Assembly: GCF_009834535.1 (NCBI RefSeq)
Contig: NC_045696.1
Span: forward strand, 17,920,001 to 17,984,000
DNA from: Camelus ferus
Taxonomy: Eukaryota
Direction: 5' to 3'
DNA length: 64,000 nucleotides
Shown here piece after piece: positions 1 to 64,000 of this stretch. Both the position numbers and the translations under genes were made by a program. Numbering within the stretch: position 1 is the stretch's first letter; every line of letters starts with the position of its first letter. The notes below the pieces were generated by a model, which saw only the letters and a program-made list of their open reading frames with translations, had not been told where the DNA came from and ran no database searches.

Positions 1-3000
1 CTGAATGACAAAATTAAGCATTTTAATCTAAAATATACACATATGTGGTCTCGGTACTATCAATTCCCAGTCTCCTGAAATAACTATTGATACCTTACAA
101 ACACTAACCAAATTTTAGGATAGGAAAAAATGTACAAGACTTACAGGGAGAAAAATTAAAATAAAAATACATTTTAAAAAATTAAATAAAATATGAAAAA
201 GTACACTGTATTCCTACATACAAAGATCGAATATAACATTTCTTCCAAAATTAACCACAAATTCACACAGTACAATTATAGCAGGGGCTTCTATTGGATT
301 TGACCAGTTTGATTATCTTTTCTTTTATTTTGAAAAGCCAGTTGCCAAAAATAGTATACTTTTGAAATTAAAGAAGAATCAGAAGGAAAGAGGAGAAGGA
401 AGAAGAGGAGACGGGGCAGAAGGACAGGAAAGGGGAAAGAGGGAAAGAAAAAAAGAATGGTAAGAATATATATGAAAAGACAATAAAATATGAAACACAG
501 TTATAGACAGATAAATATATGAAATGATGTGAAAATACCACATTTCCAGGAAAATGCAAAATAAAAATACAATTAGATATAATTTCACCAACTTCAGATG
601 AACAAAATTTTTAAAACCTAGGAATATCAAGAAGTGGAAAGGCTGAAAATAAAATATCTTATTTGCCTCTGGTATTAATATGCACTGCTACTATTTTATA
701 ATAGTCACTCAACATGAAGAGGTAGCTCAAACAGGTACCAAGCACACACTTAAGTGAAACTTAGGCACATGTGCTAGTAGAGACTTGTACAGGAAAATTA
801 ATGGATGCAATGCATGCAAAAGCCAAGAATTAAAAGCAAGTTAAATGACCAATAGCAAGAGATTAAACATACATTTTAGAAGCAATGATACAGTGTACAT
901 AAGGCGTAGTATTGAAAACAGTGTAAGATTTATAAACATATTAAAATACCAAGTCTGACAGTGTATATTGTTTATAGGGATGTAAATATGCAATCAGATT
1001 TTCAACTAATGTATGAAAATGATGAGCAACAATCCTAGGATAGTGATTTCCTCCGAAAGGGCTTCTAACAGGAAAGGAAGCACACTTTGTTCCAATGTTT
1101 TATTTTTTAAGCTTGGTGAACTTTCATACATTACTTGTTATAACTTCATGATAAATAATTTAGTACATTTGAAGTTGGTAAATGTTGACTTCTGTCTTTA
1201 TTTTGTAGCCTCTTTGATATTTTCATTCGAAGTTATTGACATATTTTTCCATTTCACGTTTTGATATTAGTAATTTCACTAAGTCAAACCAAACCAGAAA
1301 CTTGTTGAACAGTTTCCACGGTTCTTTGCTATATATTCTGAGAGAAATTAAAAAATATATAATAATCAAGAAAAATTAATAGCCTGGTTTAATGGATAAC
1401 ATGGAAACATTTAAAAAGGCAAACAAAAATATTCACTGGATTGAAAGCAGTAATATTTTAAAAATAAATTCTAAAACAAAGCAATAATCACCAATTAATT
1501 GCTCTTAATTCCTGTAAAGAACATAAATGTTTGTTTCAAAGATAAAATGTTTTATATGTCAGGAAATTTCAGAGCTTTAATAAGCAACACTTTTCATTGC
1601 TAATATTCAAAGAAAGATATAATACATGCTGCTTCCCAGGTTTACCTCAAAATGGAATATGTTCAGGAGTGGGGTGACTGTGTGGTTACCTCAAACATAC
1701 TGGAAACAGTGCTGTTGGATTCCAGAAGAGGAAACGATTTTAGGGAGGCTTCAAGAAAACATTACATTTTTCATGGGCAAAATAGAGAAAGAAAGCTAAA
1801 CATAGAAATGATCTATTAATCATTTGTAGACTAATTAATAAAACATTACACAAATGATGAAGGAATCAAAACTATCAGGTTATTAAATATCTCCACCACT
1901 TTTCCTATAGTCAATTCAGTTGAAAATACATGACTCTTTGTAATTATAATGTTTTTAATGCTTTAATTTTTTTAGCATCCTATCAGGTGTTCAGTTATTA
2001 CCATGTCTGAAAAGAAGTCCTCTGTGTAATTTTGACTAACATAATAATGTTTGACTAGAACCTTGTGCTAAAATAAGATAATATAGAGACAAAAATATTT
2101 ACTTTGCTTTCTTGTAAATATCCGTTTTGATTCATGGATATGTCTGTTATCTGTTCCTTCTGCTCAGCTGAACATCTGTTTTCCTAACCCTCTTTTTTTC
2201 TCTAATAAGGTTTGGGAACTTGAAAAACAATCTTAGAATTAAGTGCCACCTGTTTATAGGACACCCAGGCCTGTTTTGGATATCCTCTGGGACACGAGGG
2301 CATGTGAGGCTGTTTCCAGGCTGCAAACGGCAGGAAAGTTAACAGATGCTGGTGGTGCTCCTTGGATTACTCCTGGAGATCACGCACCTCGAAGGATGCC
2401 AGTCCATGTTTTCTCTGATGGATTTTGGCAGCAAGACGAGAGAAATAAAATGAGAGCATATTTGGTGTCTTATATAAACTGCCTAGAATGTACATGAGAC
2501 AAAATGATGAAGCACAGGCTTTTTTTCTAAAAAAATATAAAATATATCCAAACGTCTGTGTATATTATCCAAAGGTATTATTTTGAAATCATCTATTCAA
2601 TGAATATTCACTATTCATTGCATTTACTGAGATTTATGGGCATAGAAAAAGAAAGAAAATATACAAGTCACTCTCCTATTTACTGTTCTGTTTTAAGATT
2701 CACTTCATTTGTTTTGGTAGCTCATTAATATTTTAATATTTTTAATATTTCATATTTAAACACCTACATATTTTGGCATTTGAATATTTGATTTTATTTT
2801 AACATTTAAATTTTAAATATTTTAAATAAAGAACATGGAAACAGAAGTTGTGATAAGGCATAATCCATTTTTCTAATGTGCAATGAACATTTGATAAAAG
2901 TTAGATTAAATTAAAAAATAAATTCTGTGCATACTCATAGTCATGACCAAGGCTATTATTACTAGTGTTACGCTTTGGAAAATATCGCAGACACATTTTA

Positions 3001-3254
3001 AAACCGTAAGTCGAAAGTCCAGTAATTAATTCAGTGGTACATGAGATATAGCAGCATCTTCCGTAGAAACTGCTTTTAAATAAAAATTTTTATAGAGTTG
3101 AGCAGAAAATGGAAATGTATTTTATAGAAATTTGCCTGAGAGATATTTTAAAGTTTAATTGCTTATCTTTTGTGAGGACATGCAATTCACAATATTTTAC
3201 CTCTGTAACACTTTACAATTTAAAAGTTCTTTTAAAATTTGTTGAACTCTTATT

Positions 3255-3370
3255 TAAATTTCACAACACCCCTGAGAGTTTACAAGAGAGATGTAAATAT
3301 ACCCTCCTTCCTACTGATGAGAAAACTTAGGCCTAGAAATGTGAGGTGATGATTCAAGGTTAAATGTATA
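3255..3370 (-). mobile_element. MIR fragment
   Basis: TCACAACACCCCTGAGAG...GATGAGAAAACTTAGGCCTAGAAATGTGAGGTGA. Confidence 0.6.
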
Positions 3371-6300
3371 ATTACTATAAAAAAAAAAAAAAACCTGAAG
3401 AACTTGTCTTCTCATCCTGTACCATCTGTATGAGATTATGATTTAATATCTTCCCATATACTTAATAATTTGACAGAAGCCACTTGCTTCCTTTCAGAAG
3501 CTAAATTTTAGGGGCACAACAAAAATGAGGATTAATGGTAAAGAACAGATTATTGAGAACATTCCATTAAAAGATACTGCATTTTCTATCAGTTAACTCA
3601 GGGCAACTCATCATTGTCAACAAAAAATGTGTTCAGCTGCAATGTGGGCTATAATATACAAGCAATTACCCTATTTTTGATACTTCTTCTCATGATGTTT
3701 TGTTGTCATCATAATTATATTTATATCCATTACCACAGTCATTTCCAAATGTTGAACGGATTAGTTAAATAGAAAACAGGAATACAATTCTTACACTGGC
3801 AGTCTTATATTTATCATTGATTAGAAATAATCATTCTTTTTTTAAAATGAGAAACTGTTTTCCTCCTTATACTTTATTGACTATCAGTTTAAGTTCCAAG
3901 TTCTTTTTACCATATTAAAACTTTATATAAATTTAACATTTAAAATATTGTTGGATTCTACGTAGTTTAAGAATTAACCAGAAATTTGGAAAATTTTCAA
4001 TTTACTTACTTTGTAACTATTAAATTCAACATTCTTTAAACACCAAGAAACCAATATTTCCATTAACACACTACTTATGTCACTAAAATATAATTTACTA
4101 ATTTGATGCACTAACATTCATAAATATTCATTGTAAATTCATCTACTCAGATGGAAATATTTTAACAAATTAAAAAGTCTAATACAGATTTGAAGAAATT
4201 TAAGTACCTTAAAAATAAGATAAAACACAAACCATGATGATTATAGATATTATCTCACATTAAAATAGATTAAAAGCCCTAGTATATTAGATTAAATTTT
4301 AAATGTCTATGTTCATCCTTGTTTTGAACCTAAAGAAAAAGAATCCTTTTATGTCTATATCTTGCCAGCTTTACCCACTAAAGCTGGCAGAAATTGTATT
4401 GAATTCTATCTTCATAATTTTGCATGATTGCAGTGCACTTCCATGCTCAAAAGGATAACCATACAAAATACCATTTCAAGCTAGCCAAGCAAAGGTTTCA
4501 GGATCTGAGTTGTTGACCAAATGATGTTTAATTAGGAGAGAAGACATTGTTTTATTGTATAATTTTATCCAATCCTATCTATAGGGTCATTTAAAAACTT
4601 CTTTTCTATATGTGTCTTAAAAGAAATTTGAAGTCTCAGTTTTTCACAGAAATTTAGTTTCCAGAAACCTCCACTGTCAAATTGATACAATATTTAAATT
4701 TGTGTGACTGACATTACCTAACTCATTTTGCTATTAGAGTATATTAATCTAACCAATACATTATTTTAAACAGACATGCATATTCATCTATATATATTAT
4801 TTAAGCTATGCATATTTGTATGACATTTATATATTTAAATATGCATTATAGAATATCATAGATAGTATCTGTCTCTCATCCATTTATCATTGTGTTTTAG
4901 AATACATTGGGAATTGAAATATCACATTTCTTGAATCATACCATTATACTGCTTTTACTACAGCACTTCTTAATAGAAAGGATGACTGCTGTATTTAGGT
5001 AAACAAGTAAATAACTTTCAGCTTTGAAAGTAGCGAAATAAAACCCAAAGAACATTCAATCATTTTATTCAATGTAGAACTCCTAGAAATCTCATGACAG
5101 TGAAATAAATCCTACTAATTATGAAAAATAATGCATCCAGGATACTTAACTATTCCTAAATCGCTTATTTATGTGCTCTCCAAGTTATTTTACATAGACT
5201 TGAATTAATAATTTTAATAATAATAATCACCACAAAAATTCACTTGCTAACAAGTGAGAAAAAAAAGAATGAATTGGGGAATATACCTGCAAGAAATTTG
5301 TAACCAGCCAAGATGAGATCACTCACAAGAAATGGCACAAACGACTAGCATTTCAATTTTTTAAATTACCAAAAGAAATTAAGTCTATATGTATATATAT
5401 AGGCAGCAAGTTTTATTGGTTTTTGGATAGTGTGTATATACGTAAAAGAAGGATTCAGAATTCAGAATGGCTTCTTTATTTTTATTTAATTAGGTGCCCC
5501 AATGCTTTTCCATCTTTGCTAACTGTTTGGCTTTGGAGACTTTCTAAGAAAATTAGCTTGCCTGATAAGAATGTTGAGAGTGGTTCTGTAATCGTGGTGA
5601 TAATCATGAGTCTAAACATTACCTCAGGAGCCTTTGCTGGAATGAATATTTTATTCCAAATCTGATACAGTCTGTGCTACAATCTCTCTGGCCCTTCACT
5701 GGGCTCCACTGCCAATCAGCCTGGCCAAAGTCCTTCTGGATTAATGACTATGCAACACTGTCAACCAGCAATTAGCAGGAAGTCACCGTGACTTTATTCT
5801 ATGGTGAATTACAGCTGATTTGATGTTTCTTGATAGAGGAAAAGCACAGGGAATAATTCAGTGATATCCATATTAAAATCAAGTTAGTCTTACAAAAGCA
5901 CTTACTATCAATTGCTAAGAATCCTGATAAAGACTAATTTCTTAAAAATTCATCAGGAGACTAAAATTTATCTATTAAGTATGTAGTACCTATATCTTTG
6001 AACTTAGTTCATTTAGTGTTACGTTAAAATGTTTTATAGAGTGGATGATGGCATGTAAACAAGGCTTAGGAATTTGGGGGGTCATTATTTTAGTCATCTA
6101 GAATACGATTTAAATTGCTAAGGTCCCCTCAGATAGCTTTAAGATCTAGATACAGGTCCTATATGTAATTTGCTCATTACTGTTGAAGGCATAAATACAA
6201 TAATAAACACTTTTGAGTGAACGTTGGATTTCTCTGCAGAAGCACTGAAAGAGTATGGGTGGATGATCTACAGAAAGATAAAGATTATTGCAAATGGCTA

Positions 6301-7309
6301 TTATTCCAACAGAATTAGTCACAGTTGTCCTGAGGGGTCGGGAGACCTGTAAACAGCAAGATTCTCCTCTTTGTTTTTTCCTAACCAGAGTCTACTTTCT
6401 TCCTAAACCCTAATAGTCCTTTTTTCTTCTTTTATCCCCACCAAAACGTTCCTAGTTCTTTTGTTTCCTACTTATAACCCAATAAGAAGCATAGACTGTC
6501 AAGTATCCTATCTTACCCCTTAAGTGATCAAGGAAGATTTATTGAACGAACATTGGTGGCTTAAGGTATTATTGATTTTTTCTTAACTCCTATACAAATG
6601 TTCATGTGGTTTAACATGGCTGGTGGCCATTGCAAAAGGAAAACAGTCAAAGATTCTCCAGGTAACTTGGAAGTAAGGAATGTTACTTTTAACAGTCTAA
6701 TTAGGCTTCCTGTGAATTATGAAATGCATAGAATTTTTTAAAAGAGAGACAAACACATAAATTATCTTTCTCATGTACCCTGGTAATGACTTTGCATATT
6801 TAGTAATATGAACTCAGTTGCCAGTATAAGATCTAGTCTGGAAGCCTTTGGCAAAGATGGGAATTAATGTTGGGTAGGGAAGACTTGATTAACTATGGGA
6901 AAAGTTTAATGTCTTCTTGGTTTCAGACTTCGGATGTGAAAAAAATGTATGAATCACAAAATACAGGACAGAATCAAAACATCTAAGTAGAGGTCACATA
7001 ATGCATTATAGAGCCATAGAATGATTAATGTTGATTGCATGTGAATTTCTTTACAAGAGTGGTATTTTCAGGTTTAACTCTACACTGAAGGAACATTCTA
7101 ACTCAAGATTAAATTATAAAACTACATTTCCTGTTTAGGGAATTTATTCATTGAACTAGTTATTATTAAAAGATGGAGGAGAATGGAATAAATGCCAATA
7201 ATAATAAAAGTTGCAACCATCTTTAAAGGTAATCACTTCTATATAGATGGAATAGGCCATCTAGAGAGTTTCTACTAAGTCCTAGAAATTGTTCTCTTCA
7301 CATTCATAT

Positions 7310-7480
7310 AGCCTATCTTCTGATTCTCATTAAACCTTATAGGTGAGTATTAACTCTTTCAAACGAGGAGACTAAGTCTACCAGACACTAATTAAATTGC
7401 TAAAAATTTAAGCACATGTATGAGTGAGAGAGCTGGGATTTAAATCTAGGACTTCTTAATCTAAAGCTCTTGATTGTTCT
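7310..7480 (-). mobile_element. MIR fragment
   Basis: GAGGAGACTAAGTC...GAGCTGGGATTTAAATCTAGGACTTC...AAAGCTC. Confidence 0.5.
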
Positions 7481-9169
7481 ACTGTGTAAATTAAATATGC
7501 CAAGGTCATTTCTGTGTCCTGGGAAATGTAGACACGTTAAAGATCCCTGTGCTTTAAACATACCCATGAAAGTAAAGGAATACTTCGAGGAAAAAAAAAA
7601 ATACCCTTGTCACCTAAATCTTAAGGGTTAAATAGAAATTTTACTGGCAAACAAGATCATTGAGGTGAGTATAGTGGTGAATAGAGAAAAGCATGCATCT
7701 CAAGACACTCAAGAAAATTTGATAAGAGATTAAGATGTAGATTTTTAAAAAGTCAAAAGGTAGGAATGGTATTTGCAGGAGCTGAATTTGGAAGCTGTAG
7801 CAAAAAAGGAGTGATCAGAAATGAAAATATAACAAGGAGGAGTCTAGCACAAAGGCCAAAGGAAAAATAATGCTCAAGGGGAAGATGATGGTGAATAGTC
7901 TCCAATACTGTTGGTGGACTGAGCTGAGTGAGAACACAGAATAAACTTGTATTTTAGTAAACAGAAGTTGGCAGACTATCTTTGAAGAAGTGATGTTGTA
8001 GTCAGAGTGACATATTAGGAGTTAAATGAGAGACTATATGATAAGAAGAATGGGACAATAAAGATAGAATCACCAAAATACAAGCAAGCTGTAAACAATC
8101 ATTTTTTTCAAACTTTCAAATAAAATGCTCTATGACCTTTGATCATTTCATACAAAATAGTTGCCGAGAGACTGAACTTTTAAGGATATTCTTAGTGTGT
8201 GACTTTTGAATGTCACCTTACATTATCTGACCTTTAGAATTATTTTATATTTTTTTATGCTACCCACTATTTCTATAAGATTGACAGTTTTCTCTTAATC
8301 CAAACATAATGTTACATTTATAACATTGTTTAACTAAAATATCAATGTGTTAGCAATACTCTTCCTTTCCAAATCTATTCTTCCCTGCATAGGTGAAATT
8401 ACTGGAAGCACTAGATGCTAAAAAACAGAACTGTCAGGGAAAGAAAATTGGGACTCAGGATTTACTGTCTTTGAGTGGAGCAGATGATGAAAGATGAATT
8501 CAACCCCTGAGCTCTCAAGAATCCAGATTTGAAAGGAAACTTGGAATTCATTTATCCAATTAATTAATTTCCTCTCCCATAATACTTTCAAAGCATTCTC
8601 TGACTTCTGTTTAAATGTTCTATTACACATAGACTCAAGATCTAAGTAAATAAAACTGAGTTATTATATCTGTTAGCCATCAGCTGAATAGAAATTTGAT
8701 ATTGAGTGACAGAAAGGTACTGTGCTGGGAGCAGAGTGATTTTTTTTTTTTTTTACAGTTTTGATATTACATTATAGACAGATTCAATGAAGACAAGCTC
8801 TCAAGCTTTAACTGATTCCCAAGTATAAGAAGCCAGCTCTAATAGGAACAACCACTCTATTTTCTTGGACGTTTTTCCCCCCAAGTAGTGAGCACATGGA
8901 AATGAATATAGCCCCCAGCTGATGAAGGAGGCAGCAAACATAATCTCAGGATGACAAAGACTTGGCAAACAAGAAGATGAAAAGAAAGTAGTAAAGGAGT
9001 TTCTACAGGTAATGCATTTTAACCCATATATTTCTAAATACAAAACTGGTAAAAGTTTATTTTCTGAGTTATTTTTTTCTGAATAGCTGCATGCCCTTAT
9101 TTTCTTTCACCTACAAAAACATTCCTTCATTTAATGTACTGGAGAAAGGACATAGAGATACTCATTAAT

Positions 9170-11920
9170 ATGTCCAGAGGGCCTTTCATACTGTGTGCAA
9201 CTGTCTTATCTGTACTGCCCCACATTGTATTTTTACTGCCCTTAGAATCCTTTGAGCTTTGCCTATTCACTGCTCCCCTCTCCTCCAATCACTGGCAAAC
9301 ACAGATCTTTTCAATGTCTCCATAGTTTTGCCTTTCCCTGAATGTTATACAGTTGGAATTTTACAGTTTGCAGCCTTTTCAGATTGGCTTATTTTACCTA
9401 GTAATATGCATTTTAAGCTTTTCCATGTCTCTTCATGGCTTGGAAGCTCATTTCTTTTTAGTGCTGAATAATATTCCATTGTCTAGATGTACCACTGTTC
9501 ATTTATCCGTCCACCTACTGAAAGGACATCTTGGTTGCTTCCAAGGTCGAGTAATTATAATAAAGCTCCTATAAACATCTATATGCAGGTTTTTGTGTGA
9601 GTATGTTTTCAACTCCTTTGGGTAAAAACTATGGAGGATGATTGCTGGATCATATGATAAAATAGATCTCCAGTATATTGCCTTGACAATAGATCAAGCT
9701 GGAAAAAAAATTAATATAGTTACTCTGGCTTTCTTTTGATTAGTATAAACATAGTATATTTGCCTCCTACCATTTACTTTTAGTCTACATGTATCTTTAC
9801 GTTTAACGTTGATTTCTTGAAGATAACATATAACTGGCTGGTGAGTTTTGATCCAGTGATCTCAGCCTTTTAGTTGGTACATTTAGACTACTGATTTTCA
9901 AAGTGATTATTGATATAGTTGGATTAATATCTACCATATTCTGTACTGTTTTGTATTGCTTGCCCTTGTTCTTTGTTCCTATATCTGTCTTCCACTCTTT
10001 TTCTGATTTTTGTGGTTTTAATAGAATATTTTGTATGATTCCATTTTCTCTCTTAGCATAATGCATTGTGCTTATTTTTTTTAACTTGTTTTTAGTGGTT
10101 GACTTAGAATTTTCAATATATATTTATAATTAATCCAAGACCTCTATCTAGTAACACTACACCACTTCACAGGTAACATGACTATCTTATAATAGTAACA
10201 ATAAAAAATACTAATTCCTCTCTCCTGTATCTTTTGTCATTGATGCCATGCATTTCATTTATATATGACCATACACAAGTATATATATATATCTGTTACA
10301 TATATTAGAATAAGAAAAATTAAAACTTTATTTACCTTTACTTATTTATTTTTGATGCTCCTTCTTTACATTGCTCTGAGTTTACTGTCTATACTATTTC
10401 CCTCTCTCAAACTCTTTAAATGTTTCTTGTAAGGTGGATCTTGGCAACAGATTTCTTTAATTTTTGTTTCTCTGAGAAAGTCTTTTAATTCTCCTTCACT
10501 TTTAAATGATAATTTCAGAAGGTACAGAATTCTAAGTGGGAGGTTTTTTTTTTTCCCTGAACATCTTAAATATTTGACTGTACTCTCTTCTTGTGTGCAT
10601 GGTTTCTAAGGATAAGTCAGATGTAATTCTTCTATATTTTCTATATGAATGGTATTATTTTTCCCTGACTTCTTTATCTTTGAATTTCGGTAATTTTAAA
10701 ATGAGATGCCAAGGTGTAGTTTTTATGGCATCTAGCCTGCTAGGTATTCTCTGAGTTCCTTGAACTGTAGTTTGGTGTTTTACATTATTTTGAGGAAATT
10801 CTCAGTTATTACTGTTTCAAGTATTGCTTCTGTTTCTTTCTCTCTTCTCCCTGGGCATTCACATGACACATACGTTACAACATTTTTTAGTTATCCACAA
10901 TCTTAGTATATTTGTTCTTTTTTTTCTGTCTTTGTTTTCTTTGCTTTTCAATTTTAGAAGCTTCTATTAATATATCCTCTAGCTCTCTTCCTACACTGTA
11001 CATCTTTTTGTGTGCCTGCTTTATCCATTGGAACCCTTCACATGTTAATTATGGTTGTTTGAAATCATTGGTCTGATAACCAACATCCCTGCCATGTGTG
11101 GTTCTGATGGTTGACCTATCTCTTCAGATTGAGTGCTTTTTTTTTTTGCTTCTTCTATGCCTTATAATTTTCCCTTGTTAGTTGGACATGATGTACTGGA
11201 GAAAAGAGACTTTTATAATTGCCCTTCGGTACTGTGATGGTAAGCTACCGGAGGAAAGAAAGTGTTCTACGGTCCCGTGTTTAGCTCTTTGTCTTAGCCT
11301 TATGCTGCTGGACTATGAACTTCCCAGGTGTTTCTCATTTTTTTCCCGTCCCCATTAGGTTGACCATAATGGCTCAAGCAGGCAGGCGTTGGGTAGTTTT
11401 CCTTCCCCAGGTCAATTAGGCTCTGATACTGCTCCACTAGGTTAGACACTGATTTACCAGTTTCCCCGTAGGGCAGGTTTGGTAAGAAGAACAAAGAACT
11501 GTGATATATTTATAAATGGTTCTTTTCCCCCTACCACGGCCTCATGAAAAAGGAGATTTTTTTCCTAAAATGTTTACTGTGAGAGCCTTGTCTTGCCCAT
11601 GGAGATAAATCTCACAAACAGTGAGGACTGCATTATGAATGGGTCTCTCTGGAGCTTTTAACTCTCAGAGTTCTTCACACTGGGCCTCTAGTAATTCATC
11701 AATCACATTTGAGGTTTTTCTACCATGGAGCTGGGTCCAGTGCCTGGTGAGCAATGTCTCCCTGTATTCACCTATCTTCTCAGCTATTTGACCTGTGTCT
11801 TCCCCTTTCTTACAGAAAACAAGAGTGTCAATTTTTCAGTCTATTCAGCTTTTTACTGTTACTTTTTTGTTGTTAGGATAGTAGGCAATTTCCAAGCTCT
11901 TTACATTCAGAACTCTTGAT
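9170..11920 (-). mobile_element. Ancient L1 (L1MC/L1MD-like) 3'UTR and 5'-region fragments
   Basis: Typical old L1 3'UTR (CATAGTTTTGCCTTT...GAATGTTATACAGTTGGAAT, GAAAGGACATCTTGGTTGCTTCC) and ORF2-start-like MVDINPTISIITLKISSLNVPTKR on the minus strand. Boundaries approximate. Confidence 0.75.
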
Positions 11921-13351
11921 TTACATTTTGGATGTCAGAATATCTGTTTTGGTTATAATACATAAATTTTTAAATGTGACTACATATTAATTTTGTATTT
12001 ATTATAGTATGACTCCTCTGGTATTCTTGTTACTTCATAACATGACAAAACATTTTAAATATTGCTTGTCCAGCATATGTAACTTTTTTCTCAAAACTGA
12101 GTCCCTGCTTATCATACAATTAATTAAGTAGCATCCTCAATAATTACTTACAGATCTTGGTTTAGTGGATTCAAATTGCATTGTAACATTAAAATGTAAG
12201 CCAGGTAAGTACAGATACCCTTTCTTTCTTGCAATCCTTGTGTTGCCAATACTTAATACAAGATCTGTCACACAGAAGACATGCATTGAAATATTTGTTC
12301 ACTAGTCAATTATTAGCTACATACTTAATATGTAGCTAATATGGTGAAATTTTTCATGGTGACAGAATTAAGCTGTGTGTCAATTCCATGTTTAAAATTT
12401 AAATTTATATGTAAAATATACTGACATGTTATTTAAATAAATATTCTTGTTCAAAACATTTATTTCTCTTCTTAGTAAAATGTTATAAAACATTGAATGA
12501 AGCTGAAAATGCATCTTTTTCTGCTCACTTCTTACAGTTTTCATCCCCATTACTCTTATTCATAGCTGATCTTATAGCTTTGGATGTTTGCCAAATGCCC
12601 TGCTATTTGTAGGACTTCCAAAATACTCAGTGTTCCTACATGTGTTACAGACTGTTTGTGTTGAAGCACTAGGACTTGTGGCTCACAAACAGTTGGTATC
12701 TGAACCAGTTCATTATAAGCCTGGTCCTCACTGATGTTAGACTCAAACCTGGTTAGTGAGTTAGGCAGTCTCCACTTACCGAAAAGGAGACAGAAAGACG
12801 GAAAATATGTTTAGCTAAGGAGAAATTCTTATGGTCACAGATGGAGGCACAGAACGGGGTGGGTTAGCAAAAGGAAACCTGGGTGCTTGAGTGGGAATGG
12901 AACATGGTAATAGGGGCAGAAAAAGAAAATGTTCCAGGACATTTCTCAAGACAAATATGTTGCAATTAAAGATTAATCTACTGTTGTGTGTCTTTGGAAT
13001 ATAGATCTTGCAAAGTTCATTGCCAGTCTTGAAAACCATTGATTAGAGTGGGGCAGAAGGAAAAAAAGCTCATAGTCACACCATAATTATGTGGAAGAAT
13101 CATAAATGATTTGGGGAGTGCAATGGCAGAAATATCATGTGCACTCCATCTGTCTTTCTCTCTTCTTATTCAATCCATGCAGACGTATCTTCTCCAATTC
13201 AATATAGTGAGTTCAATCAATGAACTGGCAACGTGCCTGAGTGTCTTGCAAGTTGTTTTCCCATTTATTTGACACATATAAAGTTATGACTATCATGTGC
13301 CTATAAGCCTAGGATAATAAAATTTATCAAATATCTTTGCAAAGTTTTTTA

Positions 13352-15704
13352 ATGAAGTACAGTTGATTTACATATTACATTAGTTTCAGGTATACAGCAT
13401 AGTATTTAAATATCTGTACAGGTTATATGCCATTTAAAGTTATTACAAAATAATGGTTATATTTCCTTGTGCTACATGATATACTGTTACTTATCAATTT
13501 TATACATAATAATTTGCATCTCCTAATCCCATACATTTATCTTGCTCCTCTCAGTTCCTTTTCCCCACTGGTAACTACAAGGTTGTTTTGTATGAATCTG
13601 TTACTGTTTTGTCATATACATTCATTTGCTTTATTTATTAGACTCCACATGTAAGTGATAACATACAGTATTTGTCTGTTTGACTTTTCACTAATCATAC
13701 TATCTAGGTCTGTCCATATTGCTGCAAAAGACATAAATTTATGCTTTATTTAGGGCTGGGCAATATTCCATTGTGTATATATACATATACAGCATCTTCT
13801 TTATCCACTTACCCGCAGATGGACACTTGAGTTGCTTCCATATCTTGGCTATTATAAATAGTGTCACTGGGAACAGTGGGGTGCATGTATCTTTTCAAAT
13901 TAGTATTTCCATTTTTTTCAGATATAAATAGGAGTGGAATTGCTGGATCATATGGTAGGTCAAGTTTTAGTTTTGTGAAGGTCTTCAATACTGTTTTCCA
14001 TAGTGGCTGCACCAATTTACATTCCCAACAACAGTGTACAAGGGTACCACTTCTTCCACATCCTTGCCAACATTTGTTACTTGTGATCTTTTGATGATAG
14101 CCATTCTGACAGGTGTGAGGCGATACCTCATTGTGGCTTTGACTTGCATTTCTCTGATAATTAGCAATGCTGAGCATGTTTTCATGTTTATCTGTATGTC
14201 TTTTTTGGGAAAATAAAGTGTATTCAGGTCTTCTTCCCATTTTTTAAAATTGGATTGTTTGTTTTCCTGATATTGAGTTGTATGAGATGTTTATATTTTT
14301 GGATATAAACTCCTTATAAGTCAAATTATTTGCAGATACCTTCTCCCATTCAGTAGGCTGTCTTTTCCTTCTGTGGATAGTTTCCTGGGATGCACAACAG
14401 CTTTTAAATTTTATTAGGTCCTATTTGTTTATTTTTGCTTTTATATCTTTTGCCTTAGGGGACAGAACCAAAACAAATATTGCTACGATTTATGTCAAAG
14501 AGTGTTTTGCTATGTTCTCTTCTAGCAGCTTTATGGTTTCAAGTCTTACACTTAGATCTTCAATCCATTTTGAGTTTATTTTTGTAATATAGTGTGAGGG
14601 AATGTTCTAATCTCATTGTTACACATGCAGTCGTCCAATTTTCCCAGCACAACTTTTTGAAGAGACCGTCTTTTCTCCATTGTATATTCTTGCCTCATTT
14701 GTCATAGATTAATTGACTGTAGGTGAGGAGGTATATTTCTGGGCTTTCTGTTCTGTTCCATTAATTTCTGTGTCTGTTTTAGTGCCAGCACCATGCCAAT
14801 TTGATTACTTTAGCTTTTTGGTATAGTCTGAGGTCAGGGAGCATTATACTTCTAGTATTGTTCTGTTTTCTCTGATTGCCTTTGGTGATTTGGAGAATTT
14901 TGTGGTTCTCTATAAATTTTAGGATTTTTTTTTTTCTAGTTCTGTGAAAAATGTCATAGGTATTTTGATAGGGATTTCATTCTACCTTTAGATTGCTTTG
15001 AGTAGTATGGAAATTTAAACAATAGTAATTATTCCAATCTAAGAACATGGGATATATTTCCATTTCTTTGTATCCTTTTCAATTTCCTTCATCCGTGTTT
15101 TCATAGTTTTCAGAGTATAGGTCTTTTGCCTCCTTGGTTAAGTTTATTCCTAAGTATTGTATTCTTTTTGATGCAATTTTAAATGTTATTTTTTGCTTTC
15201 TGATAGTTCACTGTTAATGTATAGAAAAACAAGAGATTTCTGTATTTTAATCTAGAATCCTACAGCTTTGCTGAGTTCATTTATTAGTTCTATTAGGGTT
15301 TTTTTTTCCTTTGGTAAACTTTGGGGTTTTCTATATGTAGTATTATGTCATTGGCAAATAGTGATGGTTTTACTTCTTCCTGTCCAATTTGGAAGTCTCT
15401 TCTTTTCTTTTTTATTTTAGGTCTTCCAACTATGCTAAACAGAATTGGTGAGGGTGGGCATCCTTGTCTTGTGCCTGATTTTGGAAGAAAGGCTTTCAGC
15501 TTTTCACTGTTGAGTATAATGTTGTCTGTGGGTTTATCATAAATGGCCTTATTATGTTGAGATATGCTCCCTCTATACCAACCTTGATGTGAGTTTTTAT
15601 CATGAATGGGTGTTTAATTTCATCAAATGCTTCTCTTATTGAGATGATCATGCAAATTTTATCATTCCTTTGGATATGTGGTGTATCACATTGACTGATC
15701 TGTA
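13352..15704 (-). mobile_element. 5'-truncated LINE-1 (about 2.35 kb), moderately decayed
   Basis: Minus-strand ORF2 pieces ([49 protein letters not shown]) and an L1 3'UTR. Candidate TSD TTTGCAA(A/T)GTTT(T/A)TTA at 13336-13351 / 15708-15723 (14/16). Confidence 0.93.
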
Positions 15705-16136
15705 ATTTTTGCAATGTTTATTAGAGGATATTTTGTTTTTATCCATTTATTTGCCATGATGTGGAGAAAATTCCTCATGCCTGAGGAAAACTATGGTCTT
15801 TTCTGTTTTACTTCCCCAAGAAGTATTCGATGCATGGTAGGCAGCCTCTAAGAAGGCACCAGTGATCCCACCTGCTGGTAGCACAGAGGTATTTCCTCCC
15901 GGTAAGTGTGGGCTTACATGTAAGATTTTCTATTAGGCAAAATTCCCTTAGACATTACAAGCACATGAGATACAAAGCATGCACTCTATCAGAAATGAAT
16001 ACAAAGTATTATATTATATTATATAGTATGAGTTTGATCTCTTTGTTTAATTCTAAATTTTCCCAGTATGGAAAGGTACTTGAGCCTCTCTCGATGATAA
16101 CCAAAGTCATTTTGGACCAAAGTACATAAATGCTTG

Positions 16137-16300
16137 GGAAAGAAAGAGAGAAAGAGAGGAAGAGAGGAAGGAAGGAAAGAAAGGAAGGAAGGAAGGAAGG
16201 AAGGAAGAGAGGAAGAGAGGAAGAGAGGGAAGGAAGGAGGGAGGGAGGGAGGAAAGAAAGAAAGGAAGGAAGGAAAGGAAGAAAGGAAGGAAGGAAGAGA
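16137..16300. repeat. (GGAA)n / purine-rich microsatellite
   Basis: About 160 bp of only G and A, mostly GGAA units. Confidence 0.97.
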
Positions 16301-17649
16301 GTTTTAAGCTTGAATTTGCAGGGTCCAAGGTCCAGAGTTGATGTTATTCTCCTTCAGATAAAACAGTAATAATTCTAGGTCACCTTGATCCTTAAGACTG
16401 AAGTGGAATGATAGAGTCAAAAAATGTGCATACATTTATTTTAGTGGTTTATGCCAATCTGTACTTCCACCAGTGATGTAAACATTCCTATAACTCCATT
16501 CTTTCAAGAACATTTGTTATTAACTGTATTTTTTAAGTGCTTGCCAGTGTGGTGGGAGTTAGTATATCATTGTGGGTTTAGCTTGAATTTATCTTATGTA
16601 TAATGATGTTGAGTACCTTTAATAAATATTTATAGGTCATTTATTTTCTCCTCTTTTACGGTGCCCATTCAATAAGTTGACTCATTATTAAGATAGGTTT
16701 ATAGCCTTTTCTTGTTCATGTGTGATCATATTTTATATAGTCTGTATAAAGCGATTTTATCGGTTTTAGTTTCAGTTTTATCAGCTGAAAATATTTCTCT
16801 AATTCTGTGGGTTGCCTTTTTACTCTTTTAATGTAGCTCTTTGAAGATATTTGTTTCTAATTTTAATGAATTCCATATTATCTTTCTTTTTTTATTTAGG
16901 ACATTTTACCTTACTTTAAAAATCCTATTAACAGGTGATATAATCTCATGGTTTCTTCAAGCAAGTTCATCTCCTTTTCTTTTATTTATTTTTCTTTTTC
17001 ATATTCAGGTCTACAATTCATTTGGTATTAATCATTGTCCTGTGGTGTGAAGAAAGGATTCTGGTTTATTTATGTATGTTTCAGTGTAGATATCTAATTG
17101 GCCGAGTATTATTTATTGAAAATAAATCCATCACCAGTTCAACTGCAGAAGGTTCTCCCCTAGGTTATCAATCAAGTGATTGCTTATGATAAGGTATACT
17201 GCTCCTTATCTAGCAGCAGACTTTCAGACTGAGCAACTTATTTTTATAGCAAATGCAGGATGGATGTGAGTTCAGCAACTGTGCTTGCAGCTTTCAAATT
17301 CTGCTACTTCACTATGACAGCAGATACACTGGTTCTCCTGGAGATGTGGTGTGGCTGCATGCTTCCATTTTTCCTGGAATTGCTTGGGACCTCCAACTGA
17401 CTTCAAATATCTTGATAAATTAATTTATATTTAAAATGACTAGAGTGAATATCTGTAATTAAAAACTCTTTCCAATTCATAAACTTACACTACTCTTTGA
17501 TAATTTCAGTTTTCATCCCCTGGTTTAAGCATAAAGAATTATAAATTTCTCTTCCACTCAATTGCCTAATTTAATTTTTGGAATTTTTAAAATAATCTTC
17601 CTAAAGACTGTCATTCCCATTTATATTCAAATGAGGTCCAGTTGGATTT

Positions 17650-18085
17650 CTTTCAACTGAAATATAGTTGATTTACAATATTATATTAGTTTCAGGTGTA
17701 CAACATAGTGTTTTGATATATCTATCTATCTATCTCCCATCTTCTTTATCCAGTCATCTGTCCATTCTGTCTGTCCTCGGGCCCTTAGGTGGCTTTTTTT
17801 ATCTTGGCTATTATAAATAATGTTGCTATAAACACTAGGGTGCATATATTTTTTGCAATAGTGTTTTTGTTTCCTTTGAATGAATACCCAGGAGTGAAAC
17901 TGCTGGATCATGTGGTAGTTCTATTTTTATTTTTTGAGGAACCTTCCTGCTATTTTCCATATCAGCTGCACCAATTTACATTCCTACCAACAGTGCACAG
18001 GAGTTTCCTTTTCTCCACATCCTCACCAACCCTTGTTATTTCTTGTCTTTTTGATGATAGCCATTCTAACAGGTGTGAGTTGATA
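17650..18085 (-). mobile_element. LINE-1 3' fragment with internal deletion
   Basis: Same 3' end and ORF2-terminal sequence as the 13.4-kb L1 (GAAATATAGTTGATTTACAATATT...; CTGCACCAATTTACATTCC...GCCATTCTAACAGGTGTGAG). Confidence 0.85.
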
Positions 18086-18759
18086 AAATCTAACTTTCCT
18101 CTTCTTTTCTTCCCAGACATTTGACTGAATTTTGCAACACTGCTGAAATGTATTATGACATTAACTTAAATTTCATTCCAAACATGTTTTCACCTCATGA
18201 ACATTAGATTTTTAAAAATTTTGTCTGACATTTAAATTGACTTTCAGAATAGCTTCTCAAAGTTTCTTAATGATACCTTTCATTATTATAAATACATAAG
18301 TAATGGGACTAAGAAATAACTTTCTGTGCTCACCTTTATCTCTGAAGTATTTCATTATTACTTGACATGTTTGGAAGCTATAATTGCACTCAATACACCA
18401 TCATGCCCTTTTCCTGCTGAATATTTTAAATGTATGAAAAGTAAACATTTACAATATTAAATATGGTAAAAGCTTTCAAAATTCAGTTTTTCATTAAGAT
18501 AGTCTTTAAATAAAGAATTTTAGCATCTACTACATATTCTTTATTAATTAGGTGTTCCACATAAAAGAAAACATATTTCCTGCTCCCAAATAAATTGCCT
18601 CTTATTTCTGCTATCAAAGGAAGTCATGAAAATAAATATAATTTCACTATAACAAATGAATCTATGAAACATGATACATGTATAATAAAAACATGCTCAA
18701 CATCAGAATCCAGATTAGAGACTCTTGTCCTATTTTGTGACTAAGAGGTTGACTATACA

Positions 18760-18935
18760 ACAATGGGACTAAAACTGTGGTCCCTGGAACCACAGCGATG
18801 GCATCACCTGCAAATTCTCAGGCCCAACCCCAGATATACTCAGTCAGACTTTCTGGGAATTTGGGTTAAATCATCTGCATGTGAACAAACTCAAAGTAAT
18901 TCTAACGTATACTCAAGTTTGAGAACCAGTGCATA
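18760..18935. mobile_element. MER5A-like MITE
   Basis: TGTGGTCCCTGGA...GGCATCACCTGCAAATTCTCAGGCCC...AAGTTTGAGAACCAGTG. Confidence 0.78.
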
Positions 18936-20236
18936 GAATGTTATCTTGATAGAGATAGTGTCTGTGCTAAGATATTAAAGAGAGACTGGAATCCATCCAT
19001 AAATCACAATGGGTTAAGGAATCATGAAGTATACAGGATTTCAGGACAGTACAAGGGGCTTAGTTACAAGAAATGAAGTTGATCATTTGGTCACAGGCTG
19101 TGCCATGAAGGGACTTGATGTTGAAGGAAGAAGCTTTGATGTTGTGGTACAAGTCCACTTTTGAATGGGAACCACACTGAAAAACAGTTTTTGTATGTTT
19201 AAATGCAGAGATGAATGGGTAAGCGTGTATTCATGAAACTATTCTTATCATTTATTTTTCTCTTCTGTTATATTTTATTATTTTCTATTTCCTTAAAAAT
19301 TGTCAGTTCAGACATATGAAATTGATTTTATAATCCTCTTATGAACTAAAACCAGCAACTTAGAATATGCTAATATGTATGATTGAGAAAAAAGGAAGTG
19401 TTTAAAGCAAGGTGAGGGTATGATACCTGTCTTTTAGAAAGACCAACATAGCAACAATTTGGATTAGATACAGAAATAGAAAAGAACCATGTAATTGTAC
19501 AATTAAAAAATGAATTAGAATAGTAAGAGATGATGAAGGATGAAACTAAATGAGCACCAGTAAGAGTGCATAAAATAGAGAAATATTAAAGAACAGGGAA
19601 ATGATAAAGTGTGGCAGCAAATTGAATACAGGGGATGAGAGAGAAGAGGAAAGCAAGCGCGGCTCACTTTGACTTAGGACACTGAGTGTAAGGTAAGGAT
19701 GCTACCCCCTCAAACAAACAAACAAACAAAAAATGAGCTAGTTATTTGTGAGATGGCAGGAGGAATGGAAAAAAATTATTTCTGGACTGAAAAATCATGT
19801 TTTCCTAGAACCACTTAGAACATTCTGGTTAAAAATATGCACATGATGACATCAAATTCACCTAAACAAAGAGAACTTTGAAAGTTGGTCAAACTATATA
19901 CATACATTGTTTTAGTTAGTTGTTTTCTCATAACATGAATATGAATACAGATGCATTTTTATTCCATGTCACATTCCAAAAGTATCTGAGGCAGTGGCAA
20001 CTGAATATGAGGCAGTTATAGCTCTCAGAGTAACAGTGTGGGAGTGGTGAAGGTTAGTCCAGTTACTTTTATAGCCATTAAAGCTGCACTTTTAAAAGGG
20101 TTTTTGAAGCCATGTTATTTGATTTCAGACATGAGGCAATATGCTGTGGGGGTGTTTTTGGAGAAAGGAGCTAATGAAAGAGTATTGCAAAGATGGTTAA
20201 GCCTTCTAGTTTCAGTGAAAACTTTTTAGATTCCCT

Positions 20237-20263
20237 AAAAAAAAAAAAAAAAAAAAAAAAAAA
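20237..20263. repeat. Poly-A homopolymer (about 27 nt)
   Basis: Uninterrupted A run. Confidence 0.95.
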
Positions 20264-21504
20264 CTCCTCTATATACCATTTCAGGTGTTACTTGATAACT
20301 CAGTTGTAGCAAACATTCTTTATGACAAAAAATACCCCCTTTTACATGAGTAACAATGAACTCTTCATCTTAAGCTGTTTTACAAATGTTTTCCTAAAAT
20401 GCAACATCTGCATAGTAAGCTTTAAACAGATACATGCTTTAAAAAGGAGAAACAAAAGATAGTAAAAGAGAAAGCATAATCAACTACTGATATTTTCTTA
20501 TTAAATACAATTTTTCTAACCAATTTTCCACTATTGGTACATTAATAATGAACTAAAAGTTACACTTCTATTTTTAGTCTACATTTATTCTAATGATTCT
20601 ATCTTAAGATATATTTGATAACAAAGTCAATTAGAATAGGCAGTAGTCCATTTTAATTCAATTTAATTAGCAATATTTTGAACAATAAGTACTTCATAAG
20701 CATTCTAGGATCACATACAAACAGTTTGAGATAGTGTTCTATTAACTGTCTCTACTTGAAATTGAAACAAAGACAATAACAAGAATAAATCTGTACTTAT
20801 TGCTATGGAAAGACAAATCCACTCATGGACTGAGTGCAAGATTAAAACTTTACCTTATCGATAAGTTTCTTCTCTATTTCCCTCTCCCTCAACCTCCCTC
20901 TTGCCCTGTTCCTCCTACCCTACTTTTTCAAAGGGCAAATTATCTAATAAGAAGCTAAACTGTATTTCAGAGTCTCAATTGTTAAATTTAATATCAAGAT
21001 GTGTGAGAATCTCTCACTTAGAATGTAGTATTAGGAGCCGGGGAAACTAAATGCTAGGATTCAATTAATAATCATTTCTATTAACACATTTCTCAAGTTT
21101 CATGAACCTCAGTTCAGTCACTTCAAAACAGCTGTCCTTCAGGTTCATTGTGTTGCTTTCATTAAGGAGAATCTGTGGATCTATTTTGAAATTATATTGA
21201 AATATGCTGAAGTTAGTAAGTAATTACCTGATATTAATATCATTTAGATAATTTCTCCATTTTATAATTCCACATTTTTTATATTTTGATGTAAGACAGA
21301 CATACTTTTAGGATTTTAGTAGGTTATTGATGATTATCTTAAAATCGTATTTTATGCTTCTTCAGATAGTATGTGAATATTACTTTTAAATTACTTTCTC
21401 TTTAGTCATGTTCTATTTAACTTTTTTTACATATTATTAGTAGTAGTAGAGCTAGCTCTTCATGTCATGGAATCCAGTTACAATTATGAACTATATAGCG
21501 ATTG

Positions 21505-21982
21505 TGTGGCAGGAAAAATAGCCCCCAAATGTGGCCATGCGTGAAGCCATAAAGCCTGTGCATGTCACCTAATATGGAAAAAAATAGTCAGTTGCATGTA
21601 AGATTAAGGGTCTTAAAATGGGAGAGATTACTCAGGTTGGTTCAGTGCGTCACAATGGTACTTGTAAGAGCAATGCACACAGAGTCAGAGACAAGGGGAA
21701 AGAGGATGGGATGACTGAAGCAGAGACTGGAGCGATGCTCTCTGAGGATGGAGGAAGGGACCACCAACTAAAGAGCACAAGCAACCACTAGAAGCTGAAA
21801 AAGCTTGAAGACACATTCTCCCCTTCAAGCCTCCACACAGACAGTCCTGCTGACACCTTGATTTTAGCCCAGTGATTCTGGACTTCAGACCTCCAGAACT
21901 GTAGGGGAATGGTACCTAATATTGTTGTTAAGTCACTAAATTTGTGAGATGGTGTTACAGCAGCAAAAAGGAAATCAGTACA
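21505..21982 (+). mobile_element. MLT1 (MaLR) solo LTR, MLT1C/D-like
   Basis: TGTGGCAGG...CTGCTGACACCTTGATTTTAGCCCAGTG...GACTTCAGACCTCCAGAACTGT...GTTACAGCAGCAAAAAGGAAATCAGTACA. Confidence 0.85.
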
Positions 21983-22322
21983 CATAAGCACACTCTACTT
22001 GTGTCATTGATAAGCAGTAACTCTTGGAAGAAATATTTCTCAAACGAAAGATTGAATCTTGATTTTTAAGTCACTTTGTATTTACTTCTCAATTTACATG
22101 TCTTATATATTAAGGTTTATTTATTCCAATAACCAAGAAGTTCCACATTCACAAATGAACTGTCTTAAGACTGAACACTTTTCATGTTCATTTTTGCACA
22201 GAGATATGCTTCTAAGTTAGGAATGCAGCTCAGACTGACATGCGGCTGGAGTCTGTTAGTAAGATGGTGGACCTGGAAAACTATCCCAAGGTGATGATTT
22301 GCCATATATATATACACAGGTT

Positions 22323-22520
22323 TGTGTGTGTGTGTGTGTGTGTGATGAGATCTTTCAAGATTTATTTTCTTAGCAACTTTGCAGCACACAATGCAATATT
22401 GTTAACTGAAGTCACCATGCTGTACATGACATTCCCGGAGCTTAGTTGCCCCATAGCTGGAAGTCTGCATCCTTTGACGACCTTCACCCGTTTTTCCCAT
22501 TCTCCCACCCCCATCCCCCG
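22323..22520 (-). mobile_element. Short L1 3'-end fragment (L1MA9-like) with (TG)n tail
   Basis: AAGATTTATTTTCTTAGCAACTTT...GTCACCATGCTGTACAT...GAAGTCTGCATCCTTTGAC. Confidence 0.7.
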
Positions 22521-23034
22521 CTGAAAGTGATTTAGAAGCTCAGTGGTTAGAGCTCAGGCATCACTTCCTCCATCACTTTCAGAGCGAAGGTTAACAATAA
22601 CCGTGCATTGTTTTAGTGATGGTGGGAAGAAGAAAGGGAGAAGAAAACTGGATCAAAGGACAAGATTTTAAAGTAGACGAGAAGTAAAAATCTAAAATCT
22701 TCTCACTAAGCCACATCATTATTTTCCTGTTGCCTGTGAGAATTATAGATAAGTTCTAAGTTGTCAATCAACAGAGATTATTTTAACAGTTTTTTAAAAA
22801 TGTGTATGTCTCTTCCTTTCTCATGTGGACCATTAAACTCCTTATTTTTATGTTTCTGCCTTGGCTTTCAGAAAACCTAGAGATATTTTGACAATCATAT
22901 GAGTTAATTACATTTAACTTTTATGCGTATACAACAATAGTAAAGCCATTTGTTTTCTTAGGCTGTGATCATTTCCTGGATTGGGATGTAAGTGTATGAG
23001 GTAGGTAGATAAGTGGGGGCCCTGAGCAGATAGG

Positions 23035-23567
23035 TGGAGGAGAGGGAGGATGGTCCAGAAGACGGTGCCATGTCTGCCTCCAGCATGAAGGGACTTTACT
23101 TCTTCTAAATGAGTGCCAGCAAAAACAAACAAACAAAAAACTGGTTAAAACCCTATAGCCACGACTGCGTGGTAGCAGAAAGGACTTAACCAGACATAAC
23201 AAATATTCATTGTATTATAATTAAAATTGAAGTTTAGGCTTCCCCCGGACTCTATGGGTTTTTCTGTGTACACACTGGGTAAGGACATGCGCAAAGGGCC
23301 CAGACATGACTAAGCATTCCAGGGAAGAGAGCCATCAATCAATCAATCAAAAGACCACCTCTCAGCGAGGGTGTAAGAGAAAGGGGAGGTAAAAAACGCT
23401 GCCTCTCCTGCCTTGGATCAGCCCGCCTCCCATTCTCAGGGGTGTACTTTTCCTTTCTTTTAAAATAATTCTTTCAAATTATTTTGCTGCACAGTGCACC
23501 ATCTCCCGACTACAAACTTGTCTTCTGGGTATGACAAGAACAAGAGTCTTTACCTTTTAGGGTAACA
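23035..23567 (+). mobile_element. Probable older ERV1-type solo LTR (5' boundary uncertain)
   Basis: LTR-like 3' half (CATGCGCA, GGGTGTACTTTTC, GACAAGAAC) ending GGTAACA; no clean TSD found. Confidence 0.5.
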
Positions 23568-24329
23568 GGTGGATTAAAATAATGGATATTAAAATTTCAC
23601 TTAAATATCTAAAGTAAATTTTGGGTTATTTTCATTAGAAAGATGATACAAGGGGTTCAATAGTTTCTGCTGGATATTTTTAATACCTTCTAATAAACTG
23701 ACCCCTTTCTATTCTCCATCTGTGGTCTTCTGATCACCTGTAGCTTCATCAATAATCATATTATCTTTTTTTAGCTTTTCAGACAGAAATGTTTCTGCTG
23801 ATCAGTATAAATTCACTCCTCTCAATAAGATACAAGTAACTTTAGAAACAAGGAAGAAATAAAAATGTGAAACATTCAAATGGATGCCTTCTATAAAGGT
23901 AAGAGGCTATCCTGTCCATCTTCAGCAAATCTTGAATAATTACTTTGCTGACCCCTTTAGGCTGGCTGAAGGTCTTCCTGGCCTGAGACCTTTTCTTAAA
24001 TTTCCAGCTTCAGGATTGTGGGTTCAGATTAGTAGTTTGGATTAGATATTTCTAAGATTAACATGATTTCATTTTTAAAGATACTAGAGTTTTTCTCTCT
24101 TGCATTCTTCTTTTCACAACTAGATGTTACTTTTAGCTCTGTGATTAAAAATCACAGATGGCAGGGAGGTCTTTTCTTGTGAGTTGATACTCATTTCTCA
24201 TTAAATCACAATTCTAGTTAATGCCTCTTTTCTATAGCTCTAATCATATGCCTTTCTTCTCTTTAAGATGAAGGAAAAAAGGTGTTACTATGTAGCTACT
24301 ATACTGCTGCTCCTTTATTCTGTGACCCT

Positions 24330-24808
24330 TGTGAATGAAAAATACTGCAAACCACATCAGTAAACAAAGAATGCAGGAACCCATCAAGTCATCAGCGGCT
24401 GCCGCCACCCCCCAGTGAAGGCAAGCCTGCAGCCCGGAATCTGCAGCCACTCACAATGGTGCACCCTGAGGGCACTCAGAATAAGAAAGGACAGGATACT
24501 GGCCCTAGACAGCTAGGTGCTTGTCAAAGGAATGAATTCAGTGAGCCCAAATGTTTGCTTCCTCCCATACACGGAAAAGCACTAAATTCTTTAACTTGAG
24601 ATGCCTGGTTTTCTTTAGATAAAAGGTAATCTTTTAATGTTCCAACTACCTGGTCTCTGTTGTAAAAACACCTATATATCCTGGCTCCTCCCCTACCTCT
24701 TGGGAGCAATCCCTCAGAGCCATCTGCAAAGCTGTCATCCGGCTGGAGTCCTCCCGCCAATAAAATATAACTCTCAACTTTTAGGCTGTGCACTTGTTTT
24801 AGTCGATA
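24330..24808 (+). mobile_element. ERV1-type solo LTR (479 bp)
   Basis: Starts TGTGAATGAAAAATACTGC and ends AGTCGATA (CA>TA). TSD CCCT at 24326-24329 / 24809-24812; TATATA near 24673; AATAAA near 24759. Confidence 0.85.
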
Positions 24809-24920
24809 CCCTCTACTGCTAAAAACTTTCTTTATAGGATATGGTGGTTAAGATACTAGCTGTAACTTCAGTTTGTGCCTGATACTCCTCTTTTCTTGAC
24901 TCTGACGTTTACAGTACTTC

Positions 24921-25373
24921 TGTGAAGGAAAAACCAGGCTGGACTAACAAGATAACTCACAGGTATAGGAACGTGAAGGAGAGGCTGGGCTGCGCTAACA
25001 AGTCTAAGTATTGGAATACTGATCTGAGTTCTGCTGGACTAACTTGTAAATCTAGGTTAATTAGCGTTGGTTTGCTGTTCATGTTTTTTTGCTAGCCAGC
25101 TGGATTTTCAAAGATACATATCTGGCTTTGGAATGTTGGCTTGCTGCCTCCCCGCCTCCACCTTTGTGATGATAATGCTGCTAAAGCTGTTCCATGCCTA
25201 TTGGCCGAATACCCCAAGCTTGTACTTTACCCTATAAAACCTCATGTGCACATCTTGAAGGTGCTCAGAGCTTCGGAGCAGAAGCCCCTCTGAGCCCGCC
25301 GGCGTAATACATCTGAGTACTCCAACCCTCCGAGTGGTGCTTGTTTCTTGGCTGGCCTGTCGTTTCTGTAACA
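24921..25373 (+). repeat. 5' LTR (453 bp)
   Basis: Starts TGTGAAGG and ends GTAACA. Reverse CCAAT (ATTGG) at 25200-25204, TATAAAA at 25233-25239, AATACA at 25306-25311. By-eye alignment to the 3' LTR gives 11 substitutions and 1 indel. Confidence 0.97.
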
Positions 25374-25377
25374 TTTC

Positions 25378-25395
25378 TGGAGGCCCCAGTGAGAT
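25378..25395 (+). promoter_or_regulatory. Primer-binding site complementary to the tRNA-Thr 3' end
   Basis: TGGAGGCCCCAGTGAGAT lies 4 nt after the 5' LTR. It matches the reverse complement of mammalian tRNA-Thr ...ATCTCGCTGGGGCCTCCA at 17/18 positions; the mismatch is a CpG transition. Confidence 0.85.
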
Positions 25396-26513
25396 ACAAC
25401 CACGCCGGCCCCTTGAGCCGCTGGACTGGTGGCTCCAGCCGACCGGGGGACAGGATTCTGGCAGCAAATGAGGTGGCGCCGCCCGATGATATTTCGGGTT
25501 CTCTTTCGTGACAGGCAACTCGGCCCCCGGGTGGCTGGGCTACAACCAGATCCAGACTCCATGGAGGGACGGACAGACTCACCAGGTGGCCGTCCGGACA
25601 AGGTAGGAACCCCTGGGAGGTATCAGGTCCTGTCCCATTGGACAGAAGAGGAGGCGGATCCCCTCCTACAGGAAACAGGATATTGGTATTGGTGGGAAGA
25701 ATGTTGTTAACCTCTGTGTGTGTGTGTGAGTGAATGAGCGGCCTGTGAAGCATGCGATCAGGCTCGAGTTTGTAGCTCCACAGCATTCTGCTACGGAGTT
25801 CGAGTGAGTCCCAACCTGCAGTTCCGTGGTGACCTCATACGGCTCAGGGCGGTATCGGTCCCTCAGGGTCCCGATCGGAGTCAGCGGCTTATACAGACCC
25901 GCCAAAGCTAAGAGGCACCTTCATCCCCACGAGGGGAGCGGCCAGGCGGACACAACGAAAACCCTCCCTTGTCTTGTCTGCGACACTGGCACAGGGTGGC
26001 TACACTGGGAGGGAAAAGGACATAGATAGCCAATGAGTCAACGCCCCTGTGCCCTCGGAGGCTAGGATGCTATTTCTTTGAAAAGTATCCTACCTGATTC
26101 TGTCACAGAACACCCGAGACTTAGTTTCCCCTACAGAACAGACCCACGTAGTGCCCCTTTTGCCTACCCCCAGGCCCCCAGGACTCGAGTTTAGAAGACG
26201 AATTCCTTCAGGACCGGGCTTACCTGGCCTTGGAGGTCCCTTTTCTAGTCCATTTGTTTTACCATCTGCCATCAGTCCCACGCCCCTGATACATTAGTTC
26301 AGGATATAGAGAGGATTTAATGAAGAAAGTCCCTGGAACTGCTTGGGGCCTTGAGCTCCAGAGACATCAGCTGTGACTGGAACCCAGACTCCTTGACCAA
26401 ATTAGCCTTCAGACAACTCATAGACCCAGCAAGAGAGCAGTCTCTCTGGGAACTCCGGTGTTTTGAGGAGTGAAGAAAAGATATAAAGGCTACCTTCCCA
26501 AACATCTAAAAAA

Positions 26514-28272
26514 ATGGGAGGCTCTAAGTCAAAACCCGCCACTCTAGACTGCATGATTAAGAATTTCAAAAAGGGGTTCCCAGGAGACTGTGGAATTTGA
26601 ATGACCCCTGGCAGGCTCCGCACTTTGTGTGAGCTTAAATGGCTGGCCTTTGGAGTCGTGTGGCCCTCAGGAGGAACTCTGGACCTAGCAACAGTGTGAG
26701 CAGTCTATCAAATAATCAGTGGAACCCCAGGCCACCCAGATCAATTCCCTTACATTGACTCCTGGCTGAATATCGCCCATACTCTACCCCCATGGATTCG
26801 GTTCTGCCCAAATGGACCTGGACAATGTAAAATATTAGCAGCCCAGCCAGTCCAGGCCAAAAAGACAGACAGAAAAAAACCTATTTTCCAGGGAGACGCA
26901 GAAGACAGATATGCCTACCCCCTCCGTATGCCCCCGGGGCAACAACAGCCTCCCGTCTGAGGACCCAGAGGCAGAGCCCAGCCCCCAGCCTGAGCCGGTA
27001 GGAAGGAGAATCCGCTCAGCACAAGCCGGGAAGCCAGCACCACTGGCCCTCCAAATGCCGCTGCAGGAGACACAAGGGCCACAACAAGTTGGGGAAAACA
27101 GGACTGTTCAGCCTGGGAACCCCGTAATCTGCTACCAACCCTTTAGCACCACAGCCCTTCTCAGTTGGCGCCATCATACTCCTTCCTACTCTGAAAAGCC
27201 GCCCAGCAATAGCAGCAGCAGCAGCCCCTGCAGCCCTGGCACCGCCTCCACCTCGGCCGCCGCCTCCATGGCAACTGTCGGGGAACGCCAGCCCCTGCCC
27301 AGTCCCAAAGCGATGCTGGGACAGCCTTGGGCTCTTTTGCAAAGTCATACAAATATTTGGTCTCTGTCCAGCCCACGAGGATTTCTACTTGGTGGTATAT
27401 GACGACTGTAATCAGGCTGCCAAGCCGCAGGCTATGATTGACCTCGTAGAGTCTATCTTCCATTCTCACCAGCCCACCTGGGAAGATGTCTGCTTCTGAC
27501 TCTTTTCAATACGGAGGAGAGGAGAAGCATTCTCACTGAAGCATGAAAATGGCTGCAGGGCCAAGCCCCTGGGGACACAATGGATGTTGAGGGATGGGCC
27601 ATGACACATGCCCCTGACACCAGACCAGACTGGGACTTTAACACCCAAAAAGGAAGAGAAGCGCTGCATGAGTACCAGGAGGCCATCCTACAAGGGCTAA
27701 GAGCGGGAGCCAAGAAGCCAACTAACATGTCTAAAATGACCATGGTGACCCAGAGGCCAGATGGAACCCCCACTGACTTCTATGAGAGACTATGTGAAGC
27801 ATTCCGAGTCTACACTCCTTTTGATCCTGAGGCCCAAGAAAACCAGCAGATGGTCAACGCTGCCTTCGTAGCCCAATCATACCCAGATATATGCCAGAAA
27901 CTCCAAAAACTGGATGGATTCACAGGGATGAACGCTACACAGCTGCTGGAAGTAGCAAACAAAGTTTTTGTAAACCAAGAACGGGAAGCCCAATGAGAAG
28001 CAGACCAGCAAATGAAGCAGAAAGCCACTCCTTGCAGCAGCCCTGGGGAAAACAAGCTTCAGCCAGAATCCTGCACCACCCCGGAAGAGGGGACCCCAAC
28101 CATGGATGCCCCTGGGCCGAGACCAGTGCGCATACTGCCGAGAGACAGGACACTGGAAGAACGAGTGCCCAAACAGAAAGGATGGAAAGAGAGCACCCCC
28201 AAAAGGCCTACTTATCAGCTGGAGCCACCAGCCAGTAATCACATCAGACTGACTGGGGTCGACTTAGAATAG
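26514..28272 (+). pseudogene. gag: ERV gag (MA-p12-CA-NC), disrupted
   Basis: MGGSKSKPATLDCMIKNFKKGF...GHPDQFPYIDSW (HERV-E-like MA); PPPY late motif near 26918; CA YQPFS...TPSYSEKP/QAMIDLVESIFHSHQPTWED; MHR-like TQRPDGTPTDFYERLCEA; NC knuckle CAYCRETGHWKNEC from 28127. TGA stops at 26598, 26697, 27544 and 27994, plus frameshifts. The terminal TAG (28270-28272) is in frame with pro. Confidence 0.95.
27202..27427 (+). pseudogene. ATXN7: Captured fragment of cellular ataxin-7 mRNA inside gag
   Basis: CAG-rich tract (27204-27224), then PGTASTSAAASMATVGERQPLPSPKAMLGQPW, then in a shifted frame GLFCKVIQIFGLCPAHEDFYLVVYDDCNQAAKPQA. These match recalled ATXN7 GPGAASTSAAAMATVGERRPLPSPEVMLGQSW and [35 protein letters not shown]. 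Flanked by AAGCCG direct repeats. Confidence 0.9.
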
Positions 28273-28760
28273 GAGAGACTGCGCTCCCTGCTCCTGGGCC
28301 CCCGGGAGCCCAAGGTCAAGATGTTTATAGGGGGCCAACCAATGACTTTTATGGTAGACACAGGAGCAGAGTATTCTGTGGTGACCCAACCTGTAGCCTC
28401 CCTGACCCAGAAAAAGGTGACTATTATAGGGGCTACTGGGGAATCAACTGCCCGCCATTTCTGCCAACCACGATCCTGTCAAGTAGGGGGCCATCTAGTG
28501 ACACATGCCGTTATTCACTGTAAGGGACCATATTCAGTGGTATTAACTACCCCTACAGCTGTTAAAGTTGCAGGAATCATCCCTTGGATCCACCTCTCCA
28601 GGGTTAAGAGAGCGACTTCACCTCAGACAGAGGGTCCCTGGAAAATTGAGAGTGTCCAGGGAGACCCGCTCAAGATCAAGATCAAGAGGGACCAGAAAGG
28701 AATCGACAAGCCCTGCTCTAGCCACACCTGGAAGCTGGCTAGTCAACGCACGGCCGAAGC
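28273..28760 (+). pseudogene. pol: ERV pro-pol remnant: protease N-terminal part fused to an RNase H scrap and the integrase C-terminus; RT deleted
   Basis: Aspartic protease motif FMVDTGAEYSVV; AVIHCKG at 28507-28527 (RNase H motif); KGPYSVVLTTPTAVKVAGIIPWIHLSRVKRA (gamma-type IN C-terminal GPY/F region). No YxDD motif present. Confidence 0.93.
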
Positions 28761-28951
28761 TCGAGGAAAGCTCAACGCAGCTGTTAAATGTATTAATTTT
28801 GTGCTCCCTTGCCTCTTTCCTTGTTTGCTATACTAGTCTGCGTATTAGCAGTGGGGCTAGCTAGCGCCGCCCCACCTGACTGGAACATAGGCCATAGAAT
28901 CCTGATAGCTACTTTATATCTTGTTATAATTAGTGCCATCACTGCAGCATC

Positions 28952-29537
28952 ATGTCTAAGATAATCATAAGGCTGATGTTACTGACGCTAATGCCCTCAC
29001 TCTCCTTGGCTGTACAATGCACCTGCATGGAACCGGGTGACAAATGGTCCATGTACCAACCTGTATTTTCAGCTTACAGGTGAATTCAGCCACGATCTCC
29101 AACAAATAACAGAAACCCTGGGAACTCTGCAAAATCAGATTGACTCTCTGGCCGAGGTGGTCTTACAAAACAGGAGGGATCTGTACCTTACTCACGGCCA
29201 AAGAGGGGGGACTATGCCTCTCCCTAAAACGAAGAGTGCTGTTTTTATGCCAATCAATCAGAAATTGTCAGAGAGATGGTTCAAGAGTTACAAGACCGAG
29301 TAAAAAGAGAAAACATATTTTAAATAAGAGCCCATGGACCCCCTGGCTGGCACTGTTCATAGGCCCCTTACTCCTGATTTTTGCAGTTCTGCTGTTTGGG
29401 CCCTGTGTCCTAAACTTCCTGACCCACTTTGTCAGTGAGTGGATAGAGGCTATAAAACTTCAGATGTTAGCCTCTAATTATGAGCCCTCGCAACAGATAA
29501 GTGATGATGTTACTCCAACTAGAGTTGTGAAAGCATC
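28952..29537 (+). pseudogene. env: ERV env remnant: signal peptide plus TM, SU largely deleted
   Basis: MSKIIIRLMLLTLMPSLSLAVQCTC (signal-like); heptad and ISD LQNQIDSLAEVVLQNRRDLYL/LTAKEGGLCLSL..ECCFYANQS (CX6CC, frameshifted); membrane span WLALFIGPLLLIFAVLLFGPCVLNFL. Confidence 0.92.
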
Positions 29538-29549
29538 AAGAGGGGGGAA
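29538..29549 (+). promoter_or_regulatory. Polypurine tract
   Basis: AAGAGGGGGGAA immediately 5' of the 3' LTR. Confidence 0.93.
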
Positions 29550-30001
29550 TGTGAAGGAAAAACCAGGCTGGACTAACAAGATAACTCACAGGTCTAGGAA
29601 TGTGAAGGAGAGGCTGGGCTGTGCTAACAAGTCTAAGTATTGGAATACTGATCTGAGTTCTGCCGGACTAACTTGTAAATTTGGTTAATTAGCGTTGGTT
29701 TGCTGTTCATGTTTTTTTGCTAGCCAGCTGGATTTTCAAAGATACATATCTGGCTTTGGAATGTTGGTTTGCTGCCTCCCCGCCTCCACTTTTGTGATGA
29801 TGATGCTGCTAAAGCTGTTCCATGCCTATTGGCCGAACACCCCAAGCTTGTACTTTACCCTATAAAACCTCATGTGCACGTCTTGAAGGTGCTCAGAGCT
29901 TCGGAGCAGAAGCCCCTCTGAGCCCGCCGGCGTAATACATCTGAGTACTCCAACCCTCCGAGTGGTGCTTGTTTCTTGGCTGGCCTGTCGTTTCCGTAAC
30001 A
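29550..30001 (+). repeat. 3' LTR (452 bp)
   Basis: Near-identical copy of 24921-25373, preceded by the PPT and followed by the CTTC TSD. Confidence 0.97.
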
Positions 30002-31146
30002 CTTCCTTTCACTAAATGCTGTATTTACAATTCCTACTGGCTTAAGTGTTTTTTTTTTTTTTTTAACCATGCGTTTTTGGAAATAATTTATAAAACTAAG
30101 ATTTTTTTTTTTTGTTAAAGAGTTTAAATGAATTTTGAGCAAATATTTAAAAAATACAGTTTTAGGGTAATATTAAAAGACCCCATACAAGGAGCACGTT
30201 TATACCCACTCCCTGCTTCAAAATGGGCCATCAATACAGACTCCTCTCCTCCCCTAGTCTCTTCTCACACTATTCCATGGCTCTTTTCTGTTTTTTGTCA
30301 TGAATACCAGTATCATGTGCATATTCTTTATGCCCATTGTTAATTAGTAACATACTTGGCTTTATGTTGATGCTTAATAAAACATAATTGGTGAGGAGTT
30401 GAATTTTTCATGTAATATATATCTAAATATTTTGTCAAGTAAGTAAATATAAATGTATTGAATCTCTATTAATATTCAAAATGCTTTTCCAGAAGTAGTA
30501 ATTTACAGTATCAATTTTGAACTACAGACTTTCAGATTTTAGGTCCTGAATTACTCTAGTGCTTTCAAGTGGGTTGTGGGTGTTCAACAATTGTTTTAAA
30601 TGTTTCTCTTTTTCTGAAGGCCTTGTTTTAAATGCTGTAAACTTCAAAAGGATAGAAGACCTATTATCTGTAATGATTCAATTTTTTAAAAAATCATTCA
30701 TACTTTGAGTAAACTGAAATGTGCTCCCTGTGGTATTTTCCCTACACTAAGAACTAGTCATTACTGAGAAGTTTAATGTATAATAATTGCTCTTCTATCA
30801 CCTGTTTTACGAAACAAAAATTTATTATCCTTATTTTAGTTTCCCAGGTAAAGAACATTTAAATGTGAGGATATCTGCACAGAACTGAAATGCAGATAAC
30901 GAGACTGAATTCAAACAATTAAGACAACTATGAGGCCAAAGGACAACTTTTAAACTGCTTTTGGAGTTTATAAACTGAGTTCATATATTTCTTTAGGTAT
31001 AGAAATCAGATGAAGCATGAAAATCTTACTTCTCGTTATACATTACTTGTAATTATAATTTTTTCTCTTCTAAACATTTTTGCCCCAAAGGGTTATGAAA
31101 TAGTTCAGTGTTCTCGAAAGACACTGAATACTATGGATCATACCAT

Positions 31147-31779
31147 TGAGACAGGATGGAAGGGGGCAGGGCACAGCCATTCAAGGAATGATACTGCAAT
31201 TAACATCAAAACGGTGAAAGATTCAACCCCCAGTAAACCTTGAGGCTCAGGATGATGAGAGATTTAACTTCTAGTAGATCTTGAGCTTCATTATACGCTC
31301 ATTGTAATATATTAACATGGTGAATAACATCCCCACAGGCACCATGGCAGTCCCAAGGCTGGCCACAAAAGGTCAAAGAGTGGGAAATGGCCAACTTCCT
31401 GGGAATCCCAGCCCCTTCTGCAGGCTACTTAGACTGGTCCTTCCACTTATTAGCACATGAAGCCACCAAGCCCATAAAATCCAGCAACACGGTGTCTCGT
31501 GGCTGCCCCTCTCTCTCCCTCTTTGGAGATGGTCCCACGCTCTGTCTTTGGAATGTGTACCTACTTTTAATCTGAGCTCCCAACTCCAACACCTTGTGTC
31601 CTTTCTCTTGCCTTTCAATGTATCTCTCTGAAGAAATTTACCTTCACTCAACTGTGGCTCGCTCTTGAATTCTTTCCTGCATTAAGCCAAGGACTCACAC
31701 TTGGCAGGGCATGTCTCAGGGGCTCAACTGATACCTGGGTCACGGCCCTCCTCATGCCCATATCTGTTTTCCTGCATCA
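31147..31779 (+). mobile_element. ERV1-type solo LTR (633 bp)
   Basis: TGAGACAGG...CTGCATCA with a 4-bp TSD CCAT (31143-31146 / 31780-31783); U5-like GCTCGCTCTTGAATTCTTTCCTGC...GCCAAGGAC. Confidence 0.87.
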
Positions 31780-33649
31780 CCATAAACCCAGAGTAAGCAG
31801 GGAATACTTGGTTTGTAAACATAATCCTGAGGCAAAAGGAAAGTCACAGTACAAATCATAGATTCTAATATATCTTTATATATTAAAACATACTCACACA
31901 TAAACATTCAAACACACACCAGGAAGAACATTGTTTGAAACTGAATCACGAAAAAAATAAAGTAAAACTTGAATTTCCAGACTAGTCTACTTTGTACTTA
32001 ATTCACCAATAAATGATAATTTGGTATACATTTTTCATCTCTTACTATAGATTGTGTTAGTCTGAGATTTGTTTATTCTAAAGAAAATATTGCATTTGAT
32101 AGGTATTTAAAATAATACAATTACTGTCTTACTAACTGGAAGCCAACGATAAACTACATTTTCCTCAATTAGTTATTTGCTTAAATAATCAAGCTTACAG
32201 TTTTTAAGTAATTTAAAGGTGTATCTATGATTGATTAAATGAAACAGCATAGTTGTGACTCAAGTAGATACCACGTTATCAGAGTTATAAATGAAGATTA
32301 TATATTTTACAATTTGTGATAATGATAAATATTTAATATATTCTTTGCTCAGGTTATTGTGAAGTGTTGAACTAAATTTGATGCACTATATCTGTTTTGC
32401 ACACTCTTATAATTAGCATATTTCCTTCCTATTCCCTTTGTTGGAACGGTTTTCTAATCTCTATGTTTTGTGTGTTTATGTCACTTTAAATTTACTTTTG
32501 AAAATGAAATATGTATCTAATAAATTATATAAATTAAATACAGTACTGATGACTGATGAAATATGCTTTGGCTTTCAATTTCTGTTGAAAATTCCTGAAG
32601 GGATAGTGAAAACTTCTTTCCAACTATTTCTACACATACACATTCTAATTATATAGACAACAGATCCTAATTATTATATAAAGTTAACTGGTTATTTATT
32701 GGCTGTCATGGACCACTGCTTCTAACGTTTTACCTTAAGAAATAATTATCCAGATGATTAACTGAAAATGCATGTTTGTGGGGCCAAATCTCCACATGCT
32801 CTAAGTTTTAAGTTAGTTGTCACCAAAATACGAATATGTAACACATTATCTTTTTTTTTGAAGGGATCTCAGGTTCTAAGTTTTGAAAATTTTAAAATGA
32901 AAATATATAAAGATGTCTATGCTACTGAATAGCTATTTGTACATATATATATGTCTGGAGTTCAGGATCTATTTAATACAATCCAGTAGATCTCAGTGAA
33001 TAGGGTGTCCATATAATTTATTTTCCTATTCTACTCACTTTTGAAATTGAATGCAGACATTATTACTGGTTAATATAGGATGGCAGAATTAAACGTGGGT
33101 AATTCAGGAGAATTAAGCTAGTGAATGTTTTCCCTATTATAAACGTGGTCATTCATGCAGGAAGCTGGTCTTAAACATCCATTTGACTGGTGCCACACTG
33201 CAGAAGTTCCTGTCTCAGTTTAAGGAAAACTTTGCATCTCTGGCTTCACTTTATATCCACTTTAGTGGGAAATTCTGTTAGCAACACCTTCAGATAGACT
33301 CAAAATATGATCCTTATCTACTTCTGAGCTACAGTAATTTTTTTTTTCCTACATTACTGAATAGTCTGCTTGCTTCTGCTTCTCCACAGATAGTTCTCAT
33401 TAGAGAAGCAAAGGTGATTCTTTGAAAAAGTAGAATTGATCATGTCAGTTAGTCCACTTTGATACATCAAACACATTCCTTCTCTAAGCACTGCCTCCAA
33501 CGATCACTACATCTCCTTAATTCATCATCCTTTATTACTTTTTCTGCAGTCATTATTTTTATTCTTTTCCCACTGCCTTAGTTGTCTAAATGAGAACCAC
33601 AATTACTAGGTTCACTTGTGCATTATTTTTCTATATATATATTATTAAT

Positions 33650-34012
33650 TATTCTTTATCATGGTAAGAGCACTTAACATGAGAGCTACCATGATAAACA
33701 CATTTTTAAGTGTACAACACAGTATTGTCAACCACATAAAGAAAAAAGACAGGGCTCAAACAAAATCAGGAATGAAAGAGGAGACACTACAACTGAAAAT
33801 GCGGAAATAAAAAGAATCATAAGCAACTACTATGCCAACCAGCTGGAAAATCTTGATAAATTCTTAGAAACATATAACCTACTAAAGACTGAATTGTGAA
33901 TAAACAGAAAATTGAAATAGATATGTAACTGGTAAAGAGACTGAATCTGTAATCCAAACCACCTAACAAAGAAAATCCTAGGACCAAATAGCTTTACCTG
34001 CGCATTCCCAAT
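33650..34012. mobile_element. L1 pieces in opposite orientation (minus 3'-end scrap next to a plus ORF2 fragment)
   Basis: About 33650-33735 resembles an L1MA9-like 3' terminus on the minus strand. 33738-34012 is plus-strand ORF2 (AAAATCAGGAATGAAAGAGGAGACACTACAACTG...GATAAATTCTTAGAAACATATAACCTAC). Confidence 0.65.
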
Positions 34013-37000
34013 CTGTATCAAAATACTCAGTGTGAAATGAACACTAAATTAAGATGTTTAGTACAAAGAAAAGGATTATTGAATAAATACTTGGTCCAGC
34101 TTAGTCTCCCACTATCCTGCTTCCTTACCATAGCTCAACTTCCCAGATTAAAAAGTCTGCCAAAAGGTAGCAAGCTTTTCGGTACCTTTGCTTTCACTGA
34201 GTTCTTCATTTCGATCCTGTATTACGTGATCCTGTGTTACATGGTTAGAGAGATGAAATTATTATCTAAGCATTGAAGGTTGGTGAAGGCAATGATGAAA
34301 ATAGTGTTTTGAGATTATTAACTTGGTGGCATGTAAATACAACATACTGAATTCAACAATGACTAAAGATTACTTAGTCTGATACTTGCAGATAGCATTT
34401 TAGCATTTTGAAGACATTAATGTCATTAAATGCATTTTATAAATTGATTATATTGAAACTTAGCATTTCTTTTAATATTCCTTCTGAATCTAATTATAAA
34501 CTACAAAGTGTCCGATGAAAACTACAGAAGTAAATACCTGGGCAGAGTGATGCTTTTTTCCAAAATGTCTAACAATTAAATTCTACAATTATTCCAGTTA
34601 ATAAAAAGATGCTTTCCTACAATAACAAATTCTAACCTTCACCAAGAAACATAAATTTTATGTCTTCTTAATTAATATGATAAGATTTCTTAAAAAAAGA
34701 TTATGATAAGACGTGTACTGATTCAACAAAAGTCATGAATATATCTCAAATTTAGTTGTTTTAAGAATTATCTGGGAATTTTTTTTTCCAAACTCCAGAC
34801 TTCTAGACCTCAAATCCAGTGAGTCTTCAATTCATTAGCTCTGAGACAGGACACACAAATGAATAATTTAAGAAGTGTTCCTGAATTCTGATGCCGTTGA
34901 TTTACTGAATACATTTTTGGGCAATTCTATCCTAGAGTTCAGATTCAAGCCATCTCCCTAATGAAATACTAGTCTATTAAAATAGGTGAGATTTCATTTA
35001 ATTCTCCTATGCTGTCACAACACTTACTACTTTACAAGAAAATAATATCTGAGTTAAAAAAAAAACACCAACACTATGATGTATTAAACCAGAAACATGA
35101 GGTATTCTACTGACGCCTCAGATTCACATTTTAGTTTTTCTGAAATAGGGAGGGTGCTGTCTTCAGTTTGGTTAAACTTGGTATTTATTGTCCTAAATAA
35201 AATAGACTGCCTAGTAACTTAATAATTAACTGTCTTATAATGTTCATATTGCCCTTATCTCTACACAGTCAATACAGGCTTACTTCTTGAGGACACATCA
35301 TTTTATTAAGGACACTTTGTTTCCACAAGTTAAGATTCACTCATCAAAGTGTCTGAAACCAATTTTAACCAATTTTCACAATTTTGAAACAAAGTCCAAT
35401 TGTATTTATGGTTTTTCATAGTTAGTTTGAGGATATGGTGATTAAAGACACATGCAGGAAATCAGGGCAGATGCAGTAAAGAGAACTTTCAGTGGTGTAT
35501 CATCAGAGTTACATTCTGGAATGGTAACTTAATAGAGGTAGGAGTTTTAGTTCTGGTCCTGTCAGTGCCTGGGATCTCTTCATGTATTTCTTTAGCGCTC
35601 TCACTCATTTAACCAAAGAAGAAACAATACTGAATTACTGCTGGCAATGACAACCCTTTGAAGTTCAGTATTTTTTTTCTAAGTATATGAATTTTGAGTA
35701 AATACAGTGTAGTTTATTGTATTCTGTAGTGTGAGCATTAAATGAAATAAAGCTTATGAAAGTACTTCAAAATCCATTGAGTCTTTCAGCAATACTTCAC
35801 ATAATTGAAGCCAAATTTTAGGTTCAAAATGAAGGTAGCATTTAAAAATATATAAAGGCACTCTACTATTCTTAACATGTTAGGCAATATACACTAATAT
35901 AAGTGAAACAGCAAAATGATCCACAGAAGTTCACTACCCAGAGGTAGCCATGTTTACTCCTGGGAAACACCCTTCCAAACAACTCTCATTCCAGCTTTGG
36001 AAGGAAATACTAGAATTTACAATTTTAACCAACTTTTCTTAAAAGTAAGCATCACTTCATTCAGAGTTGACACTGTCATACTCAGTGTATGTTAGATGAT
36101 CAGATATTTTAGATCTTAAAGAGCTATCCTAGAGAAGAGATGGGACAACCACAATCAGGAGAGCTAGAGAGCCTCTCCCTCAGATGCTTGTTTTCTGATA
36201 TTGCAATTCACGGCAGTTTTTGTGCTGCAGGTCGACGTAGATGTTGTCATTTTGATTTTTTTAAAAGACGTTTAAATAGCAGACTATTTAAACTGCAGTG
36301 TGAAAATATGGAGAAGGAGATTTAAATGAACGCATATCACACAGAAATTTACTAGTTGTACCACTGAAAAGAAATTGTAAAACTTGGAAAGTTGGCCTCA
36401 GGTCTCCACATTTAAAATATGGAAAGAAGTAAATTCTAATCTGATAAATGAAATTTATTAAATAAGAATTTGGATAAGAGTTTTTTCCTCAAAAATGTCT
36501 AACCGGCATTGGAAAAGATGGAAATTTAATAGCTTATATTTAAAAACATTTTGTAAAGCAGGTGATTGGGACTGAAAAATGAATGAGAACATTCTTAGCA
36601 AGCCCAGTCAAAAAGACTTTTGTTCCATTTACATATAGTTTTACTTGGGAGGTTTTTTCATTGTAATTTTTTTAGAGAACAAATTTTGAAATAACCTGAA
36701 ATAAGAACCACCTCTTGAAATCATGAAATCAATATTTCATCATTTTACACTAAAAATTTTAAAGATGAATGTGAAAAACTAATCACAATTCATTAAATTT
36801 TATTTATAAATATTAAATATTTAAATAATTTCTTTTATCTTTATCTCATTATTTTAAAACTTTGATAATTGTATCTTTTTACTGTTAAAATAGTAATAGG
36901 AACCTACATGTAAAAATATACAAGTAAATAAACATATATTTACTTGTAGTACAATTCAGTATTTTTTCATTGATAGTGATGTTTGATCTGAATCATCTGG

Positions 37001-37324
37001 TGACTAAAACAATGTACTCTGTCAATCTATTATTTAAATACTAATTTATTCCTAATACATTTTTGAATGCCTGCAAAGAGTCACAATGACATACATCACA
37101 GGCTTGGGATAGAAGAGAGCATTGCTTCAGGGGACAGCTGAAAAAGAATTGGCTATATATACATACATATAGTATATATATATTCTGCTAAGACATTTTG
37201 ATTGTATTTTAATACAGATTTTGAAAACATATATTTCTTTCTTTCTAGAAAAAACAATGTATACAGGTCTTCTTGTGTATTTAGTGTACATTACATTAAG
37301 ACTAAAAAATAAGTACTTTACAGT

Positions 37325-37492
37325 ATAATGAATATAAATGACAATATAGTACTATAATTATGTAATGTAATCAATATTGCAAAATTGGCAATCATATTAC
37401 AATACATAAATGTATTAAAGTAATACACTGTATACCTTAAACTTATGCAATGTTACATGTCAAATTTATTCAATAAAATAATTAATTTAAAA
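37325..37492 (+). mobile_element. Very short L1 3' end
   Basis: CTGTATACCTTAAACTTATGCAATGTTACATGTCAAATTTATTCAATAAA; imperfect flanking repeat TACTTTA(C/A)AGT. Confidence 0.65.
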
Positions 37493-38811
37493 AATACTTT
37501 AAAGTCCATTTAAATTGAAAATTCTACGTTCAAGTTTTGTTATCACTATAAAAAGTGGAAAATAATTACTTATTTCTTCTGAGATAATATTCCTTAAAAG
37601 AAAAGATTGTGACTGCAGCACAACAAAGACTTACGTGGATGATGATTGTTGTGATTTTTGTAAGATTTTCCAGGGTGTTGAGTACACTAAAGCTCCCAAG
37701 AAGAAATCATATACAAATGACGCATTCAAAGCCTTTCTAAATTGCTAGTGATTTTTGACTCAGCTAGGCTAATATATAAGTGATTATTTTGCTATTTTAC
37801 TTGACTTTAGGATTTAATGGTTGGATTTGATTTCTTCTAGAATGAACTATTCATGAGTTTTCTTCAGTGGTTCTAAAACTTTTCTTTAAATGTTTAGTTT
37901 CTTTGCTGAGATAGCAAGGAATTATGAAGTAATGAAATATCTAAGCTAGTACAGATTGACCCATGAATTTTCTTTATGCCGTTTATAAAGGCCCAGAGTC
38001 TACATTGTTATTCCCATGAAATCTCAAATATATGAAAAATAATTCTGACAAAAATTATGCTCACTAGAAAATGGTGTCTGAAATTAGTCAACTGTGTTAA
38101 CCAGTTTAGTTTCTAGCACCTGTATGAAATTTAAGGTTTTGCTACTACAGGATGGTTTCAGCCTTACTAAATTTTTTAATAAATTGTTTCATCTTCATAT
38201 TTTTCTTATAGTAAATCATCTTTCCTTTTCTGGAATAAAATCCACTTATCATATAGAATATCCTTTAAATATGCATTTATCTTGGTGTGTTAGTATGTTT
38301 TGCACATATTTTACTTGAAGGGGTAGTCTCTACATTTTATTATGTTATTTTTATAAATTTTAGGTATTGATGTTAGTCTTCAAATGTAAATTTGTGTGGG
38401 TTGTATCTTCCACGATTAATCTCTCTCTAGATAACATAAATACTTTTCACGCATATTTTATCTAAAGAATCTGGCTATAAAAGTATCTGTAATCGTAAAA
38501 CTAGGGATGTGAGTTGAAGGGTAGGTGGCTGTTTCTTTTTATTTCATTTTACTTGACTAGGATTTCTATCCTATTTTCTCCTGCTTTAAGGTTAATTTTG
38601 TTTTCCACTTTTTCAGATGCTGCTTGAAAATGTGTATCTTAAAGCCAAAATTCTATCATTGACTTTGTCAAAATTATCCTTATAGAGGTAGAAGTATTTT
38701 TCTTATAATATTAAATTGCATTATTTTAAGAAAATGCATGCTTACCTAATACATTTGAGAGATTGTTCATAGTTTTAACTATGAATACAACATAATGTAA
38801 ATTGGTGTTCT

Positions 38812-40230
38812 TTTTAAGACTTTTTAAAGAGTAGTTTTAGGTTCGTAACAAAATTAAGAGGAAGGTACAGAGATTTCCAATTCATCTCTTGCTGCCAATC
38901 ATGCATAACCTCTCCCATTGTCAACATCTCCAAGCAAAACAGTTCATTTTTTTAAGAAAGGTGAACCTACACTGACACATCATAATCACCTAAGTCCATA
39001 GTTTACATTAGGGTTTTACTCTTGTACATTCTACAAGTTTGGATAAATGTATAATGGCATATATTTGTCATTATGGTATAATTGTATTAACATTGCCCTA
39101 GAAATCCTGTTCTCTGTCTATTCATCCCTCTCTTGCTCTCAATCTTAGCAACTACTGATTGTTTTATTTTCACAAGAATTTCTAGTTTCACAGAATGGCA
39201 TATAGTTGGAACCATACAGCATATAACCTTATCAAATTGGCTTCTTTCACTTGGTAATGTATATTTAAGATTACTCCATGTCTCCTTATGGCTTGATAGC
39301 TCCATTTTTTTTAAACACTGAATAATATTCCATTGTCTGAATATACTATAGTTTATCCACTCATCTACTGAAAGACATCTTGGTTGCTTCCAAGCTTTAG
39401 CAATTATGAATAAAGTTTCTATAAACATCCACTTGATGGTTTTTATGTGGACATAAGTTTTCACCTCCTTTGGATAGACAGATATCAAAAAATGCAATTG
39501 TTGAATCATATAGTAAGAGGATGCTTAGTTTTGTAAGAAGCAGCCAAACTGTTTTCCAAAGTGGTTGAACTATTCTGACTTCCCACCAGCCATGCATGAG
39601 CATTCTTATCTCCCTACATCCCGGTATTTGCTGTTGTCAGTGTTCCAGGTTTTGTTCGTTCTAATAGGTGTGTAATAATACCTCATAGTTGTTTTAATTT
39701 GTATTTTCCTAATGTCTACATCTTCTTGGCGAGATGTCTGTTGAGTTCTTTGGCTCATTTTCAGTCAGGTTGTTTGGTTTCTCCTCTTGAGTTTTAAGAG
39801 TTCCTGCATATTTTGGTTTACAGTCTATCAGATGTGCCTCTGGTGAATATTTTCTCCTAGTTTGTAGCTTATCTTCTTATTCTATTGAAACTGTCTTTCA
39901 CAGAACAGAAATTTTTAATTTAATGAAGTCCACATTATCAATTATTTCTTTCATGGATTGTGTCTTTAGGTTGTATCTAAAAGGGCACACCCAGGTCATT
40001 TAGGTTTTCCTGTGTCATCCTCTAGGAGGTTTATATTTTGCATTTTACATTTAGGGCTATGATCCAATTTGAGTTATTCTTTGTGACATATCCACAAAAT
40101 ATCTTGCTGGGTTTTTGATAGGGATTGCCTTCACTGTATAGATCAAGTTGTGATGAACTGACATCTTGAAGATATGGATACTTCTTATATGAACATAAAT
40201 TATATCCTTATTTATTTAGTTCTTCTTTGA
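38812..40230 (-). mobile_element. Ancient L1 (L1MC/MD-like) 3' portion
   Basis: Minus-strand ORF2-end peptide YPKEVKTYVHIKT...LFIIAKAWKQPRC and a typical L1MC-type 3'UTR. Confidence 0.82.
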
Positions 40231-40494
40231 TAGCATTTCATATCAGGGTACTAATATTCCTCAATTTATTTATCTTTTCCTTTTGCTAATGATATTTAAA
40301 ATCTTTTTCTTTTATCAGTACAAATAATTTCTCAAGAAACATTCACCTTGTGCCTGTATTTGATTCATTTACTAACAAATATGAGGGAAGTATAATTGTT
40401 GGGTTACAGGATATGTGCGTCCAACATTTAATTGAACTTTTCAAAATGCCCTGCAGTTTATAGCCTCGTAAGTGATTTAAAAATCCTAGTCTGC

Positions 40495-41661
40495 TATAGA
40501 GCTACAGTCATCAAGACAGCATGGTATTGGTACCAAAACAGACATATAGACCAATGGAACAGAATAGAGAGCCCAGAAATGAACCCACAAACTTTTGGTC
40601 AACTCATCTTTGACAAAGGAGGAGAGAATATACATTGGAATAAAGACAGTCTCTTCAGCAAATGGTGTTGGGAAAACTGGACAGCAGCATGTAAAACAAT
40701 GAAGCTAGAACACTCCCTTACACCATATACAAAAATCAACTCAAAATGGATTAAAGACTTAAACATAAGACAAGATACAATAAACCTCCTAGAGGAAAAC
40801 ATAGGCAAAACATTATCTGACATACATTTAAAAAATTTTCTCCTAGAAGAAATAAAAGCAAGGATAAACAAATGGGACCTAATGAAACTTACAAGCTTCT
40901 GCACAGCAAAGGAAACCAGAAATAAAACAAGAAGAAAACCTACGGAATGGGAGAAAATTTTTGCAAGTGAAACCGACAAAGGCTTGATCTCCAGAATATA
41001 TAAGCAGCTCATACGACTCAATAAGAAAAAAATAAACAACCCAATCCAAAAATGGGCAGAAGACCTAAACAAGCAATTCTCCAAGGAAGACATACAAATG
41101 ATCAAAAAGCACATGAAAAAATGCTCAGTATCACTAATTATCAGAGAAATGCAAATCAAAACTACAATGAGGTATCACCTCACACCAGTCAGAATGGCCG
41201 TCATTCAAAAATCCACAAATGACAAATGCTGGAGAGGCTGTGGAGAAAAGGGAACCCTCCTACACTGCTGGTGGGAATGCAGTTTGGTGCAGCCACTATG
41301 GAAAACAGTGTGGAGATTCCTCAAAAGACTAGGAATAGACTTACCATATGACCCAGGAATCCCACTCCTGGGCTTGTATCCAGAAGGAACCCTATTTCGG
41401 GATGACACCTGCACCCCAGTGTTCATAGCAGCACTATTTACAATAGCCAAAACATGGAAACAGCCTAAATGTCCATCAACAGGTGACTGGATAAAGAAGA
41501 GGTGGTATATTTATACAATGGAATACTACTCAGCCATAAAAACTGACAACATAATGCCATTTGCAGCAACATGGATGCTCCTGGAGAATGTCATTCTAAG
41601 TGAAGTAAGCCAGAAAGAGAAAGAAAAATACCATATGAGATCACTCATATGTGGAATCTAA
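40495..41661 (+). pseudogene. L1 ORF2p C-terminal 388 codons, uninterrupted but 5'-truncated
   Basis: [25 protein letters not shown]...; cysteine-rich motif [18 protein letters not shown]; ends SLICGI*. Confidence 0.93.
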
Positions 41662-41979
41662 AAAACAAAAACAAAAACAAACAAACAAACAAAAACAAAG
41701 CGTAAATAAAGGACAGAAATAGACTCACAGACAGAGAATACAGACTTGTGGTTACCAGGGGGGTGGATGGTGGGAAGGGATAGACTGGGATTTCAAAATT
41801 GTAGAATAGACTATACTGTATAGCACAGGGAAATATACACAAAATGTTATGATAACTCACAGAGAAAAAAATGTGACAATGAGTGTGTATATGTCCATGA
41901 ATAACTGAAAAATTGTGCTGAACACTGGAAGTTGACACAACATTGTAAAATGATTATAAATCAATAAAAAATGTTAAAA
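40495..41979 (+). mobile_element. Young 5'-truncated LINE-1 (ORF2 3' part, 3'UTR, short poly-A)
   Basis: Perfect 16-bp TSD AAAAATCCTAGTCTGC (40479-40494 / 41980-41995) at a TT/AAAA endonuclease site; AATAAA near 41963. Confidence 0.97.
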
Positions 41980-42259
41980 AAAAATCCTAGTCTGCATTTG
42001 GGTCTTCATTCTATTTCATATTTTTCAACATAATTGTTCAAAAATGAGTTACTATTACTATTACTTACATTTCCTAGTTATTAGGTTGGGTATCCTTTGA
42101 ATGAATAATGGCTTTGTATTTCTGGGAAAATAATGTTCATGTACTTCATCTATTTTATTTTGGGTTGCTTTATTCTCACTTTATAAAAATCCATTATAGT
42201 CTTTGGGTAGTAAATACCTTTATATACAATACAAACACTTTTTTTTGCAGTCTCTCTCT

Positions 42260-42411
42260 ATTTTCTTTCTTTTTTCTTTTTTTTTTTTTTTTTTTTGGTG
42301 ATTGGGGGTAGGTAGTTAGGTTTATTTGTTTTTTAAGTGGAGGCACTGGGGATTGAGCCCAGGACCTCGTGCATGCTAAGCATGCACTCTACCACTGAGC
42401 TATACCCTCCC
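42260..42411 (-). mobile_element. tRNA-Ala-derived SINE (camelid vic-1-like) with poly-A tail
   Basis: Reverse complement reads GGGAGGGTATAGCTCAGTGGTAGAGTGCATGCTTAGCATGCACGAGGTCCTGGGCTCAATCCCCAGTGCCTCCA (A and B boxes), with a T-rich tail on the + strand. Confidence 0.9.
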
Positions 42412-44050
42412 TGTCAGTCTCTTTTATGTGTCTTATCCTTGGTCAGTGAGGTTTGTGTACAGAAATAATTTAAAATTTCAATATATTCATTTATCAATCC
42501 CATTGTTTTTGGAGTATGTTTTCAGACTTCTCTACATCAAAGATCAGTCATATTCAGTTTCACTCTTTCTGAAAATTAGTATCGTTTTTGAAGCCTTTTT
42601 AAAATTTTGTTTTGTATTTTTGCCTTTATAATTTAAAAATCACTTGTATGAATATGTAAGAAATTATCTCTTTTTCAAAATGGAAAATCAAACTGTATAA
42701 CATTATTCATTAATTGGTTAATGAAGAATTGGCACTTCACATCCAATTTGTTCACCTAATTTATCAGTTTTTACTTTGTTGGTTCAGAGCTTTAGAATAA
42801 TGAATAGTATATTTCATAATGGGCATTTTGCTTACTTATGGCTTTAATGGAAATGATTATCATATTTCACCCATAATCTGATGTTTAATGTAGGATTTTG
42901 CTAATATACATTTTATATGCTTGCAAAGAAAGGCTCATCTCCAATACGTATCTTTTGAATAAAAATATTTTAAATAAAAGTAAAGCAATATGAAGTATAA
43001 ATTTTGACTATACATATAGAAGATAAATTAATGGTTCAATTTTGTGTTTTAAAAAATATCATTAACTACTGCAAGGGCTAATTGAACCATTCAAAAATAT
43101 TTATTGAGCCTTTACTATGCTGTTCTTTGCAGCTACAAATGCACAGTTTTAGGGGTAAATTAGACAGAGGAGACCCTTGTTCAGACACTCAGGAAATCAT
43201 TCTGTAATGAGGTTTAGTAATATCTATCAATTTCTAAAATCCAGTCCCTTACAGTTTCAAAGTAATGTACTGAGATAATGGATCAAATTGATTCTCGGCT
43301 CGGAGTGAATGATTCGAGCCCACTTGTCCATTCGTGAAATTTACTGCAGAATTTCCTTAAAGAGCTAACAGTGGATAAAATTGTCTAATTATTACTGTCC
43401 CTGACATGTAAGCTGAGTTTCCATAAATCTGTAGAACTTTATCTGCTCCTAAATACCATTAGACTGCTTATTTTTCTCTCTTGTCTGGATGGATAATTGT
43501 AATAAATGTATTTGAAAGAGAAACATCTTCCCTCAAGTTATAAAAATCACTCATGTTATATTGGTAATGTATTTCAGAATATCCATGAAAATGAAGTCTC
43601 CTGTGAATTAAATGAAAGATAATGCATTTTGTTTTGTAAAGAAGAAGGAAATAAGTTTTTAAATTATTTATCAAATAGGCTCTCAGGGAAAATACTGCCC
43701 TTAATATGGTGGAGGTGAGGGTCATTGTGTTAATCGAAAGAAAATTGTTTATAAAATATATTTGGTGTACTCTAATATGCATGTATATATTCTGAAGATA
43801 TGCTGCTTAACTTCTATGGTAACAAATGCTATAAAAATACAAAATCAGTAACTTACAAAGAGTATATGAAATCAAGAGTGTTTTAGAATACCTGGCTAGG
43901 TTTGTTTAAATAATAAAATAAAGCATCTCTGATTTCTCTTTTCAATTGCATTCGCCTGTAATACTCTGTCTCCCCGACCAGTTGTAACTTCAGTTAAGTA
44001 CTTACACATTTTGGCCAAACTTCAAAGTTAATAATCTTGCTAAAGTTCTT

Positions 44051-44090
44051 CACACACACACACACACACACATGCACACACACACACACA
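44051..44090. repeat. (CA)n microsatellite
   Basis: Interrupted CA run. Confidence 0.95.
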
Positions 44091-44204
44091 AAACTGTACA
44101 GAAGAAATGGACCTAGCCAGTTGTTTTTTCTTTATTAACATTATAATCTTTACCATTATAATTGCTGCTCAGATTCTTTTTTTCTTTTTGTGTAGGGAGT
44201 GGCT

Positions 44205-45272
44205 GGGGATGCTCTTCAAACTTCAGAGTACACCAGAATCACCTTGAAGACTTTAAACAGATTGCTGGCCCCATCCCAGGTGTTTCTGATGGGGCCTAAC
44301 TACTGGTATTTCCGAGAAGTTCCCAAGCGATTTTGATGTTTTTGGTTCAGAAATACATTTGAGCCTTGAGTAACATGAAGATTAGGGACGCCAACACCCA
44401 CACAGTCGAAACTCCGCATGTAACCTTTGACCCGCTCAAAACTTTACTAATAGCCTACTGCTGACCAGAAGCCTTACCAGTAACATAAAGTCAATTAACA
44501 CATATTTTGTATGTTATGTATATTGTATACTGTATTCTTACAATAAAAAAAAGAAAATATTACTAAGAAAATCTTAAGGGAGAGGAAATACATCCTACAG
44601 TACTGCACTATATTTGTCAATACTGTAAGTTTATGTTGTCTGCTTACAAGATGAATCATTTGTCAGTACCTACATTAATATTATCTTATTTGAAACAAAA
44701 CATTTCCAAACACTGTACATGTTACACAAATTACTAGCACGAGATATCAAAACTGTAAAGAACGTGAAAAAGAAATTCTTATTTATTTATAGGTATAATA
44801 ATTCATGCCCTGATAATGAAGAAGCAGCAATATGACTGCTTTGTGGTAGCCTGGTACAATCAATACGATTGCTTCATGGTAGCTTACGCTAGACATTAAT
44901 CAATGAATCATTATAAAACTGTTATGGCATACAGTATTACAGTAACATTCATAATACAGTATTGGAAACACTGTTACCAATGATAGGCTGCGGGAGAGGC
45001 ATACTTGAGGTAAACTAACAGGTTATTAATTTTGGATTAAGTAGCACTGGTCTTATGCCTATGTATCTACATATATTTTATGATTCATTTAGTTTTTTCT
45101 TAATTTTCTATTTCCAGGCTATGCAGTACATAAATAAGATTTTTCAAATCGTTGCAAGTGTCCAAAATTTTTTCTGATGTATTTATTTAAAAAATTCAGG
45201 TATAAGTGGACCTGCACAGTTCAAATCTGTTTTGTTCAAGGGTCAAGTGTATGTTCAGAAACACTGCCTTAG
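44205..45272. mobile_element. MER5A-like hAT MITE interrupted by the Tigger element
   Basis: CAAACTT...CAGAATCACC...CAGATTGCTGGCCCCATCCCAG at 44205-44355; terminal AGAAACACTGCCTTA resumes at about 45252-45272. Confidence 0.7.
44356..45249. mobile_element. Tigger2-like Tc1/mariner DNA transposon derivative
   Basis: Degenerate TIRs CATTTGAGCCTTGAGTAAC...TTGTTCAAGGGTCAAGTG with TA duplications at 44354-44355 and 45250-45251; Tigger2-like internal sequence. Confidence 0.82.
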
Positions 45273-47658
45273 GCCAAAAGCCAACTTTTCAACTTCATTG
45301 CCTATATCTTGATGATCATTTTCCTCAAAATAATATAGATTGTATAATTTAAGGTAAAATAACAAACTCTGAAAATGTTGTATCTACGTATGACACTGGA
45401 AATTAACACTTGCAAAAGCCAAGGGTCTACTCAGCATTCTAGCTTTTAATTTAGTGCCTGGTCCATAATTTTTTTTTTCAGTATTTGTTTGTTTGTTTGT
45501 TTTAGTAATATAAGCTATTTTCTGTTTCTGTAACAATTGGTTTATAGTTATTTTTGTGACTCAGCTGAAAGAATACATCATTTTATAACACAGAAATTTA
45601 AATTTTTATATTACACAAATATAAAAAGTATAAATATTGATAATTCTTTCAAGGCCAATGAATTCAATCTATTATTTTCATGAAAAATACATAATTTAAA
45701 CTATTTCGCAAATATTGAGTATCTGAGCTGGTGTAAGAAAACAACTGCATTTTCAGGATTGTGTTAACTGGCATTTAAATTTAGAATTTTTGATATTATG
45801 CATTCCTGGTTATTCTTCTAGAGAATAAATTAAAATGGGATATTCATATTTTCATGAACACTTTAGAAACACTTGGGAACAGACACATGGTCACAATAAA
45901 TTTCAAAAGTTATATAAAAATGATAGAAATTATGCCTGTTTTTGTTTTAAATACTAGTTTATAAACAGAAGTACTAAGAGGAATATGATACTGGAGTAAG
46001 CAAAATAATATCCCCCTTTACACTGCCCCACCTCATACACATACAAAATAGAAATGTCCATATACTAATTTAGGGAACTTGTGAATATATGATGCTACAG
46101 GACAAAAAGGGAATTACATTTGTAGATGGAATTAAGATTGTGACTTGAATGTAATGGGCAAAGTAACAGACAGTGCGACCACTGGTTATGCTTTTTTTAA
46201 AACACAGGGCATCTTTTAAGAAATTTAACACATGTCCTTGTCCATTTGGGATAGAAAGTAAGATGGTAGCTTAATCTAAACAAAAATAAAAACATTTCAG
46301 ATTCTCATAAAAGTCTTAACTGGACACTGGTGTAATGGTTAAATAATGTACCTTTTATCAAGACATTTATATTTTTTAAGTATGTTCCATTATTAGTTTA
46401 CTCATTTCACAAACATTTTGAGTTTTCTGCTACTTCAACACATGTATTATACACTAAGGATGCAAAAATGAATAACTATGACTCCTGCCTTTAAGGTTCT
46501 GGCAGACTAATAGGAGACGGACAAACATAAACAAACAATTGGAGTTCCGGGTGATAGTGGCTTACCGGTTTTAATATATGCTCTTTCATTCTCTTTGAAT
46601 TTAAATCTATTGATTAAAATTACTATACAAATAAATGTGAGGAAAAGTTATGTATATTACTTCCCCAAAGGAATTTAATTAGCATTGCAAAGCTAAAGTC
46701 AATCATAAATTAGTAAAAAATAAATAAATATATTATTCTCGAGACATTTAATGAGACTTCTGCTACTTTATTAGTTTAAATCATTTGAAAAAATATATAT
46801 ATATGAATTTACTTTAATAGACCTTATTATTCCTCTGTATCTGCGTACACATATAACCTTTCCTTACAGTTTATTTTGTTAAGTTAAATACAACCATTTA
46901 TTATAATTATAGAGACATCAAACTTTTCAAAGAGAAAAATATAACTAATAATAGAAACTTTTTATTAAAATGTTAATAACTAATTTAATTTATTTTCCAA
47001 AATATAATCAGGACAACTTTCAGATCCAGAGCATTATTCATTGTGCTTTGCACTTATCTGATGTTGAAATAAAGGGGAAATTATTTTTAAGATTTACATT
47101 CTTCATTTTGATTATTTTCAATATTCTGTTTGTTGCAGTTTTGTTTTGTTTTGTTTTGTTTCATCACAGAGAATTAATATGTACTGCATTCTACAAGAGA
47201 ACATTGTATTATGATCATAAGTGCCCATTCACTAAGCGGCACTATTCTAAATCCATCATGAGGATTTTTGTCCCATTCTCAAGAACAGAAAAAGCACGGT
47301 CAGTATATTGCTCAGCTAATATTCACAAACTCTATTAGTCACTTTTATATGCTATTTAACAATGTACAAATTGATAGAGTTGTAATCTACAAATGGTTTT
47401 GTCCTTAATGTCTATCTGTATGCACTAGCCTGTAAATGTATTTTACTTAGACAGCATTATATTTGTAGTACACAAGTTATTAATTAAATGTGTTTTTTAA
47501 ACTTATCTTGCCTACAAAATTGCCAATATAGCTATTTCAATTGGAAAAGAGTGGACTGCAGAGATTTTAACTAACCTGATAATTCACAATGATGAATTTA
47601 TATAAACTATCGTAGGTATAAGCAACTTCAGTTGGTGAGTATTTTATGTAAGTCATTT

Positions 47659-47745
47659 TATATATATATATATACACACACGCACACACACACACACACA
47701 TACACACATATATATGTACACATATATATGTATGCATATATACAT
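47659..47745. repeat. Compound (TA)n(CA)n microsatellite
   Basis: TATATA...CACACA...TATATG run. Confidence 0.93.
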
Positions 47746-49234
47746 ACCCTAATTCACAGAAGATTTTTTTCCCTTTTCTTTCTCATATACTAAAATATAA
47801 GAGAAAGTATGTCATGTAAAATATGTAAGATCTTAATGGTTGTCTCTGTGTTTTTATTAAACACTGGTGAGTTACACACACACACCACATATACACATTA
47901 TGACTTGGAAATTAGCAAAAAATTTTTGAATTAGAAAAATATTACTTTTTTCCTATTCCCCCAGGTCCTCAACATTATTTGTTCAAACATTATTCCTTAT
48001 CTGTTGTCATCAATGGAGATGATAGAGAATTTTTATAGTACAATCTGGCTTCCATGCATGGCTGAGTTTACATTGTTTTGTAAAATGCTGCCTGAATATA
48101 TTCAGATACATTTGATGTCTGTTATTCCCCTCACCTAAGGCAACCCTTCCTTTTTCTCCTCAAAGCTTCCCTGTAAAATTTATGGCACTCCCATTCAGTG
48201 ATCAGCAAATTACTCTTTATCTTTGGCATTTTTTCAATTTTTTTCCATTTCTTTGCCATATTTGGGAACTACCTGTTCATCAAGCAGCTTGATTCCTTTG
48301 TTCCTCTTATTATTATTCATTCCTCTGATCCAAATGTCTGGTGTTGAAGTCACTCACTGCCTTCCTTTTTCCCTAAAGCCAACTCTAGATTATCACTCAC
48401 CTATCTCTGGAAACTGAGTGAAAGTGTAACACTAATAACAATAGTCCTAACAATGCCACTGCACTCACGTTCGCCACCATCCGTCCTCATTGCTACCATG
48501 TTCCTCCCCCTCGTGGAAGCCTCAGATTCACTGAAGACTTCAGCAAAATGTCTCACCGTATTCTATACCCCGTTAACTTCTATGCTATAAATGGCTTGCT
48601 TAGGTTTTCAGACAGTGATGAGACATTCTGAATAAAATAAGATAAAAAAGAAATTCTGATATTGTAAAACTTCAGAGGGAAGGTGGTTTGGAGCATTGTG
48701 GCAAAGGGGGAATCGACCGTGTGATGCTTGGTGGGTTAAGTGCTTGTGTTTGTGTATATCAGTATACATAATTAAAAAAAATTGAATTGTAGTATTGGGA
48801 TGTTACATAAATTAAACAAAAATTATGATGAAGGAATGAAAATTTTATGATTTAAGCTAAGAACTAATATAGAGCTTAGAAAAATAAAGTATTAGGTAAT
48901 TGCTGTTGTACACTTAAATTTGTGGCTCAAATTGCTTAAGATGTCAATCTCCTATACTTTGATATATATTTTTAAAACTTACATAATGGGGATAAGGAAA
49001 TTAATTTAATTCAAGTATTTGGGGGCAATTACAAGGCTATGATGAAATAAAGATAATTTAAAAAAAACTAAATCTGCTAGTATTTAAATACTATTTAATT
49101 TTTAAGATGATTTAGAAAGGATTCTGGTAGAAGTTGGAGAAAGGGACACCACACATTTTAAGTCATGTTCACAATCTATATATGAGATAAAACTGCTCAT
49201 GTGTAGCATTATTCAGTAATGCATTCAACTACAT

Positions 49235-49410
49235 AGCTCTCAAACTTGCTCTAGAATCAGAATTAACTGGGGAGCTTATTAAAGCTGCAGATGTCCACGA
49301 ATCACCAGTAAAGATTTTGATACAGAGCTCTGAGTTGAGGTTAGACATTTTCATTTGAATAATCAACCTCATGTCATTTTAATGCACTTCAAAGCTTGAG
49401 AGCCTGCACT
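49235..49410. mobile_element. MER5-like MITE
   Basis: Terminal inverted-like CTCTCAAACTT...AAGCTTGAGAG; internal TCAGAATTAACTGGGGAGCTT. Confidence 0.6.
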
Positions 49411-49449
49411 TCCATCAGGAGGATTTTGTTTTGTTGTAGTAACGGGGGT

Positions 49450-52400
49450 GTGAGGAGCTTGGAGAAAGCTCTCTCCTAAAGAGACACCTACTAAGCTGGG
49501 CAAAATTTGGACGGACAAGTATTCAAGTTTCTGAAGTTTGATCAATGATTTACAGCAAATTAAGAAGCATTTATTCAACAAAATTATGAAAACTCAGTAG
49601 GAAAAGCAGGCTGGCTGCAGCATTTGAGCTAGAACTGCACCACGCCCCACCACGCCCCCGCCACGCAGTCGTGTTGAAGAGCTGTCCCAGTGGGCTCGGC
49701 AGCTGAGTAGCAAAGCGCATTTTTCCAAGATCCCTAAGAGGAGAGCTACTTCAAGTGGTTTTAGCAGTTTATGAACACTGGCAAAACACATTTTTCACAG
49801 CTTTGTGCTGTGTAGGGTTTTTACTGAGAGGCTAAAGTCAACTAGGCAGCATGCATTTTCCACCTCACCTCCCAACTCCCACTACACAGGGAGGATACAG
49901 CTGGCGGGTTTGGTGAAGAGAGATGCCTCCTCCTGTACAGCTATGTATTGAGGGAGAGCTGCTCTGGCTGGTGGCTCACATCAACCCCTACTTCCTAGGG
50001 AAGATTAATTCTGCATACACTGGTCAGGCGGTGAACCTTGACAGATGATTATCATCTTTGGCTCTGAGCTGCAGAATATCCATATAGGAGGATGGACAGC
50101 AGCCAGATGAAAAACAAAAACAGTTCTCACCCCATTCTCTCTGCACACACAAAGATCCAACTCCTGCTCCGCTGAGAAGGACTCGTTAGAGCAGCTGATG
50201 AGGAAAAAGTTTTTCTTCCTCCCTTGTTCCTTCTCTGTAGCTCAGGATTTTTGTCAAGGAGGCAGTCCTAGCAAACCCCAAAGACAAGGGACGTTTGGCT
50301 CTTACGAAAGGACTTAGCTTACTTTGTTGGATCTGAGACTGAGCAGTGATTTATCCCCAGAGTATTACTGAAAAACAACAGAACAACCAGGCAATACTCA
50401 GTGGAAGCTTACAGCTGATCTAAGAGAAAAAGAGGTTAACCAGCCCAAATTAGTGGGGAGATAAGAGACGAAGACAGCTTAAAAAAAATTAGTCAAAACC
50501 CGGATTATCCCAGATGGTCAGGATACTGTATGAAAGTGCAAGGCTGTGTTCTCTGAGGAAGTGGATATCAGAGACAAACACTGCAGAGAAGCCAACAATT
50601 AAACAAACAAGCAAAGAAACAATAATAATAACAACAAGCCCTTGAGGCTTGTGTGGGGTGGAGAGGGTTGGTCTCAATATTCAGAGTTGTTACAGTGTTC
50701 TATCCAAAGCATCAAGTTTACAACAAAAATAGACAACATATGTAAATAAACAGGAACGAGTGAGCCATGCACAGGAAAAGCAGCAGGCAAGAGAAAAATG
50801 TACGTGAATGGGCCCAAATAAAGGTAGCTATTTGAGATAATATGGTAGCTATTATAAATATACTCAAAGAGCTAAAGAAATTTATGATTAAAAATAAAGA
50901 AGGTATAAAGAAAATGTTTTATAAAATAGGAAATAGCAATGGAAATAAAGAAATTACAAAAAGAAAAAAAAGAACTAAGTAGAAATTCTGGAGTTGAAAA
51001 GTACAAGGACCAAAATGGAAAATTCATTAGAAGAACACAACAGTAGATCTGAACGGACAAAACCGAGAATAGGTGAGTGGACTTAAAGATAGATTGACAG
51101 AGATTGAATATTCTGAAGAACAGGGAAAGAAAAAACAAAGAAAAATGAACAGAACCTCAGAGAAATATGTAATACTATTATGCATGCCAACTTACATGTA
51201 ACAGTAAATACCAGGGGAACAGACCAAGAAAGACAAAGAAAGAAATTCAAAGTAATACTGGTTGAAAACTCCCCAAATTTGAAACTTTCATCTATGCATC
51301 TACAAAGGTCTATGAACTACAAATATGATAAATATAAAATATGTCAATGATACATTTTCAAAGTTTTGAAAGAAAAATAGAAAATTTTGAACGTACCAAA
51401 AGAAAAATGACTTATCACGCACAAAAGAACTCCAAAAATATTAACAGCTAGTGTTTCATAATAAATCATGAGGCCAAAACACAATGTGATGGCGTAGTGA
51501 AACGCTGACACAAACTACTAACCAAGAATTGTATTTCCGACAAAACAATTCTTAAAATATTAGGTGAAACAAGTATATTTCCAGATTCAAAAATAACTAA
51601 ACCAAGAAAACGTGAAAGTAAATGACACTAGACATTAATTCAAATTCCATATGAAAAAACAAAAAGCACCAATAAAAGTGATCATGTAGTTACTTACACA
51701 AATCAGTATAATTCTATATTTATTTTCCTTTCTTCATTTAACTGAAATAAAAAGTAATTGCATAAAAATGTATGTAATTGTATTGTTGGACTTACAGCAT
51801 ATAGAAATATAGTGCATTCGACAATGAGAGCACAAAGGAAGCAGGTAGGAAGGAGGCAAAGGAAATGACACCAAGGAGTAATCCGAATCTACTGTAAGAA
51901 ATGCAGACAATCAGAACTGGTATATAAGAAATTTCATATAACAAATTCTGTAAATGTACACTCACTCTCATTTCTTCACTCAGCTTTTTAAAAGATATTA
52001 AATTATACAAAGTAATAACTATAGGAATACATACTGGATTTGTAACATACATGGAAATATGCATAAAATATGTATAAAAAGGGAGGTTGAGCTAAATAGG
52101 GAAAAAGTAGAAATACTCATTGCAGTAAAATTATTACAGTCTGAAGTAGATTCTTATAAGATATATATTGTAGATCTAAAAAAAACCCCCTAAAATAAAA
52201 ATAAAATCATTTAAGAAATCAAAATATTACGCCAAAAAGTGAGAAAAAACAGATGTTCAATTAACATGCAGAACAGTCATTAAATTGGTCGTTATTTTGT
52301 AATAAAGTTAATAAAGTAGTGATATATACCACAACATGGATGAACCTTGAAACCATTATGCTAAGTGAAAGTCAGTCACAAAAATCAATATACTGTATGT

Positions 52401-52650
52401 TCCATCCATATTAACTGTCCAGAACAAGCAAATCTAGAGACAAAAAGTACAACAGCAGTTTTCTAGAACTAGGAATGGAAGGCAAAATATGTATGGGTTT
52501 CTTTTTCAGGGTGATGAAAATGTAAAATTAGATCGTGCTGATGGTTGTACACATTTGTGAATATGCTAAACACTGTTGAATTCATCCTTTAAAGGAATTA
52601 ATATTACAAGTTATAGCTCATAGAACTGTTAAAATGAGTTAAAAAGAAAA
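49450..52650 (+). mobile_element. Ancient L1 (L1MC/MD/MB-like): 5'UTR, ORF1 region and a 3'-end fragment
   Basis: A-rich ORF1-like tract (GTAGCTATTATAAATATACTCAAAGAGCTAAAG; AAAATGAACAGAACCTCAGAGAAATATG) and a 3' end ATGAACCTTGAAACCATTATGCTAAGTGAAAG near 52340. The 5' boundary is uncertain. Confidence 0.65.
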
Positions 52651-55035
52651 AAACAGTGCATAAGGGTTAACAAAAATTTGTTCAAATACAGATACAGGTA
52701 TTAAAGAAAGAAAGTTATTAAATTGTGCATAAAGTCACAGTGAAAATTGAAATAAAAACAACCAAACATAAAAATATGAAATATCAGGATGTCATTAAAA
52801 AAAATTCTTGGCATCTTCCAGATTCTGGGAATTTCCTTCAGACAGACTGGAACTATAGTTAGATTGAAGCCCAGCTTGACAGGTACCAAATTTCCCTCAC
52901 TTATTAACATGTTAGACATTCATATAACTTTGACATAAGTATAAATAATATTCATTTACTGGTGACAAAAATGAGATTCAGAAACTTTCCAAGGTCATCT
53001 CAATAGATTTAAAACTGCTTTTTTCCACTTTATCTCAAAATATTTTTTTTCTGTACATCATTCATTTAAAACTACTCATTGTCTGTTACAGATAATAAAA
53101 TTGCTGCAAATGTATCTGAGGTTCTGAATAAAACTGGAATCATCTTATACCTTCTGGGGAGCATAAATAGAAGGGCAATGGAAGTCTATTTCTAAAAAGT
53201 CCTACTCCCATCTCCCCTAATTTTTATAATGTTTCAACAATTGAGCCATACTGGAACACAGCATCTGTCTTTCTTAAGTAATTGCTTCATTTATTTTTAA
53301 AGCCAGAGTAGTATGGGCTGGAATATCCAGGTATTAAAAAATAGTGCAAATATTATGTTGCAGCCTAATTTTTATTTTATGGATTGTTGTCTCCATATGG
53401 CACAATTATCTCTGCTATTAAAAGTTGGGGCATAAATTAGTAGAGGGGAAGCTTTTGCCTGTTATTTATCTAAATTAAGACAAAATGAAGGTTCTATGAT
53501 TCTAAAGGAAAAATTTATCAGGAATAATTTGATGTGATAATTTTATATCAAGGGACTTGAAACTTTTCAGAAAAAGTGCATGTTTATGATAGAACATTTG
53601 TAATAGCAAATAGAACAACAACAAATGATACAGTTTACAAAGAAGGAGATGAAGGATATATGGGTTAAATGACCTGCCCAAGGACATATAAATTTGGTGA
53701 GAGAGTAGGAATTGAAATTGTTTTTGCTGGATCCTGCAGAAAACTTTCTCCCATCTCACTAAAACATCTCCACTTAACATACATAATCATGGATTAAAAA
53801 TAGCATATAGTGAGATCAAAACACATATTCTAAGACATAATTGAACAAATCAAATTAGCTTAAATTGCACATTTCAAGTGTTATAAACTTGATGTAATTA
53901 ATGACTCATAAGACAATTTTGACTGACTTTAACATTAATTTAAAGAAGAAAAGTACTTCATAAAATAGATCATCTAAGCATAAAATGACCTGAAGAATTT
54001 ATGGGTAGAAATAATTGTCTACTTTTACTTTGAATAACTATAAGGATATTAAGATCATCTGAAAGACATTGGAAAGGCAATATTAAATACTAGTAAACAT
54101 CTGATTTCCTAGTTGAGCACTAACTCACTATATGAATCAGGTCAAATAGTTTTTTCTCCCATTACTAGAATTTGCTCTGTAATTTGGAAAGAAATGTAAC
54201 TCATGTAACTCAATGAATTCACTGATTTCACTACTAAGATAATTCTCTGCTGAACGTACTGTATTCTCTCAACCTCACAGTTTTACGAACGGCAATTTTT
54301 GGTCCATGGTTCCAGTCACTACACCAGCTAGATTGGTCAAAAGCTTTTATTTGCATGCAAAAATCACAAAAGTGGAGTTGAGGTAAATTTTATTCATATA
54401 TTAATTTGGAATTATGCTAGTTATAACTAAGTATTATTCATTATTTTTATTTGAAAGAGTATTTTGCTTTTATCTGATTTACTATTTGAATTATTGGTAT
54501 TTTGGGTTCTAACTTGGGTTGAAGAAATTTAAGATCTCCAGGGGTAAATTAGTATTCCCAATCTTTAAGCTAGTTTTGTTAAATCTCTTAAAAACTATGT
54601 GATTGTAATATTACAGAAATCAGTTTAAAGCAGAGAATGAAACTAGTATAATCCTGATGCCAGTTCTTAACAAAGTCAGAGGAACAAAAGAAAACTTAGA
54701 TCATTATTTTATATATATATGAAATTGTAAGTAAATAAATAAATATTTTAAAAAGTCACCTCTGACACCTTGTCATTAATAACTACATCTTACAATAAAA
54801 CAAACAACCAAACAAAAACCCACAACAGGCACCACAGGCATGTACATACACACATACACACACACACACACATGCATACATAGATGCACACATGAGGCAT
54901 TATGAGTTAGAACCAGTACAAACAAAAGCCAACTCAGTAAGACCTTCAAATATGTCACTTATTAGAATTACTAAAAATAAAAAAATACAAAACAAATGTT
55001 TCCTTTATTTAAATAAATTAAAAATGAGACTTCAA

Positions 55036-55150
55036 GGGGGAAGGGTATAGCTCAGTAGAGTGTGTGTTTAGCATGCATGAGGTTCTGGCTTTAATCCCTA
55101 GTACTTCTATTAAAAATAAATGAAACTACCCCAAAAAAGACAACGATGAC
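55036..55150 (+). mobile_element. tRNA-Ala-derived SINE (camelid vic-1-like), older copy
   Basis: GGGGGAAGGGTATAGCTCAGTAGAG...; TSD AAAAAT(G/A)AGACTTCAA at 55020-55035 / 55151-55166. Confidence 0.88.
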
Positions 55151-55551
55151 AAAAATAAGACTTCAAATATTAACATTAAAATTAATATAATACAAATAGT
55201 AGATTTCAAAAAAGGCAGCAGTTTAAACCTGGAAATGAACTGAAATTTATAAAAACCTTCATCAACAGTTTAAATAACAGAACAGGTACAGGAAAAGAGA
55301 ATTAGTAAACAGAAGCAGAGGTAAAAAGACACTCAGAACATATCAGAACAAAAAATCAAATGTTAAATATTTGAGAAAGGGTAAGAGAAATGAAGTAAAA
55401 ATTGAGAACTAAAGTGGAATTCCATAGGAAATTAAAAAAAATTGAGAAGTTTCTAGACTGAATTAACAATATAAATAATAATTTGGAGGAGTCCAAATTT
55501 CACAATTAGAGTAAATGAGAATATATCTATACCAAAATTGCAGAACCATTC

Positions 55552-56041
55552 TGCAGCAGGAAGTCTAATGGCCTTCCCAACACTGTCCATGTCTTAATCC
55601 CTGGAACCTGTGACTACATTCCCTTATGTGACAAAGGTACTTTGTGAATGTGATTAAGGTTAAGGATCTTGATGTGGAAACATTATCCTGGATTATCCAG
55701 TGGTGCCCAATCTAATTACACAAGTCCTGAAAATCTGAACACCTTCCTGGCTGTAATCAAACAGATGTATGAAAACTGTACCTGTTGCTGTCTCTGAAGA
55801 TGAAGATAGAGGTCCATGAGAAAAGGAGTGCAAACAGCCTCTAAAAGGTGGAAAAGGCAAGGAAACAGAGTCTTCCCCAGAGCCTTCAGAAAGAAAGCAG
55901 ACCTGCTGATCTGACCTTGATTTTGGCTGACTGAGACCTGTGTTGGACTTCTAATACACAGAACTGTAAGATAATTATTTTTGTTGTTGTAAGCCGCTAA
56001 GTTTTTGGTAAAATGGTACAGCAGCAAAGAAAACTAATACA
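55552..56041 (+). mobile_element. MLT1D-like solo LTR, inserted among old L1 fragments (about 55200-56750)
   Basis: TAATCCCTGGAACCTGTGA...GTGATTAAGGTTAAGGATCTTGA...TTATCCTGGATTATCC...AAAACTAATACA. Confidence 0.87.
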
Positions 56042-57231
56042 AATATAAAGAGTTATTTCTTAAAATATTTAGAGGAAAAAATATAGCTTTTAATAAGAAA
56101 ACATGTTTGTACTGACATAGAAGCATCAATGGGATTCAGAAGTATGTGAAATAATATATTCAAAGATCTGAAAGAAAACATCTTTCAACCTAATATTGTG
56201 AATTCAGTGAAAGTGTCATTCAAGAATGAGAGCAAAGTGGATATAGTTTCAGGTAAACCAAACCCAAATAAGTTTACCGCAAAACAAAAACAAAAACAAA
56301 ACCAAAAAAAAGAAAAAAATCACCAAAGCCTAATCTTAAGCAATGGTACCCCTTGGACCAGCAACAAGCACAGTATCTGTGAGATTTGGAGAAACAAAAA
56401 ATAAAATGAAGAAATAATAAATAATAAAATAAGTATCAGAAGTGATGCAGAAAATGTGATAAAATTGAACTATCCATACATAACAGCTCTTAGTGAATTA
56501 GGAATAGAAAGACTTCATATCTAGTTAAAAGTACTTGACAAGAAACCTATAGCAAATGCTATACATAATGGTAGTTTTTATTCCCCTTTAAGAAAAGGAA
56601 CCAGATAAGTATGTCTACTATCATCTTTCAAATAAAACACTGAAGTATCAGACTTAGCAAAACAAATAAACAAAAAAAGCAGACCTATAAGTAAGAGAAT
56701 TAAAACTGAAAACGAAAATGGTGTATGCTGGTACATGGTATGATTATATTCATGATCATTGCACAAAGTAAACTGCTTCTTAGCACAGTGCATTTACCAA
56801 ATTAATTTCTAATTTGTAATGAGTGCTTATACTGTATCTGAAGAATAGCTTGCAAAAAAGTGGCCCCTGTACTCTTTTAAAGAAATAGACATTCAGAAAA
56901 TAATAACTCTCCCCTATTTACCCTAAATATTCCCTTGATAATATGACTATTTGACATTGTATATTCTAGTTGTCTCATTGCTTATAATAGATCGTTTTAT
57001 TTTAATTAAATGACAAGGCATGAAAAATCTAGGGGAACAAAACTGTTACTCTCAAATTTGGTTAGGCAACAACATTGCGAATGAAAAGGAGTGTCTGATA
57101 GTCAAGCCCCAATGAATAAGCAAAGCAAGACCTGGATATTGTGAGTGGTAAGTGTGAATATTCATTGAATGGTTTATTGGTAAAATAATACAATATGGAG
57201 TGCTGAAAGTGGTTTCAGGATATTTAAAAAT

Positions 57232-57264
57232 GTGTGTGTGTGTGTGTGTGCATGTGTGTGTGTG
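57232..57264. repeat. (TG)n microsatellite
   Basis: Interrupted TG run just upstream of the tandem duplication. Confidence 0.93.
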
Positions 57265-57283
57265 AAGAAGTGAGTTACATTAT

Positions 57284-57493
57284 TATCCACGTAAAGGAAA
57301 CACAGCTACTTCGTCATGAAATTTTCTCTTCCAGATTGAAAAGTACTTCTATTTCACTTGTAAAAATTCTATCTATAATTTAGTGAAATATCCACATAAA
57401 GGAAACACAACTACTTTAGTCATGCAATTTTCTCTTCCAGATTGAAAAGTACTCTATTTCACTTGTAAAAATTCTATTTATAATTTAGTGAAA
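57284..57493. repeat. Tandem duplication, 2 x 105 bp
   Basis: TATCCAC(G/A)TAAAGGAAACAC...TAATTTAGTGAAA at 57284-57388 and 57389-57493; about 5 substitutions and 2 one-base indels. Confidence 0.95.
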
Positions 57494-60269
57494 AATACTA
57501 ATGTGTAATTGTGCTCTATAAAAGTGTAATAAATATTTGATATGGGGTATGTGTCACATGGAACTGTAGATGGACTCGAGGATGCAAAATAATATTTGCA
57601 AATATACATTGTCTGTATTAGACCCATAAGCATAGAAGGGCATCTATTATAGTAAAAGCTTCAACATTTGGAGTAATGATTAAAAAAAAAATCTCAAGAA
57701 AAGCAAGGACTCATGTATCAAACGCCACTGTGCAAATACAAATTACAGAAATCCTTTTCTATGTACAATTCACTAGCCTAGAATGCAGGAACAAAATAAA
57801 TATTCTGTTTATTTTCCTCATTTGGGAAATTTGAAATTGATTTAAAGACTTTCATAATTTTGTGAACACATAAGATTTAGCTCAATTATATAGACTGGTT
57901 GATTATTTGCAATGGAATTGGGTTTGCTTTGTGGCCTGGTTAACATGAGAAATTTCAAGTTAATCTCTCAGTGAGACAATATTCATGTGGTAGTAGAAAT
58001 CCTTGGATCTGTCTCAATAATCTAAACAAGAAATACTAAGAATCAACTTCCTGAGTGATTTTAGTTGTTTAAAACACTTTTAAGTGAAAAAGCATTAGCT
58101 ATATAAGGATAACAGGTAAAATTCACTCTTACCAAGTTTGCCTCATGTCGCTTTTTCAGTAGTCTCCCTTAAGGTAAAATCACACACACACATATGTATA
58201 TATGCTATTTCTAAGCAATAGTTGCTTAATTTGGTATCTTCCATAAAAATAAACTTGTTTTATTATTTTATATAGAATTCCAAAAATGTATAGAATTTTT
58301 TATTGAAACATAAATTACTGATAAAATATGATGCATTTTATTTGATGAGCTGTTTATTTAGAAGTAGAACATTTTCATCAGAAGTATTTATTGTTTAAAA
58401 AACGTTTCTCCCTGATTCCTGAAGGTTAAAATATAATAAAGCTGCCTTCTGAGAAACATTTCTGAATTCAACTGAGTGAACTAAGTGTCCACTTGTAGAC
58501 ATCTCAGCTAATTAAATCCAACGGAGGAAGTTTTGAACATATCACTTTGGAAGGTAAAGTGCTTCTTGGGCTTATGGAATTTCATTTCAGAAACAAAGAA
58601 AGAATCAAAGAACACTGTGAGAATGGTTCTGGAAGATGAATGAAGTAGTTTAATTCAGATTTCATTCTGTTGTTCATATTCTGACCTAAATAGATGTTGT
58701 ATAATATACTTTTATCAAATTTTTTAAGACAAAGAAGCACAACTTATAAATTCTCTAAATTGTGTAGACAGAAATGGTCATTCCGAAATGGCTGTTGACA
58801 CGTAAATGTTATTATAAGTGCATTTTTATCTTAGGCAGATGTAGAAAATTCAGCATCTAAGCAATTGATGTACGGAGCTGACACTGGAGGGGTTACTGCC
58901 TTCCTGTAAGATATTTTTTTCCAAAGCAACTTCCCAAAGTAGCTTTGATAATAGTTTCAGACAGCAAGTGAGTAATCATTTTTATAAAGAGAATTATCCA
59001 GGGAAACAGTACACCAAAATACATAGAAGGCCAAAAAAAATAATATTCCAAAATAGGTAAAAATGAATGCATTTATATAGGTCTCCTTCCTTCCTCCTTT
59101 TATTTAGCAGATGAAAGCAGCACATTAATTAGGTGTACCTGGAGAAAGAATTTTCCAGAAGGAAAAAAAAAGTTGTGCTTAGGGATTGTTGGTGTCTTTG
59201 GAAAAGGTCCCCAGGAAAAGAACTGTCATTGTTGGGCCAGAGGACTCTGGCTTTATATACATTCCTGCCCCCACTGGTGGGTACTCAGCAAGTAGGAAGA
59301 TTCTTACACGAAAAGGGTTGGCGGTTAAAAAAAAACTGAATTGAATATAGTAGCCATGATATTTTTACAGACAACCATTTTCACACTGAATCAAAACAGC
59401 AGAAACATATTTTATACTTGCTTTACAGACTGAGACTGTGCGGGGCCATTACAGATTCAGAGATGATAACAACCAGTTGCTGAAATAACAGCACTAAACT
59501 TTGCAGCTCGATGGCTGTCACTTTATAGTTAATTACTTGTTCTTCATTAGCAGTTAACAATGCGTTTTACTTGTGAAAAACCGATAAAGATACATAAAAC
59601 ACGCGCACATTATTCTTATGATAATTAGCTTACAAAGAACTAATATATTTTAAATGTCATGATAATATTGGCATTTCTATCCTGTTTTCTCATTTCTGCT
59701 ATTATATTCTAGAACCATACTGTGGCTTTTCAAAATTTCTCTCAATATTTTGTGTTTGTATTTTTATTTGAGCAGGCCCTAATGTATTTTGTAAAGCAGA
59801 TGTAAATATGCCTAAATTTATCTGAACTTAATTTTAAGGTCTCTGTAATTAACATGAGGTCCACTCTGTTCTGTGCCTATAATTAATGAAAGTTACTGAA
59901 ATAAAATTGCTTCTTTTTTCAAGGTGATAATTTAGGGGAAAACCAACTATATCCACTTATGTACTCAGCTTTTACTTCTAATTTTATATAGACAATAGGT
60001 TATGACGGTCCTATTGACAATAGGTCTGTCATATTGCAATGGCGAAGAGAAACAGACACGTTTGATGCATAAAGTATCTAAAATCTGACACTGTGTTTGG
60101 AATTCTACTGCCTGTTAGCAATGGTTTCTTAAAGATTTTTATCTGAATTGACTACTCAGTGTTCAGTATTCAATCAGTTGTATCTAATGGCCCTTCTTTG
60201 CCTTCCTGGTAATTTTATCTTATGCAGTACTTGGGGTAGCAGCAAACTCCTCTCCAGAGCTACTATAAA

Positions 60270-60780
60270 ATTCAAACTGCACTCATAAAAACAAAAACCC
60301 AAGGTTTCAGTATGATGTCTAGAGTAGAGCTGTAGCCCTCATAAACTCGTGAATCATTTAGAAACGCATTTGAAGGCCCCTAAAATTCAGAAAACCCAGC
60401 CGATAATAGGTTAAGTGAATATTCTTTTTCCTCACATATCAAGAAATCTAGAGGTTGTAGCTAGGACTCGTGCAACGGTTCAGCAATTACCAGCCCCTTC
60501 TTTCTTTGTTGTCCATTACACATACTTAGTAGGGTGGCCTATCATTCTATGGTTGAAGAATTTCTAATGAAGCTCCAGACTTCGCTTTCTGTTTTAAAGC
60601 AAGAAAGAGTGAAAAGAAAGCAGAAGCTTTCCTGAGAAATTACCCTGGCACCCCAGGAAATTTCTGTGTAAATTTAATTGTTTGTATCTGCTACCATTAT
60701 GGAGGAATAAAAGGCATTTAAGCTTTTTCCGATAGATGAGGCAGGATTTTGGAATAGGTATATGATTAGCAAATTGTACT
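60270..60780 (-). mobile_element. Degraded MLT1J/K-like LTR
   Basis: CTCACATATCAAGAAATCTAGAGG...GAAGCTCCAGAC...; weak resemblance only. Confidence 0.4.
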
Positions 60781-61129
60781 ATCAATCTGAAGCCTTGTGA
60801 TCCATACATAATTTCTCCAGTAGTCAACTCCTTTTAGCAGTATGTCCTTTCTGTAGTAGTGCTTGATACTGCATCCCTACAAATACCTTCCTCTTTCTGC
60901 TGCATCTTTAGTCCTGAAGGGGCTAGAGATCAGTTAACTGACATTCAGTAAGGGACAGTTTTAGACTTCTTAGACATTCCTCCCAGAATGTATGAGAACC
61001 CAGCTCCATCCACATTTTCCTTCCAACAGAATTTAAACTCGGTTGGGATGCTTGGTAATAAATACAAATTTTTTAAAAATCTTACATTAATCATCTATAG
61101 AGAAGAGTATCTTATAACACTAAACAATT

Positions 61130-61350
61130 GCACAGCTCTGACAATGTGCCAAGTATTATCTGATAACTTTATAACCGTTCACTCATTTAATACCTGCATA
61201 GACCATTTGATCTTAATTTTGCACAGAATAGGACTACAGTTCTACAGAGCTTAAGTGACCTTCCCAAGGTCATTCAAGTAGTTACTGGCAGAGGCAGAGA
61301 TCACACCCAGTGAGCCTGGCTGCAGAGTCCATTGTCTTAACTACACTCTA
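61130..61350 (-). mobile_element. MIR SINE
   Basis: ATGTGCCAAG...CTCATTTAAT...TTAAGTGACCTTCCCAAGGTCA...GGCAGAGGCAG...CAGAGTCCATTGTCTTAAC. Confidence 0.75.
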
Positions 61351-64000
61351 TTGGCAGTAGTTCTGTACTTCTTCAAATGATGTTGCAGAGAATTCTACAA
61401 CATCCCTTATTTCCTCATTCAACGAGGTAAGTAAAATTATTAAAAGAAACTTATGTCACACTCGAATTATGTGAAAGAATAAAGGAATATCTGAAAGTTA
61501 CTGTGTGAAAACAAAATTTTAAACATATTTCCCCTTATATTTTCATTGGAATTAATATGATAGAAACACCCAACTATCCTTTGATGGCATGCTAATTAAA
61601 CAAATGTTTTCAAACTCCATCAAGGGTAGCTTTGATAGTGAAAAAAAGTGTAGCATTAATACAGGACAATAAGCACAAAGCAAGATTATGCCCCCCACCC
61701 GCCGTAAACTACAACTTTTCATCATCCTAATTTTAAGTACTCAATACATACAGTAGAATTATCTTACTTTGTTGTAACAGATGGAAAATCTAATTTAAAT
61801 GATTCTCCTAGGCTTTCCTGAAGCAAGAACTCAGTGTTAGAAATACATCTTTTCATTTTATTTAGGTAAATAACCATCACTCTGTTCAACTCATATCCCT
61901 AATCGTGAGCTTGTTTCTGATTGTCTTGTCAGATTCCCTGTTGCTATAATTATATTCATTATTCAATCTTCCGGTGGAGAACACAAACCAACCCATGAAA
62001 CAGCACACTGTGAGATGAGATAATGATCTTGAGATTTGGAAATCACGGTTTTAAGATTTCCTTAATGTTTGTTTTCTGAAAATGTCTCAGCTTTGTTCCC
62101 CTGTGTGTGTAGTACAGTAGGGGGCTATTAGCATGACACAGTGACTGTGAGTAATATTCCTGAGAGAAGTGAATACCTTGATAGTAACTGGGCAAACTAC
62201 AGTGGATTACTTAAATAGATGTGTTTATGTTTTTTTTAGCAGTATGAGCCCCAAATCCACCCAGACACTCTTTGCACTCACTCTTCCTGGTAGAAGAAAG
62301 ATGTTATAATACATAAAGCTCAGCTCTGATCACATTACTTCCCTGCTCAAAGATGGTCAATTCCAACTGTTTACAAATAAAATATAACATTTTAGCCACA
62401 CTTTAAAACCCTTCACAATCGGGTCCTGTTTAACCTTGTTTTCTAAACTTGCAACACATACATTTTTTCCCCACATATATGAACATTTACAAAGCTGGGA
62501 AGAATCTCACTATAATTGTTCCTTCAGCATGAGTCTTTCTTCCTATTCCCTTGAGTTAGTTGCTGATCAAGCTGATCCTTTTGGGATCTCCTTTTTAAGC
62601 TTTATTTGATAGATCTACATTGCCCCTTAGTGTTAAAGCAGGATCCTTAAATGGAGTCTTTGCTGAATGCCTAAGGTATTTGGTAAAGTCTAGTAAGGAC
62701 TAGAATGTTTCCCTACTCTGTTTGAGCCTGGAATCTATTCATCTTACAGTGCTTTAGTAGTGGTTACTTCCTGGCTTCATGAAGTTCCCACTTACATGTG
62801 CAACTTAGCATTCTCAGAAACTCAAGAAGCTCGTGCATTATTGTGTCTCTTCAACTGCAGATTTCTCATCTCTTTGGCACCATGTCCCATGGCTTCTAGC
62901 CATCTCTGCCTAACTCCTTTTTTCTGTCCTCGAATCAGTGAGACTGCTATAACTTTTTGGGTTGCCCTCCTTGTTCTCCATCCTGGAGGGTGCTTTCAGA
63001 TTGAAAGCCTGGGTGATCAAAGCACTCAACTCATTTGTTTCTTTTCTCTTGTTGATCACTCTCCAAAGCTGTCTGAAAACAACTGATTTTTTTTTCCTTC
63101 CAGGTTTTTAGTGTAAGGTGTTAGGGTAAGTTCAGTATTAGTTACCATGTCATAAGCAAAAGCAGGAGTCAACATGATTTTAATATATGAGTTTCTAGCT
63201 TCAAGATAATTCCCCATCAAGATTTTGATATTATTGTTTCCTTGTTTTCTTGTATCCAGCATTGTTGATGTCATTCTGAATTTTGTTTCTTCGTAAATAA
63301 TTTTTTTTACACAGCATTTCATAATTTTAAAAATTATTATTTTCAATGTTCTAATATTCTCTAACAGTAAGGTTCATTATTATTACTTCTGTTGTAATTA
63401 TTTGCCTTTTTACTTTATATTTCATTCCTTCTACTCTTCTCTCCTTTTAAATTTGGCCCATAGGAGGTCTAACTGGGGGACCAAATTGGGGAGGTAAGGA
63501 ATCAGCCAGTGAGCTCACTTTCTACTTACTGTCAGGTATTGTCCCAGACAAAGATGACATCACCTCTTCGACTCCAGTTCTTGTAAAAAAGCTCCCACTT
63601 CTGTCTTCCTTGCTCCTGTTCATCACTATATTTTCCTCACTCTGCTCTCTGGAAACCAGCTGTGGCACTAATGTTTTCAACCATGTCAATCAAAGATGCA
63701 TTTATGTTTGTCTTGTCAGATTATCTGATGTGACATAGAGCATTTAATTGGAATATCAGACTAATTTTATACAAATATGACAAAATAATTGGTGACTTTT
63801 CGAAGTAATTTTTCTTAATTCTTGTCTCTATTTTGAACTGGATAATGTTAGACAGTATTTCTAAAACTAATTGAACAACTTTACACAGCTCTTAAGAGAG
63901 CTGATTCCCAACAGTATATTTTTAAATAAGTTATTCTATAATCCATCCATCCATTATTTTTTTCTGAGGTAATTCATCTCTTTCACTGACCATCAATAAT

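Follow-up and report, generated by a model that had tools for sequence, protein, structure and literature searches.

A defective gamma-like provirus of Camelus ferus with an ATXN7 insert, probable member of an old, multi-copy and helper-dependent subfamily

Many acutely transforming retroviruses are defective and require a helper virus. Transforming retroviruses with v-src and v-sis, as treated in the available part of PMC13297096, hold host coding sequence inside the viral genome, and so does the locus described here, a defective gamma-like provirus at positions 24921–30001 of the window, the 64,000-nt stretch of Camelus ferus contig NC_045696.1 that was analysed. Unlike the v-oncogene viruses, the camel element has lost any intact fusion frame starting at gag, and selection on the ATXN7 protein has left no sign in it; its ATXN7 insert decays like a passenger.

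LTR-mediated retrocopies have been surveyed in animals by Tan et al. (2016, PMC5131818), whose available sections list three such retrocopies in human and eight in mouse, cite the capture of FAM8A1 by HERV-K (Jamain et al. 2001) and describe no camelid LTR retrocopy. According to these sections, such retrocopies resemble 24921–30001 in that a partial, spliced host RNA lies within an LTR element, with short sequence shared at both switch points, and in their further cycles as non-autonomous elements. They differ in that the 15 Drosophila retrocopies replaced internal sequence of the element, whereas the camel gag lost nothing at the insert, with both switches at one word. The replacement of part of an internal ORF is, in those sections, a feature of the Drosophila set, and the continuity of the camel gag thus marks a difference and not an exclusion. 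In mouse, circRFWD2-derived pseudogenes, with 33 high-confidence copies, are associated with MMERVK10C-int and arose by a mechanism that is unknown according to the authors (Dong et al. 2016, PMC4897178). Like the camel family, they comprise dozens of copies of a host-exon block tied to ERV internal sequence, of varied lengths and mutation loads; their carrier is of the ERV-K type and their back-splice was shown (PMC4897178), whereas the camel carrier is gamma-like and a back-splice is hinted at in one sibling contig.

Our analysis indicates that 24921–30001 very probably belongs to an ERV subfamily that is old, has many copies, depends on a helper and carries a captured piece of ATXN7 RNA.

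Architecture of the provirus

The element, all of whose features lie on the + strand, is bounded by a 4-bp target site duplication (TSD) with the sequence CTTC (24917–24920 and 30002–30005, from comparison of the LTR flanks) in AT-rich flanks, and by paired TG...CA LTRs located by alignment, the 5' LTR of 453 bp at 24921–25373 and the 3' LTR of 452 bp at 29550–30001. The alignment output also holds a twelfth mismatch, which falls one base beyond the LTR edge. Within the LTRs, the 11 substitutions (nine transitions, five at CpG) and one indel counted in the initial annotation were reproduced, the two copies being 2.4% apart. The other cis elements listed there were located as well: a PBS of tRNA-Thr type at 25378–25395 (17 of 18 letters identical to the oligo 'cDOQ Thr 3', PMC12820529) and a PPT at 29538–29549. 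The long leader that had been called intact does occupy 25396–26513, and its packaging role is presumed from its position between the PBS and the gag start.

The gag region (26514–28272), in which MA, CA and NC were recognised by Pfam (Gag_MA, Gag_p30, zf-CCHC) and by tblastn with gag relatives, bears stops, frameshifts and the insert. It is followed by the N-terminal part of a protease (28273–28507; RVP and gag-asp_proteas), from which the sequence of relatives departs at 28507, and by an RNase H-like remnant with an integrase C-terminal tail (28508–28780; MLVIN_C, E 2e-10), a segment in which the Pfam search found neither RT nor the integrase core. The remnant between the protease part and the integrase tail comprises about five residues, which we take to be RNase H-like. 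A hydrophobic frame at 28797–28961 had no match in the Atlas search. The env remnant (28965–29549) consists of a leader-like stretch, assigned by eye, joined at about 29063 to a TM part (TLV_coat 424–473 and 466–559; loose ends at 29064), and what remains of env is the TM side only (PF00429 positions 424–559). The large interior deletions noted earlier were thus found again, with the protease N-part fused in frame to the integrase C-tail and env reduced to its TM side.

Both the structure (paired TG...CA LTRs, 4-bp TSD, PBS, PPT) and the domains (Gag_MA p15, Gag_p30, a single zinc knuckle, an MLV-type IN tail and a TLV_coat env) are those of class I (gamma-like) elements, an assignment made from domains and structure, RT being deleted in this copy, and including several Pfam matches that, being fragments, fall below the curated cut-off.

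The ATXN7 insert and its divergence

Within the capsid region lie 226 nt of spliced ATXN7 (exons 3–5, including the CAG tract), flanked by 7-nt direct repeats at the left (27196–27202) and right (27422–27428) junctions; across the joint 27195->27422, seven letters fit both sides. Its identity was given by PDB 7ktr_N, matched by two frames (E 4e-9 and 4e-8). The exon-3 part (27203–27328) contains an interrupted CAG tract of seven triplets (27204–27224), has lost the Pro-rich stretch and goes on with the coding stretch STSAAA-MATVGER-MLGQ; the loss of some 32 codons inside the insert has fused it to the exon-4 end (27329–27344), located from primers (PMC13313202 supplement) and from the genomic read-through proteins P0002 and P0060. 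Exon 5, whose end is published (PMC4304365), follows up to KPQA (27345–27432), the final 11 nt being compatible with gag as well. The junction between exons 4 and 5 at 27344/27345 is intronless, as in LTR retrocopies, and the template was therefore spliced ATXN7 RNA. At the 3' junction, 11 of 12 letters equal human exon-5 sequence (PMC4304365) in a stretch that also fits gag, and at the 5' junction microhomology to ATXN7 is deduced from protein sequence. This microsimilarity at both switch points is, again as in LTR retrocopies, accompanied by no L1 hallmarks, the insert having no poly(A). Past the insert, gag continues without loss of a residue, K115 of P0009 aligning on both sides. The exon order is colinear, with no back-splice junction in the window copy; as in the low-confidence circRNA pseudogenes of Dong et al. 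(2016), the insert holds circle-resident exons only and poly(A) is absent. A tblastn search found no further part of ATXN7 in the 64,000-nt window besides this sequence of exons 3–5.

A function of 24921–30001 as a source of a Gag-ATXN7 fusion protein was rejected, as gag is already interrupted upstream of the insert; among the 92 proteins returned there was no Gag-ATXN7 chimera, gag and ATXN7 being matched separately.

The non-conservative changes that had been read in the insert (GLCREDMP to GLFCKVIQ, CND to YDD and VV to AA) are all present, 11 residues being changed over 35 codons. Within 162 nt, the insert is separated from mammalian ATXN7 by at least 13 coding changes, where LTR age predicts about 2 (P ~1e-7; 2e-4 with the rate doubled), host divergence being gauged by the conservation of the mammalian ATXN7 protein and not by camel ATXN7 DNA. 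Near-private sites of the insert, among the 40 of 635 difference rows listed, number 3 against 2.75 expected from LTR age, and the integration of 24921–30001 is estimated at about 3–6 million years ago.

Sibling copies and rival origins

The siblings are documented by contigs of short reads, which show neither flanks nor TSDs. Four runs were compared, in listings that gave 40 of the 635 rows of differences, 24 of the 251 loose ends and 32 of the 1927 pieces; runs X17, X18 and X20 (shares 0.15–0.30) lay outside the comparison. In the public assemblies, a DNA run had as many as 29 contigs over sites of the insert, contig counts not being locus counts. A letter other than that of the window was carried at 27285 by 29, 19 and 8 contigs in X1, X4 and X15, and at 27307 by 25, 14 and 4; as one diploid locus would give two forms, these variants point to more than one locus. 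The 3' junction between ATXN7 and gag was bridged in all four runs by contigs that reach 57–84 nt into gag and are 16–17% diverged, and an internal deletion of the insert is also found in a 16%-diverged sibling. Several copies thus share the defect, insert and 3' junction being present in many contigs of 4/4 runs, as befits a non-autonomous subfamily. In addition, derived changes of the insert are shared among contigs in nested fashion, and at four of the six visible coding sites the window letter is common to 18–75% (X1) and 26–78% (X4) of summed contig depth, which is not copy number. Relatives free of the insert were seen in three of the four runs, and some relatives among the pieces listed run on into pol and env; no contig bridging the pol or env deletion junctions was among the 32 of 1927 pieces listed.

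In organisms A and B, several sites had no contig with the window letter, which contig collapse can cause. The RNA runs X15 and X16 contain about half of the element's words, in contigs that cannot show transcription, as DNA may be present. Searches of collections seemingly without camel DNA were uninformative, with no match for the junction pattern in viral and metagenome contigs, for gag in viral contigs or for the insert in plasmids, and with 603 pattern matches, none confirmed, for ATXN7 in metagenomes.

Divergence beyond LTR age, together with the nested sharing of derived changes, argues that the capture predates the insertion and that a subfamily exists. Both proposals of the initial annotation are thereby upheld, and neither of the outcomes it had named against them was found: the insert is far more diverged than LTR age predicts, and many contigs per run cover the insert while diverged ones bridge a common 3' junction, which does not correspond to a single locus. 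As judged from sequence comparison, a capture much older than the insertion of 24921–30001, itself roughly 3–6 Myr old, and a multi-copy subfamily are supported.

A donor in the form of a transcript of a decayed ATXN7 processed pseudogene would account for both the high divergence and the splicing, the divergence then being inherited and uninformative on viral cycles; seven of the 13 coding sites lie outside the 40 rows listed. However, at all six of the 13 sites visible in those rows the alternative letter encodes the ATXN7 residue, which the sibling contigs reaching gag keep, and those changes therefore postdate the capture. We consider this donor highly improbable and, as the main cause of the divergence, already largely refuted. 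It is also very unlikely that one capture and integration was followed by multiplication at the DNA level, through segmental duplication or gene conversion spreading the insert among ERV loci. The siblings are indeed seen as contigs without flanks, and LTR-LTR conversion could make 24921–30001 look young, but the window copy lies between TSD repeats of its own, with AT-rich sequence around them, and its near-private changes agree with LTR age. Rounds of reverse transcription are also consistent with the nested shared changes and with the recurrence of deletions of microhomology type. Some copies could derive from segmental duplication.

The nature of the captured RNA allows a further reading, which refines and does not replace the helper-dependent subfamily as the best explanation. 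Tentatively, the donor may have been a circle, probably circATXN7(2,3,4,5), a full turn of which was copied via the back-splice with entry and exit at the KPQA match, a later deletion having taken the back-splice part in the subfamily of the window copy. Such a circle, circATXN7(2,3,4,5).1, is catalogued in human, and a contig of run X19 passes from gag at 27197 into ATXN7 KPQAFQSHY, with 24 of 26 letters equal to the published exon-5 end (PMC4304365), and then into GTCT. Over the insert body X19 has a single contig, with 98 unaligned letters upstream. The letters after exon 5 differ from exon 6 (ERRH in P0048), from the start of intron 5 (G-K-Y, read from P0070, an intron reading of uncertain species) and from the starts of exons 3 and 4 (PMC13313202 primers). 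Both junctions at one gag word, with no gag lost, also fit a circle, all 15 Drosophila LTR retrocopies in the available part of PMC5131818 having replaced internal sequence. However, the hint is one contig in one run, with 30 letters visible; GTCT after AG occurs once in the element's own 3' LTR, and a splice into the LTR also fits X19. Moreover, return to the same site would be possible with a linear template too, RNase H leaving a viral RNA that ends at the first switch. Searches for the ATXN7 exon-2 start and for papers on the 2–5 circle found nothing, and ATXN7 had no match in a text search of the supplements of Dong et al., to which picture tables are invisible. Perhaps, in the germ line of camelids, a gamma-like retrovirus copied one turn of the CAG-bearing circATXN7(2,3,4,5), and the product spread for millions of years in a helper-dependent manner, shedding parts of the circle.

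Proposed mechanism and significance

For the helper-dependent subfamily, the captured template was a spliced ATXN7 RNA with exons 4 and 5 joined, which would have been co-packaged. A switch during minus-strand synthesis would have taken the reverse transcriptase out of gag at the 11–12-nt match between gag EKPQA and ATXN7 VKPQA and, after ATXN7 had been copied, back into gag at the same word, leaving the 7-nt repeat. As the insert splits the capsid and shifts the frame, the genome of 24921–30001 is unable to supply its own Gag, and from this breaking of gag we infer the mobilisation in trans by a helper virus suggested earlier. The captured form was copied many times, as is shown by the nested derived changes and by a deletion shared with the 16%-diverged sibling; intact relatives probably provided proteins in trans, pol and env being lost along the way, before this copy integrated at the estimated date.

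Multiplying germ-line fossils of retroviral host-RNA capture are rare in mammals, as far as the available part of the survey by Tan et al. (PMC5131818) indicates with its 3 human and 8 mouse cases. Here, nested copies of different ages allow capture, deletion and spread to be ordered and dated. Were the donor circular, the two switch points could be read and would offer a concrete mechanism for circRNA retroposition, left open by Dong et al. In camels, reads can be mapped wrongly and circRNAs miscalled at ATXN7 on account of these copies, which, with the CAG tract of a polyglutamine disease scattered to many neutral sites, make repeat stability testable without selection.

Structure and Surroundings of the Provirus

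The element at 24921–30001 differs from its flanks in GC content (~50% vs. 30–38%) and is bounded by an LTR pair of 453 and 452 bp, with the target-site duplication CTTC on both sides. Comparison of the two LTRs gave the same counts as the initial annotation (11 substitutions, five of them at CpG, and one indel), and the large interior deletions that it described were also recovered: Pfam matches over the 10 frames scanned were limited to the matrix, the capsid, the zinc knuckle, the first part of the protease, the tail of an MLV-type integrase, and the TM end of env, with no RT domain detected in these frames. The primer binding site agreed at 17 of 18 letters with the tRNA-Thr oligo excerpted from PMC12820529.

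A hydrophobic frame of 55 residues (28797–28964), located after the integrase tail and before the env remnant, shows two apparent membrane stretches and had no match in Pfam or Atlas. Near the provirus, three stretches (~23087–23567, 24320–24810, and 31304–31780) resemble by eye solo LTRs of other families, and none was matched when the element was compared with the window by blastn. In addition, ARAGORN called a tRNA-Ala at 42337–42409 (minus strand); this tRNA-Ala-like unit with a long poly(T) flank agrees with the camelid SINE, and it is most likely a tRNA-derived SINE and not a gene.

Content and Junctions of the ATXN7 Insert

Two frames of the insert matched ataxin-7 (PDB 7ktr_N; E-values of 4e-9 and 4e-8). 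The insert starts with an interrupted CAG tract and, with the Pro-rich stretch absent, continues with the MATVGER-MLGQ stretch, lacks ~32 codons, and ends at KPQA. At 27204–27224, the SCA7-type CAG tract is kept as seven triplets with two interruptions, and related insert-bearing copies (siblings) in the run contigs differ in a GCC (alanine) run near 27255. Primers (PMC13313202 supplement) and two read-through proteins from the database, P0002 and P0060, place the end of exon 4 after GLCRE, a point that the insert crosses without an intron; thus, the template was spliced RNA.

Regarding the junctions, alignments with gag relatives stop at 27198 and resume at 27422, with one lysine aligned at both sides, and insert-free contigs that skip 27196–27421 were found in three of four public sequencing runs (4, 3, and 1 contigs), seven letters fitting either side. 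Therefore, 226 nt were gained without loss of gag. At the 3′ junction, gag and the human exon-5 sequence available in PMC4304365 agree at 11 of 12 letters.

Sibling Copies and Age of the Capture

Parts of 27100–27560 were present in 20 of the 24 listed runs (11 studies), and the best of them held only 0.65–0.72 of the words, as expected for a collapsed repeat family. Four of these runs (X1, X4, X15, and X19) were compared over 26950–29100 at 80% likeness. Another letter at 27285 appeared in 29, 19, and 8 contigs of X1, X4, and X15, counts inflated by overlapping contig ends yet far above two forms of one locus. Furthermore, in all four runs, one contig each among those listed spans the exon 4/5 junction and continues 57–84 nt into gag; being 16–17% divergent, these contigs are not alleles and are also distinct from the host gene. 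Both results uphold the multi-copy subfamily proposed initially. The summed depth at the listed insert sites (228–711 in X1, 81–251 in X4), which is no copy number in itself, against 8–15 for the shallowest single contigs hints at an order of ten or more copies. Taken at face value, 16% corresponds arithmetically to ~40 Myr; as RT errors and CpG decay also add changes, this is an upper bound. In X19, the only contig covering the insert differs from the window in length by a single letter at 27328, so it has the same large internal deletion. Also in X19, depth over 28566–28760 (integrase tail, env-proximal) reached several thousand (a contig of 206 nt had 6903) vs. 40–320 over gag; an abundantly transcribed related ERV may account for this.

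Along 35 codons (27329–27433), the residues are identical in dog (P0006) and in database proteins P0005 and P0048, with one residue differing in human. At least 11 base changes are needed for the insert to encode them, plus two in the 19 codons upstream, a floor since silent changes were left out. The LTR divergence, 1.2% per copy, predicts ~2 changes in 162 nt, so that the 13 coding changes represent an excess (P = 1e-7; 2e-4 at doubled rate) and the capture is older than the integration, as had been suspected. With 2.2e-9 changes per year (1.1e-8 per 5-year generation, as given in PMC7305198), the LTR K2P of 0.025 dates the integration to 5.6 Myr (3.1 Myr if CpG sites are left out), near the split of Old World camels placed at 4.4–7.3 Myr in the same source.

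Origin and Spread of the Insert

A decayed ATXN7 pseudogene could have donated an already divergent insert. However, 6 of the 13 coding sites were seen among the 40 differences listed (of 635), and the other letter restored the ATXN7 residue at all six. At 27341, 27345, 27349, and 27351, the share of depth with the window's letter was 75, 35, 18, and 75% for X1 and 78, 60, 26, and 74% for X4, whereas at 27285, 27307, and 27336 this letter was near-private (4–6% in X1), these three sites agreeing with the 2.75 expected from LTR age. Such graded sharing, with ATXN7 residues in siblings, indicates that divergence accrued stepwise inside the viral lineage, which argues against the pseudogene.

One X19 contig leaves gag at 27197, enters ATXN7 at KPQAFQSHY, and reaches the exact end of exon 5, followed by GTCT (30 letters visible, from a run that is perhaps RNA). 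These four letters differ from exon 6, from the starts of exons 3 and 4, and from the intron start in P0070, a database protein whose species may differ. If this contig and the single X19 insert contig belong to one locus, the order would be exon 5, an unassigned piece, and exons 3, 4, and 5, that is, one turn of a circle. A human circle of ATXN7 exons 2–5 is catalogued, and mouse circRFWD2 copies with MMERVK10C offer a precedent for circle capture; we consider this origin conceivable, though somewhat improbable. A splice into an LTR also fits, as an acceptor-like AG in U3 of the 3′ LTR (29590–29595) could supply the letters after exon 5. The base just downstream of this AG is changed in the 5′ LTR.

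In the published model, as outlined by Tan et al. (2016), double template switching at short matches precedes further cycles as a non-autonomous element; ATXN7 would have been captured in this way, later cycles being non-autonomous. Because the insert itself splits the capsid, the element presumably spread in trans. Relatives running on into pol at 28507 and into env at 29064 are present among the run contigs. A literature search, with most subscription journals outside its reach, found no ATXN7-bearing ERV. In conclusion, this ATXN7-bearing provirus is real and apparently undescribed so far, of a kind that is known but rare.

What the first reader, a model, noticed from the sequence alone, without database searches (positions are those of the whole stretch)
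27196..27433. Endogenous retrovirus carrying a captured ataxin-7 (ATXN7) mRNA fragment, including the CAG-tract remnant, inside gag
Seen: the capsid sequence ...HTPSYSEKP|QAMIDLVESIFHSHQPTWED... is split by a 226-bp GC-rich insertion between two AAGCCG copies (27196-27201 and 27422-27427). The insert reads GCCGCCCAGCAATAGCAGCAGCAGCAGCCCCTGCAGCCC, then PGTASTSAAASMATVGERQPLPSPKAMLGQPW, then GLFCKVIQIFGLCPAHEDFYLVVYDDCNQAAKPQA. Recalled knowledge: ATXN7 (SCA7 polyQ protein, SAGA deubiquitinase-module subunit) has AAARQQQQ...GPGAASTSAAAMATVGERRPLPSPEVMLGQSW...[36 protein letters not shown]. The last 27 residues match at 21/27. The CAG tract and MATVGER point to ATXN7 rather than ATXN7L1/L2. Inference: this is retroviral transduction of a host gene piece, the same process as oncogene capture, fossilised in the germline. 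I know of no description of an ATXN7-transducing ERV, but I could not search for one.
Basis: partly seen in the sequence, partly recalled or inferred. Interest (0 to 1): 0.95.

Follow-up and report, generated by a model that had tools for sequence, protein, structure and literature searches.

The report
Retrovirus fossil carrying circular ATXN7 RNA
An endogenous retrovirus family in this mammalian genome carries, inside its capsid gene, a piece of the host ataxin-7 gene whose exon order shows it was most likely copied from a circular RNA, which points to a way circular RNAs can re-enter genomes.

Summary
Window 27198-27423 (226 bp) interrupts the CA part of gag in a 5.1-kb, pol-deleted MLV-like provirus (24921-30001, TSD CTTC). 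It derives from the host ATXN7 gene on contig C17 with introns removed.

The window copy is a shortened derivative. The genome holds 38 insert-bearing copies, 22 "long" and 16 "short", and at least 12 relatives with an intact empty site.

All 8 long copies I read show this order: 3' end of exon B, then a complete upstream 5'UTR exon U, then the CAG exon A, the end of exon I, and the 5' part of exon B. The B-to-U junction sits exactly at the host splice donor and acceptor, so it is a back-splice junction. The insert starts and ends at the same place in exon B, an 11-nt stretch (10 of 11 identical) shared with the viral site. That makes it one lap of a 627-nt circle.

Best reading (0.75): reverse transcriptase switched from viral RNA onto a circular ATXN7 RNA at that homology, went round once and switched back. 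The gag-defective recombinant then spread with helper support; 15 of 20 two-LTR copies have their own 4-bp TSD. No protein function for the insert is supported. My literature searches found no description of this.

The parts
24917..24920 (+). 5' copy of the 4-bp target-site duplication CTTC
   Evidence: CTTC lies directly before TGTGAAGG... and directly after ...GTAACA of the 3' LTR (30002-30005).
24921..25373 (+). 5' LTR (TG...CA), followed by a PBS-like TGGAGGCCCCAGTGAGAT at 25378-25395 (PBS not tested)
   Evidence: 444 of 457 aligned positions are identical to the 3' LTR. K2P is 0.023.
26700..27197 (+). gag remnants upstream of the insert: MA, p12-like region and the first ~30 residues of CA, ending ...HTPSYSEK
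   Evidence: Pfam Gag_MA E 1.5e-5 on 26700-26960 (below the curated cutoff). ORF 26839-27402. 356-bp upstream probe matches 40 family places.
27198..27328 (+). ATXN7 exon A (CAG exon, human exon 3 equivalent) remnant. The CAG-tract remnant is at 27204-27225. Reads ...PGTASTSAAASMATVGERQPLPSPKAMLGQPW. The first 5 bases, GCCGC, are shared with the viral site.
   Evidence: 85% identity to host C17 exon A (E 2e-31), including GCCGCCCGGCAGCAG... The host exon is Ataxin-7 residues 13-108, E 1.3e-40.
27329..27344 (+). Last 16 nt of ATXN7 exon I (human exon 4 equivalent). It is joined to exon A by a microhomology deletion and to exon B at the exact splice junction.
   Evidence: Host exon I ends GGGCTCTGTCGCGAAG|gt at C17:14550853-14550870. 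The exon I|B junction is kept in 7 of 7 long copies tested, in L057 and in the window.
27345..27423 (+). First 79 nt of ATXN7 exon B (human exon 5 equivalent; part of the N-terminal zinc-finger region), ending ...CNQAAK
   Evidence: One search gives the host exon B sequence; 89% identity to C17:14512685-14512774. Ataxin-7 residues 126-164, E 4.1e-9.
27422..27432 (+). Viral/host homology AAGCCGCAGGC (host AAACCGCAGGC; KPQA in both proteins, same frame). This is the 3' crossover point.
   Evidence: In long copies the same motif, in host form, also stands at the 5' junction (7 of 7).
27424..28272 (+). Rest of gag (CA and downstream region), with frame breaks
   Evidence: Pfam Gag_p30 E 5.8e-34 on 27547-27996. 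ORF list.
28273..28836 (+). Protease N-terminal part fused to the integrase C-terminal domain. About 3.15 kb of pol is deleted.
   Evidence: Pfam RVP and MLVIN_C in one ORF. Deletion of ruler positions 3450-6602 relative to the 8.1-kb copy L054.
28992..29688 (+). env TM remnants
   Evidence: Pfam TLV_coat, profile positions 424-559 only.
29550..30001 (+). 3' LTR
30002..30005 (+). 3' copy of the target-site duplication CTTC

Best explanation
An MLV-like retrovirus acquired one full turn of a circular RNA from the host ATXN7 gene. The circle consists of a 5'UTR exon U, the CAG exon A, exon I and exon B, 627 nt in today's host. I infer these correspond to human exons 2-5.

Proposed mechanism, during minus-strand DNA synthesis:
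1. Reverse transcriptase had copied the viral stretch AAGCCGCAGGC in the capsid region.
2. The nascent DNA annealed to the near-identical AAACCGCAGGC in exon B of a co-packaged circle.
3. The enzyme copied once round the circle, across the back-splice junction.
4. On meeting the same motif again it switched back to viral RNA at the homologous place.

No viral base was lost, and the motif is duplicated at both ends of the insert.

Two microhomology deletions inside the captured sequence are shared by all copies, so they arose before the family spread. The insert places a stop codon in the gag frame, so the recombinant was defective and was multiplied with proteins from helper relatives. Later deletions and recombination produced the pol-deleted 5-kb forms and the short 226-bp insert seen in the window.

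Shown: host origin, splicing, permuted exon order, exact junctions, copy numbers and independent integrations. Inferred: that the template was a circle, that it was packaged, and that the switches happened during reverse transcription.
For: Host gene and splicing
- Host exons with canonical AG/GT borders lie on C17, minus strand: U 14564913-14564816, A 14551505-14551151, I 14550923-14550855, B 14512772-14512668.
- Dog Ataxin 7 maps the whole gene to C17:14471393-14551462.

Permuted exon order
- The long insert reads: viral GAAAA | exon B 3' end ...CATTATG | GTCTAAAC... complete exon U | exon A | last 16 nt of exon I | exon B 5' part ...GTCAA | GCCGCAGGCTATG viral.
- The B-donor to U-acceptor junction is exact, without indels, in 7 of 7 long copies and in L057.
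- A contig of coded run X3 reads the same junction (loose end at 27197).

One-lap geometry
- Entry and exit lie at the same position of exon B. The one differing base of the homology is host-type (A) at the 5' junction and viral-type (G) at the 3' junction in all long copies. This is what two switches at the 5' edge of the homology predict.
- Only circle exons are present. In 39 ERV-copy rows the matches stay within residues 34-229 of the dog protein, no downstream exon matches, and exon B rather than an exon 1 stands before exon U.
- There is no poly(A). The insert is in sense orientation, as template switching requires.

Signs of reverse-transcriptase jumping inside the insert
- The internal deletions sit at microhomologies: AGTCGTGG / AGTCATGG and GCCCC.

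A retroviral lineage, not a local rearrangement
- 38 places carry the insert, 22 long and 16 short.
- 15 of 20 two-LTR copies have a perfect 4-bp TSD of their own.
- LTR K2P ranges from 0.004 to about 0.11.
- One near full-length 8.6-kb copy (L026) carries the long insert together with RVP, RVT_1, rve and TLV_coat.
- 12 of 12 fetched empty-site relatives show the uninterrupted motif.

Literature
- The human ATXN7 locus gives several circRNAs of 336-1106 nt, all containing exon 3 (PMC13313202, passages read).
Against: - No RNA evidence here that this host makes an exon B-to-U circle.
- The 3 kb of intron upstream of exon U and the 3 kb downstream of exon B share no inverted repeats at E 1e-5. 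The introns are much longer than that.
- The junction homology is ordinary in length. The circle exons and three proviruses of the family share 37 to 61 exact matches of 8 nt or more, some of 10-11 nt. Homology does not single out this site.
- Every copy already carries the two internal deletions, so the primary product is not observed.
- A linear RNA with repeated exons would give the same product.
- The tree of 400 flank columns separates filled from empty copies with one change but weak support (51/91).
- Deletion classes are shared between filled and empty copies. Recombination therefore blurs the history.
- I read no report that retroviral particles package circRNAs.
Confidence: 0.75

Rival explanations
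1. Template was a linear, non-colinear ATXN7 RNA. Exon repetition by trans-splicing, or an ancestral tandem duplication of exons U-B in the gene, gave a linear transcript ...U-A-I-B-U-A-I-B... Reverse transcriptase entered at the motif in one exon B and left at the motif in the preceding exon B.
For: It would give exactly the same product, including the exact B|U splice junction and the duplicated motif. Nothing in the DNA distinguishes a circle from a tandem exon repeat.
Against: The present host gene shows single copies of exons U, A, I and B: one search found one host hit for U, and one search found one each for A and B. Exon-repetition transcripts are far rarer than circRNAs (general knowledge, recalled). 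The human ATXN7 locus is a documented circRNA source (PMC13313202, passages).
Confidence: 0.1
2. Classical transduction of linear ATXN7 mRNA. A provirus upstream of or within ATXN7 gave a read-through chimeric RNA, and later rearrangements produced the permuted order.
For: The window copy taken alone is colinear (A, I, B) and spliced. Germline ERVs that captured host mRNAs are on record: KIT-ligand and nectin3 in crocodilian ERVs (PMC4299795, passages).
Against: - The long form, of which the window form is a subset sharing the same internal deletions, has exon B's end before exon U at exact splice sites in 8 of 8 copies read.
- No viral sequence was replaced.
- Both junctions use one motif.
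- No exon 1, no exon beyond B and no poly(A) are present.
- A rearrangement hitting two exon borders exactly is very improbable.
Confidence: 0.06
3. DNA-level event. A cDNA of the circRNA, made by any cellular reverse transcriptase such as LINE-1, was inserted into an already integrated provirus by microhomology-mediated repair. That provirus then became the master copy.
For: Microhomology at both junctions also fits microhomology-mediated repair. circRNA-derived pseudogenes exist outside ERVs (PMC4897178, whole text read).
Against: It needs a break exactly at the motif and a cDNA with ends exactly at the same motif one lap apart. It also needs the hit provirus to be the one that later spread to 38 places. 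Copy-choice between co-packaged RNAs is the routine retroviral route to such joints (established retrovirology, recalled).
Confidence: 0.08
4. Assembly artefact or chance resemblance.
For: None found.
Against: 38 places, most with their own flanks and TSDs. Independent runs of two coded organisms hold it. E-values are 1e-24 to 1e-40.
Confidence: 0.01

Closest known systems
circRNA-derived pseudogenes (Dong et al. 2016, Cell Res 26:747, PMC4897178; whole text read)
   Same: Genomic copies of exons with a non-colinear, back-splice exon-exon junction. Only circle exons are present and there is no poly(A). Many copies derive from one circRNA (33 high-confidence circRFWD2 copies in mouse), and LTR sequences are enriched in their flanks.
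   Different: That paper calls the mechanism 'mysterious' and does not place the copies inside a retroviral gene. Here the circle-derived sequence sits at a defined site inside gag CA of an MLV-like ERV and is bounded by a duplicated viral/host homology. It has empty-site relatives and spread as cargo of the provirus. The gene (ATXN7) and the host are also different.
Host mRNA capture by germline ERVs (crocodilian CrocERV29 KIT-ligand and CrocERV31 nectin3; Chong et al. 2014, PMC4299795; passages read)
   Same: A spliced host sequence sits inside an ERV lineage that then multiplied in the germline.
   Different: Those captures are colinear mRNAs with intact ORFs under purifying selection. Nectin3 replaces env. 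Here the exon order is permuted, no ORF is kept, and the insert interrupts gag without loss of viral bases.
Oncogene transduction by acutely transforming retroviruses (read-through plus RT recombination model; recalled, no paper read here)
   Same: Host exons without introns in a viral genome. The resulting virus is defective and helper-dependent. At least one junction is made by template switching at short homology.
   Different: In the classical case viral genes are replaced, exon order is colinear, the captured gene is expressed and selected in somatic tumours, and the 5' junction arises from a chimeric read-through transcript. None of these holds here.
Non-autonomous ERV families mobilised in trans (ETn with MusD, deleted IAP forms; recalled)
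   Same: Internally deleted, non-coding proviruses that outnumber their coding relatives, each copy with its own TSD.
   Different: The foreign segment of ETn has no known source. Here the foreign segment can be traced base by base to a host circRNA-type template.

Membership tests
Gammaretrovirus-like (class I) endogenous retrovirus | Two LTRs ending TG...CA, flanked by a 4-bp target-site duplication | tested here: met
   Window LTRs 24921-25373 and 29550-30001, TSD CTTC. 15 of 20 two-LTR copies have a perfect 4-bp TSD.
Gammaretrovirus-like (class I) endogenous retrovirus | MLV-type gag, pro-pol and env domains | tested here: met
   Window: Gag_p30 E 5.8e-34; RVP, MLVIN_C and TLV_coat also match; Gag_MA is below the curated cutoff. 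L026: RVP, RVT_1, rve, TLV_coat, Gag_MA. Weak PDB matches (E 0.2-0.6) of the CA stretch to MLV-type capsid chains.
circRNA-derived retro-sequence (sense of Dong et al. 2016) | Non-colinear exon-exon junction located exactly at a splice donor and an upstream splice acceptor | tested here: met
   Exon B ...CATTATG|gt is joined to ag|GTCTGAAC... of exon U, which lies 52 kb upstream in the gene. Seen in 8 of 8 long copies read. The window's own short copy has lost this junction.
circRNA-derived retro-sequence (sense of Dong et al. 2016) | Only exons that lie within the circle; no poly(A) tail | tested here: met
   ERV copies match dog Ataxin 7 only within residues 34-229. Exon B precedes exon U. 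The insert ends in viral sequence with no A-run.
circRNA-derived retro-sequence (sense of Dong et al. 2016) | The parent circRNA exists in the host | not tested
   No RNA test of the host B|U junction was possible here. Human ATXN7 circRNAs containing exon 3 are reported (PMC13313202), but the exon 2-5 form was not seen in the passages read.
Classical transducing (oncogene-type) retrovirus | Colinear host mRNA segment replacing viral genes | tested here: not met
   Exon order is permuted. No viral base is missing at the site when compared with 12 empty-site copies.
Classical transducing (oncogene-type) retrovirus | Captured sequence expressed as a functional (fusion) protein | tested here: not met
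   Stop codon 26 codons into the long insert in the gag frame. The exon A/I deletion is out of frame. No copy has an open gag across the insert, 0 of 21.
Non-autonomous ERV mobilised in trans | Loss of coding capacity together with many independent integrations | tested here: met
   The pol deletion classes relative to the 8.1-kb copy L054 are. Own TSDs in 15 of 20 copies. LTR K2P 0.004-0.11.
Non-autonomous ERV mobilised in trans | Helper virus supplies Gag, Pol and Env | not testable with these tools
   Near full-length relatives exist (L054 empty, L026 filled), but both are degraded today.

The most novel reading that the evidence does not exclude
This family is a physical record that a retrovirus packaged a host circular RNA and that its reverse transcriptase ran one lap round it between two switches at a short homology. 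If so, this is a general route by which circRNAs enter genomes and are then multiplied as ERV cargo. It would explain the unexplained LTR association of circRNA-derived pseudogenes in mouse. A bolder form of the idea: the insert-bearing, gag-truncating lineage outgrew its parents because the truncated Gag or the captured RNA segment gave it an advantage in packaging, or in escaping capsid-directed restriction.
Probability: 0.6. Interest if true: 0.88.

Novelty: new variant of a known kind. Interest (0 to 1): 0.82.

Why it matters
Two fields meet here.

Retrovirology knows host-gene capture almost only from linear mRNAs. circRNA biology knows that circRNA-derived pseudogenes exist and sit near LTRs, and the founding paper (PMC4897178) calls their mechanism mysterious.

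This family offers a base-resolved example that links the two: the duplicated homology, the exact back-splice junction, one lap of the circle, empty-site relatives, and a near full-length carrier.

It turns the question "how do circRNAs get back into DNA?" into testable work:
- look for one-lap inserts bounded by duplicated microhomology inside ERVs of other genomes, starting with the mouse circRFWD2 copies;
- test capture in a single-round vector assay.

It also shows that a CAG-repeat exon of a disease gene was spread to dozens of loci in a mammalian germline.

Tried and rejected
- Intron pairing. No inverted repeats at E 1e-5 between the 3 kb upstream of exon U and the 3 kb downstream of exon B. 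Only a small part of the introns was read, so this says little.
- Is the junction homology exceptional? No. There are 37-61 exact matches of 8 nt or more between circle exons and three proviruses, some longer than the one used.
- Protein databases. Two searches with the chimeric 123-aa ORF found no annotated Gag-ATXN7 chimera. Near-length search: 3 unnamed hits covering 17-18% of the query. Longer-length search: dog Ataxin 7 at E 2.5e-7 plus one unnamed hit.
- Earlier notes of this scan. Three look-ups by words, sequence and genome returned nothing.
- Protein-level function of the insert. Rejected because of stops and frame breaks and because the ATXN7 zinc-finger region is split by the permutation.
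- Flank phylogeny. It is too short (400 columns) to resolve the order of long and short forms. Short and long copies are intermixed, needing 5 changes for three states. I read this as recombination or lack of signal.
- C9:77708332, a candidate extra copy, turned out to be an exon of an ATXN7 paralogue with its own splice sites.
- RNA runs. X15 and X17 hold contigs over the insert, but contigs in an RNA library do not show transcription, so I make no expression claim.
- Six of the 40 best CA matches could not be classed as filled or empty.
Full report
**1. The observation**

Viral ...CATACTCCTTCCTACTCTGAAAA is followed by 226 GC-rich bases (27198-27423), and then GCCGCAGGCTATGATTGACCTCGTAGAG resumes. 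AAGCCG stands at 27196 and at 27422.

Both quoted peptides appear in the ORF list, in two frames. The ORF 27128-27499 matches human Ataxin-7 (PDB 7ktr_N residues 126-164, E 4.1e-9). Right after it there is a weak match to MLV-type capsid residues 31-54 (E 0.2-0.6).

**2. The provirus in the window**

- LTRs lie at 24921-25373 and 29550-30001 (444 of 457 aligned positions identical; K2P 0.023).
- They are flanked by the 4-bp duplication CTTC.
- Pfam finds Gag_MA (below its cutoff), Gag_p30, a protease start fused to the integrase C-terminal domain, and only the TM end of env.
- So this is a 5.1-kb, pol- and env-deleted MLV-like element.

**3. Host origin**

The window lies in a 2.09-Gb assembly. 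A whole-genome search with 27190-27440 gave 42 rows:
- 38 distinct ERV places at 71-100% identity;
- 2 extra fragments of two of those places;
- 2 pieces on contig C17, minus strand, 38.5 kb apart.

The C17 sequence translates to Ataxin-7 residues 13-108 (E 1.3e-40). A dog Ataxin 7 protein returned by the database maps a complete gene to C17:14471393-14551462.

Reading the host DNA and a pattern search defined four exons with canonical AG and GT borders:

| Exon | Length | Content |
|---|---|---|
| U | 98 nt | 5'UTR |
| A | 355 nt | ATG and CAG tract |
| I | 69 nt | |
| B | 105 nt | |

By the human numbering in PMC13313202, where exon 3 holds the CAG tract, these would be exons 2-5. That correspondence is an inference.

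**4. Three states of the site**

Probes from either side of the insert, fetched loci and an alignment show three states.
- **Empty:** 12 of 12 fetched candidates read ...TCTGAAAAGCCGCAGGCTATGATT... without interruption.
- **Short:** about 226 bp, in the window and 15 others. All have the same 5' junction GAAAA|GCCNCCCAGC.
- **Long:** about 430-470 bp. 21 places carry exon U. One more, L057, has exon U with a 35-nt internal deletion. That gives 22 long and 16 short copies.

Of the 40 best capsid matches, 22 are filled, 12 are verified empty and 6 are undetermined. These searches score only the best candidates, so all counts are lower bounds.

**5. Anatomy of the long insert**

After viral GAAAA come, in order:
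1. ACYGCAGGCATTTCAATCACATTATG, the last 28 nt of exon B;
2. GTCTAAAC...AAAG, the complete exon U;
3. exon A from its first base, with an internal deletion after the CAG tract and a truncation at ...GGACAGTC;
4. the last 16-23 nt of exon I;
5. exon B from its first base to ...GTCAA.

Viral GCCGCAGGCTATG then follows.

The B|U joint is exactly donor to acceptor in 8 of 8 long copies read. The U|A and I|B joints are the normal splice junctions. In the gene, exon U lies 52 kb upstream of exon B, so the B-to-U joint is a back-splice junction. The insert is a circular permutation of U-A-I-B that begins and ends at the same base of exon B.

Today's host exons add up to 627 nt.

A contig of coded run X3 also reads ...CAGGCATTTCAATCACATTATGGTCT directly after the viral flank.

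**6. The junction homology**

Viral GAA AAG CCG CAG GCT and host GTC AAA CCG CAG GCA both encode KPQA in the same frame. They share AA-N-CCGCAGGC.

In long copies the variable base is host-type at the 5' joint (GAAAA-A-CYGCAGGCATTT, 7 of 7). It is viral-type at the 3' joint (GTCAA-G-CCGCAGGCTATG).

This is the pattern expected if, during minus-strand synthesis:
- the growing DNA left the viral RNA after copying the whole motif;
- it primed on the motif in exon B;
- it ran 3' to 5' through B, I, A and U, crossed the back-splice junction into the end of B, copied the motif again, and returned to viral RNA.

This step is inference. The DNA shows the product, not the process.

The homology is not unusually long. 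The circle exons and three proviruses share 37-61 exact matches of 8 nt or more.

**7. Later changes**

- Two deletions inside the captured part are shared by all copies. One lies between two GCCCC motifs after the CAG/CCG repeats. The other lies between AGTCGTGG in exon A and AGTCATGG in exon I; L050 and L057 keep the plain junction CAGTCATGGGGCTC. The second is out of frame.
- In the gag frame, long copies read SEK-LQAFQSHYG-L(N/S)KIKK...NNSR-stop. The host exon U has a stop at the same codon.
- None of 21 filled copies has an open frame through the region.
- The short form lacks everything from the 5' motif to GCCGCCC just before the CAG tract. This removes the back-splice junction and exon U. 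It explains why the window alone looks like a colinear mRNA fragment.

**8. A spreading, recombining lineage**

- Of 20 copies with two LTRs, 15 have a perfect 4-bp duplication of their own, 2 match at 3 of 4 positions, and 3 could not be evaluated.
- LTR K2P runs from 0.004 (L033) to about 0.11 (L025, L026, L028, L031), though some pairs are truncated. At a generic mammalian rate of about 2.2e-9 per site per year (recalled), that is roughly 1 to 25 million years, and about 5 for the window copy. This is a rough inference.
- Against the 8.1-kb empty copy L054 used as a ruler, the copies fall into deletion classes. Positions 3450-6602 are missing in the window, 13 other filled copies and the empty L052. 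Positions 3295-5748 are missing in 4 filled copies and the empty L053.
- L026 is a near full-length 8.6-kb provirus with the long insert and with RVP, RVT_1, rve and TLV_coat remnants. So the capture is not tied to the deleted backbone.
- Filled and empty genomes have evidently exchanged segments, as co-packaged retroviral RNAs do.
- The flank tree puts filled and empty copies on two sides of one branch, but with weak support (51/91).
- L021 and L022 on C37 are nearly identical (end-branch lengths 0.003-0.004), so they may be a segmental duplication. Not all 38 places need be separate integrations.

**9. Independent data**

Public runs of two coded organisms (A and B) from several studies hold 64-72% of the sampled words. 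Two RNA-seq runs hold 56%.

Laid contigs cover the whole stretch:
- X3 record 23 bridges the 3' junction.
- A 255-nt contig of RNA run X17 bridges the 5' junction.
- Contigs that skip exactly 27196-27421 (the empty form) occur in X1, X3 and X15.

Contigs in RNA libraries do not prove transcription.

**10. What is known**

- Dong et al. 2016 (PMC4897178, whole text read) defined circRNA-derived pseudogenes by the reversed exon junction. They found 33 circRFWD2 copies in mouse without poly(A) and with LTRs enriched nearby, and called the mechanism mysterious.
- Chong et al. 2014 (PMC4299795, passages) describe germline ERVs that captured colinear host mRNAs.
- PMC13313202 (passages) reports several human ATXN7 circRNAs, all containing exon 3.

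My searches for a prior description:

| Search terms | Result |
|---|---|
| ATXN7 + endogenous retrovirus + gag | 6 papers, none relevant by title or abstract start |
| circRFWD2 + retrovirus | 0 papers |
| endogenous retrovirus / circular RNA / template switching / back-splice, at least 3 of 4 | 102 papers, 15 listed, none on capture |
| circRNA / retrotransposition / endogenous retrovirus / pseudogenes / RFWD2, at least 4 of 5 | 17 papers, 15 listed, only reviews beside Dong et al. |
| circRNA + retroviral + copy-choice | 2 unrelated papers |

I found no description of an ATXN7-bearing ERV or of circRNA capture inside a retroviral gene. The library lacks most subscription journals and repeat-database notes, so prior description cannot be excluded.

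**11. Verdict**

- The sequence observation is confirmed.
- Host ATXN7 origin and passage through spliced RNA are close to certain.
- The permuted, back-spliced order is an observation in 8 of 8 long copies.
- That the template was a circular RNA copied by the viral reverse transcriptase between two switches at one homology is the best explanation (0.75).
- Rivals: a linear exon-repeat RNA (0.10), DNA-level insertion of a circle cDNA (0.08), classical mRNA transduction (0.06), artefact (0.01).
- The insert has no supported protein function.
- I rate this a new variant of known kinds (retroviral host-sequence capture; circRNA-derived retro-sequences), with high interest because it supplies a concrete mechanism.

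Noticed in passing
L014 (G000:C17:14550191-14552297), exon A, minus strand: In the host ATXN7 CAG exon, the ATG codon (MSERAADDVKGEPRR...) and the polyalanine/polyglutamine stretch lie in frames that differ by one base. This may be an assembly indel in a very GC-rich stretch or a real difference in this species.
   Followed up: no
L054 provirus positions about 2356-2420 (equivalent to window 27424-27490): Besides the junction motif, two more exact 9-nt matches to circle exons fall within about 65 nt downstream of the insertion site: CCAGCCCAC with exon B and CCTGGGAAG with exon A. A cluster of short homologies might have helped the template switch, or it may be chance. This was noticed post hoc.
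   Followed up: partly
L021 (C37:17063113-17073112) and L022 (C37:18353799-18363798): Two short-form copies 1.3 Mb apart on opposite strands are nearly identical: end-branch lengths 0.003-0.004 and equal bit scores. This is probably a segmental (inverted) duplication rather than two integrations.
   Followed up: no
L015, L017, L025, L027 (10-kb loci): Additional LTRs of the same family lie within a few kb of the proviruses, some inverted. This suggests nested or clustered insertions.
   Followed up: no
G000:C14:46583231-46583630 (L015) and several empty copies: The gag region upstream of the insert comes in two forms that differ by about 44 nt (356 versus about 400 nt, 80-82% identity). L015 is otherwise the closest relative of the window copy, yet it carries the form typical of empty copies. 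This is a sign of recombination between lineages.
   Followed up: partly
G000:C9:77708332-77708454 (L058) and G000:C7:76364196-76490722: These are exons of ATXN7 paralogues with their own splice sites, reading [35 protein letters not shown]. They are not ERV copies.
   Followed up: yes
window 25378-25395: The PBS-like sequence TGGAGGCCCCAGTGAGAT lies 4 nt after the 5' LTR. The primer tRNA was not identified.
   Followed up: no

Follow-up and report, generated by a model that had tools for sequence, protein, structure and literature searches.

How did a fragment of the host gene ATXN7 come to lie within the capsid region of a retroviral gag gene, and from what kind of template was it copied? 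The fragment occupies approximately positions 27198-27433 of the window, which is the whole 64,000-nt stretch of Camelus ferus DNA analysed here (C1:17920001-17984000), and the 2.09-Gb genome was searched for related copies. The explanation that we favor, at a probability of roughly four in five as judged from the sequence comparisons, is that reverse transcriptase (RT) would have switched from viral RNA onto a circular ATXN7 RNA of exons 2-5 (627 nt), copied it for one lap and switched back.

The window contains a defective gammaretrovirus-like provirus of 5,081 bp (24921-30001) with a 4-bp target-site duplication (TSD), CTTC, on both sides. Its Pfam domains, the 4-bp TSD and the TG...CA LTRs place it among the gammaretrovirus-like (class I) ERVs. 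The scores of RVP, MLVIN_C, TLV_coat and Gag_p30 exceed their own cut-offs, and the Gag_MA match (E 1.5e-5, 25.3 bits) falls under the curated cut-off of 30. Bat ERV products were the nearest named Gag proteins in a protein search (66-68% identity). It lacks RT, most of pol and the env surface portion, and its gag contains several stops. A short GT microsatellite was also observed in the provirus leader (window 25700-25730). The features of the provirus are as follows:

24917..24920, plus strand: left TSD, CTTC, identical to the 4 bases at 30002-30005
24921..25373, plus strand: 5' LTR, TG...CA, 97.2% identical to 29550-30001 (K2P 0.027)
25378..25395, plus strand: primer-binding-site-like stretch adjoining the 5' LTR, recognised by sequence and retained in related copies
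26515..27197, plus strand: 5' part of gag (matrix, p12, capsid start) with stops, from Pfam Gag_MA and the ORF list
27197..27202, plus strand: AGCCGC, joint of a secondary deletion of ~205 nt that defines the young subfamily (15 young against 22 old aligned copies)
27203..27322, plus strand: stretch derived from ATXN7 exon 3, including the MATVGER... coding part, by host alignment
27207-27224, plus strand: CAG tract within the exon-3-derived stretch
27237/27238, plus strand: joint of the 53-nt linker deletion, by alignment to the host
27323..27330, plus strand: AGCCTTGG, joint of the 94-nt exon 3/exon 4 deletion (host AGTCGTGG / AGTCATGG), common to 37/37 aligned copies
27331..27344, plus strand: final bases of ATXN7 exon 4, by location of host exon 4 and alignment
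27345..27432, plus strand: first 88 nt of ATXN7 exon 5, by alignment, with the terminal KPQA homology at 27422-27432
27433..28272, plus strand: 3' part of gag (capsid, nucleocapsid) with stops, Pfam Gag_p30 E 5.8e-34, 117.8 bits
28273..28836, plus strand: protease fragment fused directly to the integrase C-terminus in one ORF, Pfam RVP and MLVIN_C
28992..29549, plus strand: env transmembrane remnant, surface part missing, with a purine-rich tract at its end, from Pfam TLV_coat and sequence
29550..30001, plus strand: 3' LTR, by comparison of the LTR pair
30002..30005, plus strand: right TSD, CTTC, pairing with 24917-24920

A reading made earlier from the sequence only had attributed the insert to ATXN7, and both protein and genome searches bear this out. 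The translation of 27329-27499 matches residues 131-164 of human Ataxin-7 (PDB 7ktr_N; E 9.7e-10) and then runs into gammaretroviral capsid, corresponding to MLV CA residues 31-54. The ATXN7 exons on contig C17 match window 27230-27330 (85%, exon 3) and 27343-27432 (89%), and the host exons to which these parts map lie 38 kb apart. The exon 4/exon 5 join falls exactly at window 27344/27345, where an exon-exon junction had been expected; it is intron-free, and the host intron at this point measures 38 kb. The host gene lies on the minus strand of C17, with exons 2, 3, 4 and 5 in order over 52 kb and exon 2 situated 13.4 kb upstream of exon 3; a circle of exons 2-5 from today's gene would measure 627 nt. 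The four exons are:

ATXN7 exon 2, C17:14564816-14564913, minus strand: 98 nt, 5' UTR, AG/GT flanks
ATXN7 exon 3, C17, minus strand: 355 nt, ATG and 13 CAG, AG/GT flanks
ATXN7 exon 4, C17, minus strand: 69 nt, AG/GT flanks
ATXN7 exon 5, C17, minus strand: 105 nt, AG/GT flanks

As assembled, the host exon 3 ATG (MSERAADDVKGEPRRA) is out of frame with the polyQ/MATVGER part (L009, C17:14550200-14552800, minus strand 1295-1180), owing either to a wrong 1-nt call by the assembly within the GC-rich GGC run or to a true divergence from the human gene. When the exon-3 ORF of the host, read from this ATG, was compared with PDB, only a poly-Ala low-complexity match was returned, and the ATXN7 identity was taken from exon 5.

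Relative to the host cDNA, the insert has the two internal deletions that had been described earlier. The first, of 53 nt, removes the Pro/Arg linker between two GCCCC motifs at 27237/27238; the tract is of low complexity and evolves fast, and the apparent deletion could partly reflect later change in the host gene. The second, at 27323-27330, removes 94 nt across the exon 3/exon 4 border, between AGTCGTGG and AGTCATGG, and agrees with the predicted loss of about 31 codons: 94 nt equal 31 codons plus one base, so the ATXN7 parts on either side stand in different frames. Cryptic splicing was considered as its source and rejected, since the available GT...AG pair in the host sequence, read by eye, gives a join one base off. 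The net insertion in the window copy is 226 nt, which puts the downstream capsid out of frame.

Inspection of the insert flanks found neither poly-A nor a target-site duplication at the borders, as the sequence-only reading had stated, and the features of L1-mediated processed pseudogenes (a 3' poly-A and a 7-20-bp TSD around the retrocopy) are absent. The insert lies instead inside an LTR-bounded provirus with its TSD and has microhomology at its junctions, as is found in template-switch capture. A spliced RNA template is supported, and the borders argue against L1-type retroposition. The earlier proposal of copy-choice onto a co-packaged spliced ATXN7 mRNA, guided by microhomology, stands for the spliced template, the rejection of L1 and the microhomology, and is not supported in the linear form of the RNA, to judge from the other copies of the family.

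A search with the insert and its gag flanks gave 71 candidates, of which the best 40 were scored, so all copy numbers given here are minimum values. The insert is present at no fewer than 38 loci, distributed over many contigs, with 74-96% identity to the window copy. Among the best 40 of the 71, 16 young copies are colinear with the window (86-96% identical), and 22 old copies (74-89%) have ~205 nt extra between window positions 27197 and 27198. The alignment holds 37 insert-bearing copies, 22 old and 15 young; the 16th young copy, L067, was read separately. Thirteen relatives with uninterrupted gag at the insert site were sampled, and older insert-free copies may be under-sampled in such genome searches. 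In all 13, gag reads TCTGAAAA-GCCGCAGGCT-ATGATT, or departs from it by one base among the middle ten, and gives EKPQAM.

The additional sequence in the old copies is ATXN7 in permuted order: gag-SEK, exon-5 tail, exon 2, exon 3, exon 4, exon-5 head, gag-MIDLV. The exon-5 tail comprises the 17 nt after KPQA up to the exact last base of the exon, exon 2 is complete from its first base, and exon 3 also starts at its first base. Within 12-nt windows, the exon 5 to exon 2 join, last base to first base, is free of gaps in 22/22 old copies, which differ from the host there at 0-3 positions; the exon 2/exon 3 join is ungapped in 21/22 old copies and the exon 4/exon 5 join in 36/37 copies. The inserts are 83-91% identical to the present host exons, with several exon-2 positions at which the host departs from every ERV copy, and hold no unexplained segments of ≥8 nt beyond local GCC/CAG/A-rich expansions and small duplications. 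They carry a non-colinear join at a splice donor/acceptor pair, consist of circle exons only and have no poly-A, which are the hallmarks of circRNA-derived retrocopies; the window copy lacks the back-splice join owing to a later deletion.

Both virus-host junctions of the old form lie at one 11-nt KPQA homology. The sequence-only reading had noted that KPQA coding at the 3' junction belongs to both gag and ATXN7, and the host does carry the junction bases: gag AAGCCGCAGGC and host exon 5 AAACCGCAGGC agree at 10 of 11 bases, eight of them exact and contiguous. Since all 13 insert-free copies carry this homology, gag must have had the KPQA 11-mer before the capture. The permuted order, the exact back-splice join and the position of both primary junctions at KPQA argue together for a circular template and against a linear mRNA.

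The 94-nt and 53-nt deletions and the junctions are common to 37/37 aligned copies. Those two deletions would point to one capture followed by descent to the window copy; the window insert is therefore inherited, and the capture within the window provirus itself that the earlier reading implied did not take place there. Descent also accounts for the window 5' junction, for which shared GCCG had been claimed. Shared bases do exist (AGCCGC, 27197-27202), and they mark not the capture junction but a later deletion of ~205 nt between two AGCCGC repeats, present in 15/15 aligned young copies and running from the 5' KPQA junction to the AGCCGC that immediately precedes the CAG tract; the 5' junction of L067 is identical. 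This junction is secondary because the deletion is shared by the young copies and these also share substitutions with an old sub-lineage (L011-L016 and L018). Two old copies, L022 and L026, keep the host AATG at the start codon, and the other 20 share a 2-nt loss there. In a tree of the flanks (305 columns), the 13 insert-free copies fell on one side of a branch with support 85/75; the tree is unrooted, had 2/47 inner branches well supported, was used only for this split, and alone gives no direction of gain or loss of the insert.

The CAG tract in L067 has expanded to dozens of uninterrupted units (C37:28793500-28803499, ~7440-7550, minus strand), compared with ~5-6 units in the other ERV copies and 13 in the host gene; here a disease-associated tract, carried in an ERV and neutral there, has undergone repeat expansion.

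The anatomy, the exon borders, the deletions held in common, the separate integrations and the relative ages were observed directly, and a circular template, its packaging and the strand and timing of the switches would complete them into the following series of events. A gammaretrovirus-like element would have packaged a circular host RNA, the back-spliced ATXN7 exons 2-5. As for the strand and timing of the switches, we infer that during minus-strand synthesis RT, on gag near the capsid start and coming from the 3' side, left the viral RNA at AAGCCGCAGGC, which encodes KPQA, for the closely similar AAACCGCAGGC of ATXN7 exon 5. One lap would have taken it through the exon-5 head, exon 4, exon 3, exon 2, the back-splice join and the exon-5 tail, where it would have met the KPQA homology again and returned to the viral RNA. 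The 94-nt and 53-nt deletions between short repeats may have arisen at capture or before the first surviving copy. The chimera would then have multiplied on three deleted backbones with proteins from intact relatives, and the later AGCCGC-AGCCGC deletion would have cut out the exon-5 tail together with exon 2 and the beginning of exon 3, giving the young subfamily that includes the window copy.

The same DNA footprint would be left by a linear RNA with exons 2-5 repeated, whether it arose by trans-splicing or exon repetition or was transcribed from these exons after an ancestral tandem duplication, if RT had switched at successive KPQA sites. We consider this unlikely. Linear exon-repeat RNAs are rarer than circRNAs, and among the 22 genome matches listed for the exon-2 segment, 21 are ERV copies and the single non-ERV match is the ATXN7 gene, so today's genome retains no duplicated exon 2 in that list. 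The 5' exons of human ATXN7 are moreover documented to back-splice in the available parts of PMC13313202 and PMC10786880.

Recombination or gene conversion at the DNA level, between a provirus and a separate retrocopy made from the circRNA by another RT such as that of L1, has a precedent in that circRNA-derived pseudogenes exist (PMC4897178, in its available text). It is nevertheless very improbable here: no free-standing, non-ERV retrocopy occurs among the genomic matches listed for the insert or for exon 2, all of which lie in the ERV family or in ATXN7 itself, and both junctions fall in the short gag homology, as copy-choice during reverse transcription predicts.

A linear, spliced, co-packaged ATXN7 mRNA, with a switch on and back and the window junctions as the original ones, would fit the window copy taken alone, which is colinear (exons 3, 4, 5) and has microhomology at both ends. 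It can hardly be reconciled with the 22 older copies, in which exon 3 is preceded by the exon-5 tail and exon 2, joined exactly at the back-splice site; on a linear mRNA RT would have arrived in exon 1 rather than at the final base of exon 5, and the young 5' junction is nested in the old lineage and explained by one AGCCGC-to-AGCCGC deletion. An assembly artefact or chance resemblance has a negligible probability in view of the at least 38 loci on many contigs at 74-96% identity to the window copy, the individual TSDs in 5/8 insert-bearing proviruses and the Ataxin-7 match at E 9.7e-10.

The full-length comparison covered the window and 16 ten-kb stretches, and included eight insert-bearing proviruses (window, L067, L072, L073, L068, L069, L070 and L071). 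Five of the eight have their own 4-bp TSDs: CTTC in the window, TTGC in L067, AAAG in L072, GTAA in L073 and AAGC in L071. In the flanks of L068 three of four bases agree, and a clean TSD was read in neither L069 nor L070; the insert-free L059, L061 and L063 each have their own TSD. The insert has spread through independent provirus integrations.

Three backbones carry the insert. L070 has an 8.6-kb backbone with a full-length gag-pol region; L068, L069 and L071 have a 6.3-kb backbone with one shared 2.1-kb deletion; and the window, L067, L072 and L073 have a pol-deleted 5-kb backbone. The direct protease-to-integrase layout of the window is also found in L067, L072 and L073, while ~3.2 kb separate protease from the integrase C-terminus in relatives without the insert, and the deletion of most of pol is visible in L072 against a full-length relative. 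Most of env is missing in L068/L069/L071, L070 and L072 by the same comparison. It was also observed that L068, L069 and L071, among the oldest insert-bearing copies, have identical internal deletion breakpoints (~2924 to 5062 against the full-length L059) in addition to the env loss, marking an early non-autonomous sub-lineage of ~6.26 kb. L072 (C14:46575930-46585929, 3051-4928) has a second partial env and another LTR beyond its 3' LTR and is a tandem or partly duplicated locus.

LTR divergence amounts to 8-11% in the old copies versus 2-3% in the young ones, with K2P values of 0.080-0.106 in four old copies and 0.023-0.029 in four young copies. At a neutral rate of 2.2e-9 per site per year, which is assumed and may not be that of this host, the old copies would be roughly 18-24 My of age and the young ones 5-7 My. 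Eight insert-free copies (among loci L058-L066) range from 0.015 to 0.096, so the intact lineage was integrating throughout the spread of the ATXN7-bearing forms.

The coding capacity of the chimera is poor. The gag frame of the old form hits a stop inside exon 2, 20 codons past the KPQA site, and no long chimeric ORF is conserved across the 37 copies, so a selected ATXN7-Gag fusion protein was dropped as an explanation. A protein search with a 236-aa chimeric ORF (L057) yielded plain Gag relatives only and no ATXN7-Gag chimera among proteins of 129-413 aa, in a setting where broken genes are rarely annotated; its best matches cover ≤86% of the query, and the gag part makes up 82%. As gag is interrupted and no chimeric ORF is conserved, the ATXN7-bearing elements must, we infer, have been copied in trans by the proteins of intact relatives.

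The literature search found no report that connects ATXN7 with an ERV gag, nor, besides a 2016 letter (in whose supplementary material the neighbouring ERV family may be given) and the reviews based on it, any junction-level mechanism for the capture of a circRNA by an LTR element. The family described here provides a junction-level example for the circRNA-derived pseudogenes reported in 2016, implying that retroviral particles can take up circRNAs and that these can act as templates. Further cases could be searched for by a simple signature, permuted exons framed on both sides by one and the same short homology. The copies would also preserve, in a form that can be dated, the ancient back-splicing of the ATXN7 5' exons, among them the CAG exon relevant to disease, and they show that a gag-interrupted chimera can multiply in the long term on three deleted backbones. 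A wider proposal, which we put forward tentatively and hold to be doubtful in its full extent, is that circRNA packaging and one RT lap may be a general route to circRNA-derived pseudogenes, including the LTR-flanked mouse circRFWD2, that the capsid-truncating insert may have made this element an especially successful parasite of its intact relatives, and that its copies may be dated circRNA fossils with a CAG tract, of about 20 million years.

In comparison with known systems, the ATXN7 ERV resembles the acutely transforming retroviruses, in which host sequence replaces or interrupts gag and the chimera is defective and helper-dependent. It differs from them in that the ATXN7 ERV shows no trace of a read-through transcript or a selected coding host gene, and in that what became fixed in the germ line, and was then amplified, is a fragment devoid of function. 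Non-autonomous ERVs copied in trans are known from mouse, where ETn is copied by MusD; as in that system, the deleted, gag-defective camel elements are at least as numerous as their intact relatives in the sample, and unlike ETn, the lineage is marked by a probable captured host circRNA.

Human ATXN7 gives rise to several circRNAs of 336-1106 nt, all containing exon 3, according to the available part of PMC13313202, and a 405-nt two-exon circle from the locus appears in that of PMC10786880. The camel circle would agree with these in its locus, in the CAG exon it includes and in a length within 336-1106 nt, and differ in species; a 627-nt circle of exons 2-5 is not named among the human isoforms in the available portions of the two reports. 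Retrocopies made by LTR retrotransposons through template switching at microsimilarities are reviewed in PMC5408686 (citing Tan et al. 2016 and maize Bs1), and as far as its available text describes them, they share with the camel case the chance packaging of host RNA, the RT switch at short similarities, the position of the insert between LTRs and the lack of poly-A; the probable circular template, the coincidence of entry and exit site and the permuted exons set the camel ERV apart. The closest likeness is to the circRNA-derived pseudogenes of PMC4897178 (Dong et al. 2016), for which non-colinear junctions are the accepted mark and among which, in the available text, the mouse circRFWD2 pseudogenes have LTR-rich flanks and a mechanism called mysterious. 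A non-colinear back-splice junction, circle exons only, no poly-A, many copies per circle and an association with LTRs are common to both; unlike the pseudogenes as described there, the probable camel circle lies inside gag of an identifiable provirus, has both junctions at one 11-nt homology and comprises exactly one lap, and its spread is explained by the multiplication of the provirus.
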